From Hyphochytrium catenoides (Eukaryota > Protista > Hyphochytriomycota), in assembly GCA_900088475.1 (NCBI GenBank), contig FLMG01001166.1, forward strand, positions 62,001 to 126,000: a stretch of DNA of 64,000 nt, read 5' to 3'. Numbering within the stretch: position 1 is the stretch's first letter; the number at the start of each line of letters is the position of its first letter. The translations under genes were made by a program, and so were the position numbers. Under the pieces are notes generated by a model. It did no database searches. It was not told the origin of the DNA and worked only from the letters and a program-made list of their open reading frames with translations. This document shows positions 1 to 64,000 of this stretch, piece after piece.

Positions 1-33
1 ATTAACTGAGGTCATCAGCTCAGGTGGTGGCTA

Positions 34-3000
34 ATGAAGCGAAGCAAGATGAAGCTTCAGATGTGGCTTATGATGCTCTTCTGCTATTACCTGTCTGGAT
101 ATGACCGTGATATGAGGATGGTGCAAGCTCAGGTTGCCGTGGGAGGTATCTGTAGCTGCATTGGGCGTCAATCACTGAGGGGCCACCTCATAATCTATGG
201 TGATCCTGACACGTCAACCTACTGGAAAGCAGTCCAGACTGGTTTCCTAGAAGCATCCAAGCGACTCTGCATCCGTGCAGACATTCGGACGGTCCCTGCA
301 ACGGAGTTTTTCACTAAGTATCAATACTCTGCACGTGATGCACTAAATAGTCGACTGCAAGCATTCCTAAGTGAAGCAAGCCAGTATCCTCCCACTACCG
401 ACTTCATCGTCACGTCCGCCGTGAATGAATGGCACAGAAGGAGCCGTAGCTGCGCTCCGGAGTGCTGGCTACAAGGTCTTTACTATTGGAAGCTACACCC
501 CTCAGGGACATCTGCATGTGGGGCAGGATGACTATGACGCTGGCTTCCGCGCGGGAACACGTTGCGGCCAGGACCAGGCGCTGGATAATCTTTGCATCAT
601 CCATCAAGGGGCCAATCCGGTCTTTGTGGAACGATGTCGAGGCTTTCAAGATGGAGTCAAGAAAGCATGCACAAAGTGCAAAGCCCGGGTTGTGATGGTT
701 AACAATGATAATATGGAAGAAGCTATCATCACTATCCGCGAAGCTGCGACAGTGAACACGACAGGCTTCTTCGTCCTCTCTGACACAATGTCTCAACCAT
801 TGAAACGAGCTGTCCAGGGTCTGCCGACACCAAAGACTCCCTTCATCTTGGGGTCCTGTGACCTTTTGGAGAACAATCGCAAACTTCTCCGAGAGAAGCA
901 ACTAAGCTTTGTCGCCGACCAGCAGCCATATCTCAAGGTTACATAGCAACCATGACTGCAGTGCAATTCATGTGGACTGGGAACAAGCCCGTAAATCGAT
1001 ATATCAATACGGGCTCCTATCTTGTCAATGCGATTGTCAGGACGAAGAGATGCTAAAGCAAAGCGAAGTCCGCCTCCGCATCGTTCTCAGCGGGCGAGAT
1101 ACGAGTCAATTCTGGCAAGTAGTCAAGAGTGGCTTTCGTGAGGCTGCTGCAGATACTGGCCTTGAGTACAAAGACTGCAATAACCAAACGGTCGTCTGTA
1201 ATGCCACCGACGGACTGCAATACCGCGCACCTGCGGGAACTTTTGACGTTGGAATGGCGAACAGTTTCCTGGATGATCTGGTCGTGGAGAAAGCCAATGG
1301 TATCGTCCTCACTGTTGCTAATAGTGAAGCAATGGCAGACTCAATCTTAAACGCGGACAAGGCTGGGTAAAGATGTTGACCTTCAATTCGTGGCAGACGG
1401 CACGGGCAGACATTGGCGTGAATTTTGCCACTCATATTGGTCAGGACGAATGTGTGGCGGGTTTCATGATGGGAGAGCGCCTAAGAACATTGGGCTTTAG
1501 ATCCATCCTTTTTCTCAACTCACAAGTAGGCAATATTGGAACGGACCTTCGGTTGGGAGGGTTGAACGCAGCTTTCAATGGCAGTGGCATCAGCGTCCAT
1601 ATAGCCAAAGTAGCATCTGACAACATCCCAGCGTCGTACAAAGCAATGGACGATGTCTTTGCTCTCGGTACTTCTCCCCCAATTGACTGCATGATTGCCA
1701 TTGGTTCCTTTACCGCACACGCCGTGAAGTACGTAACCACCAATAGTACATCTGGTTCGGTTGCCTCGCAGTCCAAGGTCGTTAACTTCGATGTGAACGA
1801 GCAAATATTGGCGATGATACAAGCGGGCAACGTTGCGTTCTCCATCAACCAGCAACAGTATCTCCAGGGGTATTTGCCAATCGTTCTCATGCACCTCCTT
1901 CTGGTCTCTGGGCAGCAGTTGAGGGAGCCACTTATCCTCACGGGCCCCAGCATCGTTGATTTGAGCAACATTAACAATCACTGCATGGGCTACCTCTGTC
2001 CTTCTTCTGCGTCTCCTAACGCTATCGGTAGTGCTCCTGGCGGAGAACGAAACAATAGTTGCCCGTTTCCCTCTTGGGCGGGGGACGGGTTTTGCGACTC
2101 CGTCAACAACATCCCAGAATGTGGCTATGACGGTGGTGATTGCTGTGCCTCAACGTGCAAAAGTAGACGCTTTGCTTGTAACTCGGACTTCTTCAGCATA
2201 AACTTCAACAGTTATAAGTGCCTAGATCCGTCAGCAAAAGAGACGTGCAAGCCCGGACAAGAGTTTCAGAAGGGAATCTGCGTGGACTGCCCGTCGGGGT
2301 TCTTTGGCCCTGATGGACAGGTTTGCATTCCTTGTTTCTCCTTCTCGCAGCGATTGCGATGTGAGGGGAAGACCTATGTGTATGCCCGCAAAGGATATTG
2401 GTTGAATGAGACTCGCCTCAGTTCAGCGCTGAAGTCTATTGCTTGGGACGAACTGGGAACAAGCGAGCTTAATCGCTCCAAAGCTATCTCTTCTGCTGTA
2501 GATGCCTCAGTCTTCCTCTGTCCGCAAGGGTTTTGTCCTGGTAAACGTGACCCATAGAGTCGCTAGGCTTTGGAACGGTGAGTGGATGTTACTCCGGCTA
2601 CGATCCTGCCTCTCCTCTTTGCATGGGATGTGCTGAAGGGTATGAAAAAATTGGGACAGCTTGCCAACGCAGCGGTGCCAGTGAATGTGCTAATGTCAGC
2701 TTGAGAGTTCGCGCTGTGACCTTCCTCGGAGTGGGAATAGGCGTGATGCTCGCCACCCTTGTGGTCCTCTTGCGGGACACCACCTCCAGTAAAGTTCAGT
2801 CAGCCTCAATATTGATACTCATCTATTTCATTCAGGGTAAGACGTGCTTGATTGACCGCTATCCGCGCGCATCATCATGTGGGAGCCTTTTGGCCTGCTA
2901 GTGTCACGCTTCACTGATACCTACTGATGTTCACTTATCTTGTCCATGGAACAGCTCAAGTTGGGATTGGGCAAAACTCGCCCACCGGTAAAACTCCCGG

Positions 3001-4765
3001 GCTGGCCCTCGTAGAGGTCTTTAACTACAATTTGTTCCGTCCAGTGCGAGTTGGCGGCATAGTAAGTTCCCCTCCTCACCATGCGGCTGCGTCCAAGCTT
3101 CGAACTCTTATAGAACAGTAGTAAGTTCCTGGCTCTTTGCTTGATGGCTAACCGTGATGACATGTTCAGAATTGCGGCTACCTCGGCTACGGATCGGTGT
3201 ATGACATGTTTTTCTTTCAAGCTATGCTGGCAATCGTTGCGGTCATCGTCTACGTCTTAAGCTGCCTGGTCTTCTACTGGTTCGTTTTAGTCTCTGGGAT
3301 CCGCAGTTTCAAAAGTCTTGGCAAACTTCTGTTGGAAGCGAGCGCTAAGGGCTCAGGACCTGAAGGAGAAAAAGGGTCTTCTAGGTTTTGGAGGTGCGTA
3401 CCTAATGGTAGTTTATACTGTCTCTGATGATGAGCACGACGCCGACCTCAGCAATATCATCTACTCACCTGCTGAAATGTATTTGAACTACTAGGTTTCG
3501 GCTCCCTCGCATCTTGAAGTCCTCTGTGTCAGTCCAACCGGGAGGGCATTCTGCGCGAAAGTCACTTGATAAGCTTTATTGTCAGAGAAAGGTAAGTAGA
3601 GGAGGAAGAAAGAAGGGGAATCTCAAGTGTCAGAAGATTCCTAAGCCGGTCTCCGTGATACTTTCCCTAGATCAAGCAGACTACCCAGGCCGTCCTGGTG
3701 CACATCTTGGTGTTCCCTTTAGTTCGCTTGGCGCTACAGCTTCGGCGATGTCGTCAAGTGTCGGGTGCACTGGTTCTTCAGGCAGACACCAGTATATCAT
3801 GTTCCAGCGAAACCTATGAGCAGGGTGACACGATAGCCATTATACTGCTTTGTTTCTGTGGAGCCATAATCCTTCCATGGACCTTAGTGAACTTCCTATG
3901 GTTCTCGGTGTTCGCTGAGAAGTTCTCCGATATCAGTGTCACCAAGTTCCTCGGTTTTCGAGGTACGATTTATGGACAGCCTTAGATGTTAACAAGCGCC
4001 ATGTCTTCTCTTTCGATCGCACTGACGACTACCGCTGCCCCTTGCTCTATGTGCCATCCCTGTAGTGGACCTGATTAGGTTTCGTGGTGATTACATGGGA
4101 TTCTTCCGCTCCTTCAAAGACGAGTTTTCGCATTGGGGACTATGGAAAACCTGTGAAATGGTCATTCTTGCGATGATGTTAGAACTCCCTGACTCCACGA
4201 CAGTGAAGCTTTTTCTTGTCTGGACCTTATGGCTGTTTTCCCTCATCTTCCAGCTGAGGAATCGGCCATACAAATGTAAGAACTTATTGAAGAAAGAGGA
4301 ACTGTCTTACCTTCCCCCGGAGCGCTCTGATTCCCTTCTGACGATACCTTTGCCTACTCTATCCTCCAATTTCCAGTGAAGAGTGACAATATGCTAGCCG
4401 AGATTGCGCTGATGCTGCAGTTCTTTTGCTCTTCATATTATATCCTGCTTGAGCTGAAGTCGGACAATATCGATTGGGAGACGATGAGCACGGTCGTTGT
4501 GGTCATTGTCACCGTCCTCTTCTCAGCTCTGAACATTGACGATGACGAAGACACGGACGCATCCAGAAAGAGACAAGACAGATGGCGATGGCTTGCTCGC
4601 CTGAAGAAGCCGAGGTCAGGAATGGACTCAAGAAAAGCAACGGGAGAGGCCGTCAAGGTGGACAGGAAGCTCGTCGTCCCGCGGCGATGGAAGAATGCAC
4701 TCAGAACTGTTATTGCCCGAAAGCAGCAAAGCCGAGTACATAGCGCCTTCGAAGTCTCGTCCTAG
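34..4765 (+). CDS. Receptor-like multipass membrane protein: signal peptide, two type I sugar-binding PBP domains, LNR module, Cys-rich stalk and multi-TM C-terminus; 5' part frameshifted (possible pseudogene or sequence error)
   Basis: Two homologous PBP repeats: YWKAVQTGFLEA/FWQVVKSGFREA, HVGQDDYDAGF/HIGQDECVAGF, DQQPYL(QGY)/NQQQYLQGYLPI. LNR-type CPFPSWAGDGFCDSVNNIPECGYDGGDCC at 2060-2146. CxxCPxG repeats follow. Hydrophobic exons at about 2700-4530 are joined by GT-AG introns. Frame changes near 425, 934, 1028 and 1367. Confidence 0.75.
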
Positions 4766-7069
4766 AAAAGATGGAGCGCCAGCGATAGTGGCAAGGCAGC
4801 CCGTGCCTGCCTCATATGCCCTTATGTGTCAGCTCTAGTATGATGGTGGCTTAAGGGAGGATATGGTATAATAATGGAAACTGTGAAGAGGACGGAGTGG
4901 AAACTCAGCTTCGATCTTAGCCGAGGAGAGTTGTTAGCCATTATGAGCTTGAGGCAAACATAGGCCGACCATTCTCGACAATAAGGGGCCACGTTCGCTA
5001 GCTGAGTAAGGCACTAACAGCTGAGGAAATGCTAGTTTATTTCAGTGTGCACAAACAGCATAAGGTAAGAAAGCGCATCTATGGTTCAAACATGTGAGAC
5101 GCGCAATAGCGGATTAGAGCTGGATGGCGGTGGGACGTCTGATATCTCTCTCAGCTCATAAACTGTTAGTCGACCGCTGAAGAGCAAGTGGTGGTGGATC
5201 GATTCTTGACTCCAGACCAAGCTGAACAAGTTCTAACACACCTCCTTATGCTAGCACAGTCTGACTGTTGAACAAAGACTGACTGAATCGGACAGCACAC
5301 ATAGATCTTCTTTCATGGATCTTGGCTAATGACATACTCAAAGATGGCGGACGAGACTGAATAAGACCTCATTGTTCTCACGTAAGAGATTTACGTTCTT
5401 TCTTCGATTGCGGTGGAGGCTTGCTCGACTGGCCGTAGCACCGCCATGAGGCTTTCTGTTGAACGCGATCTCCCAAAGCTCGCTAGAGTGGCAGCCACTA
5501 CATTATTACTTACTTCTTCTCCTACTGCATCTACATCCGTTCAGATCCCCATCATATATTTCGACAACAGGTGTTGACGACGTGCAGCCGCTAAACCCCA
5601 GGACTCCTGTTAATACTTCATCAGGAAAGCCCGAAGGAAGAAGGAAGCAATGGCGTTTCGCGTCAGAACGCGTCAAGTAGCGAGACGAAAAAACTTGACT
5701 TATTATTTGACAACAAAAGACAAAAGGCGCTCTTCTTCGTCTACTTCTTACATCATCGCTGTGCCTCCCTCCACGTCTAGAGCGTTATGTCTCCCAGTAG
5801 TACTAGCCTATGGTGACGCAAGTGTAAAGGCAAGCGCTAGAGGAGGACGCAGCAACAAGCCCATCAAGTTAGAGCTAGTGAAAGTGAAGCAAATCTATCA
5901 AGTGGTGGTCGAGTGAGAGTCGGATGATGATGACTCTCGTCTGCAATGATAACTGGGTTAGTTGGTGGACAGCAGGAGGATGCTGAGCAATGTATATGCG
6001 CAAAACTTAGAATAAAGAGCTAGCTCTCCTCCCTATCAGCAGCAGACAGCCCAGGCCTTCTCCTTAGATCATCTTCATTGTTGTCAGGGCCCTCGTCTGA
6101 CTCCAAGCAAGAAAAGGTCGCCGCTGTCCGGCCGGCGCGGTGGCTGCCTCTTCTTCTTCTATGGCCTGGGAAGACGGAATGCGCTCCACTGGTGGCTGAT
6201 CTGTGCTGGTCATAACTCGCTCAAACAGATACGCCGGAGGATGGTTACGCCACCACGCACCAGAAGACGAACTGGCAAACCGGCGGCGGAGGACATCAGG
6301 ACATCCTAGCCATCCGAGCGAAGCATGCATCTTCAGTTCTTCAGTACTACTCTGGTTATACTCACACGGTGTGGAATGCATGATAGATACGATTGCATGA
6401 TGATGGTAGTCTATGCAAGAAGTCTTCTGTCTCCTCTTTGAATTTGGATCAAAAATCTGGATCATGAATAATAATCACCATTCTTCAGAGGTGGGATGGG
6501 GAGGTGGAGGGCAAGGAGGATCTGAGGACTAGGGAGGCGCTGTAGTAACTGAGCCCTTCATTAATATAGTCTTTATATCCGGTTATCAATACGTAGTTTT
6601 GCAGTCCATGATTCTTGCCTTCTGCAAAGGGCAAAAAGTGGAAAAGTGACGTTTTGAATGTCAGAGGCATCATGATGGCACAGAGGCCAGCGTTGATGGG
6701 TCCAGATACTCAGCTATCAGTCCAAGCGTCAAGCGTGCTCGGAGATCGTCAATGATCATCGGGATGACAGCAGGAGACAGACATCTAGACAGGCCATCTC
6801 TGTGACACTAGAGCCTCGGGAAGCGGGGGAGTGACTGCCTAGTAGAAGCCCGTGAGACAGTAGAGCCTTGAGGAAATCCGAGAACCTTCGCATGTGACAA
6901 TGCTGAAGGAGTAAGGTAAAGTTCGCAAGAATGCAAAGCTCAAGGAAGGCTTTCCTCAATAGTCCCAGAAGATACGCCTGGGTCGAAGCAACCTGGGAGA
7001 AGAGTGGTCACTAGTGTAACAAGTGGTTGGCTTGGCGCGGACAGCGTTGAGAGTGAGACAGACGTGACG

Positions 7070-10000
7070 ATGGCAACGTCCAGCAGGCCTGGTGATTCCG
7101 GTGTCAAAGATGAGATCCGTCAACTGGAGCTGACTCTCGAAAAAACGGAAAGCAGAGTGCGCTTTTTAGAGGATGAAAACGCGTCTCTGAGGGAGGTAAG
7201 CTATAGTCATCTGCCTTCGGCTGGTCTTTGTCTCAACCTTGGTACTTACAGCACTCTTGCATCCTGATCTTGATTTGAACAGCAACTGCACTCGCATGAT
7301 CGAGATGGGGGCCGTCCTCTGGCCACCGAGTACAGATCGAAATATGACAAGCAAGTTGAACGAGAGAAAGCTCTCAAGGAAGAGCTTCAGCGGGCAGAAA
7401 AGAGGGCTCGACAGGTCCACTCTCGCTGACCCGACCCTTACTGAAGCTCATCGTCTGCAATTGTAGCCCTTCTGATCTCTAGCTCCTACGTTTACGTTGT
7501 TCTATCGCTATCTGTCTCACTTCCTTATTTCTGTCGCCATTCACCTATAAGGTCACATGTCTCTGTCATTCATGCCATGACTGACTCTGCCTTCTCACCA
7601 TGCCTCGCATTGTGACTTCTTTAAACCACCTTTTTGAAGGCGGAGAAGGAGGTGGAGCGGCACCTTTCGGATATACAGAAGCTTGAGGAAGAGAACCAGT
7701 CCCTTCAGACCGAGGTGGAAGAGAAGAGCCGCCTTCTGTTGCGCGAGAGACAAATCCGTGACTCTGCTGCAAGCTCTAAGGGCAAAGATGGAGAGAAAGC
7801 GAATCAGAGGGCTGAGCTGATTATTGCCTTGGCCGAGAACGAGGATCTGAGAAACCAGCTTGCTGCTCTGCATAGTGAGATGGAGAGCCTCGTAGAAGCG
7901 GCTCAGCAGCTTGATGCGGACCTCAGAGCGAAGCAGACAGAAGTTGAGGAGATGAAGGAAAGAGGTCATAAGTACATGCAGGAAATTGCCGAACTGAAGG
8001 CACACCAGGAAGAAAGCGACAGGGAAGAGAAAAGGCTTCATGATGAGATACTTAAACTTGACGAGAGGGAACACAACCATCGAGAAGCTTTAGAGAGATT
8101 GACGAGAGATCATGGCCAGCGGGTTGCACTCCTGGAGGATACGATTACACAGCAGAAGAGCAGCATCTCCCTCCTAGAGAAAGAGGTAGAGCATCTGAGA
8201 TCCTCGTCAGACGTTAGTTCGCTGCTGAAGAAAATTGAGGAGCTCGAAACAGCAAGAACATTGGACAAGAAGGCTCTTATGTCAACTCAAACTGAGCTGG
8301 ACAAAACCTTAGCGGATCTAGAGACGATGTGGGAGCTCGGTGAACAATTTGAGCAAAGACTTCAAGAGGCCGTGGAAAAAGCAGCTGGAGAGGAAAAGAA
8401 GAAGAACGAAGAGCTAGTGAAAAAAGTGAGTTCCTTATTATCCTGTTCGTCAGCTCTTAGGCTTCGCTGGAGAGATTATCTGGCGCTTGCGACGCTTAAC
8501 AAAATCTGTCTTAGCATTCCATGCCATGAGTCTCTGCTTTGCTACTCAAACAAGTGCCGTACGTCTTATGGTCTTTACTAATATTCTCCCGTCTGTTTGT
8601 AAGCTGGAGCAAGCGCAGGAAAAGTTAAATGAGCAGAGAAAGTTAATCTCAGAATACGAGTTAAAGCTTGCAATGGAGGAAAAGGAAAGGAGGGAAGCAG
8701 AAGCATGGAATGCTGCTTATGAAAAGAAAGCTGGCTTAGAGGATGTGGTTCGTTATCAGAAAAAGCTAAAGGCAGATATAAGGTTAGCTGTTTCCAAGCA
8801 ATTCCCCCTCTCTACGTGCCCTTTGACCTCATAAATGGGCAGCAAGTGCGTGCGCAATTACATTATTTTTCTCTACCGCTGTGTATCATGTGAGGACCGA
8901 GTAAGATCATTTCTCTTTCTCAAGGCTGCCTGCGTTTCGTCACGGTGTTTTTTAGGCGAAGAGACGAGGACATTCGTAAGCTCAACATGAAGCTTGGAGA
9001 GCAGATGGACGCGAGTAGCTTACTTTATAGTACCTGCCAGAGGCTGAAGCAGGAGCTAGGCCGATCTCCTGACTTCCAGTACGATGACGTGGAGGTAGAG
9101 AGTATATGCTATCTTTCTCTTGGTTCCTCTGCTGTCAGGATCTAGTCCTTCATCCTCTCATCTGTCCTCCCTCCCACCCCTCGTTCTCTTCTATCCCCTT
9201 GTTGCCTTCTTCCCTGCTCTTCTTTACTTTAGGATGAATCTATACTCTATCTCGAGCCTTGACTGAGTGCCCCTTGACTAATTGTCTCATTGCCGCATGT
9301 CCCTCTCACTTCCTCATGTCCCTCTTCCAGCTAAAGACGGAGTATAATGGAGAGCTTGGAGCTGCGCAAGCTTTGAACCAGCAATTGTTGGCACAGATCG
9401 ACGACTTGGAGGAAGAGAGGCTAAGGCTTCTAAAGGTGCGGACGTCAGACTCTCACTTCCGTCGGACTCTGAATATGTGCATGCCGTAGCCGGAGATGCG
9501 TCATCTTTACACTTTCTACATATTCTCGCTTCCGTGACAATGTGGGCCGCAAGCCCTTCTTAGTTCTTCGGCTGAGTGACCCCACTTCTATTAGGCCCTC
9601 CGGTTGAACGCCAAGCATCTAGGAGCAACCGGAATGAAAGATTTCGGCCTTCTGCCTGAACAGATGGTTCTGGTCAACGAGTTCATAGACAACCTTAAGG
9701 AAGGCCGGGCAGATCTGAGACCCGCTCCTTTGTCACTCTATAGTAGAGAGAAAGAGCAAGAGCTACAAGAGCTCAGGACCCAGCTTGCAGTTGCGAATAG
9801 GAGAATAGAAGATTTGGAGGCCCTCAGGGACGAGGATGAAGGTGAGGTTAAAGTGCTGGCATTGCCGATTGTTAGGGTTGCACCCTACTCTCTCAGTCCA
9901 GTCTCCTCGTCTCACACGTCACCAATCCTAAGTCCTTATACCCGGCACTCTGTTCCTGTGTTATATGGTGCTGCTTATGATCACTCTGTTCCCCCGTCGC

Positions 10001-13000
10001 TCTCATCTCTTTCTGACCATTCTCCATCCCTTTCCGTCGCTTCGGTTAAATCCGTTGCAAACCTTTCTGTTACTCTTGGCGCTTTGTAGTCCTTCGCCCT
10101 ATCCACCAGCTTGCAGAGCCTCCGGCAAGCCTGATGAGAAACCTCGACCCTCCATCCCCTGCACTTACCGCACCTACTACTACAGCCTCGACTACACCAA
10201 AAATGAACCGTCAGAAGTCCTCGGTAGAAAAGGAGAAAAATGGGGCCGGGGCGGAAGGGCAGAGTCCCAACGTCGTTAACTCGCTCCGCAATGATGATAG
10301 AGACGCCGTTATTGCCCTTCTGAAGAAAGAGCTTGGGCAAATGACCGACGCATTTCGATTAGCTAACAGCTCCGACAGTAGTCAAGAAGCCATTATGACG
10401 TTGTTGAAGGAGACTCAAAATGCCTTGGAAAAGAGGACTATTGAGATTGAACACTTGAAGGGAGACAACGCAGTGCTGCGAGAGAGATTAAGGATTTCCG
10501 CATCGGACGTTGGTGCCTTATCCTCAGCTTTTCCTACGTCTTCGGCAAGAGGAAAACATGCAAGTGATAAGGACAGCGAGATCTTTTCTACGACCGCCGC
10601 ACCTCCAAGTCCAAGTCAGAGGCCATCAAGTCCGGCAGCTAAGGAGATACTGAAACAGAAGAAGGATGTTGCTCTTCTTCCTCCCGATGATTGGGCTCAA
10701 GAAGTCTCCTCACTCCACTCCCAGCTGCTCACATGCCTGGAGGAGATGGCGAAGGGAGAAAGACGAGAGAAGGAATATGAAGCAGCGATTTCTTTATATG
10801 AAAGTCGGTTAAGGTTGATAGATGATCAGCATCACGAGCTATATAAGGATTTCACGGCCAAAAAGAAGGTTCGGTCACGAAGCCTCGTCTTGAACTCGCT
10901 ACTTTATTTTGGTCTGTCTCTCGGAAACAGTCCAAGACCTCTCGGCAGTCTTCCAAATTTGTCCTTCTACCTGCTTTCTGCACCAGCTCTGTCTAACCAA
11001 GTTCGTTTTTGTGAGTAGAACGAGGAGAGAAGAGAAGGACACTGGAAGAGCTGCTAAAAGAGACTCAGGAGAAGCTTGAGGAGAGTAGGATTAGGCTAAG
11101 CAGGCTGGAGATCCTCGCTTCCACGCTAGAAACTGGAAACGATGCGGAGCTGAGAAACTTGGTAAGGATTGCACGATGCTCCCAACTCCTAACAAACGAT
11201 TGCAAGCGCCACGACGTGTTACGAGATACTAAGAGAAAACGTGAGAAGAGAGTAGCTTAACTTCCGTGGCAAACCCGATCTAGTGGAAGTAAGGGAAGGG
11301 TTCAGAGAAAATAAACCTTAGCAGGGACAACCCAGAAAGCCGCCGGGGTTTGAGATCTCTTTAAGGCCTGGACTCCATTGTTCGTTGAGGCAATACTTGC
11401 TCATTATTATGCTCGGTGATGCACAGACTCGAGAGCTCACAAGAAAGCTGGCAGTGCTAGAAGTGAATGAGTGCGTCCTTGCAAGGTAGGAAGACTATCC
11501 AAAGTAGTCGGGGTCTCTGCTCCAGGCCAGATCTCCGCTCCCCCGTCCTCATCGTGCAAAGTTGTGCATTGATGAAAGCTACAGCTAACTTCTTTCGTCT
11601 ATAGGAAGTATAACCTCTTAAGCGAGGAAGTCGGACAAGAACGGGTTGTCAGAACACAGCTCGAAAGTGACTTTCAGGACATGGAGAGAACGTTAAAGTT
11701 GCGGATCAGAGTACTGGAAAGCTGGAAAATTAGAGCCCATCACAGGTCCCTGCTTCATCCGTATATCTTTTTCACCTTAAGATATAAAGGCAAATATCTC
11801 CTTTCAAGTCTACTCTCTAGGCTATTATCGCTTACCGCGCCTCGATTATGCCCTAGGACCTTCAGACATATTTTTGTCGGCACCATTGTATTCTTAGTAA
11901 TAGGCTGCTAGGGACCATTTGTTGCCTTCCCCACCTTCTATCACATCCAGCCTTCCTTTAGCTATATATTAATAACTCTCTTTCCAGACTCGAGTTCCTC
12001 TCCGCCATGTGCGACCGTTCGGTGCTCAAGACTGACTTCAATAGGATAGAAAGAGAGCTGAAGGTGAGCCTCTTCTCTCGGCCTGCCCAGGCGTAGCTTC
12101 AGCTAAGCCCCTATTGCTTCCAACTCCTAGGAAGTAAAGCAGAAGTGCCTGATTGCAATTGAAAGCGAGGCGCAGATACGGTCCGAATGGATTCTCTGCA
12201 GAGATCTTCCCCGCGAGAATCAGCAGCTAAAGCATGAATTTGCCATATTGAAGGCTGATCTCGAGACAGCCAAAAGAAACTCAACCAGTTCCTCGCCTCT
12301 TTCTTCTTACCAACCCAATGCTGCATTGGTCTCCAGCATGGCGAGAGAGGAGCTATTGCAGGAAGTCAGCAAAGCAAGAGGTGCGGCGGCTCAGCTTGAA
12401 ATAGAGCTTGCAGGCACCAAAAAGAAGGCTGAGATACTTACTGATCGAGTTAAGGAGCTGGAGGTAGCCAAAAATAACTTCTCTTTAAGGCGTCCCCTGA
12501 CAATGTCTTCTCCTGCTTGCTCCTTGCTAGAGCGCGTCCAACACCTTCACTTCGTTTATGCTTCTTTTTCTGCAAGGTCCTACCTTTAGCTGTAAGTTGG
12601 TCTGGAAGGCTGGTTCTTCTTGTTGAGCGGTATGAGAGACTGCCACTAAGATGTTTTCTCTTCCATATAGGCGGAAGTCGAACATCAGCGGCAGAAGCTA
12701 AAGGATGTCGAAGGGAAAAACGACACCTATAAAGCCATTTTGGAGAAGAATGTCCAAAAAGCTAGGGAGATACTAGGTCAGAAAACAGACGAGGATTAGG
12801 GTGCTACTGATGCTGAGGGAGGAAGAGGAACTAAGTAGAGGTTGCAGAAATGTAGTTCGAGTACCCGCTTGCCTTCCCTCTTAATGTCGCTATCCCACAC
12901 CATGTCAACCTGATTGCCTTCCTTAGATGCCTACGAAGGCGGCGCTACCGGTGACCAAGTGAACCTCATGCAAGAGCGCATTCAGGAACTGGAGAAAGAA

Positions 13001-16000
13001 TACAATAAGGCACTTGCAGAGCTGGAGAGGCTCAAAGAAGTGTCAGACATAGCTCTTTCACAGGTTCGAGGCTTCTACAATGTTAGGATGTTATTCCATG
13101 TCCCTAGGTTCTTGAGGAGTGTGTTCTCTCTCGGTAAACTTTTGCCCGATAAGCTGAGCATCAGCCCGCCCTAACAAGCTGTTTATATTGTAACATATCC
13201 TGCCTTCACTGGGCTACATGCAATAGTCCCAGGCGCTAGAAGCCCGTAAGCAACAGCGTGATATGGAGTTTGAGCACCTGCGGGAGCGGCTCCGGGAGCT
13301 AGAAGCTAAGAGTGATGATGATGCTATGATAGGAAGATTGCACCGGAAGATACTGTCAATGAAGGTGCGGCCTATGTTCTTGCCTTTCTTCTCTCTGAGT
13401 ACATTTCTTCAGCCTTCAAGGCTTTTGCCTCGCATTACTGGAGAGTCTCCATCCCCTCCTAGCTGTTCCTCGTTACTGAGCTATTGGCACCCCTCTATGT
13501 GATGCAGTTAAGGTGCTCTGTAACAGTAGCCGCGTTTTCAGCTTCATTTGTGCTTTTAACATCACTTTTCAAAAGGTCAACTACCAGTCCTTTGCCCGAA
13601 AGTACGAGGTCGTCCGGTCCAATCTTCGGCGACAAGAGCTACGAGTTCGGCTGCTGGAGGCTCAACTCGACGAAAGAGAGAAAGAAATTGAATCTCTGCG
13701 AGGCGAGAGCAGGACCAAGATAGAAATACTAGAGAAAGCTCTGAGAGAAATGCACAGGGGTAAGAGACGGTATTGGGGTGAATTACGTGGCTAGTTTCTT
13801 CCCTTGCTTAACCTTTGTTCTGCTGCCATCTGACACTCTTCTCCCCAACGGCTTCTTCAATGCCACTTGGCTGTCTCTCCCGTGATATATTTCACCTCTT
13901 GCGATGCGGTCTATTCGAGTTGCCTTTGGTCTGTTGTTTGTCCACGTCTCTCTATCTTCTTAAATGACCTCACAAACTATTTTCACTAGGGGAAGACGAG
14001 ACCGGAAAGGTCGTTACCATTTCTCAACTGGAGCTTCTATCCAAAAGAGTGAAGGAACTGGCTGCAGAAATCGAAAGAAAGGAGGAAGAGAGAAGGAAAG
14101 CAGTAGACGCAAGAGTTGAGACGGAAAAGAAGCTTGATGTTAGTACGTGCGAGGCAGAAACGCTAAAGGTAAGGCCCTTATCAGGATAGAACATTTGCCA
14201 AAATCTCCTTTCATCGCTGGCTCTGAGCTCAAACAGCTGAGCTTTTAACCTCCTTGATAATAATTTTGCTTGATTCTCACTCTTACCTCGCCCTCAACGA
14301 GCAGCTGCAACTTGCAGATCTCAATCGGTTTTTGGCAGCGAAAGAAAATTCCTCTATCACTGCAAAAACTTCAACCAGACGTCTTCTGGAATTGAGCGAA
14401 GATCTGAAGAGGCATAAGATTGAGCACTTAAGACAGCAGCGAGAAATTGGAAATTTAAGAGACGAAAAGCGGCAACTTCTGGAGCAAAAGGAGAAACTAG
14501 AGGAAGAGGTCCGCAGGCTGGAGGAGGAACTGATAAGCGGCCAGCATTTGGGCAAAGGCGAAGAGCAGGTCACCTTTGAAAGAAGAGAACCAACTTCCCG
14601 CTTGACTCCTCTTTATGTCCTAGAACTACGTTGTGCCAGCTGTCGTCTCGTCTACTATGCTTGATTATCGTTTTGCAAATGGCTTTTTGAAGGACTTCAT
14701 GAGTCCTAAAGCCTTGTTCAGCCTTTGCTGATGGGGGACGCTTTGTTTCAGGATGAGGACCATGCTGCTCTTAAGCCTGTCAATCCGATGGTCCAAGAGA
14801 TCCTAAGGAACATAGGGGTTCCTGGCCTTTCTAGTTCCCTTCCTGACAGCCAGAATAGCGCCAACAGCCTTCAGAAGAAGACGGATATTAATCCAGCTGA
14901 GGACCCAGATGAGAGTGCGCTTAGACTCGGAGAAACTTCTGGAGCGGTAGGACACCTTACTCTATTCTCCCAGTATCTATATCTCATTTGAAGCAGAGGA
15001 GTTATCTTACTGTCTTGAGGATCTCTAATCATTCCTCACCTTCTTGCTTCCTGGTCTACCGTTCCTTTGTGTCCTAAGGAGTCCCCGTCTCTTTGTTTAG
15101 GCTGATAAGCAGCAGTTTGGGTCTCTTCTCTCTTCCCTTACGTCCTACGAAGCAAGGACCCTGTTACCGTTCCTCTCGGACCCTGAGAGCGCTCTGCAGA
15201 AGCTGAAGGAGGCGTCATCGCGGGAGGAAGAGAAAGAAAGAGAAATTCTGGAACTGAAGAAGATGTGTTACGAGTTGCGGAGTGAGTTGGAAGAAGCTCA
15301 CACACGGAGTTCTCAGCAAATGAGGACGTACGAGATGCAGCTAGAGAAGGCCGGTAAGAAATGAAAGTCGTTTTGGGCTGGGCTGGAATTTAACAAACAC
15401 TGTGACTGAGAGACGTGGGACAGAGATAGGGAGAGAGAAGAGAGAGAGAGAGAGAAAGAAAATAAGAGTGAGAGAGTTGGTTATGGGTTGCAGCCAGACC
15501 TTTCAATCGACTCCGTCCTTTTTTTATACGAAGCGTTTTGCCAAAAACGGTAGAGTTGATACACCAATGCTGAGCCCTCGAGATTTTGGAGGACTTGAGA
15601 GCTCGTTTTCTAGCATAGGGAGCCTCGGTCATAGCTTATGTGCTTCTGTCGGTCTGTGCGCCGGGCAATGTTTCTGTGCTCTAAGAACCTACTGCTATAG
15701 GTATAATGCCCATGCGCAGCCCGTCGTCACCAACCGCATCGGGACCACCGTCGCCGACCTCACCACTGCATAGGAAAGTGCTTAACTACTTCCAAGAGGA
15801 CCAACAACAGCTTCAAAGGGCAGCGGCAGCTACGATTTCTTCTCTTAAGAATCTTGTAGAGGAAAAGAACAAGATGATTGAGGAGTATCAACAGAAGATT
15901 GAAGAGCTCCGAAGAAGACACGCAGCCGAGAAGGAGATTGATCAGGCAAGTCAGTTTGGTTAGCGCGCCATTAGGTCACTTTTGGATCTCGTGTCGTGGC

Positions 16001-19000
16001 TGCATTCTACTCTGGTCCTCTCTCAAACTATCCCCTTTAGGGTAGCATTTGTTTACGGTCATTGGTAGCTGTGAAGGTCTTTACCTGTCTGTTGTTCAAT
16101 GCTTGGGCTCTGGGAATGCGTTGTCAATGACTAACCTTCTGATTTTGCTCATTTGAGTTCTCTTGGTTAATCTCACCCCGTCATGTTTGTTCTGTGTTGG
16201 TTTTTCTTCATCAAACTTTACAGGCCGAAATAGAGCGCTTGAACGAGAAGCTCTTTTTGGAGAACACTGAATCTATCGCAAAGCTACGGGAGGCACTGAA
16301 GAAACTAGAGCGAGGTGACGATGGAGAGCGCACACTCGCAGGAGTGAAAGTCAACGAGAATCTCCTACAGCAGTTAGAAGAAGCACATAAGGGGATGTTG
16401 GAGAGAGAAGAGCAAGTGCAAGCTGTTGAGGATGAGCTTAGAAGGGCCCTTGTCATGAAGGACAAAGCAGAGGAGAGAGCAGGAGAGGTGCAAACTGTCG
16501 TTCCTTCACCGTTCGGCACGCTATACTCCTCGCACTTATCTCAGCGCTTCATATTCAGTTGTTTGCCTTTTGTTGTCCCTATATTGACTTCATCACGTTC
16601 CAAGATGATAGCAAGAGCTTACGAATGTCTTCATCGGTTCAGGCTCTAGAAAAGATACAGCTACTCCGCCAAGAGCTGAAGGATGCAAAGAGCGAGGCTC
16701 GGGAAGCGAAGGAAGAGGCAGAGGCAGCTAAATCTGACCGAAGGATGGAAAAAATGCTCTTAGCTTTGAAAAACCAGGTCACTTCAAAGGAGAAGAAGCT
16801 CTCAGGTACTACATTCCCTGTCCCGCGTCGCCCTCTTTATAAATCCCCATGTCCTACGCCGTACTCATCTTGTCTCTACCTTCGATACTGCCTGGAGCCG
16901 CTATGGTTATCTATCGGTTCTCCTCCGTTACTTGTCCTTCTCCTCGTCTTGGTGTCGGTTTAGGTTTAACGCGGTGACGTGACCCTGGCAGGATTAAGGG
17001 AGACGGTGTTACGGCTGAAAGAGGAGTTTATTCAGGCAGAAGAAAGGCACGAAGAAGAAAAAGCGCAAACAGGAAAAGAGGCTAGAAGCCAAGTAAGTGG
17101 CTGTTCGTCCTCTGGAGGTTGAGTATGGGTTGGCGTTTCATCCCACAAAAGTGACGGAATGCTGGAGAGTGCATTGGGAGACCGCAGCTACGTGGAGGCT
17201 GCATACCTACCGAGGACGAAACAAGCAATATGTATTAGGTCTAATTTTTCTTTGTTTAGAACCTGGACCGGCAAGTGGAGCTAGAGGATATGGTAGAAAA
17301 ACTCAACAAGCAGCTGGAAAGCCTAAAAAAGAGATCCGAAAAGCTTCAGGTAACTAAGTGGTGCCCTAGGACATCTGTATCTTTGTTTGTGCTTCCAGAT
17401 GCTTTTTTTCTATGGTCGGCCCCACACAGTCGTTGCGGTAGGCCGCCTTCACTTAGCTCAGTACTAAGTGCGACATGGTTCATCTCAATCCTTATGCTTT
17501 GTCAGGAGTCGCAGTCCAAATTGAAAGATGAGCTAACTGAGGTAAGGAGAAAAGAAGCCTCGGCGCTGAAGGAAAAGGAGGAGCTCCGAGCAATAGTTGA
17601 AAAGATCCAGAAACGGAACAACGATCTCCTCGCTGCTGAAGCAAGGTGGGAGTACTTATAGCTTTTTCGTGGCTTTTCTATGTGTCAGCCAGCATCCCTG
17701 AATCTTCGCTAGCCATCAGTCATAAACCTAGTCATCTTGCCTCTAATGGTGGCCCTTCCTTTCTGCCTCCACACGAGTCCGGAGGGGTCTTTGAGTTCTA
17801 TTGGTCTCCAAGTTCATCTACCCAGGACGCGGTATCCCACCTCGAAACAATTTAGGCAGATTTATTGATAATCCGCTTTGTCTACCTCTACTCGCCACTG
17901 AATCGCATCACGGATCTACGGTTTGCATCTTGCCACCCGCGATTCATCCGTAGGAGTGAAATATCGCGCCTAAAGAGCACATTGGAAGAGGCTCTCATGC
18001 GAGAAAACGAACTAAAGGACAGGGTTAACTCCTTAAAAAAGAAGCTCAACGCGGTTAGCGCAGATTACGGCAAGCACGAACACGGTGAAGAGGCCCAGGA
18101 TCGAGGGGATACTGATCTGTTCCGGGACAGAACAAGAGACTCAAGGGATAAACTCTCTGAGTCATCTGAGTCCCGAACCGGCGCCGAAGGAAAAAGCCAT
18201 CCTGTCACTTCGTTGGAGCAAAGAAGAAAGAGGATAGCCGAGGCAGCAGAAAGACGACAAAAGACTGGTACTTGCTCACATCCATTGTTACACTTATCCC
18301 TACTGTAGGCTCCTACGAAAAAAAACCTGCTTCGAAAAAGTCTCACTTCATCTGGGAATCCTCGTGCTCCCTTTTGTAGCTCTCAAATCACCAGAGTATA
18401 GATCCAAAACCTCTACTCCATTGGCTAATTATCACAATCGCCGCTTGCGGCTCGCTCAACGCATCTCTGCTTTCTCTTGTATGATGTTCCGTGTAGGGAC
18501 ATCTCTACCGTCAAGGCCACCTGTGCGCTCGGGAGACGAAATCGCGGGAGCGAGGGCAAATGACTCGGCAAGACACTTCTGGGAGGCAGAGAAGAAGCTG
18601 AAGAAGCGCATTGATTCGCTTACAAATAGATTAGAAGAGAAAACAATTGAGCTCGCTGAAGCCAACAACGAGCTTTCTCGCACCAAAGAGGCACTATCGA
18701 GGTCTAATAAGGAGGTTGAGGCGTTGAAGAAGAAGCTCGCAGAAAAGGAAGGGGCAAAAAAGAGAGACTTGTCTCTACTTCTTGACATCGAGTCTCTTCA
18801 GAAACGAGTAGTAGAGTTGGAAAGAGAAAACCTTGCGCTAAAAAGAGAGATAGAAGTGGATAATGCCTCGGAGATTGTTAGCCTAAGGCATGAAGTGTCG
18901 GTTCTGGAAAGGGAAAACAAGGAACTAGGGGAGCACCTCGCTGAGCTTAGAGCGAGGTTAAGAAGGAAGGAGTCGTACAACTCTTCTGATTCTGAAGACG

Positions 19001-20729
19001 AAGCACCAGATTCCACGCAGGTAAGTTGTTCAAGGAGCCTTTGGCAAGGGCAATGGTGCTATGACAAAACCGTGATACTTTGAGAGAAACTGGGTAGAAT
19101 GTGGGAGAGAGAACGCTTAGTTCCCAGTGAAGGGATAGAGTTTGCAAGAGAGGTATTGGAGGTAAAAGACTCGTTGTCAAGCGAGTAGATGAAGAGTGTA
19201 AAAGGAGAAAGAGAGGATGTTCTTATTTAATGGCTATACCTAGGACCGTCTACGAGCGCGATTGCAAGAGAAGGGGGAACAGATGAAAGCCTTGGAAGCA
19301 GCAATGTTAGAGAAGGACACCAATCTGATGGAGCTCAGATTCGAAGCCGAGGGTCGCGTACTTCATATAGAAAGACTGGAGAGGAGAGTGGGAGAGCTGG
19401 AGAGCATGATAGAGGATTTCAAAGCCTTAGTCTCGTCCGGAGGCGCAGGAGGCCGAGGCAGTAAAGGAGAACCTGAAGCGAAATCGAGGAGAAGAGGAAG
19501 CGCTGTAACCCAGGAGAAAGGGAAGAGAGAACAAGACTTAGAGACCCTCGTGGGTGCCCTCAGAAGAGTAATTGACAACCTGAAAGCAGGTAAGAAAGGC
19601 GCAGTACATGCCTAGGTTCTGCCCCAGGTTTACCGGTCCGGCTTTTTTTAATGCACTCGTCAACGCTCTAGCATACGAAACACTAACCGTGTATATCTCC
19701 ATCCCTTGTTGACTGATAAACTTCCGAATGTTAAGAAAATGAGCGGTTACGGCGCAGTGGAACTGCGAACACCAAATCAAGCGAAAGTACAAAGAAGATC
19801 AAAGAACTGCAAACTGCACTTCAAAACTCAGAGAGAGAAAGGGCAGATTTGTCGTCTCAACTTCTGTCTAAGCAGGAAGCCGGACGAAAGCTCTCTCAGG
19901 CTCAGGAGGTAATCAGCAGCTTGCGTCGGCAATTGGAGGAGAAGGATAAGGAGGCAACAGAGGCTACCTTAAAGCTAAAGGCCCTACAACAGGGATTGGA
20001 AGAAGGCGCAGCCGGTAGGTTCCTGGACTGAAAATAGCTGTTTTCCTTTTCCTTTTAGAGTTTGCTGAACTTCAATCTTTCAGTGCTTGCAAGCGTCTTT
20101 GTATCCTTAGTTATCTTACTGATCGCCACCCAATACTGACTACTCCATTTAGAACCGGCCACGGTAGAGCGCTTGCGTCGAGAAATCCTCCGTCTCAAGG
20201 AGGAATTAGAGAAGGTTAAGAAGAGAACAGAGCAGACAGAAGAGACCACGAGGTAAGGGACGTTCCATTAGCTCCTGGTAACCAGCGGGTTGTGGGCGGA
20301 GATTAGAGGTGCCAGGGGTGCCAAGTGGAGAAAGACGTGGAGAGACCAAGAAGTGATTTGCCTCTGCTTTCATAGCTCCACCAAAGCCATCGCAAAGCTT
20401 CACCAGGAGATTGACAAACTCCAACGAGAAAAAATGGAGCTTAAAGAAGAGAATAAGAAGCTTACGAGAGAGCTTTCTGCTTTTGATTTGGTAAGTCCAG
20501 TCGTTTAATCGCTTTGGATTCTTCATCTTTGCGTTTCTTGGACAAGAACGCTTTCTTTCTTTGCCAGTAGAGATCTCCTTGACTCACGCTTACACCCTCT
20601 ATTCCCATCGCTATACCTCCAATGCGCCCCCATTAGGAGTTTTTTGAGGAAATCGAAGATCTGAAGTTCCGTTATGCGGAATGCGTGAGGAGGAATGAGG
20701 AGCTGGAGAGACAGTTGCAAGGGAAATAG
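7070..20729 (+). CDS. CEP290: Centrosomal/ciliary transition-zone coiled-coil protein CEP290 (multi-exon)
   Basis: Long E/K/L-rich coiled-coil exons with CEP290-type motifs: KLAVLEVNECVLARKY, SDDDAMIGRLHRKIL, ATISSLKNLVEEK, WEAEKKLKKRIDSL and C-terminal ELSAFDL/EFFEEIEDLKFRY. ATG at 7070, TAG at 20727-20729. Confidence 0.88.
15431..15455 (+). repeat. (GA)n microsatellite in a CEP290 intron
   Basis: gagagagaagagagagagagagaga read directly. Confidence 0.8.
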
Positions 20730-20940
20730 GAACAAGCACTGGTGTTGGAAATGATGAGAGGAGGGAGTGCCAGCTGGTTAAGTTACTTTGTTCCAGTGCT
20801 CTTGCAGGGTTTCCCTCCCCATCTAAAGGGAGCACTGTGGATCCTCCTATTTATTGAAGTCCTTAGATTCACTAATAGCTTCCAAAGCAATAGTGGGATC
20901 TCAAGGGAAGCGGTCTTGGACCTAAGGAGCTATTTATAAT

Positions 20941-23699
20941 TTAACACTCGGGGAAGAAACCCAAGATATCCTTCACAAGAATGTTCCAGAGTACCTGAGT
21001 CGTTGCGCAGCAGCAGAAGTGAGTACACAAAGCAGACTGGAGCGAGTGCGGAGAGGGAAAGCCGCACACTAAGGGCCAAACTCACCTCCACCGCTACCTC
21101 CGCCACAATGAGCCATATCACTATCCATTCTAGCTTTGATGCATGTTGATTCTCCAACTGGTCGTTCAATACCTCAAGGCTAGAGAAGGAATAGGGTATA
21201 GGGAAGAGTGCAGAACAGGACTCAGGGTTTAGATGATGAGGAACGAGAAGACATTCAAGAAAGGGTCTTACAGCTCCTTGAGAATGTCAAGCCTTGCATT
21301 TAAGACCTCCACTCTTCTCTCGACGTCCAGGTACTTCAGCATCTTCTTATACAAAGGCTGTGAAAGGGGTGCACGTGAGCCATCTGAGAGTGAAGGGGAA
21401 AAGGTAATGGTACACTCCTGGTAACCCGAAGGAAGCTGGAGCTTCCTATCAGGACCGCAAGCATTAGAATGAGATCGCTTACCTCCCACTTGTCGTACTC
21501 CCAAAAGAAGTCTGGCTCGTCCAAAATTTCCGAGTTGAGGTTCACGTCCGCTCTCTGACGGAGATGGAATAAAATTGTCAGTCAGCAGCTTATTATCTTA
21601 ACTCCCTCCCTCGCTCTAAAATATCTCGTCTTCGTCAAAAAGGACACCATCGGACTCGAAGCATTCCGCTTTAAGTCTTAGTTACCCGGACGAAGTCCAA
21701 TGGTTTGCCATACCAGACCGTGCAAGAAAGGTTTTTTGCTATAGCTAAGCGGTAGAGAATACTCCCCTGGCCCTATCTATGGGCTACTAATGGCTGGAAG
21801 AAGATCAAAGGGTCTTACCTCTAGAAATATCTTGCCTATCATGGAGGAGATCTCCTTCTGTGTCAAATTAATCTTTCCATATCGGGAAAGCGTCCGTGGG
21901 ATTGTTTGATATTCCTGACAGCTCCATGTGTGAGATCACGCTATGGGCAGGGGCACGGACGAAGGACAGCGGTGGTACCTCAATGACTTCTTCAACGCGT
22001 CGTTCAAATAAATCAAGTTTGGCTGACTGGGCCATGGCGAATGAGAGTGAGAGTTTCTCTAAAGGGTCTGTAGTAGCCAAGGATATTGCATCGTGCTGAA
22101 TACTACCGGGATTTCGTCAGTCATGCTTCATATTGACCAGTAGATATTAAACCAAGCGGAGAAGAGGAGTTGCGTTACACAGCACGGGACATAGGGAGTG
22201 TAACTAGCGCTAGAAGAACTGCTTGGAACATGTGAATTAGAGAGAAGCACTACAGGGCGACATTGGTGGTAAACGTGGTAAGCCACCAGTCAGTAACAGA
22301 GGATCTGAGCAGAAGCGCTTAATCTAACCTGCTAACGTTTGCGTAGTGGAAGACCATGTCATCCGACTCCACATTCTCGACAGGGTTTATTGAGTACTTG
22401 CTCGCCGCAGCCAAATGGGCAGCCTCTTGCTCTGGGGTCATGCCCCAGAAGACCATACATCCCCACCTAAGGAAGAGCGACTCAGTTTGGAGGCATTCAT
22501 GGGAGCCGTTAATTGAATATTTGATCAACCGTAAGGAAGAAGACTTCTCAAGCCATAGGAAGCGTGTGATACCCACTTACGCAAAGTAAAAAGCATCCTT
22601 ATGGGCAGTAATGTCTAGAGGGTCATCATACTCCTGGCCGTCTTCGCTACAGTCATCAGTGAAAAAGAAGTGAAGGCTGAGTCAGAGCAATTCCTTCTAT
22701 ATAGTCAAAGGTGGGAAGTGCCAGAATCAAAAGAGCAACAATCTTTCAAAGGTGAATTCACCAAGAAAGAAAATTTGTCACATGCTAGTAGAGAGATCGG
22801 GTTCTCCCTACCCTCTATTCGGTACTAAACTAGCATGAACTGCTCCCAGGTATAGCTGTGTGGTCCAGCCTTTGGAGCTCATGTCATGGCCCTCAAGGGA
22901 CCTGCATCCGGTTAGCTTGATCCACTTCATGAAAGCAGGCAAGTCTAGCTCCTCACAAGTGCAATACGCCACCACACGGAGCTCAGGCAACTCTCGTGAC
23001 TGAAAGAAGGGTCAGAGATAGGGCCCAGCCAGCGCGGCAGAAGGTTAGATTGCGTAAGTGCACGCATTAAAAGAAGCAAGAGATACACTGACCACTCTCT
23101 CACGAGTAGGGAGTACAGCGCTCGTCGCAGGAGATTGGGGGGAGTAGGACAAGAACATAGAGCCACGCAACGAACCTGTTCATCGCGGGAGAACACTCTC
23201 GCTCGTGCTCTTTTATTCATTCGAGTGCCCTTGCGATTGGGTCCTTGCTTAGGAGTCTACAGCGTTCGCTGTCAAATTTTTGCACGCAGTCCGAAGACCA
23301 TTGCCCTTCTACCTTTCCTGTCTTCTTGTCACGCGCTCTTCGACTCTCGTTCGCCATTTCTAACAACCGCTTCTCTGTTGAAGTAGACCCAGTGAGCCCG
23401 ATATCCCCCAAACGAAGAGGAATAGGATTATATACCCGCAGACAGACGAAGGCAGAAGCTAGGTGGGGGAGATAATGCAATATTTAGAGCGTTGAGCTCG
23501 TAGGAGAGGAAAGCGTACCAGGATATAATGCAGAATCTGACTGATAATCCGGCGTCTGACTTCGAAAGTCTGAGGGCAGCTTAATGTTCCCCTCCGATAG
23601 TCGAGATGACTCCATGAACCTCTCGCCAAGTAAGGGAGAGCTTTCATCAAGCCTCGCCCCCTCGAGGTGATGGGTCGGCGCTGAGCTTCTTCTCTCCAT
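20941..23699 (-). CDS. RMD1: RMD1/RMD8/Sif2 (DUF155, RMND1 family) protein, multi-exon
   Basis: VVAYCTCEELDL, WGCMVFWGMT, EKLSLSFAMAQSAKLDLFE, VNLNSEILDEPDFFW, YLDVERRVEVLNARL, HASKLEWIVIWLIVAEV. Last exon VLWNILVKDILGFFPEC* ends at 20941. Start ATG at 23699 is inferred. Confidence 0.88.
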
Positions 23700-24476
23700 A
23701 CTTATAGACAATCGTAACACCAGTTTATCTGGCTTGCGGAAAGGCTATAGACCTGTCAAACGTATCATTAGTGTGCATCTATAGACTACCAATCCTCCTC
23801 TTGCTCATGTGTGTGGCGACTCTCACGCACACAGATCCCACGCCTCCAGGAACCGTAGTGACTATCGTTCAAGAGCTCACACGACTAGTGGCTCTCATAA
23901 ACATCACTGCGGATAGTTCAGGGAAAGAAGAGGGCTTGGTAGTCACAAGCTGGGGAAACTGAAGAGGTGGGCCAGGATGGAGGATGGACCAATGGAGGAT
24001 GATCAAGCAAGCGGACGCAGAGCATGACTGCAGCCCGCAGTCTGGACTTCAGCTTGTCCGGCGGCTGCAGGGGAGGAGGATCTTGGACACGCTCTTTGAG
24101 ATACAACGTTCCTCGTCTGCACTCTACAGTATAGGGAAGGTTCTCACTTCATAATCAGTTACCTAAATCGTTCTTCGATTGATAATCTCATCGGAAGGGA
24201 CTGAGAAGTTCGTTCTCGCTCGCTGATGGAGAAGTTTCTGCTTCGGATGATGTCGGAGCATGTTCGCACTTGCGTCGCTTCAAGAAGGGAATCTGTCAGG
24301 GACGAGTCAGCAGTGAGGAGATTCATTGGCAGTCTGCAAAAGCTCTGTATAGCCAACTCATTGAGCGAGGCTTCCCGTTGGAATATGGAGGCGTTCTGGA
24401 GACTGGCATCGCCTGTGGAAGAGTAACTTTGCCTATGAATGCCCTTGCGTGGGGAAGAAGAAGAGACCGCTGAACG

Positions 24477-25425
24477 ATGTGCGGTAAGAGGTGGTTCGCG
24501 TTCAAGAGTGGAGATGTCTCTTGGTGGACTGCATTTGCATTCACACTTGGTAGTATCGCATGGGTCGCAAACGGTATAATAGTCTTCCATGAGCCCATAA
24601 GCGACAAGCATGCGTCTTACTTAGCTGAAGCCTACACCGGTTTTGCTGGAGGCACCTTTTTCCTTTTTGGTGGGCTATTCATATACTGGGAAGGACTGAA
24701 CCAGGAATGTCAAGAAGCGTTCGGACACAAGGCTGTGGGTTTATGGCGCAATCTTAAGCCAGTGATACCATTTTGTAGACAAAAGCTGTCTGTCGAAGAT
24801 CAAGAGAGAGAAGGAGCCCCGCGCGATGCTCCGCCACAATACTCAGCCCATCTGGATGGTAAGGATATGAACTATGCATAGAAGCACGGCCTGTGAAGCT
24901 TATGTCTACGTTGTAGGGGGAAGAAGTGAATCACAAAGGTGCAGCATCTGGCGGTGGTATGGGCTTCGGCCATGGACCGATCTCTACTTCGCTGCTGGAG
25001 CTTCACAATTCCTCGCGGTGATGATCTTCTGGACCAGCGTTGTGTCTCTGCTGCCCGGCCTTCTACCAGAAGAAGAGAAAGAGGACCCAGAAGCTTACCG
25101 GTGGGCCTACTGGACTCCTCAGGTTGTAGGGGCGGCCTTTCTTATCCTTAGCAGTGTATTACTGACGGTCAAAGAGCAGCCTACGTGGTATCGGCCTCAG
25201 CCATTTGATCTCCTCTGGCACGTTGGCTTTTGGAACGTAATAGGGTCGGTAGGGTTCTGGCTTAGTGGCTTGTTTGGCTACTGGCCGGGAGAAAACATGC
25301 AGAAGTGGGGTGTCTCGTTCTCAACCTACTGGGGTAGCTTTGCATTTCTTTTAGGCAGCTATCTTCAGCTGTTTGAGGTTATAAACAGAGACGTAGGGAC
25401 CAAAGACTGCGAGTTAGGTGGTTGA
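24477..25425 (+). CDS. Uncharacterised Trp/Gly-rich integral membrane protein (about 6 TM), resembling a family common in fungi; 5' end uncertain
   Basis: SWWTAFAFTLGSIAWVANG, WTPQVVGAAFLILSS, WHVGFWNVIGSVGFWLSG, STYWGSFAFLLGSYLQLFE. One GT-AG intron at about 24859-24915. Confidence 0.75.
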
Positions 25426-25962
25426 AGTGTTGATCTCACTGAGAGTTCAAGACCTTTCAATCACAGGATAACTAGGGCTGAAGTAAGGTTATCCTCGCGA
25501 GAAATCAGTGATCTAGGGAGGGACAGTGTCTGGTGACCGCAGTCGTTGGACTATAGAATGGAGGGAGATAGACACAACCCCAACCTTCCAGCCGCTAAGC
25601 TATCTAGCGTCTGACAACAGCTCAATTTTATGTGGAGCATGTGTGTGGCTATAACATCGCTGTGATGGTCAGGATGACGGGTTGTATAGCCTGAGTGATG
25701 TTCATTGTCAAATCTCAATGACCATCCCTAAGGCTGGAAAGGACCAATGGAACAGATCGAAGGCGCAGAGCTTAGGGAGGTCTCACTGAAAAGATTGTCG
25801 GGCCATGTCTTTGAAAGCAAGCGCTAGGAGGTTAGTAGATTTTAATAAACACTTATGGTCGATAGAATCAGACCGGCATTGGAAGGGAGCGTAAGAGAGG
25901 AATGACTGCCTCTCGTAATCTTAAGGGTCTATCTGCCCGTTATGCCCGCGTCAGTCCATTCC

Positions 25963-28900
25963 CTAGACGATAGGGCCGAGAGAAGAACTACTCTGAAGCG
26001 TATTGTCCCCTTCAATTCCTGCCCTAAGAAGCACTTCTGCCTCCTGTCTGTTGAGCCACTTCCCGTTAAGGGGAGTGCTGCTGCCTGGCACTGCCAGCTG
26101 AATACGGGTTGGCAGACGAGAGTCTGCCCAACGGAGGCCTAGACGAATGCGTGGAGGCTGGCTATCTTGCTCCCGATTTACCTCTCCAGCCACATTCACG
26201 GCCGTTAAGAGCTTGTTTGAGTTAGGCACCTTTAATTCGTACCATCGTGTGTGCTGGTTGCCGTCGGCGAGCTGTGAAAGAGGGATTTGAACCTCTCCTA
26301 GCACGTGGTCACGGACGCCCGCAGTGTTATAAACAGCGACCTGCGTCAATGAGATTAGAAGCATGCTCGAATGACCCTCTCTTCCTTCCCTGTCCTTTAT
26401 CCTTCTTAACAATCTGTTGTTCAGCCCTGTGCTTTCTTAAGATCTAGCTTGTTGTGGTTTCTATCTTACCTTAAGTGTCTCCTGTCTGTTAGTACGGTGG
26501 AGCCTGTATGACTCGTTCCAGTGAGGGTTAGAGGTTCCTGCAGAGACTATGGTTCTTTCTACGTGATCGCCAATAGTCAACAAGCAGTAGCAGCTGATGT
26601 GCGAGCTGAGCTCGTCATCTTTCAATCCTGACGCCTGATAGACAGTTAGTAGGAGCTTGTCAGGAGTGTACTCTAGTCTCTTCCCCTCGACGTTGATGTC
26701 ATCGACGGCACAGACTTTTCCTGCAGTCCAAACCCCAGGGCGACCAGGGTCCATTATCAGGACTGAGTTGTTTACATCAAAGGTTTCCATATGAACCAAG
26801 CTCTTCTCCAGCCACCTTTCGTTGTCCAACCATAGAGGAGGAGAGCACACAGGGCTTCCATCCCCAATGCTCTCTTTCATATGAACCTTCAGCTTTCCCT
26901 TCTTAATCCAGGCTACACTAGCCTCTCTCCACTCATGTGGCACAGGTGACTCAATAAGAATGGTCTTCCCAATAAGAGAGAGACTCTCTCTCAGCTTGTG
27001 CTTCATCTTCCTTCCCCTGTACGCAATAAGATTCTTGGTGCCAGTGCTAATGTCAGATTTGGTGGAGTTGACAAGGAAGATAATCCCAAGGCCGAGATTC
27101 TCTAAGATGATGAAAGCCACTAACCGAGGGATGTATCCCAGGCACTCCGTTGACGGCCCGTAGTTCTCATCTGTGCCCCCACAACCAAAATAGGCGTCAA
27201 ACCCTCCAGTACAGGCAACGTAAAGGCCTGGAACAATCATCGCCGCCAGCATTGCCTCAAAGAAGAGAACATTTTCCCATGTGCCTATCCCTAACATTCT
27301 TTGCGGGATAGGTCGCTTGAAGTCAATGCATAGCTTGATCAGATCAAAGCGGAATGAGATTTTGTTGTTCACATAGCCGCAGAGGGCGCAGAATGGCCAA
27401 ACCACAGAGAAGAGCGTGATGTAGGAGAACTGTATGCATTGATGCAGGAGGTCAGAGAAGGAGGACCAGAAAGAGAGACCACCCTCCTCCAGCACCGTAT
27501 CTGCGGTATAGTTATAACTCCTGCACTCGAAGGAAGGCTTCAGGTAGAGAAGAGAGCTCATCTTCTCGTCATAAAGTTCCGCAAAGTCTTGAAGAAGTCT
27601 CTCATGAAGCATCGCGCTAACTTTGGCAAATCTGCTAGACGATGTCGCCTCCACGATGGAGGAGGTTAACGCCACGTCCTGGGAGCTGAGAGGAGGACTA
27701 CTTGCGCTATCCTCTTTCTTCTGTCCCAATGTCGAGGTAGAAGGAACAGCCATTTGCGCCGAAGGCGAGAGAGAGGACATTGGGGATGGCGTCACTCCCG
27801 CTTTATCTCTCCCAGCATTCTCTCCGCCCAAGATCCCTTTTTCTTTAAGCGCTTGCTTCATCTTCAACACGCCTTCGTCGATTGAGTCTGTAGTAACTCT
27901 GACTCTTGAACGAGCGGCAAGGATAGCCTTCCTTCCCAGCCAAGGAAGAAAAGTGTTCACTAACAAGTTAAGTCCTTGCGTTACCACCAGTGGGGTTACA
28001 AAGGCGCTGTCCATGGCTAGCTTAGCTGGAGGATGTGAAGAGGCAAGATGAAGTTCTATCAGCAAGCAATCTCGCAAGCGCATCAAAGAAGAGAGAGTAG
28101 AGCCTAAGGTGTTGGTAAAAGACGCTTTTAAGGAGTTTCCCTGAGGTGATGACACGAAGGTTTTTGCAGGTACCACAGAAAGCAATGAATGAGAAGAAGA
28201 TAGGAAGGAGCAAGTGTGCAGGTGGTTTGTCTTACACTGATCCCATTGCCTTGCATAGTACACCGAGTGGTTGAAAGTGACATACTTATTTGGGTCAATG
28301 TGCTTCATGATAAAAGTTTGAATGTCGCTGCCATAAGGAATGTAAAGAAAGGCGAGCACCAGGAACCAATAGAAGTATCCTAGCCACGTGAACAGAAATG
28401 TCTTCATCACGAAGCCCTTCGTCTTCTCAGCTGGAAGGAGAATAAAGTTAGTTGAGACCGAGAGAAAGGAACGAAGCGGGAAGAAAGGATAGACAGAGCC
28501 AAAGGACAGTATAAGCGATATGCGACGCACTGGGGACAATGACCAAAAGGTTGGAAGAATGAGATGATCAAAAGGAAACATATTATCCATAAGCCTGACA
28601 GGCAAAACACGACATCTGAGAAAAATGAGGTTGCAGGTCAAGGATAGGGACCAAGCCAGGATCTCACCCTGAGTTCTCCAATTCTCCCATTCATTAAACT
28701 TCGCCGCCAGCGCTTCAAAAATGGCAGTGAACAGAATGTCAATGGTAATTCCCAGCACCACTCCCTGGATGAAGATGTAGAACCAGCGGCCAGTTCCTAG
28801 TAGGGGTCTAGAAGACGCAAAGCATCCAAGGAAGCTGGAACACTCTGGACCGTAGATCCTGTTTGTCTCCTCACAATAGCTCTGGCAACTTTTGATGCCC

Positions 28901-31795
28901 AGCTCTTCCTGCACCTGTGCTGTGCACTTTTCTAAACAAACAGAGGAATCCACCCAGTCACAGCGCGGATCCACGCATGCCGGAGTCATTACAGCCACAA
29001 TATACCTAGGCCATCAGGGTCAGCGGCCATCAATAAGCGGTTTAAAGGCGAGGCTTGCCATGAGAAGAAAGACATAGCGATACGAAGAAGAATATACACT
29101 AAGATGGAAGAAGAAGACGGAGGTGGTGAGCACCGACGGCCTCGCCTTTTCTATAGATTGACGCTCCTTACCATTGAATATACAGCGCCAAAAAGACCGC
29201 CAGTATGAGGGTGCAGAAGCTAAAGAAACCGATGTAAACCAGGAACTTAAGCCAACGCTTCTTCGGGTTGTACACTTTTACAGAGATCAAATCGGGCTTC
29301 TCTCCGGGGTCAGCAATGTTGACAGTTTCAATGTGGTCGTGCTTGAAGTTTGGATTCTCATACTCGATCTGGATGGCAGGAGAGAAGAAGAGTATTGGTG
29401 GGTTATGACAGGTAAGGAACATGTCTAAAGAAGAAGATGCAGCGAAAAGAGCTCATCGAAGATTCTATGCAGGTCTGTACTATAGCCAGCCGAGAAAGGC
29501 GGGGCTGCCTGTCTTGAGAGCCAAAATAAGTAGAATAACCAGGCGAAAAGCATTCACAGCTCAAACCAAGGGAAAGGATCGCTGCTGTTCAGTGTGAAGG
29601 AGTTAGTGGGCATAGACCCAGACCCAGATCTTTACCTCGTGAGCCTGTAGCAGACCCCAGGACAGCTTCAACTCATTCAGCTTTCGCCTCCACAATTTGA
29701 TCAGGAGAGGAGCCCATATTAGAGCCATGAACATGCCAAAGAACCTGGAGAATGAGACCACAAGAAGCGTGAGAAAGATGAACGAGCCTGTAACATTTGC
29801 GATTTGGTGCCGAAAGCTACTCCGATAAGAGGTCCCGCTATGAAGGACTATGTAGCCAGTGGCACATTTTGTTTCCTAATCTCTTCTCCGCGTCACTATC
29901 TAAGCTCTTCACCACTACTCCTCGCGTCAGCCCTTCACTCACCCTAGGCCCGCTTGGTATGTTGAATAATCAGCCCAGCGCCAGATAATCCATATTAATG
30001 GTCCCAGTATACTGGGACCAGCCAGTGCCACAGTGTAGAGCCTAATGTAGGCGAAGTAGAATGCAACTTGCAAGCCAAAATGATTCTTGAGACGGTTGAG
30101 AGCCAGATTTTGCACAGCCTTGGACTTGGAGTCCAGACCCACCGACCAGTTCCGGAAGAAAAAGTCATTCAGGCTAACACAGATAAGATAAATTAAACAA
30201 TGCGATAAGCAGCCGGATAAGAGATACGAAGGGAACCGATCAAGTAGGGGCAACCGCGAGGTGATAAGGTAGGAAGAGAGAGACAGGACCAAAGAGATAA
30301 ACAGAGAGGGATGGAAGGAAAGACCGGCCATGTTCTTACCCGGCGTCATGGAGCGGAAAGACTGTCTGGATAATCTCGTCCTTGTTCTCCTCGATTCCTT
30401 GAATGCCAGCTCCTCGAGGTTCCCGCTCCACACTGCGGGTAAGCAGGTGCTGCCAGGCTTCGAGTCTATTCGCTGGAGTCAACACCTCTCCGTTATCCTC
30501 ATAGTCTTCCCCTATCGTTGCGGCCTGTAAGGGATAAGATTATGTGTGATAAGACTACGGTCCGGTCCTGTGGGACTCTTGATCCCCCGACGTCTATTTC
30601 TCCCCCTTGTCCTCATTCAATAGTCTTGGTATTTTCTGCCAGTACTCACTTCCCTAAATTCTTCGTTCCTAGCTCTACGCAGTCGTAACTTCTCGCTTCT
30701 CTCTTGCTTTGATTTCCCTGTCTTACATCTTCCTCTGATAGGTATTCCACAGCCCTTTCCATTCTCAGAAGCTTGTCCTCTCTCGAGATAAGCCATGATG
30801 GGGCATTGAGTAGAACTACGATGAACTCTCTTGAGGTCTGCGTAGCCTCTAGGATAGTCACCTCAATACCAGCTCTAGTGAGATTGGTAATAACCTATAG
30901 AGATGAGGAGATATGACAAAATTAGGTCATGAGCGTAGCTGTACTGTCGCCGATCGCAATCCTGAAGGTTGGAAACCAGATTTCACTTTCTGGGATGAAC
31001 TTGCCCTCTTTAACTGCAACGTAAGGTAATCTCTCTTCAATGTCTCTTACCTCTCGCTGCTGCAGATACTCCTTGGCCGGATCATCACCATGGTTCTTCA
31101 GCACCACTGCAAACTCGTAGGGTAGACGGGGCCGCAAGTTAAGCAGCTCAACAATAGCTGATGCCATCCACACAATGGTGCAGTCTTGCACTGTTGCAGA
31201 GAATTAGTCCAACTCAACTGAATAAAGGGAGGTTTAGAGCAGACATGTAGGAGAGAAAGAGGAGCAAGGTCAAGGCAGCGGAAGAGAGAAGAGGATGCTA
31301 GGGGCAATTGGTCAGGAGGGAGGAGAAGTGACGAAAGACGGAGAAGGACAGGCAGTACCTGCAGTGACTTCCGTAGAGGGTCCATCTTGCTTGCAATCTG
31401 CTGGGAAACCGAAGACAGACGCCTCTTCATATATAGTGCCTGACGATGAGATGGCCTTGCCCGACTTTACTATGTACAGACCATCTACAAATGGCCAGTG
31501 AATAAGGGCAGATAAAGGCCGGTATATAGCTACCAAACTCACCGCACTGCTCCCCTGTCCGTGTGATACTGGCATCCTTCTTATAGTGCCGTACTTGAAC
31601 TATGCGAGTCAGCATCAGCAACTCATCCTCGGGTATATTTTTTAGGCAGGCAACCTCTCTTAGGAATCGTGCCTCGCAGACAGGGTCCTCCAACCTCTTT
31701 GTGATGAGCTCCCCAACACTCGGAAAAAGCCCTGCAAAGCAGAGAATTCCCGATTTCACCTTCTTTAAGCCGCGAACTACCAACTCATTCGCCAT
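25963..31795 (-). CDS. Anoctamin/TMEM16 family channel or scramblase with N-terminal cNMP-binding-like domain and C-terminal C2 domain
   Basis: Anoctamin motifs LKNHFGLQVAFYFAY, NEWENWRTQ/AE..VMKTFLF, IQFSYITLFSVVWP, VNNKISFRFDLIKL, KRPIPQRMLGIGTW. cNMP-type ITRTGEQC/DGLYIVKSG...VFG after splicing. C2 LLLTVYQASGL...NPHWNESY...LGEVQIPLSQL...WYEL. Exon phases checked for the cNMP exons and two anoctamin introns; the exons between about 29000 and 31000 were not fully phase-checked. Confidence 0.85.
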
Positions 31796-32651
31796 CTTGA
31801 GGCAGAGGTGAGTGATCAAATGCCTTTGACAAAGTGAGGCCTAGAGGCACTCTATCATGCCCACATGCTCCTTTACTAAGCCCAGATCAACTTTCGAACG
31901 AGCTGTCTCGGAGGTGATCTTGAGCGCACTGACGGTGTATTCTGGCTGCTATTGAGCTCGACCTTTACCTCCATAGAAGCTCCTTACGCGCCTATCTCAA
32001 CTTCAGCTTAGGCTCGCTCCCTATCCTCCTCTCCACAGCCACATCTCTCTTCGCTCCGTCATCCCTTCTCGGCTCCATCTATATGATTCTAACCCTCTGT
32101 TCTGAGTAGAAGTTCAACTCCGTCCACAGCGGGATAGAAGAGCTAGTTGCGAGCCTCCATGTCAGCACCAGGCCTGGGGTTATAAGACTGACAAGTCAAG
32201 GTTTGACATGCAACGAGGGCCCACGAAAGAAGTAACGGCCCTTCCAACCTCTTTGTAACACCCACTCACTCATACCAAGAAGTGATAACCGATTACTGAT
32301 TCTTCCGCGTTAGCGGCTATCTGACGGTCCTTGTACTGTGCGAGTACTCGTAGATTTTTGACTTGATTTTTGAATATTGATATCTGCCGCCAAGTGGCAC
32401 TCTGTGTGGAGATTTTATAGGACAAACCAGGACGAACGGATGAACCTGTGAAGACAGAGACAGAGACTCTTCAGGCGTTAGGAGTATCTTTTTGCAGATA
32501 GTACGTCCGTAAGAGCAAGAGGCTCATGACTTGGGAAGAGTAAGGGCGCCGGCCAATAGACTCGCCTCAAAGATAGCTAGCGCCGGCGTGGAAGGTCTCC
32601 TTTAGCTTACATCTTACAAGTGATCCGATAGAGATTAATTAAAGGCAAAGC

Positions 32652-33632
32652 ATGCAGGATCACGCATTTGCCACTAGGGCCAGGAAAAAAACTAGTAGGG
32701 AGGAGCGAGAGCCAACGAATGGGAAGAAGACCAAGAAGAGGCAGCGCAAGGCTCGTGATGCGTATTCACCTGAGGGAGAGGAAAGTTTAGATGAAGGACG
32801 GAGACGATGGACTTCGTCCACTGTGGCATTCTTCTCCAGGGCTAACGTGGGCTTGTACTATCTCTTCAGCATCTTCCTGGCTGGCTTCCTAGCCAATACA
32901 TTGCTAACAGATGAGTTTCAACGGTCAGACTCCCAGCAAGAATGGTTTGCTCTAGCAGTCGGAGTAGGAAAGATGACCTTTGTTATGTTCAAGTACAGGA
33001 AGTCCAATCCTCTACCATCATCACTATTGGCAACTATTATTGGCAGCTTCGTCTTCCAATTTGCAGTTGGAAGCTTGGAAAATCTTCTTTTTGGCACCGT
33101 ACCTTCTTGGCTACGGAATCCGGCTGTGATAGTTCAGCACATCTTCTGCTTCAGCCTAATCTTTTGGTCGCCAGCAGATATCATCTTTACAGAGCTTCAG
33201 CGTCATTTGGTATTACAGGTCTCTATCGGGTGTCTATACACGGTCGCTAAGGTCCGAGCAGTACATCGTATACATTCGCATACAGACAAGCAGTGGTGGT
33301 ATGGTGGCATTCTTCTCTCCTTCTGGGAGCTTTTTGGGAACACGCTGCTGACGAAGCTCTATGTGTGGCTGGTGTCTGCGTTATATCAACGGCGACGCGA
33401 TAGCTTAGCCTTGAAGGCCGTCAAGGATTTTTTCTCTTCTACACGCATGGGGATGTCTTACATTCTGTTTGCTACTGTCTTCGTCTTATTCCTTTTCATT
33501 AGCACAACCACCTCAACTGGAACGGACTATTGGAAACACCCGCTCACTATCCTGGCGTTTAGCTTCCTCATTTTGAAGGACTATTCGCATCTGTGGAGTA
33601 CCATTACACACGGCAAGAAGAAGCACAGTTGA
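32652..33632 (+). CDS. TRIC/TMEM38-like trimeric intracellular cation channel homologue, intronless
   Basis: 326-aa multi-TM ORF. NPLPSSLLATIIGSFVFQFAVGSLENLLFGTVPSWL...LIFWSPADII resembles the TMEM38 TM2-TM3 region. Ends in KKHS, a KKxx ER-retrieval motif. Confidence 0.6.
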   Translation: MQDHAFATRARKKTSREEREPTNGKKTKKRQRKARDAYSPEGEESLDEGRRRWTSSTVAFFSRANVGLYYLFSIFLAGFLANTLLTDEFQRSDSQQEWFALAVGVGKMTFVMFKYRKSNPLPSSLLATIIGSFVFQFAVGSLENLLFGTVPSWLRNPAVIVQHIFCFSLIFWSPADIIFTELQRHLVLQVSIGCLYTVAKVRAVHRIHSHTDKQWWYGGILLSFWELFGNTLLTKLYVWLVSALYQRRRDSLALKAVKDFFSSTRMGMSYILFATVFVLFLFISTTTSTGTDYWKHPLTILAFSFLILKDYSHLWSTITHGKKKHS

Positions 33633-33763
33633 TCATAGAGAATGCTACGTAGGCAGGCGATGAGTGTCACTTGTTACTAAATACGGCTTGCCTAACTCGG
33701 CATGGCGCTTAATGTCTCATTTTGCATTCTTCATCTCTCTCCCCTGTCTCCTTAATTAGGCTA

Positions 33764-35941
33764 TTAGTAGGTGTACGTGGGCTGCACGTTGATAGTAACG
33801 GGCTCGGAAGAGTTTAGACGTCTAACCTTAAGCGTGAAGCCTTCATATATCTTTCGGTTCAGCTCCCGATAAATATCTCGGGTGCTTGTCACAGGCTTGC
33901 CTTCGAACTCCACGATGACATCGTACCTCCTTAAACCTGCCCGCTCTGCAGGGCTTGCAGGGCTAATTGAGAAGACAATAACGCCCGCCTTGACGTCGGG
34001 GTACCTTCATTACAAGCAGGAGAGAGGGGGAAGGGGCAGCATGTCTCAGCTACCAGCAAATGAATATCAGTGTGAAGATGATACCGGCTTATTATAACTT
34101 GTAGCTCTGGGTCTCTTTTGTTCAAAGAGATCATCGTCATTCCAACGTACGGCCTGCAAACCCTTCCCGTCCGTCGCAGCTGGTCAATAACCTGAGAGAT
34201 ATGGGCTTTAGGATCTATCGGGCGCTGAGGAAAGAGGCACCACAAGGAAGAGTTGTCTCTCGAAGACTCCTGGTACTGCAGGACCATAATTAACTCGAAA
34301 GCCAATAATGCTAGCATACCGGCCAAGCTGTATCAATGGGAATTGCGAAGCTAACGCCGGACGCACTTGCCAGCTTAATAGCATTAATGCCTATCACCTA
34401 GACGTGAGATAAAAGTGTTAGTGAACAGAGAGCTGTACCTTTGCCGAAGATTGATCACCAGGCACCAAGCAAGGACAAGGGAGACAGAGAGAACAGCACC
34501 TCTCCATCCACATTGATCAAGGGACCTCCCGAGTTTCCAGAGTTGATAGCGGCATCCGTCTGGATGAACTCCCGGTTTGAACGAGGAAGACCAAGCTCGC
34601 TACTGTGCCTTGCAACCGCACTCACTACTCCAACACTGACACTATTCTGCAAAGAGAGAGGGCTACCCAGGGCGATGACCCACTCTCCCACGCGCAAATT
34701 TGCCGAGGAACCTTATAAGCGAATTAGCCTTGCTGTCGCATCAATTTTGAAGGGAGGGGATTACCAGCCAAAACTTGAGGTTGAAGAATGGGATATGCGA
34801 AGAAAGTCCAGGGGAAGTGCCAAAAGGAGCAAAAAGTGCAAAGATTACCGGAGACTCTTATAACATGTAGCTCTTGGTCAGAGCAGGAAGCTATTCAGTT
34901 AAGTTGGGGTCAGCGAGTGTGCTAGACCGCAGAAGAAAGAACTATAGTGATTCTGAAGAAGAAGAGGTACCAAGCTTCATAACAGGTAGCTTCTCGTTTA
35001 CTGGTGGGTCGATCTTGATCAGGGCCAGGTCGGATTGCGTGTCCATGCTATGGACCTTACCAATAAATGTTTCTCCATCACTCCTCGTCACTTCAACCTA
35101 CGACAGCAACTCTTTACCTTCAACAGGTTATTGGAGCAACGGACAAGGGAGACCCACATGCTGTCCCCTTTGTCCAGCTACGACGTGGGCATTTGTGACA
35201 ATAAACCCGTCATCCGAGATAATGAAGCCAGATCCAGTGCTAGCGGTAAGCATGCGGCTAGTCAGATCTGCGGCTAGCAGGTTATCAGAGTTAGACGTGG
35301 AAAAAGCAGGGATAGAGTGAGCAGCAATAGCGCGTTCTCCTAAAGTGAACGTTTGAGGTTTACACGCTGTTTCCAGTGCTTACTTCTTGGAACCAGGATG
35401 TTGACTAGTGCTGGAAAGGCTTTCTCCGTAGCATCCGCAATGAAGTTCCTCGAGTGATAGCCTGGAGGCTTGGATGCCGCTTGTGGCGCGATTTTCTGTG
35501 CGCCTCTCGGATGTGCTTCTTCTGAAAGTACCTGTCGGTCATACCCTTAAACAAAGGATATCAAGGCAGCGTAGTGGTTGTCAGTTCGTCTCATAGTGCT
35601 TTAAATTTCTTGATCGGTAGAAAGTGAGATAGAAGAGAATGACCGAAGTCCGCCAAGCATAATTACATAGACGAACAGCTAATAGTTGTGCTAGTGTTAC
35701 AGTCTTCTTTACCTGTTGCTCCCAAGCCGATCAAGCCAAGAAGAGTAAGAAGCACGCCCTTCCCCTTTCGATCAGATCCCTCTCTCCCTGAAGGGTTCAC
35801 CCAAAGGGCAGTGCATGGTCTAATGGCGGCCACAAAGCTCGCTTGCTGTCGCCTTGCCATAAGTTGCCTCCAAGACCCATGCGCCTGAGGTTCGAAGAGT
35901 TGACGCCGGACGCCATGAGATAGAAGAACCCTCTTGAGCAT
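33764..35941 (-). CDS. HtrA/DegP serine protease with PDZ domain, probably mitochondrial (HTRA2/Deg14-like)
   Basis: [19 protein letters not shown] (His), SDLALIKI (Asp), [16 protein letters not shown] (Ser), GVSFAIPID, and [22 protein letters not shown]. Arg-rich N-terminus followed by a hydrophobic segment. Confidence 0.92.
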
Positions 35942-36469
35942 TGTTGCTATCACTTTCTTGACCTGATGATGGGCAAGTGACTGTCTACCCTTTACGTTGA
36001 TTATACGGTCCCCAGGAGCGCTCTACGAGGCCCTGCGTATAGAGTACGTTATCATCTGGATCTTATTTCTAGGAAGCTCAACAAACGAGGAGACAAGAGT
36101 CGTCCATCAAGCGTTCTCCGTGACAATCCAGGAGCAAGCTTGGAGCTGGGGTACGAACGTACGAACAGAGATTTGTACGATAAGGATTCTGATCAACAGA
36201 GATGCGTTACCCGCTTCTAAGAACAATGATCTTGATATGAAGGGTTGTTGGCGTTATAGGTAAAGCATCTTCCTAGTCTGCTGCCACTACAATCTGAAGA
36301 AGACGAAGGTGCATGGACTCAATCAAGGCTAGGCGCTCCTCTATCAAACTTTCTCTCCTCTTCGCTTTCTCATGAACAGCCCTCAAGTGCAGCGGCTAAC
36401 AGCTCCTTGAATGGGATGAGGTAGCGTCATCGCAGATCAACGATAGCCTTTCTATTTATGCGGATAGAT

Positions 36470-38812
36470 TCAGAGCTCATCGTGCACGACTCCGTGCGCC
36501 TCTGACAGAGATTCAAGATCGATTTTATCTGGAAGTACAGTGCACGCAGCAGGAGTACGCATCTTGGCTGTGTAAAGACAGGTTTCTGGCTCATCGATAT
36601 CATACACTTCCTCTGTCAGTCCGCATAGTAGGGTAACCTTTAGGCAGCAGAAGGAGAAACGTCAACCTTGTTACTGGGTTGTCAGGCAGCTTCTGCCATA
36701 CTGACCGTCATTGACCTTGCCGGGCCATTCCAGCACGAAAGACCGCCAGAGAATTTCATGACGTGTTCCTTACCAGACGCGTCAAGCGACTGGAAGTTTC
36801 TGCATGAGAAAATAGGTTAAAGAGCGCTATCTTCCTCCTTGCCGCTTCGACATAGCCTTACCCTAGAGAAATGGAGTCCTGCGATGCCTTCCCGAAGGGA
36901 CAGACCTCATATTTGTACCTGAGGACGAAGCAGACAGACCGTGTTAAGTTCCTGGCAGATCAACCTTATAGGCAATCGGAAAGCAAGTTATGTCCTCTTG
37001 CTCTAGAGGGTGCCAAAAGCCATCAGCACTCCAAGAATAGACTAGGGCATTGCATGACTCACTTTTGCTGCTGAACTGACCAGCACTTCCCTTTCAGTGG
37101 GAAGTATTCCCTCTGCGGCCCGTAGAAAACCTCAACCTCCTTCTTTAAGTCTTCCACCTTACTCTTAAGGGAGGTGACTTCAGAGTACGCCGAGTTGTAG
37201 GTATTTCTCGCATCTTCGGCCTCTGTAACGTTTGGTAAACATCATTAGCGTCTAACTATTAAGGACGGTGAAGGTGACGCCAGTACGGAATTGAGCGAAG
37301 GAGGTCGTGCAGTGACACATGTTTCAGAGAGAGCGCTGCGCTCAAGAGGAAAAGCTAAAGGAGGGAAGGGTGGAAGAAGGAGCAAAGGGCTTGTGGGTAC
37401 CAGGTCGTTTGTAATCATCTGCAGGCTTTGTAATCGCCTTGAGTTTGCTAAAGGCGTCAGAATCGGAGTCGTCCTTCGAAGCTAGCGCCTGGGGTACGCC
37501 AAAACCTCGTTTCTCCCTTGCGGCAATGATATTGTCCACAACTGCTTCACCGAACATCTGCGTAGTAATCCAAGACTCCTTGGCAAGGTGGCTAGTAATG
37601 TTGGCCACCTAACTCAGCACCCAGAGGCAGGAGTCGTTGATCCAACAATATTTAGGTCAGTGCCTTTGGGAACCAGGGAAGGGGCGGGAGGTAGAACGGC
37701 GAAGGAACTAAACTTCTCAGAGTCTAGACGGAATTAGGAAGAGCAAAGCGACGATGACGAGGGAACTACTAGTTCCCTTGGTAACACAATATGGAGATTA
37801 GACAGTGTGTCGTATACTATCTCATCAGCCTACCAGGGAAATCAGGTCTTCCTTCTGCAACTCCGCTAGACCTAGTTGTTCTGCTGCTTGGTCCAGAGTT
37901 ACCGATAAGTTTGCCCTTTCCTGAGTTTCTAGCTCTTCCTCTGTCGCTTTTTTGATCTCGGCCTCATTCAAATCGGCCTCCTTCTTCTTAAGGTCTTCCT
38001 CCAAGCGAATCACTTCCTCTTCCTTACCAGCAAATGCCTATCGTCAGGATGTGAGGGTAAGCACACTGAATGAGCGTTGGGAGGTCTAGGAAAGAGAGAA
38101 GCATATATATCAAGCGTCTGAGATCTTATGGGACAATCTGCATAGATGCCTGAAAGAACCTGCTTGGCTTCCTCAATGTATTCCTTCTTTTTGACAGAAC
38201 CAGCTTCAAATATCTTTACTCTTTCTCCCAGCTCCTTCAGATACTTGTCTGCCTGTTCGCTGCAAGTGTTCCTGCAAACTCCTGGCGCTTCATCACTGCC
38301 ATCACAACAATCTGAAGCCATCGATCGTCAGTAAGTGTAGGGAAGCGTACCATTGGGTTCGACGTACCGCAGACTTGGTCTTTGACTCGGCTTGAAAAGA
38401 TGTAGCGACCTCTGTGACCCTTATTGACGCAGTAAAATCTGCCCTGGGAGCAGGCAGCTGAGTGACACGAGTGACTTAGTTATTCCTATTTGTTGCTGCT
38501 ATGAAGCAGGGAGATATACATACAGGTGCCAGGTTCGTCAGAACCATCTTCGCAGTCGCAATAGTCATCATTCACCCGCGCAAAGGGAATGGTCTTCTGC
38601 CCACTCAAGCATGTGAAGGTCTGACAAATATCCAGCTTAGCAGCAAGCTTCCAGTCAGAACAGCGGACAATACGGACCTTTGAGGTTGAATCGTAGAGGT
38701 GACCCTTTGAGAGCGGTATGCCAAGCATCAGCTTTGAACCGTCCACCGCGGAACTACACTCGGAGAGGAGGGCAATGACAGGGAATATTGTCAAGCAAGC
38801 AAGAGCCTTCAT
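36470..38812 (-). CDS. PRKCSH: Glucosidase II beta subunit
   Basis: Signal peptide, [24 protein letters not shown], coiled coil, MRH domain (CWNGPARSM...EPETCLY) and C-terminal HDEL* (TGA at 36470-36472). Confidence 0.93.
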
Positions 38813-39498
38813 CCTTACTGCGCTGATTGTTAGTCTAGGCGCTCTCGCCCTATAGCTAGTGAAGCACTTCAAGGTGATACTCTTGGCCTGTTGCTCCTCT
38901 CTCTGCCATAGAGCTCTCTACGGATGGCTCATAAATAAGTCTTCAGTAGGCCTCGTCAATCAGACGATAGTCCCAGGCAGAGAGTTGTCAGTAAAGCTGA
39001 AAAAAACCAGGTTCTTTCTTGAGATTCTGAACTGCAGATCTATGAGCAACAGATCTCTCTTCATGCCGATACGGCTACTGTACCTGCTGAACGAATTACA
39101 GATCCAGAGATAATTTCTCCGCGATAAGCAGCCAGAGACATGTGAATATCCATGATAGACCCTGAGTAGGCAAAGGATTATCAATGTTAGCGACCGATTG
39201 TGATTCACAAATTGATCTGATATGACCTATGGAGAAGAGGATTTGTTGTGAAGCTGATGAGAAGTGTCGGCGCAACGCCCTGCGGCACGTTGATTCTTCT
39301 CAGCGGGCATCAGCAATCTTCTTCGCCGACGAAGCTCCCAGTCGAAGGTCACGCACCACCACCTGCGAGATGATTCATGGTGCCGATTAGAAGCTAGTCT
39401 ACAGGTTGCAAGTTCTTCCCACACAAGGAGCCGCTATGAGTGTGGATGGACTGAGTCCGATGAGCGAATTGTCTGCACGTTGCTGAAATTCGTATTGG

Positions 39499-39557
39499 NN
39501 NNNNNNNNNNNNNNNNNNNNNNNNNNNNNNNNNNNNNNNNNNNNNNNNNNNNNNNNN
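39499..39557. other. Assembly gap (59 N)
   Basis: Run of n. Confidence 0.99.
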
Positions 39558-40637
39558 GTAGTGAACGACAGTTGCATGTAGACCTTGATGAAGCTACATA
39601 CTTTCAACGGGTGCAGAAGGTATTCCACCAGCTTGACGTCCGCACGGCTTTCGCGACTCATGGGCAGGTTGAAGCCGCCCTGAAGACTATTGAAGACCAT
39701 AGTAAGTCAAGACTTGGAGGTTTCCTGCCACTCAATGTATCGTAATACTCCGTCTTCATAGGGAAGGGTCTTGTTCGTCCAAGTGCCGACACTCTTTTTC
39801 ATGCGACGAAGCTGAAGAACGCCATCGTCCATCCCGATACAGGTATAAGGACGCGCATTTTGCTCTTCTCCTCCGATGTTGCTAAACCTTCTTTATTTCT
39901 CAGGGGAAAAGGTCCTTCTGCCTCTGAGAGTCAGCATGATCGTGCCGATGAACCTTATTCTGGACGCTGGGATGATGTCTGCGTCGACTCTGTCTTCTAC
40001 TGTCTTCTGGCAGTGGCTCAATCAGACCTATAACGCCCTTCACTACTACGCTAATCGGAACGCATCCAATCATGATACCTCTACCCAGCGTTTAGTAGCC
40101 TACCTTGCCGCAACCGGAAGCTCAGTGTGGGCGGCTTTAAAAGTACGGAGGCTAAGCGATCAGGCACCTGCGGCTGCCCGCTGGGGCCCGTACCTTAGGC
40201 GCCTTGGGCCATTTGCAGCTGTGGCTGCGGCAGACGTCCTGAACCTTCCCTTGATGAGACAGAGTGAGTTCTTACATGGTGTGGATTTGTTTGACGAGAA
40301 CGGAAGGTATGTAGGGAAGAGTAAGAGGGCTGGTGTCGTAGCTGTCAGCTCCTGTGTGGCAGGCCGAGTCTTTGCCGCGGCACCTATTCTCTGCATCCCT
40401 CCCTTGATAATGCAGAAGCTGGAAGGGAAGGAGCTGCTGAAGCGCAGACCAGTGCTTCGTATTCCCATACTACTCTCGTTGGTAGGAGTGATGATTCAGT
40501 TCTCGGTCCCACTAACCTTCGGGTTATTCAAGCAAACGGCGCAGGTTAATGTGAGATATTTAGAGCCCCAATTTAGACGCGTCATTCGAGACGATGGGCT
40601 CTTGATGAAGTATGCAACTTATAATAAAGGCATATAG
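39558..40637 (+). CDS. SFXN: Sideroflexin (mitochondrial serine/tricarboxylate carrier); start lies in or before the N gap
   Basis: LDEATYFQRVQKVF..LDVR, AIVHPDT/GEKVLLPLRVS, FWQWLNQTYNA..YANRNAS, PFAAVAAADVLNLPLMRQSE, YNKGI*. Introns at about 39702-39761 and 39843-39903. Confidence 0.92.
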
Positions 40638-41221
40638 ATGATGATGCTAGCGACTGTTCTTCTGAAAGGCCACTACTATAAAAGATAGCATCACGGCGGA
40701 TGGCATGTACAAGGCCATTTAAGGTCTTCCATGGAAACAGTTAAAAACGACACTACTGTCAAGATAGCATTACAATTGGCTTGCACAAGGCCGTTCTGAG
40801 CGGCTCTAGATCCCGTCGTTCGGTGGGAGTCGGAGCTCTTGCTTGTGGACAGCAGATTATCCTGAAGAGGGGCCATACAGAGGGCGAATGGGAGAGCTGC
40901 GTACCTACAAGTCACAGATGGGACTATTGTTTATGAGTAAAGGTGTCGTTTATTAGTAAGGTGTCGATAACCGCTGGCAAAATTGTTACAGACATACATT
41001 AACTGACATGAGACTTTTCTACGTGAGCTGCGCACATCAGCTGGCGCACATATTCTTGGCCATTACTGATGGTCAATAGAGATATGTGCTGCTGGCTCTG
41101 TGTGGCAGATGTTTCTTCTTGTAAGAAGAGGAGCAGAGATAAGATCGACACATATGATGGAGTCATAAAATAGCGTTGTGGAGCTATCAAGCAAAACTTT
41201 TCATCAAAATTGGGTAAGCCT

Positions 41222-42472
41222 TCAGGCCACTGGATTCCAAGGACAGCTGGATTTCCATGCCTCCTTCAAGAGAGCTCGTTTCTCCTGATACGCCTCCCAG
41301 AGTTTCGCTGACTCGACACGATTACGGAGGTGACCCAAAACTGTCTTGTTTAGCAGATTGTCGTTGAGATTTGGGTTTGCACTTGACCCGGTAGGCTTCC
41401 TGGCACTGGCTTCCTTCGAAGCAGCTTGCTGGACATACATCTGCTCTTGGAGTTTTCCCTTATGTTGGAGCTGCTCAATGCTGCGCAGTATCTTTTGCTT
41501 CTTGTTAGCAGCAGGGTTTTGCGCATCTAAAGAAACCTCTGCAATCGCCTGCACTACATTGTCATCCTCAAAGCTTGGGATTTCCTCCTGTCTGCTGAAG
41601 TGCTGGACTGCTGCCATTGCAGCTCGTGAAGGCACAGGTTTCCTTCCAAAGAACCACGGATGGTTGAGAATATCATCGATGGAAGGTCTTCTAGACGGTT
41701 CAACAACCAACATCTTGTTAAGAAGGTCCATCGCATCGCCAGAGAACCAAGTGTGCATCTTCCACGCCCTTAAAAGAGCCTTGGCACCGCTGCTTTTCAT
41801 CAGTCGGAAACGATCATCCTGCACAGAAGGGAGTTCCATTGGAGGAACGCCCGTCAGCATGATAAAGAGAACAATGCCTAGAGACCAAACGTCAGCCACC
41901 GTAGCTTCATACTCCTGAGACGTATACGTTTCTGGACTCATATAGAAGAACTTGCCGACAGAGTCCGAATGTTTCTGTGAGGTGGTGGCAGACAGACCAA
42001 AGTCACATACTTTGCATGTGTCCTCATCATCCACCAGGACATTCTCTAAAGAAATATCTCTATGGGCGATGCCTTGCTCATGAATGTACCTAACTCCGCT
42101 AACAATCTGGTGAAACCAAGTCCGTGCCTGGTCCTCAGAGAAACGCTGATTTGAGGCCTCCTCGATAAGGCCATAGAGCTCCCCCTTGCCACAATACTCC
42201 AGGACCAAGTAGAGAAATCCATTCTCCGTGAACTCAGAGATCAACCTCAACACGTTAGGATGACCCCCATCCTTGCTCAGAATTTTCATTGCTTGGCGCT
42301 CAGCTTCAGCATCCTCCTTTATCCTGGTGCCGTTTAACGACTGCTTGCGAAGCGCATTGGAAAGGCGCACTCTCTTAATCGCCACCAATTCCTGGGTCTG
42401 AACGTCCTTGGCGAGGACAACATCGCCATAAAGGGCGGATTTTAGAGATCGGACGACCCGATAGTTATCCAT
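41222..42472 (-). CDS. Ser/Thr protein kinase, CAMK-like, intronless
   Basis: VAIK, HRDISLEN, DFG, GKFFYMSPE, DVWSLG; Q/K-rich C-terminal tail. Confidence 0.95.
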   Translation of the reverse strand: MDNYRVVRSLKSALYGDVVLAKDVQTQELVAIKRVRLSNALRKQSLNGTRIKEDAEAERQAMKILSKDGGHPNVLRLISEFTENGFLYLVLEYCGKGELYGLIEEASNQRFSEDQARTWFHQIVSGVRYIHEQGIAHRDISLENVLVDDEDTCKVCDFGLSATTSQKHSDSVGKFFYMSPETYTSQEYEATVADVWSLGIVLFIMLTGVPPMELPSVQDDRFRLMKSSGAKALLRAWKMHTWFSGDAMDLLNKMLVVEPSRRPSIDDILNHPWFFGRKPVPSRAAMAAVQHFSRQEEIPSFEDDNVVQAIAEVSLDAQNPAANKKQKILRSIEQLQHKGKLQEQMYVQQAASKEASARKPTGSSANPNLNDNLLNKTVLGHLRNRVESAKLWEAYQEKRALLKEAWKSSCPWNPVA

Positions 42473-44301
42473 TTTCAGCCTATCTGCCGTCTGGCAACCT
42501 CGTTAATGATCTCTTTGGGGGTGGACGTAAAGGCCCTGAGATGTTGAGGGGTTGATCAGGGCAGGTCGGCCAGAGCTTAAGAGAATCACAGAGAACGTCC
42601 TCTGATCTTCCTCTTTGCTTCCTTGACTTATGTGACGTTTGTCGCTCTGCCTTCTAGTAGATTCCTCAGAGCACAAGAGTGACAGCTGTAAGCTACCTTC
42701 TGCTTCTAGAGTCTATGACAAACGGCCCTGTCGCTTATGTACGATGACTTGTTTCTTCTAGTTGTCAGCAACATGTGTGGCGACTACCGTCGTCATCCAC
42801 AGTGCGGAAAAGAAAGAATGAGGCAGGGGCAGGACTCAGAACCAAACGGACAAGACTTTCCAGGGATTGATTGATCACTGTAGGTGGACAGGGGGTAGTA
42901 ATAACTTCTGAGGTCGTAAGCCTAAGCTCTATACTAGGCAAGAGCAATACGACGGTCGGTGTTTTGGTCCTTCCTCTGCCAGGAGCTTTTTCCTTGTCAT
43001 TCTTCGAGCGCCTCTGTCACACTCCTCGTCGTTCTCTTTGACCTCCCTCTGTCTCACTTTGACAACGGGTTAAGAATTGCCTAAGGTTTATCTCGTACCT
43101 ATTCTGTCTTGTTCAAGCTGCTGTCCTTCTTTCCATTTTTTTGTCCCCATTTCTGTCCTCTTTTGTCCCTTCCTCCTGTTTTCTGTGTCTGTATGTTGAT
43201 GCTAGAGGAAACGTCATCAGAGGGTGGGTGGGGCTGGAATATCCCGGCCTGTGTCCTATAGAATAGCGTTCTTTGTGAGTAGGTATATACAAAGGTGCTT
43301 TGTTCCCGCGATGGAAATCATCTGCACCCAGCTTGTGGGGCTGCGAGGTGGAAGGAAAAGACTTGATAACAGAGCCAAACTGGGTAAGGCGTGAGTAGGA
43401 GAGGTGTTAGAAGCAAGAGGGTTGTCGAAACGTCAAAGTCCAGCCACATCATTCTTCTTCCCCATTCACCTGGAACAGCGAGAGACAGCCAGCACCAGCA
43501 GCTGCCTGTCACGGGTGCTGATGATCTTTCTTGACGTGTCGCTCTCTGAGTCAATGTCGCTGTCGTAGAAGTGTGGTCTTTTAGAACTTGAAATAAGACT
43601 CAACAAAATTATTAGAAAGGGTTAAGGAGTTGTACGAGGAGGAGAAGGGACGAATGGGGGTGATGTTCTGTCTTCTTCCTCAAGGAACAAGGAAGAGTCT
43701 TTGTCCCCAGTATTTTTGAAACATTATGAATTAGTTCCTATCTTTCCAGGCTGCCGATATAGAATAGCTGAAATCTTCCCTACAGTGCAATTTTGCTGAT
43801 TATTTCAACATTCGATTCCTTTCGAAGGCGATCTTGATTGTTCCGAATGATCTTCAAGGAAGGTCTGACCTACCATAGTTCTACTATGCAAAAACCACCA
43901 CACAGAGGAGGAGTGAGGGTCAACGAAATAGCGCTGAATGAGTTTGTTCAATATTTCCAATGAGCAGTTGTCTCAGTGGTACAGTTCCGTCCAGAAAAGA
44001 ACTGATTAACGACGGAGTGCAAACACTCCAGTAGCAGTGGAGAAAGTTCTATAGTACCATTTGCATTTCTAGATGTCCATGGGTAAAGCCTCGTTCTGTA
44101 ATCTGGTTCAAGGGCCTGATGACAGTCTAAATCAGGTATTATTCTGATCCCCTTTGCAAGGTTCATTATTTCCCCAAGTCCCGTAAATAACTATTGCAAA
44201 ACATGGTAAGGGTGACCCATTCTTGTGCTGGGCATTCCCCTTACATTTTACAAGGTATGAATGAGCTAGGTTTCGGCGAAATCCACATCTTAGCTAGGAG
44301 T

Positions 44302-44561
44302 AAGTACTCGTAGTCCCAACGCTCTACAGCCTCACTCATGCGTCGTATCTTTTGAAAGAGGGCTGTCGTTTATGACCTCACATCCTGTGATGTGAGGGGA
44401 GAATTGTGGAAGTGATGAGCTGGGGAGCCTGTTCGGGTTCAGGTGCTTCTTAGGTTTAACAGTGTACAGCGGCTACATACCAAATCCCCCGCATTGTAGA
44501 TTAGAGGTACACGTACAGATAGTAAAATAAAAGCCTTTCTTGTATGGGACTACAAGTACTT
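44302..44561. mobile_element. Candidate Stowaway-like (Tc1/mariner) MITE, about 260 bp
   Basis: Inverted repeat aagtactcgtagtccca (44302-44318) / tgggactacaagtactt (44545-44561), 16 of 17 complementary. Can be read as TA|CTCGTAGTCCCA...TGGGACTACAAG|TA. Non-coding interior. Confidence 0.45.
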
Positions 44562-45308
44562 TTGTAATTCTGCACTGAGTGTTCTACTTCTAAGGGAATC
44601 CGTAGACAGGTAAAAGAACCCTCGTACTGTAGGGCTGAGCTCTGTCACGGCGCAGTTCGGAGTGGAGGATGAGAGGTGAGCTGCTGCGCTTTCTTACCAT
44701 TTTATCCTCTATTTCGGATGGACATTCACATCCCTTCAGCAGCCCAACACAAAATCCGAAAGGTTCAAACTACAGCCCCCTTCTCCCAGCTCTCAGCGGC
44801 ACCTCTTCTCTCACACTGCCTTCCTACTGGACATACACTCTCGGTAAACATTCCTAGAAATCTCCGAAAAAAGTCTTGGAAGACCATCACCAACGCCATA
44901 CAGTGCCTGTCAGTGTATCACTGTAGTTGTTGTAACCTGCCGTTCGCGATGGCGACAGATGGGTGTTATTTACTCGTGTTATTACTCCCTAGGCTACATT
45001 ATTGCAGGTGGCGTCTTCACCTCTAATAATAAGCGGGCGTCGCATCGGAACGGAGCTCAGCAGTACAGCAGGATGGAGATTGCTTTGGCGCAATTTATAG
45101 CTCATGGCGACCAAAGTGGAACCACGAAGAAGATAACTACGTCAAAAACTTGGAATACTACTGGGAGCATAATAAGCTCTGGTTCGGGGTTAGAGGTGTT
45201 TCCCTTTGCATGAGAAGGCCCAACGTCTCGTTTCATAAGGCCCGGCTGTCGGTCTGTCTTAGACTTGGGAGCCGGTCTGCATAATAAAGCAGAGGATCAG
45301 CCGTTAAA

Positions 45309-46730
45309 ATGCATGAAGGCGTCAGTCATCATACGCCTCTTCTAGAAGAGGAAGAGGCTGTGCAACGCTCAATAGGAAATGATGGGAGCGGGCCGCCGGG
45401 ATCGTTTCTAGAGGGAGCGACTAGCTCTAATCAAGGACCACATAAAGGACTAGCGGCGAATGTGCGGTTGAGGAGGAGGCGTTACGTGGATGTTGGTAGA
45501 GGCATCACCATCTTCCTAATGATCTTTGTGAATCACTGCGACGGAGATAAGCCCTTTTGGATTGCCCACGCTGTTTGGGATGGTATGCACCTAGCTGACA
45601 CGGTTATGCCCGCCTTTCTCTTCATTGTTGGCGTCTCGATAGCTCTTTCGACACAGAGTCACATGTCCAGCAACGAGACCATAAAAACAGCGTTGCGAAG
45701 AGTAGGCATGCGAAGCATGAAGCTATTTGCCTTGGGACTATTTCTTCAGGGCGGAAGTGAGGATGGCCAGTTTCCAGCCTTCAATCTAAGGAGAGTGCGC
45801 ATCATGGGAGTTCTTCAAAGGATATCCATCGCTTACTTCTTCACTGCGACCCTTTTTCTTCTATGCCTTCCGAAATCCACAGTCTGCACCACCCTTGGGC
45901 ACGACGGCCATCCGCTCAAATCTGCTCCGCAGAAGAGAAAGAAGAAGCGCCGGGATCCGTCGTGGGTTCTGTGGGCCGTTGCCATTACACTCTTTATCGC
46001 CTACACTCTCTGCAGTCTGTGCATCCCGGTCCCTTCCTGTCCTTATCTACCTCCTTTAGCTCCAACGTGTAACCTTGCCTCTTATCTGGATACAGTGATA
46101 CTCTCTGTGGACCATATGTACCGCTATCCTCTCTGTGTCAGGGCAGATCCTCCCTGCTTTGCTCTTGAACCTGAGGGTCTCTTTACCTCTCTTGGAGCTA
46201 TCATAACATGCTTTTTGGGACTGTATTACGGAGTGCATTTGAACAAAATGGACGTTGGCCGTCGAGTTTGCCAGAAGCTCCAGCTTGTCTATGGCTCCTT
46301 AGTAATCGGAGGAGTCTGTCTGCATGCTTCAGGCCTTCCGCTGAACAAGCAGCTTTACTCTTCTAGTTATATTCTCATGACTGCCGGACTCACAGCCCTG
46401 CTTCTCAACCTTCTCTCCGCTATAGAAGCTAAAGGTAACAAGGACTTCGAGGGGGCTAAGATCATTCTACTAGGGCAGATTCCGTTTATGTGGCTTGGAA
46501 TGAACAGCATCCTAGTCTTCGCTGGGGACGAAATGCTACATCTCGTGCTTCAAAGCTGGTTCTGGTGGGAGAGCCGGGATAGAAACTTATATAACTTCAT
46601 AGTTGGCTGTTTGAAAAGGATTGTTCACAGCGAAGCATATGCCCAACTCTGCTATGGCCTACTGATTGGGTGCTTCTGGATGTACATTGCCCGGTTTCTC
46701 TACCACCGAAAGATCTTTATAAAAGTCTAA
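45309..46730 (+). CDS. HGSNAT: Heparan-alpha-glucosaminide N-acetyltransferase-like, intronless
   Basis: RYVDVGRGITIFLMIFVN, HAVWDGMHLADTVMPAFLFIVGVSI, RIMGVLQRISIAY, EPEGLFTSL, PLNKQLYSSSY, GMNSILVF, LYHRKIFIKV. Confidence 0.93.
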   Translation: MHEGVSHHTPLLEEEEAVQRSIGNDGSGPPGSFLEGATSSNQGPHKGLAANVRLRRRRYVDVGRGITIFLMIFVNHCDGDKPFWIAHAVWDGMHLADTVMPAFLFIVGVSIALSTQSHMSSNETIKTALRRVGMRSMKLFALGLFLQGGSEDGQFPAFNLRRVRIMGVLQRISIAYFFTATLFLLCLPKSTVCTTLGHDGHPLKSAPQKRKKKRRDPSWVLWAVAITLFIAYTLCSLCIPVPSCPYLPPLAPTCNLASYLDTVILSVDHMYRYPLCVRADPPCFALEPEGLFTSLGAIITCFLGLYYGVHLNKMDVGRRVCQKLQLVYGSLVIGGVCLHASGLPLNKQLYSSSYILMTAGLTALLLNLLSAIEAKGNKDFEGAKIILLGQIPFMWLGMNSILVFAGDEMLHLVLQSWFWWESRDRNLYNFIVGCLKRIVHSEAYAQLCYGLLIGCFWMYIARFLYHRKIFIKV

Positions 46731-47149
46731 AGGATGCCAAAGTCTTCCTTAGATGCAGCCTGGTTCTAGGCGGAAATAGTTGGCTGACCATCATCAGCTC
46801 ATCGTCTTCGACGGCCAGCATGACAGAATGACTCATGCCTGGGAGTGTAAACTAAAGTGTGGTTATCGACTTTGGCCCGCAAAGCCTCAACTGCACCATG
46901 TCTGGTCTCAAGAACTTAAGAGTGCTGAAGCCCCACAAAGCTCAACTCTCTTCTCCCAGTAAATGGAGCAAAAGAGTAAACTTCGGCAGGGGACACCTGA
47001 GCTGAACTGAATGAGTGATAAGACTGCTAAGCAGTTACAGTTCTCAGGCACCTCGACCCCGGAGGTCAGAGAAGGCCGAACTCGCCGTCAGCCATGTCGC
47101 CTCAATAGGCGTTAGGAGCCCGAGAGCATACTCCGCATTTATTTAGTAT

Positions 47150-50100
47150 TCACTTATCTTTCCTCGTCGCTGCACAGAGCCTGTAAAATAAACTCTTTCT
47201 GTTGTTCAGCAGCACCCGAGGGTCGTCATACTCTACCAATTGCCCTTTGTCCATCACTAGTACCCTATCACTGTCCTTAATGGTACTCATACGATGAGCT
47301 ATAGTGAGAACAGTAGAGTCTGAGAACTCTTGTCGAATGGTCTAACGCAGAGAGAATGAGCAGGGTCAGCATAAAAAACAGCCATAGCCATAGCGAGACG
47401 AAGTTTAGCGGAATAGAAAGAGTTAGACAAGGCTTAATAAGGGGCAGGACCTCTTAGTGGAGCTCCCAAAACGCACTCACAGAAGGATGAAACGCTCTCC
47501 AATCTACTGATGTATGGAGCCCTTATGCTATTACCTGCTGTACTAAAATGTCAGTCTTTACGTCTACTGATGCTGTGGCCTCATCGATGCATACCACCCT
47601 AGAGCCTCGAAGCAGCGCGCGACCCAAACAGAGCAACTGGCGCTGCAGATACAAAAAAGTGGTGCAGGAGCGAGACATCGAACGAACAGTTGAGTGCAAC
47701 CATGCTTCTGTGTTCTGCCACAATCAGGTTCAACACTAACGCTGAAGCCATACCTGTCCGACGCTAAGATTCTCTCCCTTTTCCTTTATGTCTGCGTAGA
47801 GCCCTCCCTCTAGCCTCGCTATCGCTGGTTTCATATGGCACCGGTCCAAAACGTGCCAAAGTTCGGAGTCTGTGAAAGCGCTCGCCGGGTCCAAATTGAA
47901 GCGGATAGTACCTGAGAAGATGACGGGCTCCTGCACAATGAAGTAAATTGAAAAGGTCTTCCTTCACTCTTACAGCCTCCTGTTATACCTGCGGAATGCA
48001 GCACATGCTGGATCTCAAGGTATGAAGAGGAACTTGCTTTATGTCGGTTCCGTCTATGGATACGTAGCCCTCCCATGGGACCTGTCAAGTGCCGATTTGT
48101 TGTAAGGATGGAAGATCAGTAAGGTCTAACAGGACTAAGCACTTATAAAAGGCACGAACCATGCGAAAGAGAGCACGGAAAATTGTCGATTTGCCAGCTC
48201 CGGTCCGGCCGCAGATACCCTAGGCGCAAGTATTAGCTTTGTGAAGGAGGCAAGCTGTGCTACACGGAGGGGGAAAGTAGAGAATGGCACATTGTACCAC
48301 CTAGACCCTACCACTTTCTCTCCGGCCTTGATGGAGAAAGTCAGCCGATCGGTAGCTGGAGGCAGCTCGGGGCGGTAACGAACCTATTTGTTGTTGTTAG
48401 AAGGATCTACTTAGTGCAGCCAATTTTAGGTTATGTCTTGGAGTATTGGGTTCGCGGAGAGAGTAACTGGAGCTAAAAAGGAGTAGCAATGTCAACTACG
48501 AGTGAGAAAGCCCGATAGAGTAACAGAGGGACTGCGTCAGGAGCAAGTATGCAGAAGAGTAATACCTCTAGAGAAGTGACGTTAATGGCTCCCCAGGTAG
48601 GCCATGACTCTGAGAAGTCCTCCAATAGAGGCCGCGCTTCTTCATCCATTTGTTGTCCAGAGCTCGTCGCAAGGCTGCTTCTAGTGCTTTCCACCTCAGG
48701 CTCAGATTCTAGGTCGGAGTATTCTTCTAATCTTTCGACTGCGCAAGGCAAATAAAGTTGAACCAGGTTGATGAGACGCCAACTTTCAGATGGCAGCACG
48801 GAGGACTAGAGGCCGAGATGAGTGAGACCAACCATGAGAGGACCAAGCCTAAGAGCTATTGCGGTGCTCATAACTCAACAGATGCAATAGTCGTATCAAA
48901 GAGGGGTACGATCCATAGAAACCACTTTCGGCCCCGTAAAACCTGCGATCATATTTTTCTCTGACTCTGTGAAACTCCAGACAACTCCATTAATCATCCC
49001 CACCAAGGGTATCGCGTATGTGAGGGTAAGACCGACATAGCCTGCACTAATGCCGCCTACGAGCGCATATTCGAAATCAAGATGGCAGTAAGTAAACAAA
49101 AGTAAAGGGCAAAGAGAGGCGGCAGGTTTGGAAAGAGACGACCCTTATAGCGGCTTAAGTTGCAGATAGCCTCTGTCTAGGACCGCAGATGACATGGCGA
49201 GTGACGGGCGACGAACTTTACAAACAGCCAACTTGAAAGGGAAGAGAGACCGAGATAGGGAAAGGAACGTGTTGGGTAGCGCGACCTGACTAGGCTGTAC
49301 GGCTCACTGCTCATAGTACCTGTGATACAGTACTGGCTGACCGCAAGGAAAGAGGCGAAGGACGTCAGCACCATGCCGAGGGAGTCGAGGCGTGTGTTTA
49401 GCCATCGACCGCAGAGACTGCCATTGAAGGAGTTGCGCTGGTCCAAGTCGATCCGTTTGTGAAGTTCAGATGTGAACCTCTCCTCAAGTCTACAAATAAA
49501 GAAGAAGAGCTGTAAGAACTCAAAGGGGACTCTCTCTCGCAGTATATTGACGCGGCGTGAGCACAAGGTTTAAGGAGAGGACGCTCTTGACAAACCTGAG
49601 AGCACGGATGAATTGTACACCGCTAAGCGTTTCCGAAAAGAAAGAGTAAATGGGGCTTCGCGCAACGGAGTCCAACCTACGAAGATAATCTCAGATCTAC
49701 AATCTCCCGTGCCATCATTTTCGGTTTCTGGTTTCTCGGCTCCAATACCAATGACCTGATCGCCGATTACTTATCTCAACCCACCGTTTGAGTTCCCTTG
49801 AGGTTTGTCTATAGTAGTGCTGAATAAAGTGATAGAAATAGCCGGTTGGAAGCAGGATGATGATGAGCACAGGGCTGCTGGTAGCCAGGATCACTAGAGC
49901 GCCGCAAAGTCCAAACTGTGACGACAGGGTTGTGTGAGGGAATTGCCGCTTGCTGCCCTTAGCATCTGTCAGTTCCGTCTAAACTTTTGCCCGCCCGTGT
50001 AAACTGCCAGCTGCTCAACTTTCCATCTGTATGCTCGACCTCTAACCGAAGCTCACTTAAACGGCCCACTTAGTTTCACCCTTTCTATGTCCAGGTTCCC

Positions 50101-53100
50101 ATTATAAAGCCGCAACTTACTAATTGGGCAAGATAGATGTTGAAGATAAACGGAAATGATTCGTCCACTGCGTACTGGTCACTGCTGAAGCGATTTAGTA
50201 TCCTGCCCACAGGACTAAGCAAAAAGAGAGGGAGAGCAAGAGCGAGAGAGGGAAAGGCAGAGGTCAATTTAAGTGCCTACAGAAGGGCAAGGACGAAACA
50301 AGAATTGGCAAGGAGGACCCAAGAACTGGGTACGCGTTTCAACGCGCCCCAAATCTCCCTTCTTCCCTTGGCTTATTGCCTAAACAAGTTCCACCCGTGG
50401 CCTTGCCCGGCTCCTTCCTGGCCTCTTTCTACACCATTATTTCTCTGCCTTATCCTGTCGTTCTAAGCGTACACAATAACTGAGGACCCAAGAATACTTG
50501 GGTTATTCTTTTCCTTACACTTGATCAAAGAACTTGACAGGCGCCTTGATAATCTTCGTCAGGAGACCCTCGTGCAGAGATGTAGCCGCCTTTAGTCCGG
50601 CCAATGCAAAGAGAACAGCACGAAATACTGTAGAGATGGAGTTGAGAGCAGCCACAACTGCAAAGATGGAGAGAAACCATCTATCGCTCGCTTCCGACTG
50701 AAAAGGCAGACGAGAAGCAGAGGTAGTATGGCACATGGTTAAGACATGGATCTCATCTCCACACGATTGAGTCATCGCTTTTGCTCTCCTACTGGTTTCT
50801 TTTTGCTCATCTATTCAGGTGCACGGCTTGTTATATCTTCTTCTCCACCCTCTTCAATCCACTACTATCGCTACTCCGAATGGCCCCTCATCTCTACCCT
50901 CCCAATCCTAAGTCCTCTCCCGCAAACAATATACTTACCTCCTTATCGGACGCCCAGTAACCAATCCACCAGTCGGAGAAGTTCCGTGTCACCTAGACCC
51001 ATATACAGGGTGAGAGGGGAGAGCCCGAGGGCGAGAAGAGGCTAGGAGACGAAAAACAAGCTCTATGCCGGATTGATAAGATACGAGATAACTGTGAATG
51101 ATACCTGCATTCCCAGGAGTGAGACACCGACTGCCAAACAGAGGCCAAAGCCCGCGCGACGAAAATAGGAAGTGACGGTTGATGAAGCTACCGATCCTTC
51201 TTTCCTTGTCTCCCTGATAGCATTCATCATATCAACAAGGGTGAGAAGACAACTGGATTCGACCAACATACTCGACTGTAAGAGTTCCATTTCCATTTGC
51301 TTCTTCCGTTTCTGCTCCTCCTTCAAGAATGATTTCATCCAAGGCCTGACCTAAAGCAGCTAGATGGCAATCAGTGATAAGCAGCTATCTCATAGGAGAC
51401 ACCCCAGCTGCCCAGCAAAGCACATAGCAGATACAGATGGGAGACGATAGACGCATTGAGCCAAGAAGATACGCGGTAACAAACGCTGAGAGTACTAACG
51501 TTCGTGATGTCGGGTCTGCTCTGGTTCCAACTGGATGGCCTTAAAAGCTGAGGACAGATGTACTCCGCCCTCTCTCTCTACTAAAAAGTCAAAGGTTCCC
51601 GATTCTGCTATTCGTCCTTCCTCCATATAGTATATCACATCTTCAGGGGATAACTGCGCAGGCAGGTGGCGTCCCACAAACAAGGACATGGTCAAGAGGT
51701 AGTGGATAGACCTCAAGGTAACAAGAAGGGTCAAAATAAGAACGGACACTAAGAGCGGATAGAAGCAGCAGCCTAAAAGGAGAAGAGATATCAAAACATA
51801 ACAGCGAAAGATGACAATAATTGTGGACAGAAGGAGAGCAACAAGTGTTGCAAGGCAAGGACCAGATGAAGAAGTTCTATGTGAAACAAAAAGAGCATTA
51901 TTAGAACATATGTGATAGGACACGCTACCAAGCGCAGGCAATGAAGATTGCTAGTTACGATAACCCTCGCTGCCCCATCTCTGGCTAATATACCCTGTGG
52001 TCCTATTAGCTCCTATGGTGGACCACTGTTAGAGAAGAGTCAAGGAAATAGGACTATCGAGAGGTACCTGAAAGATAAACTTTGAGAGCCGGGCATCTAC
52101 TTGGCTCAGCGGGTCATCTAAGAGATAGACGTCTGCCTCCTGTACCCGAGGGTTAGTTTTCAAAAGGTTCAAAAATTGGTGTCCATGAACAAGGGGACTA
52201 GGAAGACTTAAGAGAGATGAGAAGTAAGCGTAAAAGAGAATGTGCCTTTGGGGTAAAGAAGTACCTGATAAGCGGCTCTCGCAAGAGTGATCCTTAGTCT
52301 TTGCCCTCCACTCAGATTAGTCCCTCCCTCACCCAGCTCCGTTTCATCTCCCGCAGGTAAGTGTTTCAAGTCTTGATCCAAGGCGCATGCCTTCAAAACC
52401 TTCTGATACCACTCTCCTCGCAGTGGAGAGCCAAAGAGAATATTATCCCTAACCTATATAGAATAGGTAGGACCCTCAGCTTAATCATTTCGAGTAAGAG
52501 AAGAAAAGATATTCGCTTCTATACATCTACGCTAGCTCAAGTAGTGTGAAGGGGAGAAAAGACAAGTCAGAGACATAGATTTTGTAGGGCAATAGCGATA
52601 CCGACGAGAGAAAAGTAGGCTGTCCGAGATATTACCGTGCCGCTCCGTATCCATGCAACTTGTGAAACGTAGGCCACTCGCCCCCTGAAGAAGGGAAGGA
52701 CCGGGCCATTCTCTCCCTCCATATCGCCTAAAATAGCCGATAACAGAGACCTACGCATTCATATTACTCAGTTGATGCAGAGCAATGAGTTGCATGAGTG
52801 AGTGAGACCAGGCGACCATGTCAAAGAGTAATAGAGGCCCCTAGACAAAAGCCTGGTAAAGAGAACATAGCGATAGAGTCAGAAAGATCCATCTCTTGCC
52901 CCTAACTACTGTCACAGGCCCAGAGCCTGAGCTGAATGAGAGTAGACTCGCAGAATATAAGAAGCAACAACTTACGACTTTCCTGACGCTACTGGACCGC
53001 AAATTACTGCTAGTTGCCCCTTAGCCACCTTCAAGGTAATCTTTTCCAGTCTGAAAGGAGCTTCCTTACTATCGCTCGTATCTTTTCCAGCCCAGGCAAA

Positions 53101-56100
53101 GCTTTCGTTTCTGATACTGACAACAATATCCTCATCGACTGATTGTGGATGTCTACTTGAGTCATCCAAAAGTGAACGGGGGAGTTTCTCTCTTGCTTCC
53201 AGGAGGAATTTGCTCAATCTTTTGCCAGATACCATGGCCTCAAGTAGACTGTTGACAATAGCCGGGTACGAGTTGATAGGAAAAATCAGCATGTTGAGCA
53301 GCGCAATGGACGTGAAAGCCTTTGCAGCTGCACATGCAGAGAACTGTCAGTTATTGCCGAAAAGAAGAACGGTTAACCATTTATCCCTTGCTGGGACAAG
53401 CGTGTCAGTTCAATAAGGAAGTGGCAACCATCTAAGACAGCAAGAGTTCCATGGAACGACGCCAAGGATCGTCCTTAGGAGGGCAAAAAGGACGAGAAGT
53501 GGATCCTATAGGGTTAGAGAAGTAGAATGGAAAACAGGTAACCCAGCTTGTAACAATGAGGTCTGGGAGGGATGATGTGTAATCGAGGCGTCGTGCGAAC
53601 AACTGTCCGTCTCCTGTACCTGTCAGTTTCTGTCCCGTGAGAACCACGACCGAGAACGTTGAAAGAGAGACGAGGACCGGAGTGGTTGCCCAGAGGTAAA
53701 CACAGATGCAATCTAAGAATTTTCTCTTTCGTAACTCCTCCATCTCCTTTTTCCGCAGCTCAGCTACAGTCTCTGCAAATGTATCTTCCCATGCGTACAT
53801 CTGAGTAAGAGGATTGGAAGCACGATACACAGGAAAAACCATCCTGATCAGCTAGGTCGGAGAGATAGCTAGGTCGGAGGGAAAGTTCGAAGGCTTCGGT
53901 CCAATGCAATCTTTAGTCACCTTTAACACTCGTATTCCTTGAAGCATTTCATTGCAGAGCTTCACTCTGTCGTCCCGATATCGGAGCATGTTCTACGTTA
54001 GAAAGAGAGAAACAGAGGCGAGCTGGTTGAATGGTAGTCGTCAGTGACCAGGCCTTGCCACTTCGCACCATCCTTCATTTCCTGTTTACCTGCGATGGCC
54101 CTATCACGTCCGCGTATACGTTCTAAGCTACCACCTCGCTACCCTACCACCTTGCTCAATCCCTCTTCCTCCTATGCTAAGCGCATTTTCTCCTTACCGT
54201 GGTGACGTTTTGTATCCTCGAGGTAACCCATGCATTAATGGGCACTACAAGCACAATTACGCCTACTCCGGCAAGAAAGGCGAGAGAAACTTGCTGATAA
54301 ATGAGCAGAAAGATGACCATGACCTAAAAAGATAGCTGTGAGAACAGGAACTGAACTTCCCTTGTCCATCAAGCAAATCCTTCCACATTCCTTTTGCACT
54401 GTTTAAGGGGGAGGCCCCTGCCATGGGTCTTCTTTCAACCTATTTTGGCGCTGCCGGGCCACTTATCAAGAATACTCTGGATCCTTAGCGGTAAGACTCA
54501 CTAGCTCCTCTCTCTTTCCTCTCGGTTTTGTCATTTCTCTTGCTATCAATTCCTAGGCGCATTGGCCCGTCTAGGGTCAAGCAGGCTGTTCCACGTACCT
54601 CAATAGGTATAAAGATGAGGCTCAACAGGTTGTCGGGCATAGAGTTGAAAAGACCCACGTCGACTGACATCAAGTTCGTGAGCTGGCCAGAACTATATCT
54701 GGTGCGATCCACTGAAGAGATGGTTAGGATCTTTTGGTAGACCGAAGACGTGAGCGCCGAATTCATGCGAAGCCCTGGTTGGCAGAGCAGAGGACAACAT
54801 CTCAGTGGCCACCATAAGGACCAAGCAGCCAAACAGAGGAAGAGTCGAGGTGTTATCACTTATAGAAAAACGTAATTGCCTTGTGGAAGCAGATATCACC
54901 TAGAGAAAATCGGAAAGGGGTGGTAGAGCCTCAACTCAATAACAGGAAGAGTAAATGACAAACTCTTCAAGATTCGTCCCAGTTACCTAGCCTCATGAAC
55001 CAGAAGCCGTACATATTGCCTAACGCCATTGAAGTTATTGAATGAGCAGTTATACCCGCTGCCAAGAGGAACCCTAACCACTGATGGGATTCGCCGAACG
55101 GGGTGTCTAGAAAATCCAGCAGGTGCTAGAATTATAAAGGGGGGAGCAAGCTGAATTAGACCAGGAGTTATGTGCCCACCACTAAAGCAAGAGAGAGTGG
55201 GGGGCTACTTTTGTGCAATGCAGTCCTTCGTCTTCTTCCGTCCAAGGCAAAAGACAAGGGTGCCTGACCCGAACTGAGGAACGGAATTTTTTTTTCTCTG
55301 TCTGATAATGGTCTCTCTAATCCCCCTGTATCGTCTTTGTGTCACTGAAGGCTTGTCTGCGGCAATTACCTTTAGCAGAACAGGCCCGAGAAGGCCAAAT
55401 AGCCTGTTAACAAGTGTCCATCCAGCAGCGATGGCAATCTAGAGATGACAACGCAGCGGAATGTGGGAAGTGGAGTATGTGAGGAGGTATAGCATTTGCC
55501 AATTGGTATGCAGCCATTTGACACCTGGGAGCCGTACAACCGTCCATACAGGCGATACAAAGACTTAGAAGGCCTGTTTTTTTCCAATGCTAGCTCAACT
55601 TGAAAACGTCTCGAAGAGTTTGGGACGCTCTCAGAGGGGAGTAAGGGTGGAATGTCAGACTGAGATAGTTGTCGCAACTTCCCCATCTGGAATAAAGGCG
55701 TCATATAACTAAAAGTGAGCTTGCTGAGAAGGCTGGCGTGAAGGAAAGGGTGCTCCTGATGGGCAGGAAGAGGCTGTGTGGACAGTAGAGGCTCTACTTG
55801 GGAGGAGTCTCTCTCGGATGTGCTCCCGAGTAAATAGTTCGTGGGGAAGAGAGCGAGCACGCCCATAAGCCCGATTAAGAGGTGTGAGCAAAACTCTGTG
55901 TATATCACAGCGCTGTGATACTGTTTGGCTATGAGGCTTCCCAGCATTATCGCCTACCAGAATTAAGGCAAAGAAGGCGGTATGACAGCAAAACAGGATG
56001 GGGCGGGTCAGATTGTTGTCGGACCAAGCAGAGAACAACATTGGCAACCACACGGGTTGGCAGCAGTAGTGGCTTTTCGAGAGTCCTTACTCTAGTCGAA

Positions 56101-56958
56101 TCTCAATTACACAGCCTCTGCTAACTCACCCCTAACGTTCAACAATTTTCCCCTGCAACGTGTACGAAGGCCTTCCGTCTCTCTAGTCTTCTATACTAGT
56201 TGGTCCACTAATATCACCTATCCTCTGCGTTTACCTTGGGAAGAGAGGAAAAGGAGGCCAAGATCCATCCTGTTCGCATGGGCCAGTCCTCCTTCTGCCC
56301 CTCTCTATAGGTCTGAAATGAGATCAGGAAGGCAAGACCCCAAGCGAAACAGGATAACATTATATCCATGGCCTGCACCAACACGCACATAACGTAAAGT
56401 TTGGCTTAGTAACCACTGACAGACGCGTAAGAGCTCCTAACAGGGAGAGAGAAGACTTTGAAGAGACACTGGGAAGAGCCGGGTAGAGGTGATAGACAAT
56501 GCAGCAAGATTGCGCCGCCAGGAACCTACCATAAGAAGAGCGACACGCTCGCTACTGAGCCAGTAATAGAAACAGAGACCAAGAGGAAAGAGAGAAAGGA
56601 GAGCACAAGTCCCGAGCTCTGCCTGCCACTTGACATTAGAGAAGCGGCTGAATGAAGGTTGCAAGGGCAGAGGGGCCATCTGTCTCTCGTCCTTCATTGC
56701 TTCGCCGTACCGCTTATCAAATGAGGTTCTGCGGAATGAGGAAGAGCTCACTCTCCTCGTTTGAGCTCGAGCAGCTAAGGCTGAGGAAAACCTAATAGCT
56801 TTCCTTTTCTTGGTGAGGAGAAACCATTGTACAGTGCTAAAGATCAGCACTAGAATACAAGACGCTGCATCCCAAAATGCAGTCAGTGCTAGTGAGATAG
56901 CAACGAGTACGGCTGTGCGACAGCTCCATCCACAGCGGGCTCTCTTTACCCTTCCCAT
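47150..56958 (-). CDS. ABCC10: ABCC/MRP family ABC transporter, ABCC10(MRP7)-like, with N-terminal TMD0; multi-exon
   Basis: NBD1 [23 protein letters not shown]2 [28 protein letters not shown]. Subfamily-type [53 protein letters not shown]. Start uncertain. Confidence 0.88.
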
Positions 56959-57977
56959 CTCTGTCTCTTGCGTCTAAAGAACTCTTCTCAGCTTGCCACC
57001 ATCTTTCCTGTTTCGCTCCTTCTTTCTCCACCTGTCTCTTAGCTTCTTAACTGCTGTCGCTTCTTTCGTCCTTGCCTCTTTGACGTCTCATCTCTCCCTT
57101 CCGTCCACCCTCACATCCCAAACTGGCCCACCATGCTGTGCGAAAGAGTAGCGTATCCCTAGTGGAGATGCTTCCTTTCATTCTTACCTTGCCCCGCCAC
57201 CGTGACTGCGCAGCACGTCTCATTTGAAGTGAAGGCGGCATGCTCGTCGATGTCAAAGACAGAGAGGACGCAGTGCTGGCAATAGCTCTCCAAGAGTGAT
57301 GAGCTACTATTCGCCTCTGACAACATAATGCCTTGAAAGGAGAGACGACAGCACCTGAATAAAGGTGAGCTGCCTTTTATCGTTTTCCTTGGACACTACG
57401 AATCAGCGTCAAGAAAGGAGTGAAGACTGCTACTCCTTGTCAGATTTTGGCCTCTGTCAGGAACTTAAAATACACCTCAACAATCTCAGCTTTCGCGACT
57501 CTCCATATCGATTAGCTTCTCTCACATCTATAACGTTCCGCTTCCGCAGTCCGCAGCTCCTTTCATCGACACAGTCTTCATATCTGACAACTGATGAAGA
57601 CCGAAGATGCAGACGGCACACTGCAGCAGCTCACAATGGATCTCAAGAATGCCGCAGATCTCAGAAAAATCCTTTCATCCCAGACCTCCCCTCGGATATA
57701 AATAGCCGGTACCGGCCATGATCCCCGCTATTCCAGACTTCTTGAGAGCTTTTATTGGGCCGTTTCTGGTCTTCGCAGGAGTGCAAGTTGCAGTGCTCGG
57801 AAGGCAGAGCTTCAGGTGGAGGATCAGAGACCGACTTCAACCATCAGCCATCAGAACAACAGACCGGAGAGAAGAGACTCGACCGTAAAGGTAGACAAAA
57901 GGAGAAGGCCTGGGCATCCTGCCCTCCTGCTCTCAGGTCCTAAAGCAGGTCGAAGTGATAGGAGAAGAAGTTGGAGG

Positions 57978-60900
57978 ATGGAGGACGAGAGGATGATGAA
58001 AAACATGCCCAGCTCTAGGCCACTGATGAGGGTGGACCGCCTAGCCCATCAGCTTGATATAGGTCGTCGTAATGGTTGTAATGGAGCTTCAGAGCATCCA
58101 AGCATATCAACGGAGCTCATGAATGGTGGACATAGTGGGCTGGAAGGGTCAATTTTCGTCAGAGGTAAGGGGTTCAAGACACATCCTGTAACCAATGGTA
58201 AGGTCAGAGGTACTAATTCATACTCCTGCTTCTTTCTTTATCAGCTGCACCAAGAGGGCTGGAAACCGCGAGGGAGAGGCTTTTCACTCCCGACTGCCTG
58301 AAGTTTCTCAATGACCTGTATCATACCTTCAAGCACGAAATTGATGAGGTACGGGCCTTTGGCTAAGACGTAGGCATATTGATTATTTATTCCCTGGGAT
58401 GTCGAGTCACACTAGAGCAGAGCCTAATGGTGGGGCTTCCAGTGCGGGACAGTCTGTGCTGGGAATGCGAAACATTGGTTCATAGGAGAAGCGCATCCAT
58501 TGATGGCCTTCCGAAGCCTTTAGACTGTTGAAGAAAAGCTAGATTAGTTATTGGGGGCACGGGAAGGATAACGTACAAGAGATTCACATGAGTGCTACTA
58601 CTTACGCTCGCGCAATAACATAGCTCTATCTTCGGAGGCGAAAGATCCAGCTTGACTTGGAACTTAGGCTCTTGGCTGACCAAGAAAGACAGAAGACCTT
58701 CTTTTTGCCAGAAACGAAAAGCGTTAGAGATAGTTCCTGGACCATCGATCCTTTGCCTGGTCAGGTCCCAGTTCTGCTCTGTCTATCAAAGCTCTTCTCT
58801 TATTTCTTGCTTTCTCTGTTGAATACTCCAACCCGCCTCTTGGATAGTCCATCCTCAGTGAAGGGGCCTGCTGTCGGGTGTCACCCCTTAAAGCTCCTGC
58901 TTCACGAGCTTCTACGTCTTTGATTCTTGGCGAGGGAACTAAATGGTACAATTTGTCCCACATTTGTCAGCTGCATTGCTGGACAGGAGGGTGGACATCG
59001 GAGATGTTGATCCTAGTGACGCCACACGACTCATTACTGCCCTAAACTCAAAAGCGCAGGTGAGAAACACAGACATATTAGGGAGGAAACATAGAAAGAA
59101 CAGAGAGGACGAAAGTGCGGTCCTACTCATGTTCCCCGGTGCCCATAGGGCGTGCAAGTTGACTTCGATGATGGCTTCTGCCCTTCCTGGCGTAATGTCA
59201 TAGCAGGCTTGGACAACGTCATTCGAGCATCGAGGGGAAAGTTGCAGGTCGAGGAGAACGAGAACGGTACGGCCTACGTATTCGCTGGTAACAATGACAC
59301 ACCCTACGTCACGGAAGCTCGACCCCAGTTCTTTGTCCATTCTTTGGGCATCCTATCAACCCCCGCTCCCCATATTTCGCTTTCGCACTGGCGTTACTAT
59401 AGTCGAGACAGACTAGTTGGAGTCCTTTCTATTGATCCTGCCTCAATCGGCAACTGCCTTGTTGATTGTTGAACTTTTCTGTCTCGGGATGCATCTCCAT
59501 CTCGTGTCGTGATTGCTTGATGTTAACGAGTGCTCTTGACATGAATGCCAAATAGGAGGTCTCCTTAAGCAGAACGGGAATTGCGCAATTCTCATGACCC
59601 GTCCTAGAGCTTGGAATATGACTGAACAGGTGAAGCTTATTAGCAATTTGCTGGTCTATTGTTCCCATTTATCAATACTGTGTTCCTCTGTGTCTGAGAC
59701 AACTCTCCATTTTCTTTCTCTGGCTCTCTCTCTCTCTCTCTTTTTCTCTCTCTCGCTCTCTCTGTCTCTCTTCCTGACGGGCGAGGTCTGTCCAGGGCCA
59801 TCCGCGATCCTATCTATACTTTTTTGGTTTGTTGCCGCTCCTTAACTCTATCGAGCTGAGTTATCGAGACGACTAGCTCTACGCTTTTGCTAATGCTTTG
59901 CACCTGCAGAACGTAGTAATAGCTGGAACTCCGCTTCCAGGTCCTCTGGTAGACTTCGGAGTACATTTTTATCACAGGTTAGTGGGAGATAGAGGCCCAA
60001 CCACGTTCGCAAGCCGTAGAGCCACATATACGGTCTATCCAGTTTGACAATGCGGCACACAGAGGGGGTGTATGACCAGATGAGATTATGAATACCAACT
60101 AGAGCATGCAGCTACTAAGGCGCACATGCAGTGCAAGAGACATGACCCAGGCAGGAATTGGGCCATTTTATTATCTATCAAAGGTAAGGGACACCGGTCT
60201 TTGATAAGCTTCTGGTTACGACCTAAAGAGTCTCGCGTGTATCATGTCCTCTTTTGACGCTTATGCGCTTGCGCTAATTCACTCTTACTTTATTCCAATG
60301 TAAGATGGAGCACTACTTAGAAGCAAGGCTATGGAACTCGATCTTCTCTTGGTGCGAACAGCGCATTGGATTGCCTAAGGTAAGGGTTACCTCCAGGTTT
60401 GCAGCAAGAAAGAGGATGTTCAACACTGGCAGTTCGGGATAGCGTAAATGCCCGTACAGCAATAGGAGCAATACTAGACATGCTTGCCAAGACTAGAAAA
60501 GGAAGTCAATGGGGCCACAGTTGAAGAGGCAGACAAGGGCGGCTGTAAAGAGAGAGATCGGCTTAGGAGACGACCTGTATTTGATTCTAAACTGGACGAC
60601 CAAATGATGCATTTGCTAGGGAAGCACGAAAGCCTGTGTATTGGTGGAAAACGTGCTGCTGTCCTACCAGATGGACGAAGTGCTGTTTGAGCTTAAGGAG
60701 CACGCAATAGGTGAGGTCACAGCTGCTACACTATCCCTTCGACTTCTCATATCCTCAATTCATGGTCCACTTCTTGCGTTATACTCCTAGTTGCACCATC
60801 GATCACCTGTCTGGAGAGGCCCTTGTGTGCGCCGGTATACCATTTCATACTCTATCTCTGCTACACGTAACACCCCATAAAGCAATCCAGAAGGCCTTCC

Positions 60901-62907
60901 TTGTGTGTCTCTCTTTTAACGCACCCACAAGTTCCTACTAAACACTAAGGAACTCATAACACCTAGGTCTAAACTTCGGCATATGGGACTACTCAGCGTC
61001 CTTCATAAGCAAATTCCGAAGCAGCAAGGACTTCCAGTTCCCGGATCGGACGAAGTATGTTAACGTTAGCTGTGAATTTTTGAGGTACGCAATCCATTAG
61101 GGCTTATCAAACTATGGGCCAGGCAGAACTCTACATTTAAAGGATGGGTGTAAGTAAGGGGGCACAGGGAATCTGAACCCAAGGGATTGATTTTCCCTTT
61201 CTTAAGAATTGCTGTCTTTGTCCCTTCAAAGATAACGTTCTATTCTACCCTTGTCAGCTTCATATGCCGCCTCTCACAAATATTCTATTCTCTACTCCGC
61301 TCTTTTTCTTTGTATTCTTCAATCCTGTTGCTGTAGGTCTCTCATGCAGCTCTTGATTTCCACCTGCCACCAACGCAAGGCTATGGCTACTACCGGTATG
61401 GCAGCCCAAGTCACAGGGAAGCTTTTCGCTTGCTCTAGTCATCTTGCGAATCTGAAAAGCAAGGTTGCGAAGGTGGGAAGTCGAGAGGCTGAAGTTTATC
61501 AGATCGTGCTCTCCCGCCTATAGTCTTCCTCGTCCCAGTATATATTCCGTTTATTCATCTATGGTCAGCGTTCGATGATGTCGTCTTCTACACCTTTTTG
61601 TCAATCCCTACTGATCCAATTTTTTCGGTACATCACACCTCCTTTCTGCCTAAGCTCATTAAACTCGCCCCCCTTTAGGCTAAGGAGGTAGAAGCGGCTG
61701 AGGGTTCGGACGGTGCCCTTGTGTATGATACTGCCCTAGTTGATGTCGTCCAGGAGGTATGGACGGTCTCGTATTGGAGCAGAGTTGCCTAAGCAATGAA
61801 TCTTCCTTACCTACAAGCTTACTTTGTGGTCGGCTCTCCATAGTTGTGTCTTGATGCCTCTTGTGGTTTTCTCTTGCAAGAGTGAAGAGCGAAGACGGAG
61901 AAGTGTTTATGTAGAATTCTGCAAGAGTCTTAGTCAGTCTTCCTTTTAGGTCTTTAAGTCCTACTCCCAGAAGAGAGGTAGCACCCTGAATCAGGTCACC
62001 TACATACCTTCACTGCCACCAAACACTGCGGAGAAAATACTCTCATTACCTGCAGGAGGAATAACGTTGGAGGGATTGCACTTCAACATCACGATAGGGT
62101 ACGTCCTGTATAGGTCTCTTGACTGGTCTTCGGGTTGCAGGGCCAACCACATGGCGCCTCACGCACTCTTTGGTGGTACCCTCATCTAAATTCTTCGTTA
62201 TGGCTCAACGCTTTATCTTCTGTCATCTTCCTTACCACACTTTGTGACTAAAGTCTCTCCTTTCATTTTTAATTGCTGTCTGTTAGGATCCTCTTTATCT
62301 TTTCTTGGCTTCAGGAGAAGGGCTCGTTCGTGTTTAATGGTGGGGCTGAGGACTCTGCGACAGCGGAAATCTCTCGATCTCAAGTCTGGCTTTGGCTGCG
62401 ACAAGGTGCTCAGCTCCAGACAGGACAGCTTATCACAGTCAGGTACCTTCGCGGCCCGAAAACGTTTTGACTGCAGCTACTCTTTGACATCCATAAGAAG
62501 TTACGTAGTGTTGTCTTGCATCTGGCATATTCCGTTGTCGTTAAGCTCCTTCCGTCCGAGACTACGTAGACTTCGTCTTCAGAGTTGCCCGCTTCTCTAT
62601 GTATTTATCCTCTTTCTGGAGCAGGGAGTTTACCCATTAAATCTGGTCTCCTAGACTCTAGTGATATGTTTGCTTATGGTTTGTTGTATCTGTTCCTTTT
62701 GTCTACTGTTCCCATAACGGCAGCTTAGTTGAGGAGCTATCGAGAACCATCGCGCTACGTCTCTCCGGTCAAGCTCCCTTTCAATTGAAACCTCTCATAG
62801 ACGAGGCGCGGAGTCTCTTCTTGGTCCTTGTAACTGAGAGAGAGTTTCCTACCTTTATTACATCATTCTTGTACAGCCAACGATGTGTCCAGCGACGATG
62901 GCTCTAG
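57978..62907 (+). CDS. MLS: Malate synthase (glyoxylate cycle), multi-exon, with N-terminal PTS2-like signal
   Basis: LLDRRVDIGD, ALNSKAQ/GVQVDFDD, TRPRAWN, LVDFG, EARLWNSIF, VLVEN, GLNFGIWDY, GMAAQ, EDSATAEISRSQVW. Last exon ends VQRRWL* at 62907. Start ATG uncertain (57978, 57993 or later). Confidence 0.9.
59724..59770 (+). repeat. Imperfect (CT)n microsatellite in a malate synthase intron
   Basis: ctctctctctctctctctttttctctctctcgctctctctgtctctc read directly. Confidence 0.8.
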
Positions 62908-63792
62908 TACAACTGGATATGAAGACGAAAGAGTGTATCGCCTCCCTTCGTACCCGTCATGTACCTCACTCACGTCTGCAAGATTGCCTATTACGATCGT
63001 CCTTACCAGCTGAGAGAGCGCTGTAATTAGGGAAGGTCCAGCTGATGTGCAGTCTAGCCACCCAGAGCAGCTATCATCCTTGCTTGGGGTACCGGATGCA
63101 CTAAACTTTGCTTCCTCAGCCCATAAATCACAAGCATGAAAAATCGTGGCTCTTTATCTCTTGAAGGGCGAGTGCGTATACAGCGGGATCGAATTGAAGG
63201 AAGGATTCTTGCTCCATAATGTATGGATTAGTCAAGGCAGCTGAGGCTGGCCAAAAAGAGAAGAAAGACCCAATGAATAGCAGAAGAACCCAAGGCCAGA
63301 CGCAGGAAGAAGCTTGCTCTGGGTCACGCCTAAGATAAAAACCTAAGTCTTGTTAAGCATCTTCCTTCCTCTCTGCACTTCTTGCACCCCCTCTAATCGC
63401 CGTTCTTTTAAGTCTCTCTTCAGCATCTGTCTAACCCTTCCTCAACCAGCTCAGCGCGGCACAACAAGTCTGGACTGGATTAGCTGAGCTGTAGTCTCGT
63501 CTCCCTCTTCTCTATAAACATTATGTTACCAAATTGATAACTTGTTGGTGGTCCGATCATAGAAGACTGACTGTAACAGCTTGACGCTCAGTACTCCCGG
63601 TTCACCCATTCCCCGCACACCATGCCTCAGACTCGCAGAGGTCTCAAGAACTTGGTTGAGGACTAGTTAGTAATAGCCTGTTGGTAGCGACTCGCACGAG
63701 AAATGCTCCGTCAAAGTCTGAGCCTCACAAACGCGCTTCTGTGAGGAAGGATGGTCCTACTCGTTCTAATGGTATCTTGGCCTCTACTCCTC

Positions 63793-64000
63793 TCATCTTG
63801 CGGTTCGCACCATTCTGACGGTCTGTTCAGGTGTGGTCAGCGCGACCCCAGAAATCACGCCAAAACCGCCTTGTGCTGCGACTTTCTTTTCTATAGCGTC
63901 ACTCACACTAGTGTCACTATCCCTCGTTTCTGCGGAGGTTGAAAATAGCATAGGTTGCAAAAGATGGAGGGGAGCTTGGTCCGAGTCCGCTCCAACTTCC
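63793..64000 (-). CDS. Possible 3' end of a gene entering from beyond the window
   Basis: Open frame of 68 codons (EVGADSDQAP...VRMVRTAR*) from the window edge to TGA at 63793-63795; no recognisable motif. Confidence 0.25.
   Translation of the reverse strand, partial: EVGADSDQAPLHLLQPMLFSTSAETRDSDTSVSDAIEKKVAAQGGFGVISGVALTTPEQTVRMVRTAR

Follow-up and report, generated by a model that had tools for sequence, protein, structure and literature searches.

The window analysed here, a 64,000-nt stretch of the Hyphochytrium catenoides genome, contains at positions 34-4765 of the + strand one gene with seven exons and six introns. Its domains follow in the order signal peptide, two tandem sugar-binding domains (PBP1 and PBP2), LNR, Cys-rich stalk, membrane core of about nine helices and basic cytoplasmic tail. 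The six introns, all with canonical GT-AG ends and 79-118 nt long, fall in the membrane half; each exon is colinear with C90, another locus of the same family. No RNA run containing the locus was found, and the splice structure is the predicted one listed below.

34-2836, + strand: exon 1 (three-frame translation and DNA; donor G|GTAAGA at 2837)
2837-2954, + strand: intron 1, 118 nt, GTAAGA..CAG
2955-3061, + strand: exon 2, colinear with C90
3062-3169, + strand: intron 2, 108 nt, GTAAGT..CAG
3170-3393, + strand: exon 3, colinear with C90
3394-3494, + strand: intron 3, 101 nt, GTGCGT..TAG, the least certain boundary
3495-3591, + strand: exon 4, cytoplasmic loop; SLDKLYCQRK|IKQTT aligned without gaps to SFQLRRWRQK|TWQGL of C90
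3592-3670, + strand: intron 4, 79 nt, GTAAGT..TAG
3671-3962, + strand: exon 5, colinear with C90
3963-4065, + strand: intron 5, 103 nt, GTACGA..TAG
4066-4275, + strand: exon 6, colinear with C90
4276-4376, + strand: intron 6, 101 nt, GTAAGA..CAG
4377-4765, + strand: exon 7, with TM8, TM9, an acidic patch, a Lys/Arg-rich tail (4538-4762) and a TAG stop (4763-4765)

The boundary of intron 3 was picked to preserve the frame and the alignment with C90. Exon 1 carries the start codon, a signal-peptide-like hydrophobic start, PBP1, PBP2, the LNR, the stalk, TM1 and the beginning of TM2, and the paralogue proteins are colinear with it across changes of frame (tblastn). The features of the encoded protein are as follows.

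151-1040, + strand: PBP1, first Peripla_BP_4 (CUT2-type) domain; PF13407 on 425-934 (E 7e-8)
1053-1965, + strand: PBP2, second Peripla_BP_4 domain; PF13407 on 1047-1367 (E 5e-6) and 1367-2554 (E 2e-14)
2060-2143, + strand: LNR, a Notch-type, Ca-binding module, CPFPSWAGDGFCDSVNNIPECGYDGGDCC; PF00066, 22-23 bits against a cut-off of 21.2
2144-2700, + strand: Cys-rich stalk with CxxC pairs, CVDCPSGFFGPDGQVCIPC, and FGTVSGC...LCMGCAEGY (translation)
2716-4537, + strand: membrane core of about nine helices, exons 1-7 (hydropathy; exon colinearity with the C90 frame)
2716-2772, + strand: TM1 (hydropathy)
about 2797-2975, + strand: TM2, weak and spliced, below the hydropathy threshold, putative
3233-3289, + strand: TM3 (hydropathy)
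3686-3742, + strand: TM4 (hydropathy)
3833-3889, + strand: TM5 (hydropathy)
about 4134-4187, + strand: TM6, below the hydropathy threshold, putative
4200-4256, + strand: TM7 (hydropathy)
4394-4450, + strand: TM8 (hydropathy)
4481-4537, + strand: TM9 (hydropathy)

The tandem binding domains that a sequence-only reading of this DNA had placed at about 184-1030 and 1069-1965 were recovered at 151-1040 and 1053-1965, with PF13407 matches in the window pieces and in the paralogues. Both motifs named in that reading, GQD..AG and QQ.YLQGY, were found in PBP1 (HVGQDDYDAG and QQPYL/QGY) and in PBP2 (HIGQDECVAG and QQQYLQGY). By sequence comparison the family motifs are retained in both domains. The PBP2 piece of the window scored 54.3 bits against the Peripla_BP_4 cut-off of 35.1; the PBP1 pieces (32.7 and 26.7 bits) fell below it because they are cut by frameshifts. 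Pfam scores of the paralogues for the same profile were 81-143 bits over two stretches, with 142.9 bits over two stretches in C2397, and 86 bits together with an LNR in C1473. PBP1 is much more divergent than PBP2 and aligned to residues 63-358 of PBP1 in C2397 (tblastn).

The closest solved protein was 4RU1 (E 2.4e-15 for PBP2 of the window and 7e-21 for PBP2 of C2397; PBP1 gave a weak match, E 0.01), a verified component of a myo-inositol transporter (PMC10747050). The nearest database proteins to the two domains were bacterial sugar ABC binding proteins with 30-35% identity. Pfam searches of the window and four paralogues gave PF13407 and weak PF00532 as the only flytrap class, and no match to ANF_receptor (PF01094). 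By these comparisons the domains belong to the bacterial CUT2 sugar-binding type and not to the ANF/LIVBP flytraps of class C GPCRs, a distinction that the sequence-only reading had drawn correctly. Inheritance of the tandem from bacterial tandem binding proteins of 640-700 aa was considered and was not supported by the tree, in which those proteins form a separate clade.

The LNR module and the CxxC repeats noticed earlier were also borne out. The LNR scored 22-27 bits in the window, C90 and C1473, over the PF00066 cut-off, and its translation contains six Cys and the calcium-binding motifs DGxCD and DGGDC; the best database matches of the LNR piece were LNR proteins of brown algae. The stalk is conserved in C90 and C2397, and the sole Pfam hint for it was a sub-threshold TNFR-like match in C90. 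With separate exon or frame pieces as queries, no database example of PF13407 and PF00066 in one protein was found among the matches listed, within the length limits of the searches. No described precedent for this receptor layout was found.

The several helices and basic tail of the sequence-only reading correspond to the segments at 2716-4537 and to the Lys/Arg-rich sequence running to the stop codon at 4763-4765. Hydropathy gave seven strong and two weak segments, consistent with nine helices. The basic loops and tail would lie inside and the loop with a Cys pair and an NxS site outside, which suggests an outer N-terminus and an inner C-terminus. Compared with Pfam, the membrane half matched no family even at E 10, and 7tm_3 (PF00003) and NCD3G were absent. 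Judged by helix count and Pfam profile, the core is not that of a 7TM GPCR; its flytraps being of another family as well, the gene product is not a class C GPCR.

A phmmer search of 1.84 billion representatives with the membrane half of C90 returned a single spurious repeat protein and no relative, and the entire C90 frame of 891 aa had no match in a word search, within the length limits of that search and among the matches listed. Two JGI metagenome scans and a PDB search for the core also gave no match. The single-sequence AlphaFold model of the membrane half had a pLDDT of only 46.5, too low for a fold comparison. By protein language model, the neighbours closest to the core (scores 0.92-0.94) were multi-pass proteins rich in Cys (Ephrin_rec_like), 12-15% of whose members carry PF06011. 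A profile built from the final four core helices matched C4403, another gene of this genome (hhalign 74%, E 2.6e-4), and on the matching segment C4403 has a sub-threshold PF06011 match. PF06011 itself did not match C90, the window exons or the family loci of the genome-wide scan even at E 10, and the core showed no similarity to C3727, the bona fide PF06011 gene of the genome. The TRP/Flc-type (PF06011) proteins are thus the sole outside link of the core, and a weak and indirect one.

Within the searches made, the family appears confined to H. catenoides, with at least five loci in the 61-Mb genome: C603 (the gene of the window), C90, C2397, C1473 and C778. The profile of the last four helices, compared with the genome, placed the membrane core also at C778 and C3400. 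In C90 a single stop-free frame of 891 codons covers the latter half of PBP2, the LNR and stalk, every membrane helix and the tail. Since this frame joins PBP2 to the membrane half, the fusion is real at the DNA level. Whether the two halves share one unit had been set beforehand as a test of the sequence-only reading, and in C90 they do so without interruption. The search for intact paralogues that it had proposed yielded C90 and C2397.

In the assembled sequence of the window gene the frame is broken five times, each time within exon 1. Positions 34-4765 are therefore not one open frame, the protein exists only after correction, and the assembled haplotype is unable to make it.

422-427, + strand: break 1, frame 1 to 2; 4-nt tandem repeat gaat-gaat
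932-934, + strand: break 2, frame 2 to 1; one base missing within QQPYL|QGY
1027-1053, + strand: break 3, frame 1 to 3; a single base lacking where PBP1 ends (tblastn frames)
1365-1368, + strand: break 4, frame 3 to 2; ggg-ta in place of the gggg-ta that the frame requires, and a TAA stop in frame 3
2550-2556, + strand: break 5, frame 2 to 1; TAG stop in frame 2

Haplotypes were read from Logan contigs of three public read runs (X1, X2 and X3). At break 1, the 4 nt at 422 are missing from the X1 and X3 contigs and present in X2 at a depth of 30. An extra T after 932 was found at break 2 in the X1 and X2 contigs and was absent in X3. At break 3, the X2 contig 24-1093 carries the second-haplotype SNPs at 1017 and 1061 and one unexplained extra base, as judged from the size of the contig. 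The X1 and X2 contigs crossing break 4 were unchanged, and the X3 contig 769-1511 has one extra base that was not placed. At break 5, half of the X1 depth (226.6/446.3) carries an A inserted after 2553 together with 2551 C>T and 2555 T>A; by hand translation this form stays open across the break. In X2, the contig 2521-2821 shows a net gain of two bases. A second haplotype of the same strain thus lacks at least three of the five breaks, namely those at 422, 932 and 2553, through the loss of 4 nt, an added T and an added A respectively. Because Logan contigs are mosaics of both haplotypes, the five breaks may not share one chromosome. A second copy elsewhere in the genome was rejected as the source of these forms: the open ends at 4 and 4988 simply mark where the query stretch stops, and the flanks are those of the same locus.

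Mini-introns were also rejected as the source of the breaks. Two GT..AG stretches, one of 26 nt (2541-2566) and one of 50 nt (1001-1050), would bring the frame back if spliced out, but both are far below the 79-118 nt of the real introns. The longer would remove the conserved I.TGP at the end of PBP1, and at the shorter the other haplotype reads straight through at 2553.

Of the coding SNPs listed between the haplotypes, 23 were synonymous and 14 non-synonymous, over 941 and 3136 sites respectively (pN/pS about 0.18). This mostly synonymous pattern indicates that the gene was functional until recently. Together with the five assembled breaks and a second haplotype without at least three of them, it makes a recently inactivated allele of a functional or very recently functional gene the most likely reading of the assembled copy.

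Two other explanations of the breaks were weighed. Both chromosomes could carry only a dead pseudogene, a duplicated family member in decay whose membrane exons have not yet been hit. Five breaks within 2.8 kb of exon 1 would fit this, as would the break at 1367, which is present in every contig with accounted indels (X1 and X2), the net gain of two bases in the X2 contig 2521-2821, which would leave the frame unrestored, and the failure to find an RNA run containing the locus. However, pN/pS between the haplotypes implies strong constraint over most of their divergence, all six introns have canonical sites and all membrane exons are open, and at three breaks the other haplotype carries the exact indel that restores the frame. 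We regard loss on both chromosomes as rather unlikely.

Sequencing or assembly errors in a gene intact on both chromosomes, such as homopolymer miscalls in 2011-era reads, seem less likely again. Single-base length differences account for four of the five breaks, and most of these lie beside short runs (ct/ctt, ggg/gggg, ccca/cccaa); X1, the deepest run, has only the frame-restoring form at 422 and 932. Against errors, the break at 422 is a 4-nt tandem duplication outside any homopolymer and is present in the X2 contig, the two forms at 2553 occur at equal depth in X1 with linked SNPs, and the assembled state is kept at about 1040 and at 1367 in the X1 contig. The copy assembled here is thus probably an allele that lost function recently; the seven-exon gene itself, a member of a small family, would be functional now or have been so until very recently.

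Class C GPCRs (mGluR, CaSR and the T1R sweet/umami receptors) share with this family an extracellular Venus flytrap, a rigid Cys-rich linker and a multi-pass membrane domain. Their flytrap is of the ANF_receptor/LIVBP class, whereas that of the family is Peripla_BP_4 (CUT2 sugar type). Here each chain has two tandem flytraps and an inserted LNR, NCD3G and 7tm_3 are missing, and there are about nine helices instead of seven. The class C-like logic proposed in the sequence-only reading stands as an analogous layout made from unrelated parts. Bacterial CUT2 binding proteins (4RU1, ACEI_1806, for myo-inositol) have the motifs HxGQDE..AG, RC.G, FD and QQ.Y.GY in common with the family at 30-35% identity; in the family each chain has two such domains joined covalently to a stalk and membrane core of eukaryotic kind, and an ABC transporter partner is absent.

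The CRMPs of apicomplexans and ciliates are alike by description, with a variable ligand-binding head, a Cys-rich EGF-receptor-like region, nine predicted helices and a cytoplasmic C-terminus, the helix count on the side of the family coming from hydropathy only; their heads are MAR and Kringle domains, in contrast to PBP and LNR here. They have been proposed as contact or signal sensors (PMC9670195). TRP/Flc-type (PF06011) proteins also have Cys-rich ectodomains and include the nearest language-model neighbours of the core, but their profile has no match in the family. Ionotropic glutamate receptors likewise place two different tandem PBP-fold domains above a membrane domain in one chain; their PBP classes are others, their pore is a P-loop tetramer, and no homology was detected in any part.

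A role as solute sensor is plausible. Ligand binding is inferred from family motifs only, and the closest solved protein and nearest database proteins suggest a sugar or polyol as the ligand class. A small, neutral monosaccharide or polyol such as inositol would close one or both flytraps, and the rigid LNR and stalk would relay this closure to the nine helices of the core, which might then open as a channel or transporter-like pore, as a TRP/Flc-like reading would have it, or might signal through its cytoplasmic loops and basic tail.

It is also conceivable, though unlikely, that the flytraps do not sense small solutes and serve adhesion or glycan contact on prey, substrate or mates, or tethered nutrient capture beside a transporter-like core. 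CRMPs, described as contact sensors, have nine helices topped by a Cys-rich region of EGF-receptor type and by heads that bind carbohydrate (PMC9670195). The language-model neighbours of the core, Cys-rich (Ephrin_rec_like) multi-pass proteins with TRP PF06011 in 12-15%, and the far greater divergence of PBP1 than of PBP2 point the same way. The retention of the family signature motifs in PBP2 argues against contact. So does the general behaviour of CUT2 binding proteins, which enclose free small sugars or polyols and not polymer surfaces. Returning to the solute sensor, it is a doubtful but possible extension that the family is an independently invented eukaryotic receptor or ligand-gated pore, in which CUT2 flytraps for sugar or inositol, gained from bacteria by gene transfer and then duplicated within the host lineage, would act on a core of nine helices with a distant kinship to the orphan CRMPs and to TRP/Flc-like proteins. 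If this were true, it would provide a first simple, guessable ligand for a poorly understood class of membrane core.

Class C GPCRs, glutamate receptor channels and natriuretic peptide receptors are a standard example of bacterial parts, here the PBP fold, put to new use in eukaryotic signalling. The present family would add an independent case of a PBP joined to a membrane domain, with another class of binding protein (CUT2 sugar/polyol) and an uncharacterised nine-helix core. At the window locus one member may be in the course of being lost, or a null allele may be carried in a heterozygous strain, and the intact paralogues C90 and C2397 are therefore the better experimental material. Because the ligand class can be guessed and the soluble ectodomain is testable, the family would offer a practical route to the function of the core.

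The fusion of solute-binding (PBP) domains to a membrane region is real and belongs to a gene family. Paralogues of the window gene were found in its own genome (61 Mb, 4759 contigs) on contigs C90, C2397, C1473 and C778. C90 contains a stop-free frame of 891 codons that runs from the second half of PBP2 through the LNR and Cys-rich stalk to all the membrane helices and the basic tail. The sequence-only reading named separate transcripts for the PBP and membrane halves as an outcome that would refute it; at the DNA level this test is settled, as both halves are represented in the one C90 frame. The paralogue check also yielded long open PBP1-PBP2-LNR frames with a signal peptide (839-908 codons) on C2397, C1473 and C778, with Peripla_BP_4 scores up to 143 bits in two stretches. 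The membrane core was detected additionally at C778, C3400 and, weakly, C4403 by a profile built from alignment A2, which covers the last four helices.

On C1473 (L011, C1473:1-10000, minus strand), PBP1-PBP2-LNR lie in a 908-codon frame, but the nine-helix core was not detected downstream, where the sequence offers just an ORF of 185 aa containing a single hydrophobic helix. C1473 may be a single-helix variant or may carry a very divergent membrane part. Long CT/GA microsatellites, translating as SLSLSL or ERERER, abound in introns and intergenic DNA around the paralogues (stretches L010, L012, L013, L017 and L018), and at repeats of this kind contig C3400 is interrupted by stretches of N.

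Three-frame translation of 1-5000 and reading of the DNA placed the window gene on the plus strand with its ATG at 34. Its opening ~2.8 kb encode, in order, the following features.

34, plus strand: start of the gene, hydrophobic N-terminus
about 151-1040, plus strand: PBP1
about 1053-1965, plus strand: PBP2
2060-2143, plus strand: LNR module (PF00066)
from the LNR to about 2700, plus strand: Cys-rich region
2716-2772, plus strand: first strongly hydrophobic helix

The two PBP repeats and the LNR module of the sequence-only reading were borne out by Pfam. Peripla_BP_4 (PF13407) matched 425-934 (E 7e-8), 1047-1367 (E 5e-6) and 1367-2554 (E 2e-14, exceeding the curated cut-off), and the PF00066 match also exceeded its cut-off. 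The motifs quoted for the repeats (GQD..AG and QQ.YLQGY type) were present in both PBP1 and PBP2. About 2.6 kb upstream of the window gene lies a divergently oriented minus-strand gene (C603:57443-59435; L014:5443-7435) that begins with several hydrophobic helices and matches RGS (PF00615) below threshold (E 0.0015, 19 bits).

As assembled, the window gene is a frameshifted allele, with five changes of reading frame within exon 1.

422-427, plus strand: break 1, frame 1 to 2, a 4-nt gaat duplication
932-934, plus strand: break 2, frame 2 to 1, within QQPYL|QGY
1027-1053, plus strand: break 3, frame 1 to 3, at the end of PBP1
1365-1368, plus strand: break 4, frame 3 to 2, TAA in frame 3
2550-2556, plus strand: break 5, frame 2 to 1, TAG in frame 2

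Two paralogue proteins aligned colinearly across all five breaks in tblastn; the breaks therefore lie in coding sequence, and introns were ruled out as their cause. Among sequencing runs of this organism, three DNA runs and no RNA run contained the locus. Logan contigs of the public runs X1, X2 and X3 contained a second haplotype differing at ~2-3% of positions, which is allelic because its flanks are those of the same locus. In this haplotype the 4 nt at 422 are missing (X1, X3), a T is added after 932 (X1, X2), and an A is added after 2553 together with two linked SNPs, this last form making up half of the X1 depth. Translated by hand, all three changes put the sequence back in frame, and the form with the added A reads ...CPGKRDPKESLGFGTVSGC..., in agreement with the paralogues. 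One single-base insertion at an unlisted position is implied by the length of each of two further contigs (X2, 24-1093, with second-haplotype SNPs around break 3; X3, 769-1511), and the two insertions may mend breaks 3 and 4. The case against a second allele that is intact throughout consists of the X1 and X2 contigs that cross 1367 unchanged, an X2 contig (2521-2821) with a net gain of 2 bases, and the mosaic nature of Logan contigs, in which indels are not phased. The listed coding SNPs comprised 23 synonymous changes over 941 sites and 14 non-synonymous over 3136 (pN/pS about 0.18); the gene was therefore under purifying selection for most of the period over which the haplotypes have diverged. 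We read the assembled haplotype as a recently inactivated allele, and the chances that a live allele persists are about even. The strain is heterozygous at 1-5000, with the two haplotypes at about equal depth in X1, and many small indels separate them in introns and the 3' flank (2907-2912, 4289 and 4765-4859).

From 2837 on, the gene contains six canonical introns of 118, 108, 101, 79, 103 and 101 nt with GTAAG-type donors and YAG acceptors. The six exons after exon 1 are all open and colinear with the C90 paralogue. A hydropathy scan showed seven strong helices and two weaker amphipathic ones. The ectodomain has to lie outside the cell; an inner position suits the loops and tail rich in Lys and Arg, and an outer one suits a two-Cys loop with an NxS site. 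The best-fitting topology would be nine helices, with an external N-terminus and an internal C-terminus.

Even at E 10, Pfam gave no match to the core; searches also found no sequence relative in PDB, nothing in JGI metagenomes and, among 1.84 billion representative proteins, only one spurious repeat protein; the whole C90 frame had no match in a word search of 5.8 billion clusters. A protein-language-model search, which provides a lead only, placed Cys-rich (Ephrin_rec_like) multi-pass proteins nearest, and 12-15% of members of those clusters carry the TRP family PF06011. The PF06011 profile did not match the receptor family. C4403, found by A2 (E 2.6e-4; hhalign 74%, E 2.7e-5), has a sub-threshold PF06011 match (20.7 bits) on the segment that A2 matches, and the genome's bona fide PF06011 gene, C3727, showed no similarity to the core; the link between core and PF06011 is therefore weak and indirect. 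A single-sequence structure model of the membrane half was too poor for use. Another large Cys-rich multi-pass surface protein of the genome, C2217 (L016:1-6645), has a 2215-codon open frame with an IPT-like N-terminal region, ephrin-receptor-like Cys repeats, a multi-pass membrane region and a faint PF06011 match (E 0.04).

In database searches the PBP part was related to bacterial sugar ABC binding proteins (Actinobacteria and Chloroflexi, 30-35% identity), and the LNR piece to LNR proteins of brown algae. The closest solved structure was 4RU1, a CUT2 binding protein of Acidothermus (E 7e-21 for C2397 PBP2, 2.4e-15 for window PBP2 and 0.01 for window PBP1), which PMC10747050 describes as a component of a myo-inositol transporter that has been verified. 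Bacterial tandem binding proteins of 640-700 aa exist; the double Peripla_BP_4 database proteins P0061-P0074 measure 628-702 aa, and the single one of these with a named source comes from a Chloroflexi MAG. In a tree with long branches and an unresolved backbone, eukaryotic PBP1s clustered together, PBP2s did likewise, and the bacterial tandems, whose two halves are almost identical, formed a clade of their own. An independent origin of the eukaryotic tandem, before the family expanded, follows from this. The bacterial pattern suggests internal duplication or gene conversion that was recent and repeated; in P0064, P0067, P0071, P0073 and P0074, among others, the N and C halves were mutually closest.

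The likeness to class C GPCRs proposed by the sequence-only reading holds for the logic, yet every defining part differs, and the family is therefore not a class C GPCR. The published layout of CRMPs (PMC9670195) consists of a head that varies, a Cys-rich region resembling that of EGF receptors, and nine helices. The window family is similar to it in architecture. Literature searches turned up no account of Peripla_BP_4 domains in a eukaryotic receptor. Judged from sequence, the family is a predicted PBP-coupled membrane receptor that would be made from new parts, and as such is moderately interesting.

What the first reader, a model, noticed from the sequence alone, without database searches (positions are those of the whole stretch)
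25963..31795. Anoctamin fused to a cyclic-nucleotide-binding-like domain and a C2 domain
Seen: splicing gives one reading path from MANELVV through a cNMP-type fold (FLREVACLKNIPEDELLMLTRIVQVRHYKKDASITRTGEQCDGLYIVKSG...VFG...EVTAVQDCTIVWM), the TMEM16 core and a complete C2 domain. Known: animal TMEM16 proteins and fungal nhTMEM16/afTMEM16 are gated by Ca2+ bound inside the membrane domain and carry neither module. Inference: a channel or scramblase under second-messenger or lipid control through appended sensor domains, an architecture I do not recognise.
Basis: partly seen in the sequence, partly recalled or inferred. Interest (0 to 1): 0.88.

Follow-up and report, generated by a model that had tools for sequence, protein, structure and literature searches.

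The report
Anoctamin fused to sensor-like domains
A real 12-exon gene encodes a TMEM16/anoctamin membrane protein carrying a cyclic-nucleotide-binding-type fold at its start and Tudor-like and C2 domains at its end. The same uncharacterised layout exists in oomycetes, but the residues that normally bind cyclic nucleotide and calcium are mostly missing here.

Summary
On the minus strand, 31795-25963, twelve exons with eleven GT-AG introns (58-267 nt) give one 1291-aa reading path. It is collinear end to end with a 1339-aa uninterrupted ORF from a public assembly and with more than 20 oomycete proteins.

Profile and fold searches confirm the CNB fold and the C2. DNA variants from another strain support the exon model: all 10 indels lie in predicted introns, and 15 of 18 exonic substitutions are synonymous. 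No RNA run was listed, so a single transcript is inferred, not shown.

The "sensor" reading is weakened:
- The phosphate-binding cassette lacks both its Glu and its Arg.
- The C2 keeps at most 1-2 of 5 Ca2+ ligands.
- The intramembrane Ca2+ site keeps 3 of 6 ligands (N,N,D,H,S,D), a pattern conserved across the family.

My best reading is a TMEM16 scramblase-type protein without canonical Ca2+ or cNMP gating. Its appended modules would act as a structural or allosteric and membrane-docking apparatus, partly like yeast Ist2.

The architecture is not unique to this genome, but I found no paper describing it.

The parts
25963..31795 (-). Whole coding region: 12 exons, 1291 aa. Exons: 31795-31543, 31484-31359, 31190-31051, 30894-30727, 30524-30340, 30173-29943, 29744-29636, 29368-29172, 29005-28668, 28430-28236, 28025-26470, 26340-25963 (stop included).
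   Evidence: All introns are GT-AG and the model is collinear with P0001. Indels of another strain lie only in introns.
31135..31672 (-). CNB-type (cyclic-nucleotide-binding-like) fold, aa 42-145, spread over exons 1-3. The degenerate phosphate-binding cassette is at aa 108-126 (31360-31416).
   Evidence: 38.8 bits against an HMM of 58 unrelated CNB domains, shuffles at most 5.3. The family profile hits PKG/PKA CNB domains in PDB, E 9e-10 to 2e-5. The AF2 model of the orthologue matches PKA/PKG CNB domains with TM by target 0.6-0.74.
30161..31134 (-). TMEM16 N-terminal cytosolic domain (alpha-beta plait type), aa 146-295, exons 3-6.
   Evidence: 45% mean identity to oomycete orthologues. Shared with anoctamins that lack the CNB. 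Only weak Pfam Anoctamin_N and Anoct_dimer hits on P0001.
27043..30160 (-). Anoctamin/TMEM16 membrane core, aa 296-975, with ten hydrophobic segments. It contains a Cys-rich outer loop between TM3 and TM4 and a ~135-aa Ser/Pro-rich cytosolic insert between TM6 and TM7 (27493-27897).
   Evidence: Pfam Anoctamin. PDB sequence hits to afTMEM16, nhTMEM16, ANO10, ANO6 and ANO1. Hydropathy profile.
27943..27972 (-). TM6 part of the Ca2+ site: N667 (= nhTMEM16 N448) is kept; N671 replaces E452.
   Evidence: HMMER alignment of the family profile to nhTMEM16; family alignment.
27343..27456 (-). TM7/TM8 part of the Ca2+ site: D839 (= D503) kept, H842 replaces E506, S871 replaces E535, D875 (= D539) kept.
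   Evidence: phmmer alignment to nhTMEM16/afTMEM16. D...H and ...D are invariant in 19 family members; position 535 is Ala or Ser.
26674..26934 (-). Tudor/Agenet-like all-beta module, aa 1012-1098 (tentative name).
   Evidence: 12 of 16 family members give sub-threshold Pfam Agenet hits, best E 2.8e-4. The window's own piece gives none. The AF2 model of the orthologue is beta-rich with pLDDT about 90. It is conserved with the window.
26089..26673 (-). C2 domain, aa 1099-1250, split by intron 11 (26469-26341).
   Evidence: Pfam C2 on both halves. The orthologue model matches solved C2 domains: VIA-align Z 17.6, Foldseek TM by target up to 0.86. The profile aligns to synaptotagmin-1 C2A.

Best explanation
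Shown: this is one intron-rich gene for a 1291-aa TMEM16/anoctamin-family protein. Its domain order is CNB-type fold, TMEM16 N-domain, ten-helix core, Tudor/Agenet-like module, C2. It belongs to a subfamily shared with oomycetes. The host organism looks like a stramenopile outside the sampled oomycetes.

Inferred: the core most resembles the fungal and ANO10-type scramblases, so the protein most likely moves lipids (and perhaps ions) across an internal or plasma membrane. It does not use the canonical two-Ca2+ switch, because three of the six intramembrane ligands are replaced by Asn, His and Ser. That pattern is fixed across the family.

The CNB-type fold lacks the Glu and Arg that hold a cyclic nucleotide. 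It therefore most likely works as a CNB-homology domain: a structural or allosteric module packed against the cytosolic N-domain, as in KCNH channels, rather than as a cAMP/cGMP receptor.

The C2 lacks most Ca2+-ligand aspartates in this protein. It most likely docks the C-terminus onto an acidic membrane surface or a partner without needing Ca2+. This would place or hold the protein at a membrane contact, partly in the manner of yeast Ist2.
For: One gene:
- Continuous frame through 11 GT-AG introns, none longer than 267 nt.
- Full-length collinearity (aa 43-1278) with P0001 and five Saprolegniales proteins at 36-38% identity.
- The same Pfam Anoctamin+C2 content in 19 of the 22 proteins returned; the other three are short or partial and show Anoctamin only.
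- The variant pattern fits coding exons, including the CNB exons.

CNB fold.

Degenerate cassette: Glu absent in 18 of 18 family members. Arg is present in 11 of 18 but absent in the window and in P0001.

Ca2+ site: N,N,D,H,S/A,D.

Nearest solved relatives: afTMEM16 and nhTMEM16 (E 1e-13), then ANO10, ANO6 and ANO1.

C2: the fold is confirmed, but in the window the ligand positions read E,S,N,A,H against synaptotagmin-1 D172, D178, D230, D232, D238.

Lineage: the sideroflexin in the same window is 59-66% identical to all oomycetes alike and 53% to plants.
Against: - No transcript evidence was available.
- No activity, ligand binding or localisation can be tested here.
- The conserved His/Asn/Ser constellation could still bind one Ca2+ or another ion.
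- Eleven of 18 oomycete members keep the cassette Arg, so some ligand binding in the family cannot be excluded.
- The linker between TM10 and the C-terminal modules is only about 35 aa in this protein (100-170 aa in Peronosporales). That is short for bridging two membranes as Ist2 does.
- The structures were predicted for the orthologue P0001, not for the window's own protein.
- Inter-domain confidence was low (pTM 0.54).
Confidence: 0.5

Rival explanations
1. One reading: a channel or scramblase gated by cAMP/cGMP through the N-terminal CNB domain and by Ca2+/lipid through the C2.
For: The fold is a true CNB homologue. Eleven of 18 oomycete orthologues retain an Arg at the cassette position aligned to the phosphate-binding Arg of PKG. 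Oomycete C2 domains keep three of five acidic ligand positions.
Against: In the window's protein the cassette Glu is Phe and the Arg is Pro. The Glu is absent in all 18 relatives. No family member tested here reached Pfam's cNMP_binding gathering score (P0001 14.7 bits against 27.5; family best E 1.6e-5). The window's C2 keeps at most one or two acidic ligand positions.
Confidence: 0.15
2. The protein is mainly a membrane-contact tether like yeast Ist2. The TMEM16 core would serve as an anchor that has lost transport, and the C-terminal Tudor-like plus C2 modules would reach another membrane.
For: The Ca2+ site is remodelled. There is a C-terminal lipid-binding-type domain. Peronosporales orthologues have long low-complexity linkers before the C-terminal modules.
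Against: The TM core is the best-conserved part (45-50% identity to oomycetes), and the replaced ligand positions are themselves invariant. This suggests a working site rather than decay. The linker in this protein is short.
Confidence: 0.2
3. The CNB-type fold is a receptor for a ligand other than cAMP/cGMP (for example a nucleoside, as in trypanosome PKA regulatory subunits), and that ligand gates the TMEM16 core.
For: CNB folds with altered cassettes bind other ligands; such structures are among the fold matches (6hyi and 6h4g). The domain is under purifying selection and is conserved from this lineage to oomycetes.
Against: Cassette residues vary between family members, which argues against one shared small ligand. 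No pocket analysis was possible.
Confidence: 0.1
4. Gene-model artefact: the CNB exons (31130-31795) belong to a separate short gene, and the anoctamin starts downstream.
For: No RNA evidence was available. Read-through of intron 3 would give a stop after 42 codons, so a short product is conceivable.
Against: The introns flanking the junction are 156 and 202 nt, which leaves no room for a terminator and a promoter. The frame is continuous. The fusion is present as one ORF in P0001 and in more than 20 oomycete gene models.
Confidence: 0.05

Closest known systems
Fungal TMEM16 scramblases nhTMEM16 and afTMEM16 (PDB 4wis, 6dz7) and mammalian TMEM16K/ANO10
   Same: These are the best sequence matches among solved structures (E about 1e-13 to 1e-11). 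They share the ten-helix core, the N-terminal cytosolic domain, and conserved N448, D503 and D539 equivalents.
   Different: E452, E506 and E535 equivalents are Asn, His and Ser. The protein also has a CNB-type fold in front, a Tudor-like module and a C2 behind, a Cys-rich TM3-TM4 loop and a ~135-aa TM6-TM7 insert. None of these extras matched any solved TMEM16 chain.
Oomycete proteins P0002-P0022 (Achlya, Aphanomyces, Pythium, Globisporangium and unnamed assemblies), named only automatically
   Same: The order of modules is the same over the full length at 36-38% identity. The remodelled Ca2+-site pattern is the same.
   Different: Oomycete members have longer N-terminal extensions and long low-complexity inserts before the Tudor-like module and inside the C2. 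Many keep the cassette Arg and three acidic C2 ligand positions that the window's protein lacks. The window's gene is intron-rich.
Yeast Ist2 (TMEM16 homologue that tethers ER to plasma membrane); comparison from general knowledge
   Same: A TMEM16 core without the canonical Ca2+ ligands, plus a C-terminal lipid-binding element.
   Different: Ist2 uses a long disordered linker and a polybasic tail, not a C2, and it has no CNB-type or Tudor-like module. Not tested here.
CNB-homology domains of KCNH/EAG-type channels; comparison from general knowledge
   Same: A CNB fold attached to a membrane transport protein, lacking the residues needed for cyclic-nucleotide binding.
   Different: In KCNH the domain follows the pore at the C-terminus and is occupied by an intrinsic ligand. 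Here it precedes a TMEM16 core. No intrinsic ligand was tested.

Membership tests
TMEM16/anoctamin (Pfam PF04547) | Match to the Anoctamin profile above the curated cutoff | tested here: met
   124.5 bits against cutoff 28 on the exon-9-to-11 reading. Further hits on exons 6 and 7. P0001 scores 226 bits.
TMEM16/anoctamin (Pfam PF04547) | Ten membrane helices in the family's order | tested here: met
   Hydropathy shows nine clear segments plus the weaker TM8 at the positions aligned to nhTMEM16. This is a simple scale, not a dedicated predictor.
TMEM16/anoctamin (Pfam PF04547) | Six intramembrane Ca2+ ligands (nhTMEM16 N448, E452, D503, E506, E535, D539) | tested here: not met
   Three are kept (N667, D839, D875) and three replaced (N671, H842, S871).
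TMEM16/anoctamin (Pfam PF04547) | Ca2+-activated scrambling or ion conduction | not testable with these tools
   Needs proteoliposome or patch-clamp assays.
Cyclic-nucleotide-binding domain (Pfam PF00027) | Eight-stranded beta roll with flanking helices | tested here: met
   The AF2 model of orthologue P0001:30-300 has pLDDT 82-96 over the first 90 residues. Foldseek matches PKA/PKG CNB domains with TM by target 0.6-0.74 and rmsd 3-4 A. The window's own protein was not folded.
Cyclic-nucleotide-binding domain (Pfam PF00027) | Pfam profile score above the gathering cutoff (27.5 bits) | tested here: not met
   The window's exon pieces give no hit. P0001 gives 12-15 bits. 17 of 18 relatives match only at E<=1, best 1.6e-5. 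The spliced window sequence could not be passed to Pfam, but it scores 38.8 bits on my own HMM of 58 CNB domains.
Cyclic-nucleotide-binding domain (Pfam PF00027) | Phosphate-binding cassette Gly-Glu and Arg-Thr/Ser | tested here: not met
   In the window, Phe111 stands for the Glu and Pro120 for the Arg. In the family, Glu is 0 of 18 and Arg 11 of 18.
C2 domain (Pfam PF00168) | Profile match above cutoff and beta-sandwich fold | tested here: met
   30.3 bits (cutoff 22) for the first half and 20.1 bits for the second half across the intron. The orthologue scores 67-71 bits. VIA-align Z 17.6 to a solved C2.
C2 domain (Pfam PF00168) | Five acidic Ca2+ ligands of the Ca2+-dependent type (synaptotagmin-1 C2A D172, D178, D230, D232, D238) | tested here: not met
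   The window reads E, S, N, A, H at the aligned positions. Oomycetes keep D178, D232 and a Glu at 238. The synaptotagmin residue numbers are from general knowledge.
Tudor/Agenet (royal family) domain | Profile match above cutoff | tested here: inconclusive
   Agenet hits in 12 of 16 members are sub-threshold only, best E 2.8e-4; the window's piece gives none. There is a weak UHRF1 tandem-Tudor hit, E 0.59. Fold searches were dominated by the C2.
Ist2-type TMEM16 tether | Degenerate Ca2+ site plus a long linker ending in a lipid-binding element | tested here: inconclusive
   The site is degenerate and a C2 is present. The linker is about 35 aa here and 100-170 aa in Peronosporales. Localisation is not testable.

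The most novel reading that the evidence does not exclude
This could be a conserved stramenopile TMEM16 subfamily that gave up the intramembrane two-Ca2+ switch. It would instead be gated through its cytosolic modules: a CNB-type fold that binds a so far unknown small ligand (or a different ion at the Asn/His/Ser-remodelled site), and a C2 that reads membrane composition. That would be the first ligand-gated or contact-site-gated TMEM16.
Probability: 0.15. Interest if true: 0.8.

Novelty: new variant of a known kind. Interest (0 to 1): 0.55.

Why it matters
TMEM16 proteins are studied as Ca2+-gated channels and scramblases. All characterised members sense Ca2+ inside the membrane domain.

This subfamily fixes a different residue set at that site and carries three extra cytosolic modules. 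It is conserved from an intron-rich sister lineage through the oomycetes, which include major crop and animal pathogens.

It offers a natural test of how the TMEM16 core can be controlled without the classic switch. It may also point to a lineage-specific membrane protein in oomycetes.

The finding is tempered by two facts: the architecture already sits in public databases under automatic names, and the sensor residues are degenerate.

Tried and rejected
- RNA evidence: no RNA run was listed for the 6-kb gene. A second search of any kind found only DNA-type contigs. Laying four runs gave no joints, so splicing is not shown directly.
- The first protein search, with the 850-aa mechanical ORF, returned only P0001, because the length filter hid the longer oomycete proteins.
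- The window's own protein is not in the protein collections searched. It could not be referenced as a spliced sequence, so Pfam and structure prediction were run on exon pieces and on orthologue P0001.
- Tudor-like module: the profile search against PDB gave nothing significant, and fold searches were swamped by the C2. The name stays tentative.
- CNB-anoctamin fusions outside this family: seven anoctamins sharing the N-domain have no detectable CNB. None of the other top-150 CNB hits has an anoctamin core. The AlphaFold DB cluster search added only an oomycete fragment.
- The ESM Atlas look-up gave no taxonomic help.
- L001 has no poly(A) tail, so I cannot say whether P0001's contig is a transcript or intronless genomic DNA.
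- Literature searches found no description of the architecture. A Stentor preprint and a Pythium proteomics paper only mention anoctamin-like proteins in passing.


Full report
**What is in the sequence**

The region 25963-31795 holds a minus-strand gene. Six-frame translation showed collinear coding pieces separated by short stretches with stops.

I read the DNA and used tblastn of the one full-length relative then available (P0001). This placed eleven introns, every one GT...AG and 58-267 nt long. They join twelve exons into a 3876-nt frame of 1291 codons with no internal stop.

The start is the first ATG after an in-frame stop, and the stop is TAG at 25965-25963. Two introns (9 and 10) happen to be free of stops in frame, which is why the mechanical ORF list shows an 845-aa ORF that reads through them.

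**Support for the model without RNA**

No RNA run was listed. A second search found DNA-type contigs of the same species label and of soil metagenomes. Laid on the gene, they show no joints, as expected of genomic DNA, but they differ from the window at many places.

- All ten indels lie in predicted introns 2, 4, 6, 8, 9 and 10, although introns make up only 34% of the span.
- Of the 40 substitutions listed, 22 are intronic.
- Of the 18 exonic substitutions, 15 are synonymous in my frame. The three replacements are I17V, H1123D and D1225E.
- Six of the exonic changes lie in the CNB exons 1-2, and five of those are synonymous.

The CNB exons are therefore coding and under purifying selection in the frame that continues into the anoctamin. 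The introns around the CNB/anoctamin junction are 156 and 202 nt, which is too short to hold a terminator and a promoter. A single transcript is therefore a strong inference, but it is not shown.

**Relatives**

The 850-aa ORF found one protein, P0001. It is 1339 aa and is an uninterrupted ORF filling a 4061-nt public contig. Its N-terminal region then found 21 more proteins from Achlya, Aphanomyces, Pythium, Globisporangium and unnamed assemblies. Nineteen of the 22 carry both Pfam Anoctamin and C2, and the other three are short or partial with Anoctamin only. Two carry the automatic name "Cyclic nucleotide-binding domain-containing protein".

The window's protein aligns to them from residue 43 to 1278 at 36-38% identity, about equally to Saprolegniales and Peronosporales.

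A sideroflexin gene in the same window is 59-66% identical to all oomycetes alike, then 53% to plants. The organism therefore looks like a stramenopile outside the sampled oomycetes, and the fusion predates the oomycete radiation (inference). Its own proteins are absent from the collections searched.

**The CNB-type fold**

- Pfam does not see it in the separate exon pieces and gives only 12-15 bits for P0001.
- A profile of 18 family N-termini hits PKG and PKA cyclic-nucleotide-binding domains in PDB. The E-value is 9e-10 for multi-domain PKG and 2e-5 for a single PKG II domain aligned over its whole length.
- 17 of 18 members give sub-threshold Pfam cNMP_binding hits.
- The AlphaFold model of P0001:30-300 matches solved PKA/PKG CNB domains at TM 0.6-0.74 and rmsd 3-4 A.
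- The window's own spliced residues 42-140 score 38.8 bits against an HMM that I built from 58 CNB domains of unrelated proteins. 500 shuffles reach at most 5.3 bits.

The fold assignment is therefore sound. In that alignment, however, the cassette that holds the nucleotide reads FGF...GPSTE. Phe stands where the ribose-binding Glu should be, and Pro where the phosphate-binding Arg should be. The Glu is missing in all 18 relatives, and the Arg is present in 11 of them.

**The membrane core**

The nearest solved proteins are afTMEM16 and nhTMEM16, then ANO10, ANO6 and ANO1. Hydropathy gives the ten segments expected.

| nhTMEM16 ligand | Window residue | Status |
|---|---|---|
| N448 | N667 | kept |
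| E452 | N671 | replaced |
| D503 | D839 | kept |
| E506 | H842 | replaced |
| E535 | S871 | replaced |
| D539 | D875 | kept |

These assignments come from alignments to nhTMEM16. The pattern is invariant in 19 family members, except for Ala or Ser at the 535 position. This confirms the separate first-stage note on this window (s1-347886). A fixed, not decaying, replacement set suggests a working but different site.

**The C-terminus**

After TM10 comes a conserved beta-rich module of about 90 residues. Twelve of 16 members give sub-threshold Agenet hits, and the window's own piece gives none. I call it Tudor/Agenet-like only tentatively.

The C2 is clear from several results:
- Pfam.
- Foldseek, TM by target up to 0.86.
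- VIA-align, Z 17.6.

Aligned to synaptotagmin-1 C2A, the five acidic Ca2+ ligands read E, S, N, A, H in the window. Oomycetes keep three acidic positions. The synaptotagmin residue numbers are from general knowledge.

**Reading**

The architecture is real and conserved, but each of the three classic ligand sites is degenerate in this protein. These are the cyclic nucleotide site, the intramembrane Ca2+ site and the C2 Ca2+ site.

I therefore favour a TMEM16 scramblase-type protein that is not switched by Ca2+ or cNMP in the canonical way. The CNB fold would act as a homology domain, and the C2 as a Ca2+-independent docking module, with some likeness to Ist2.

The rivals are true cNMP/Ca2+ gating, a pure tether, a different small ligand, and a split gene. 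They are scored in their own sections.

**Novelty**

No solved TMEM16 chain matches the CNB or C2 profiles. Among 1.84 billion representative proteins, only this family pairs the CNB with the anoctamin N-domain within the top hits. No paper in the searchable library describes it.

It is already in public databases under automatic names, so this gene is a divergent member of an undescribed TMEM16 variant.

Noticed in passing
window 28780-29005 (aa ~470-545): The outer loop between TM3 and TM4 is Cys-rich (about ten Cys). Many of these Cys are invariant in the oomycete family alignment A3, suggesting a disulfide-stabilised luminal or extracellular domain.
   Followed up: partly
window 27493-27897 (aa 691-825): A ~135-aa Ser/Pro-rich, poorly conserved insert (20% identity to oomycetes) lies in the cytosolic TM6-TM7 loop next to the Ca2+ site. 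It is a possible phosphoregulatory loop.
   Followed up: no
window 28431-28667 and 28026-28235: Introns 9 and 10 contain no in-frame stop, so a mechanical ORF of 845 aa (26461-28998) reads through both. A naive ORF call would add 149 spurious residues.
   Followed up: yes
window 25900-31899: Contigs from DNA runs of the same species label differ from the window at about 80 positions in 6 kb (another strain or allele). Soil metagenome contigs match exon 11 and its neighbourhood at 95-99%, so the organism or a close relative lives in soil.
   Followed up: partly
window 39876-40634 (+): This is a sideroflexin (mitochondrial carrier) exon. Its best hits are all oomycetes at 59-66% identity. I used it here only to place the organism.
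   Followed up: partly
window 41225-42472 (-) and 45309-46727 (+): A protein kinase ORF (Pfam Pkinase, E 3e-59) and an HGSNAT-like acetyltransferase ORF.
   Followed up: no
window 1373-2554 (+): An ORF with a periplasmic-binding-protein domain followed by an LNR (Notch) repeat. Other first-stage findings already note it.
   Followed up: no
window 32652-33629 (+): A divergently oriented 326-aa multi-pass membrane ORF lies about 850 bp upstream of the anoctamin start, with no significant Pfam match.
   Followed up: no

What the first reader, a model, noticed from the sequence alone, without database searches (positions are those of the whole stretch)
27340..27990. Canonical intramembrane Ca2+ ligands of this anoctamin are partly lost
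Seen: TM7 reads FSDLLHQCIQF, TM8 NNKISFRFD, TM6 QGLNLLVNTFLP. Known (recalled from TMEM16A): PEYMEMIIQF, NNIIEIRLD and NNLFEIGIP supply the acidic ligands. By-eye alignment gives second TM7 Glu to His, TM8 Glu to Ser and TM6 Glu to Asn or absent, with two Asp retained. Inference: direct Ca2+ gating is degraded, and control may have moved to the fused domains or to pH via the His.
Basis: partly seen in the sequence, partly recalled or inferred. Interest (0 to 1): 0.8.

Follow-up and report, generated by a model that had tools for sequence, protein, structure and literature searches.

The report
Calcium-site-remodelled TMEM16 of oomycete lineage
This intact gene encodes a TMEM16 (anoctamin) membrane protein in which three of the five acidic calcium-binding residues are replaced by Asn, His and Ser; all 27 water-mould relatives share the change, so it probably works without calcium, much like yeast Ist2.

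Summary
The three motifs translate exactly as quoted and lie in one uninterrupted exon of a 12-exon minus-strand gene (1291 aa model).

Ungapped HMMER alignments to nhTMEM16 and afTMEM16, plus two independent multiple alignments, give these equivalences:
- alpha6 E452/E654 to N671
- alpha7 D503/E702 to D839 (kept)
- alpha7 E506/E705 to H842
- alpha8 E535/E734 to S871
- alpha8 D539/D738 to D875 (kept)

This is fixed remodelling, not decay. In 27 oomycete orthologues the positions are N (27/27), D (28/28 with the query), H (27/28, one Arg), A (26, Ser in the query) and D (27/27). The group is one well-supported clade nested among relatives that keep all five acidic residues.

The closest precedent is yeast IST2 (2025). 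It has also lost three of five acidic ligands, and a Lys at the same alpha7 position replaces Ca2+; it scrambles lipids constitutively.

The C2 domain lacks most Ca2+-binding aspartates. The cNMP-like domain scores below the Pfam threshold and lacks the phosphate-binding-cassette Glu and Arg. A pH role for the His remains open.

The scan had already noted similar site losses in two other TMEM16 genes of this genome. I class this as a new variant of a known kind, of moderate interest.

The parts
25963..31795 (-). Whole gene: 12 exons, 1291-aa model. Order of domains: CNB-like domain, TMEM16 core, linker, C2.
   Evidence: tblastn with full-length orthologue P0002. GT-AG junction search. The assembled CDS is 3876 nt with a single terminal stop. 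Pfam Anoctamin 124.5 bits and C2 30.3 bits. The exon 2/3 junction (31359|31190) is the least certain.
26470..28025 (-). Exon 11: alpha6 through alpha10, the linker and the first half of C2, in one open frame.
27943..27978 (-). alpha6 motif QGLNLLVNTFLP. N667 (27967-27969) matches nhTMEM16 N448 / TMEM16A N650. N671 (27955-27957) replaces E452/E654.
27454..27954 (-). 167-residue Ser-rich insert between the alpha6 and alpha7 ligand positions (about 50 residues in nhTMEM16).
   Evidence: Shared with orthologues. The equivalent part of the P0002 model has pLDDT below 50. Composition.
27427..27459 (-). alpha7 motif FSDLLHQCIQF. D839 (27451-27453) matches D503/E702 and is kept. H842 (27442-27444) replaces E506/E705.
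27343..27369 (-). alpha8 motif NNKISFRFD. N867 matches N730. S871 (27355-27357) replaces E535/E734. D875 (27343-27345) matches D539/D738 and is kept.
26470..26673 (-). C2 domain, first half. Loop 1 reads ...ISCYC, with Ser where Syt1 has D178.
   Evidence: Pfam C2. Alignments.
26227..26340 (-). C2 domain, second half, after a 129-nt intron. Loop 3 reads VYNTAG...D, with N and A where Syt1 has D230 and D232.
31051..31705 (-). CNB-like (cyclic-nucleotide-binding homology) domain spread over exons 1-3. Its phosphate-binding cassette lacks the Glu and the Arg.
   Evidence: The query model scores 58.8 bits against the orthologue profile A1. A1 against PDB: PKG CNB domains, E 1.8e-11. Pfam PF00027 is below the cut-off in 14/14 orthologues. 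Single exons of the query give no hit.

Best explanation
The gene encodes a TMEM16-family protein of the scramblase-like branch; its nearest solved relatives are nhTMEM16, afTMEM16 and TMEM16K. It belongs to an oomycete-lineage orthogroup with the architecture CNB-like domain, TMEM16 core, C2.

In this orthogroup the two-Ca2+ regulatory site between alpha6, alpha7 and alpha8 was rebuilt once and then fixed. The alpha6 Glu became Asn, the second alpha7 acid became His (Arg in one orthologue), and the alpha8 Glu became Ala (Ser here). The alpha7 Asp and alpha8 Asp were kept.

Shown: the substitutions, their near-invariance, their single origin within canonical-site relatives, and the retained TMEM16 fold.

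Inferred: the pocket no longer acts as a high-affinity Ca2+ switch. Instead a (protonated) His/Arg paired with the two remaining Asp, together with Asn hydrogen bonds, holds alpha6 against alpha7/alpha8 without Ca2+. This is what Lys443 does in yeast IST2. The protein would then be constitutively active, or regulated by something other than Ca2+ at this site.

The C2 and CNB-like domains lack their canonical ligand residues. They more likely serve membrane targeting, tethering or protein contacts than Ca2+ or cNMP sensing.
For: Residue equivalences.

Conservation over 27 orthologues from Achlya, Aphanomyces, Pythium and Globisporangium: N 27/27, D 28/28, H 27/28 (R once), A 26 plus S, D 27/27. 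Arg sits at the N730-equivalent position in 15 sequences, among them every named Pythium and Globisporangium entry.

Tree: the query is sister to all named oomycete orthologues (SH-aLRT 99). The next branch out is P0177, which has all five acidic residues (SH-aLRT 97). The remodelled group needs only one change on the tree.

Fold: an AF2 model of orthologue P0002:300-1060 has pLDDT 80.7 and pTM 0.77. It aligns to nhTMEM16 with Z 34.3, rmsd 2.6 A over 426 residues (Foldseek).

Precedent: in IST2 three of five acidic residues are substituted, K443 at the nhTMEM16 E506 position replaces Ca2+ through a bifurcated salt bridge, and scrambling is Ca2+-independent (PMC12618243). Gln mutants of the TMEM16A pocket open more easily in zero Ca2+ (PMC7170896).

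Recurrence: of 103 representative relatives, 38 have fewer than five acidic ligands, and 24 of those carry K/R/H at a ligand position. None of the 65 full-site sequences has a basic residue at the N730-equivalent position.
Against: No functional data exist for any member, and no RNA run was listed for this gene.

His is not Lys: its charge depends on its local pKa. The alpha6 Glu, which is one salt-bridge partner in IST2, is Asn here, so the geometry must differ.

Two Asp, three Asn and one His could still bind one divalent ion weakly.

I could not inspect side-chain geometry, because model coordinates are not exposed. The modelled protein is an orthologue only 39% identical to the query overall.

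The sample of relatives is biased towards sequences close to the query.
Confidence: 0.6

Rival explanations
1. Proton switch. H842 titrates near cytosolic pH. When protonated it bridges D839/D875 and mimics bound Ca2+; when neutral it releases alpha6. Activity would then be gated by intracellular pH instead of Ca2+.
For: His is kept in 27/28 sequences rather than Lys or Arg, which would fit a need for titratability. TMEM16F and TMEM16A are already modulated by protonation of pocket residues (PMC7754671; PMC7170896).
Against: One orthologue tolerates Arg at this position (P0004). The 15 sequences with Arg at the N730-equivalent position, among them every named Pythium and Globisporangium entry, carry a fixed positive charge in the pocket. 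A His next to two buried carboxylates may stay protonated over the whole physiological range. No pKa estimate or experiment is available.
Confidence: 0.2
2. Residual or altered metal site. The remaining D839, D875, N667, N671, N867 and H842 still bind one divalent ion, either low-affinity Ca2+ or, because of the His, a softer ion such as Zn2+ or Mn2+. That ion would regulate the protein.
For: Two carboxylates, three amides and an imidazole remain at ligand positions and are strictly conserved. This combination resembles transition-metal sites (general knowledge, not tested here).
Against: In 15 orthologues an Arg replaces the N730-equivalent ligand, which would repel a cation. In IST2 the comparable remodelling removes Ca2+ dependence.
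Confidence: 0.12
3. Control has passed to the fused domains acting as canonical sensors: Ca2+ through C2 and/or cAMP/cGMP through the N-terminal domain.
For: The architecture co-occurs with the remodelled site in all full-length orthologues. The nearest full-site sister shows no CNB-like domain and no C2 in its locus. The EF-hand paralogues examined keep the full site.
Against: C2: D230->N throughout the clade. The query has S, N and A at D178, D230 and D232. CNB-like domain: below the Pfam cut-off in 14/14. The cassette Glu is replaced (Val in the orthologue consensus, Phe in the query) and the cassette Arg is absent from the query under every splice option.
Confidence: 0.07
4. The protein has lost transport activity and serves only as a scaffold or tether, or the gene is decaying.
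For: Loss of ligands alone would fit this. The query's C2 and CNB-like domains are more degenerate than those of the named oomycete orthologues.
Against: All 12 exons are open, with GT-AG introns and a single terminal stop. alpha6-alpha8 are among the best-conserved segments across the orthogroup. IST2 shows that a remodelled site is compatible with full scramblase activity.
Confidence: 0.05

Closest known systems
Saccharomyces cerevisiae IST2 (TMEM16 homologue; PDB 9hhe/9qja; PMC12618243)
   Same: TMEM16 fold. Three of the five acidic Ca2+ ligands are substituted. A side chain that can carry positive charge sits at the nhTMEM16 E506 position. The alpha8 Asp (D539 equivalent) is kept. Both carry an extra C-terminal region with membrane-binding potential.
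   Different: His (rarely Arg) instead of Lys. The set of lost ligands differs: here the alpha6 Glu is lost and the alpha7 Asp kept, whereas IST2 keeps the alpha6 Glu and loses both alpha7 acids. The lineage is independent, nested among stramenopile relatives with full sites (IST2 itself was not in the tree). It has a folded C2 and a CNB-like domain instead of a disordered polybasic tail with an OSH6-binding motif. Activity is untested.
Fungal scramblases nhTMEM16 and afTMEM16, and human TMEM16K
   Same: Closest solved relatives by sequence (E 4e-14 to 2.5e-12) and by fold (Z 30.8-34.3). The NN..x...D and IQF motifs are conserved.
   Different: They keep all five acidic ligands and are activated by Ca2+. 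They have no CNB-like or C2 domain and no long alpha6-alpha7 insert.
   Same: Same family, and the same five ligand positions (E654, E702, E705, E734, D738; named in PMC7170896).
   Different: A more distant branch (E about 1e-7) that acts as a Ca2+-gated Cl- channel. The query has N, D, H, S, D at these positions.
Oomycete EF-hand TMEM16 paralogues (for example P0157 Pythium insidiosum, P0194 'Anoctamin-10' Phytophthora citrophthora)
   Same: Same organisms and the same protist TMEM16 subfamily, with the FVTPLVVTQ.LN alpha6 signature.
   Different: The members examined keep the acidic ligands (alpha6 E, alpha7 D..D, alpha8 NN..E...D). Most carry a C-terminal EF-hand instead of C2.
CNB-homology domains that do not bind cyclic nucleotides (KCNH/EAG-type CNBHD; from general knowledge, not tested here)
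   Same: A CNB-type domain fused to a membrane transport protein, with the phosphate-binding-cassette residues lost.
   Different: No sequence relationship beyond the CNB fold was examined. It is fused to a TMEM16 rather than to a voltage-gated channel.

Membership tests
TMEM16 / anoctamin (Pfam PF04547) | Significant match to the family profile | tested here: met
   Query ORF scores 124.5 bits against a cut-off of 28. Orthologue P0002 scores 226 bits over profile positions 1-459.
TMEM16 / anoctamin (Pfam PF04547) | Ten-helix TMEM16 fold | tested here: met
   AF2 model of orthologue P0002:300-1060 (pLDDT 80.7) against nhTMEM16: Z 34.3, rmsd 2.6 A over 426 residues. The query itself was not modelled because its core spans several exons.
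TMEM16 / anoctamin (Pfam PF04547) | Five acidic Ca2+ ligands on alpha6-alpha8 | tested here: not met
   The query has N671, D839, H842, S871 and D875, so 2 of 5 are acidic. This feature defines the Ca2+-activated members, not the fold family; IST2 also lacks it.
TMEM16 / anoctamin (Pfam PF04547) | Ca2+-activated scrambling or conductance | not testable with these tools
   Needs reconstitution or electrophysiology.
IST2-like Ca2+-independent TMEM16 scramblases (functional class) | Three or more of the five acidic ligands substituted | tested here: met
   Three substituted. IST2 also has three.
IST2-like Ca2+-independent TMEM16 scramblases (functional class) | Cationic side chain at the nhTMEM16 E506 position replacing Ca2+ | tested here: inconclusive
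   His in 27/28 and Arg in 1/28. The position matches by ungapped alignment, but the charge state of the His and its contacts are unknown.
IST2-like Ca2+-independent TMEM16 scramblases (functional class) | alpha6 Glu and alpha8 Asp retained as salt-bridge partners | tested here: not met
   The alpha8 Asp is retained (D875) but the alpha6 Glu is Asn (N671). The alpha7 Asp (D839) is retained instead.
IST2-like Ca2+-independent TMEM16 scramblases (functional class) | Constitutive, Ca2+-independent lipid scrambling | not testable with these tools
   Needs a proteoliposome assay.
Ca2+-binding C2 domain (synaptotagmin/PKC type) | Five acidic loop ligands (Syt1 C2A D172, D178, D230, D232, D238) | tested here: not met
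   The C2 fold family is met (Pfam). For the ligands, Aphanomyces P0159 has M, D, N, D, E by HMMER alignment to 2r83. The query has S, N, A and D at D178, D230, D232 and D238 by orthogroup MSA.
Cyclic-nucleotide-binding domain (Pfam PF00027) | Match above the curated cut-off | tested here: not met
   Best orthologue scores 24.1 bits against a cut-off of 27.5; all 14 scanned match only below it. Single exons of the query give no hit. Homology to PKG/PKA CNB domains is clear only at profile level (E 1.8e-11).
Cyclic-nucleotide-binding domain (Pfam PF00027) | Phosphate-binding cassette Glu (FGE) and Arg (R[ST]A) | tested here: not met
   The Glu position is Val in the orthologue consensus and Phe in the query. 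No Arg is encoded in the query's cassette stretch in any splice alternative. Some Pythium orthologues keep an Arg nearby.

The most novel reading that the evidence does not exclude
The strictly conserved His-Asp-Asp-Asn pocket is a new sensor rather than a passive Ca2+ mimic. It would be a proton (or Zn2+/Mn2+) binding switch that gates a TMEM16 scramblase or channel, working with a long Ser-rich alpha6-alpha7 insert and ligand-blind CNB-like and C2 modules. That would make this oomycete-lineage family the first TMEM16 proteins with a changed activating ligand.
Probability: 0.15. Interest if true: 0.75.

Novelty: new variant of a known kind. Interest (0 to 1): 0.45.

Why it matters
TMEM16 proteins are textbook Ca2+-activated channels and scramblases. 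Yeast IST2 (2025) was the first member shown structurally to have replaced Ca2+ with a built-in positive side chain.

This gene shows an independent, deeply conserved version of that rebuild in the oomycete lineage. It uses His (Arg in one orthologue) at the same alpha7 position but a different set of surviving ligands, in a domain architecture I found no description of.

Across the fetched relatives, 38 of 103 representatives have incomplete sites, and 24 of those carry K/R/H at a ligand position. This suggests Ca2+-independent TMEM16s may be common in protists.

The family occurs in Aphanomyces and Pythium, which are animal and plant pathogens. Basic knowledge of its role, possibly lipid scrambling at membrane contact sites, would have practical relevance.

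It also offers a natural test of which pocket charges are needed to hold alpha6 in the active position.

Tried and rejected
- The first word-indexed protein search with the whole 845-aa ORF found nothing. The query's first 500 residues include intron read-through. Restricting to residues 455-650 worked.
- No RNA sequencing run was listed for the gene, so read laying was not used and the splice sites rest on homology and GT-AG consensus only. The exon 2/3 junction is uncertain.
- I could not print a direct residue alignment to IST2. It ranks 9th-10th among PDB hits for alpha6 (E 0.02) and only five alignments are shown. The H842-to-K443 equivalence is therefore transitive, through nhTMEM16 E506 (plus the paper).
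- Model coordinates are not exposed, so side-chain distances in the pocket could not be measured.
- A Tudor/Agenet-like domain between alpha10 and C2, proposed in earlier notes, was not established. The query segment has no Pfam hit, and orthologues give only faint Agenet hits (E 0.002-0.1).
- Pseudogene or assembly artefact: rejected (open exons, conserved orthogroup).
- OSCA/TMEM63 or TMC identity: rejected (Pfam Anoctamin and fold Z 34).
- The third Ca2+ site at alpha2/alpha10 was not analysed.
- Two literature searches for oomycete TMEM16 or anoctamin studies found no study of oomycete TMEM16 proteins.
Full report
**1. What is in the sequence**

The region lies on the minus strand, inside a multi-exon eukaryotic gene. 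The ORF 26461-28998 carries Pfam Anoctamin (124.5 bits) and the start of a C2 domain. Neighbouring ORFs carry the Anoctamin N-terminus and the rest of C2.

I built the gene model from two sources: tblastn with a full-length orthologue (P0002, 1339 aa), and a search for frame-preserving GT-AG junctions scored against orthologues. The result is a 12-exon model spanning 31795->25963, with a 3876-nt CDS, 1291 aa and one terminal stop. Most donor sites read GTAAGA or GTGAGT. Only the exon 2/3 junction is uncertain.

All lie in exon 11 (28025->26470), which is open throughout, so no splice or frame artefact is involved. No RNA run was listed, so expression and splicing are unconfirmed.

**2. Are these the Ca2+ ligand positions?**

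HMMER against PDB sequences aligns alpha7-alpha8 of the query without gaps to nhTMEM16 (4wis 489-586) and afTMEM16. Counting along that alignment:
- query D aligns with D503
- H aligns with E506
- S aligns with E535
- D aligns with D539

These are exactly the published ligand numbers (E506 is named in PMC12618243).

The long alpha6-alpha7 insert kept phmmer from reaching alpha6. I therefore built a 25-sequence alpha6 alignment (A3) and searched the PDB with its profile. It aligns without gaps to nhTMEM16 429-463, where column 20 is N448 and column 24 is E452. The numbering is consistent with the PDB mutant names R432A and A444P. The window has Asn in both columns.

Two independent multiple alignments place the same residues in the same columns (104 sequences with MAFFT E-INS-i; 62 sequences with the alignment tool).

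In TMEM16A numbering (the pocket residues E654, E702, E705, E734 and D738 are listed in PMC7170896) the query reads N671, D839, H842, S871, D875. N667 and N867 sit at the N650 and N730 positions. No alternative acidic residue lies nearby in alpha6, alpha7 or alpha8.

**3. Decay or remodelling?**

An exhaustive HMMER search of 1.84 billion representatives and a word-indexed search seeded with P0002 recovered an orthogroup. It includes Achlya hypogyna, four Aphanomyces species, Pythium oligandrum, P. brassicae, P. insidiosum, Globisporangium splendens and unnamed assemblies. The query is only 34-39% identical to them overall.

Across 27 orthologues plus the query, the ligand columns read:
- alpha6 N650 equivalent: N 27/27
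- alpha6 E654 equivalent: N 27/27
- alpha7 E702 equivalent: D 28/28
- alpha7 E705 equivalent: H 27, R 1
- alpha8 N730 equivalent: N 12, R 15 (the R group includes every named Pythium and Globisporangium entry)
- alpha8 E734 equivalent: A 26, S 1 (the query)
- alpha8 D738 equivalent: D 27/27

A maximum-likelihood tree (62 rows, 717 columns, LG+C20 PMSF, quick search) puts the query as sister to all the named oomycete orthologues (SH-aLRT 99). The next branch out is P0177 (SH-aLRT 97), which has E, D, D, N, E, D. The remodelled group needs a single change on the tree and is nested among lineages with full sites.

The site was therefore rebuilt once, before the query's lineage split from these oomycetes, and has been held nearly invariant since. 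That is the signature of a maintained function, not of relaxed constraint.

**4. The fold is retained**

An AlphaFold2 model of orthologue P0002:300-1060, built with a 62-sequence alignment, has mean pLDDT 80.7 and pTM 0.77. The helices score above 90, and only the alpha6-alpha7 insert falls below 50.

Foldseek ranks nhTMEM16, TMEM16K and afTMEM16 first, followed by TMEM16F and TMEM16A. VIA-align gives Z 34.3, rmsd 2.6 A over 426 residues to nhTMEM16. The protein is a bona fide TMEM16 of the scramblase-like branch. Coordinates are not exposed, so I could not examine pocket geometry.

**5. Mechanistic reading**

Two published results bear directly on this.

(a) IST2 of S. cerevisiae (PMC12618243) has three of the five acidic residues substituted. 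[quoted passage not shown] The protein is a constitutively active, Ca2+-independent ER scramblase.

(b) In TMEM16A, stepwise Gln substitution of the five pocket residues makes the channel progressively easier to activate in zero Ca2+ (PMC7170896).

The query clade also has three of five substituted, and it has His (Arg in P0004) at exactly the E506 position. The 15 sequences with Arg at the N730-equivalent position, among them every named Pythium and Globisporangium entry, add a further positive charge.

Among 103 representative relatives with complete columns, 65 keep all five acidic residues and 38 do not. Of those 38, 24 carry K, R or H at a ligand position. None of the 65 full-site sequences has a basic residue at the N730 position. 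This sample is biased towards relatives of the query and depends on the alignment.

The best-supported reading is that the pocket neutralises itself and holds alpha6 without Ca2+. This part is inference. His differs from Lys, and the surviving acid pair differs too: alpha7 Asp plus alpha8 Asp here, against alpha6 Glu plus alpha8 Asp in IST2. A pH-titratable switch, or a weak or altered metal site, cannot be excluded.

**6. The fused domains**

C2. HMMER aligns Aphanomyces P0159 C2 to synaptotagmin-1 C2A (2r83). The result is D172->M, D178 kept, D230->N, D232 kept, D238->E. In the orthogroup alignment the query has S at D178, N at D230, A at D232 and D at D238. D230->N holds throughout the clade. 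Canonical Ca2+ binding by this C2 is therefore unlikely, least of all in the query.

N-terminal domain. A 14-sequence profile hits the CNB domains of PKG and PKA (E 1.8e-11 to 1e-5). All 14 members match PF00027, but only below the gathering cut-off (best 24.1 against 27.5 bits). The query model matches the orthologue profile at 58.8 bits.

In the phosphate-binding cassette, the Glu of FGE is Val in the orthologue consensus and Phe in the query. The query encodes no Arg anywhere in the cassette stretch under any splice alternative. Some Pythium orthologues retain an Arg nearby.

A correlation does hold. Every full-length orthologue combines this architecture with the remodelled site. The EF-hand paralogues examined keep the full site. 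The gene of the nearest full-site sister, P0177, was reassembled from two adjacent gene calls in L001. It shows no CNB-like domain by profile comparison and no C2 in the downstream ORFs.

By analogy with IST2's plasma-membrane-binding tail, a C-terminal C2 on a long linker could tether or target the protein. This is speculation.

**7. Comparison with what is known, and novelty**

Two literature searches found no study of oomycete TMEM16 or anoctamin proteins.

The phenomenon itself is known from IST2: a TMEM16 with a rebuilt Ca2+ site and a positive side chain at the E506 position. This is an independent occurrence with a different residue solution and a domain architecture I found no description of. 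I class it as a new variant of a known kind.

Earlier notes of this scan report similar findings in two other TMEM16 genes of the same genome. s1-341959 describes a CNBD-TMEM16-C2 paralogue with a lost Ca2+ switch. s1-333886 describes a Lys-filled site likened to Ist2. I did not test those genes. They agree with my reading and mean the scan has seen this before on other DNA. I reached the IST2 parallel through my own paper search before seeing s1-333886.

**8. Verdict**

- Observation: confirmed.
- Interpretation: partly supported. Ca2+ gating at this site is very probably lost, but by conserved remodelling rather than degradation. The transfer of control to C2 or the cNMP-like domain is unsupported. 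The pH idea remains open.
- Interest: 0.45.

Noticed in passing
window 27454-27954 (-): A 167-residue Ser-rich (28 Ser) insert sits between the alpha6 and alpha7 ligand positions, directly after the gating helix; nhTMEM16 has about 50 residues there. Orthologues share an insert of 170-190 residues or more, and it is disordered in the AF2 model. It could be a phospho-regulatory loop.
   Followed up: partly
orthologues P0164, P0166-P0176, P0003, P0005 (alpha8): 15 orthologues, among them every named Pythium and Globisporangium entry, carry Arg at the N730-equivalent ligand position (motif [CA]RN..A.RFD). This is a second positive charge in the former Ca2+ pocket. Achlya, Aphanomyces and the query keep Asn.
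   Followed up: partly
103 representative relatives: 38 of 103 representative TMEM16 relatives have fewer than five acidic ligands. 24 of them have K/R/H at a ligand position, for example a four-member clade (P0030, P0033, P0044, P0101) with Lys at the E734 equivalent. Incomplete Ca2+ sites may be common in protist TMEM16s.
   Followed up: partly
window about 28800-29005 (-): A Cys-rich loop encoded at the start of exon 9 (10 Cys) is shared with P0002. It probably faces outward and is disulphide-bonded; I know of no counterpart in the solved TMEM16 structures.
   Followed up: no
L001 22-3168 and 3693-6167: The public gene calls split one TMEM16 gene (the nearest full-site sister, P0177) in two. 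The upstream 1048-aa product ends with Anoctamin profile positions 2-66, after about 977 residues with no Pfam domain at E<0.01.
   Followed up: partly
window 26656-27084 (-): The linker between alpha10 and C2 was called Tudor/SH3-like in earlier notes. The query segment has no Pfam hit, and orthologues give only faint Agenet hits (E 0.002-0.1).
   Followed up: partly
P0153 (Pythium insidiosum, 1686 aa): UniRef names this cluster member 'pantothenate kinase', and its C-terminus aligns differently from the C2 of the other orthologues. It is probably a chimeric gene model in the public annotation.
   Followed up: no
window about 39450-39640: The window holds 59 N in all. A 21-codon unknown stretch inside ORF 39434-39700 marks an assembly gap there. 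ORF fragments at 34455-34697 (-) resemble an HtrA/Deg serine protease (GNSGGPL motif).
   Followed up: no
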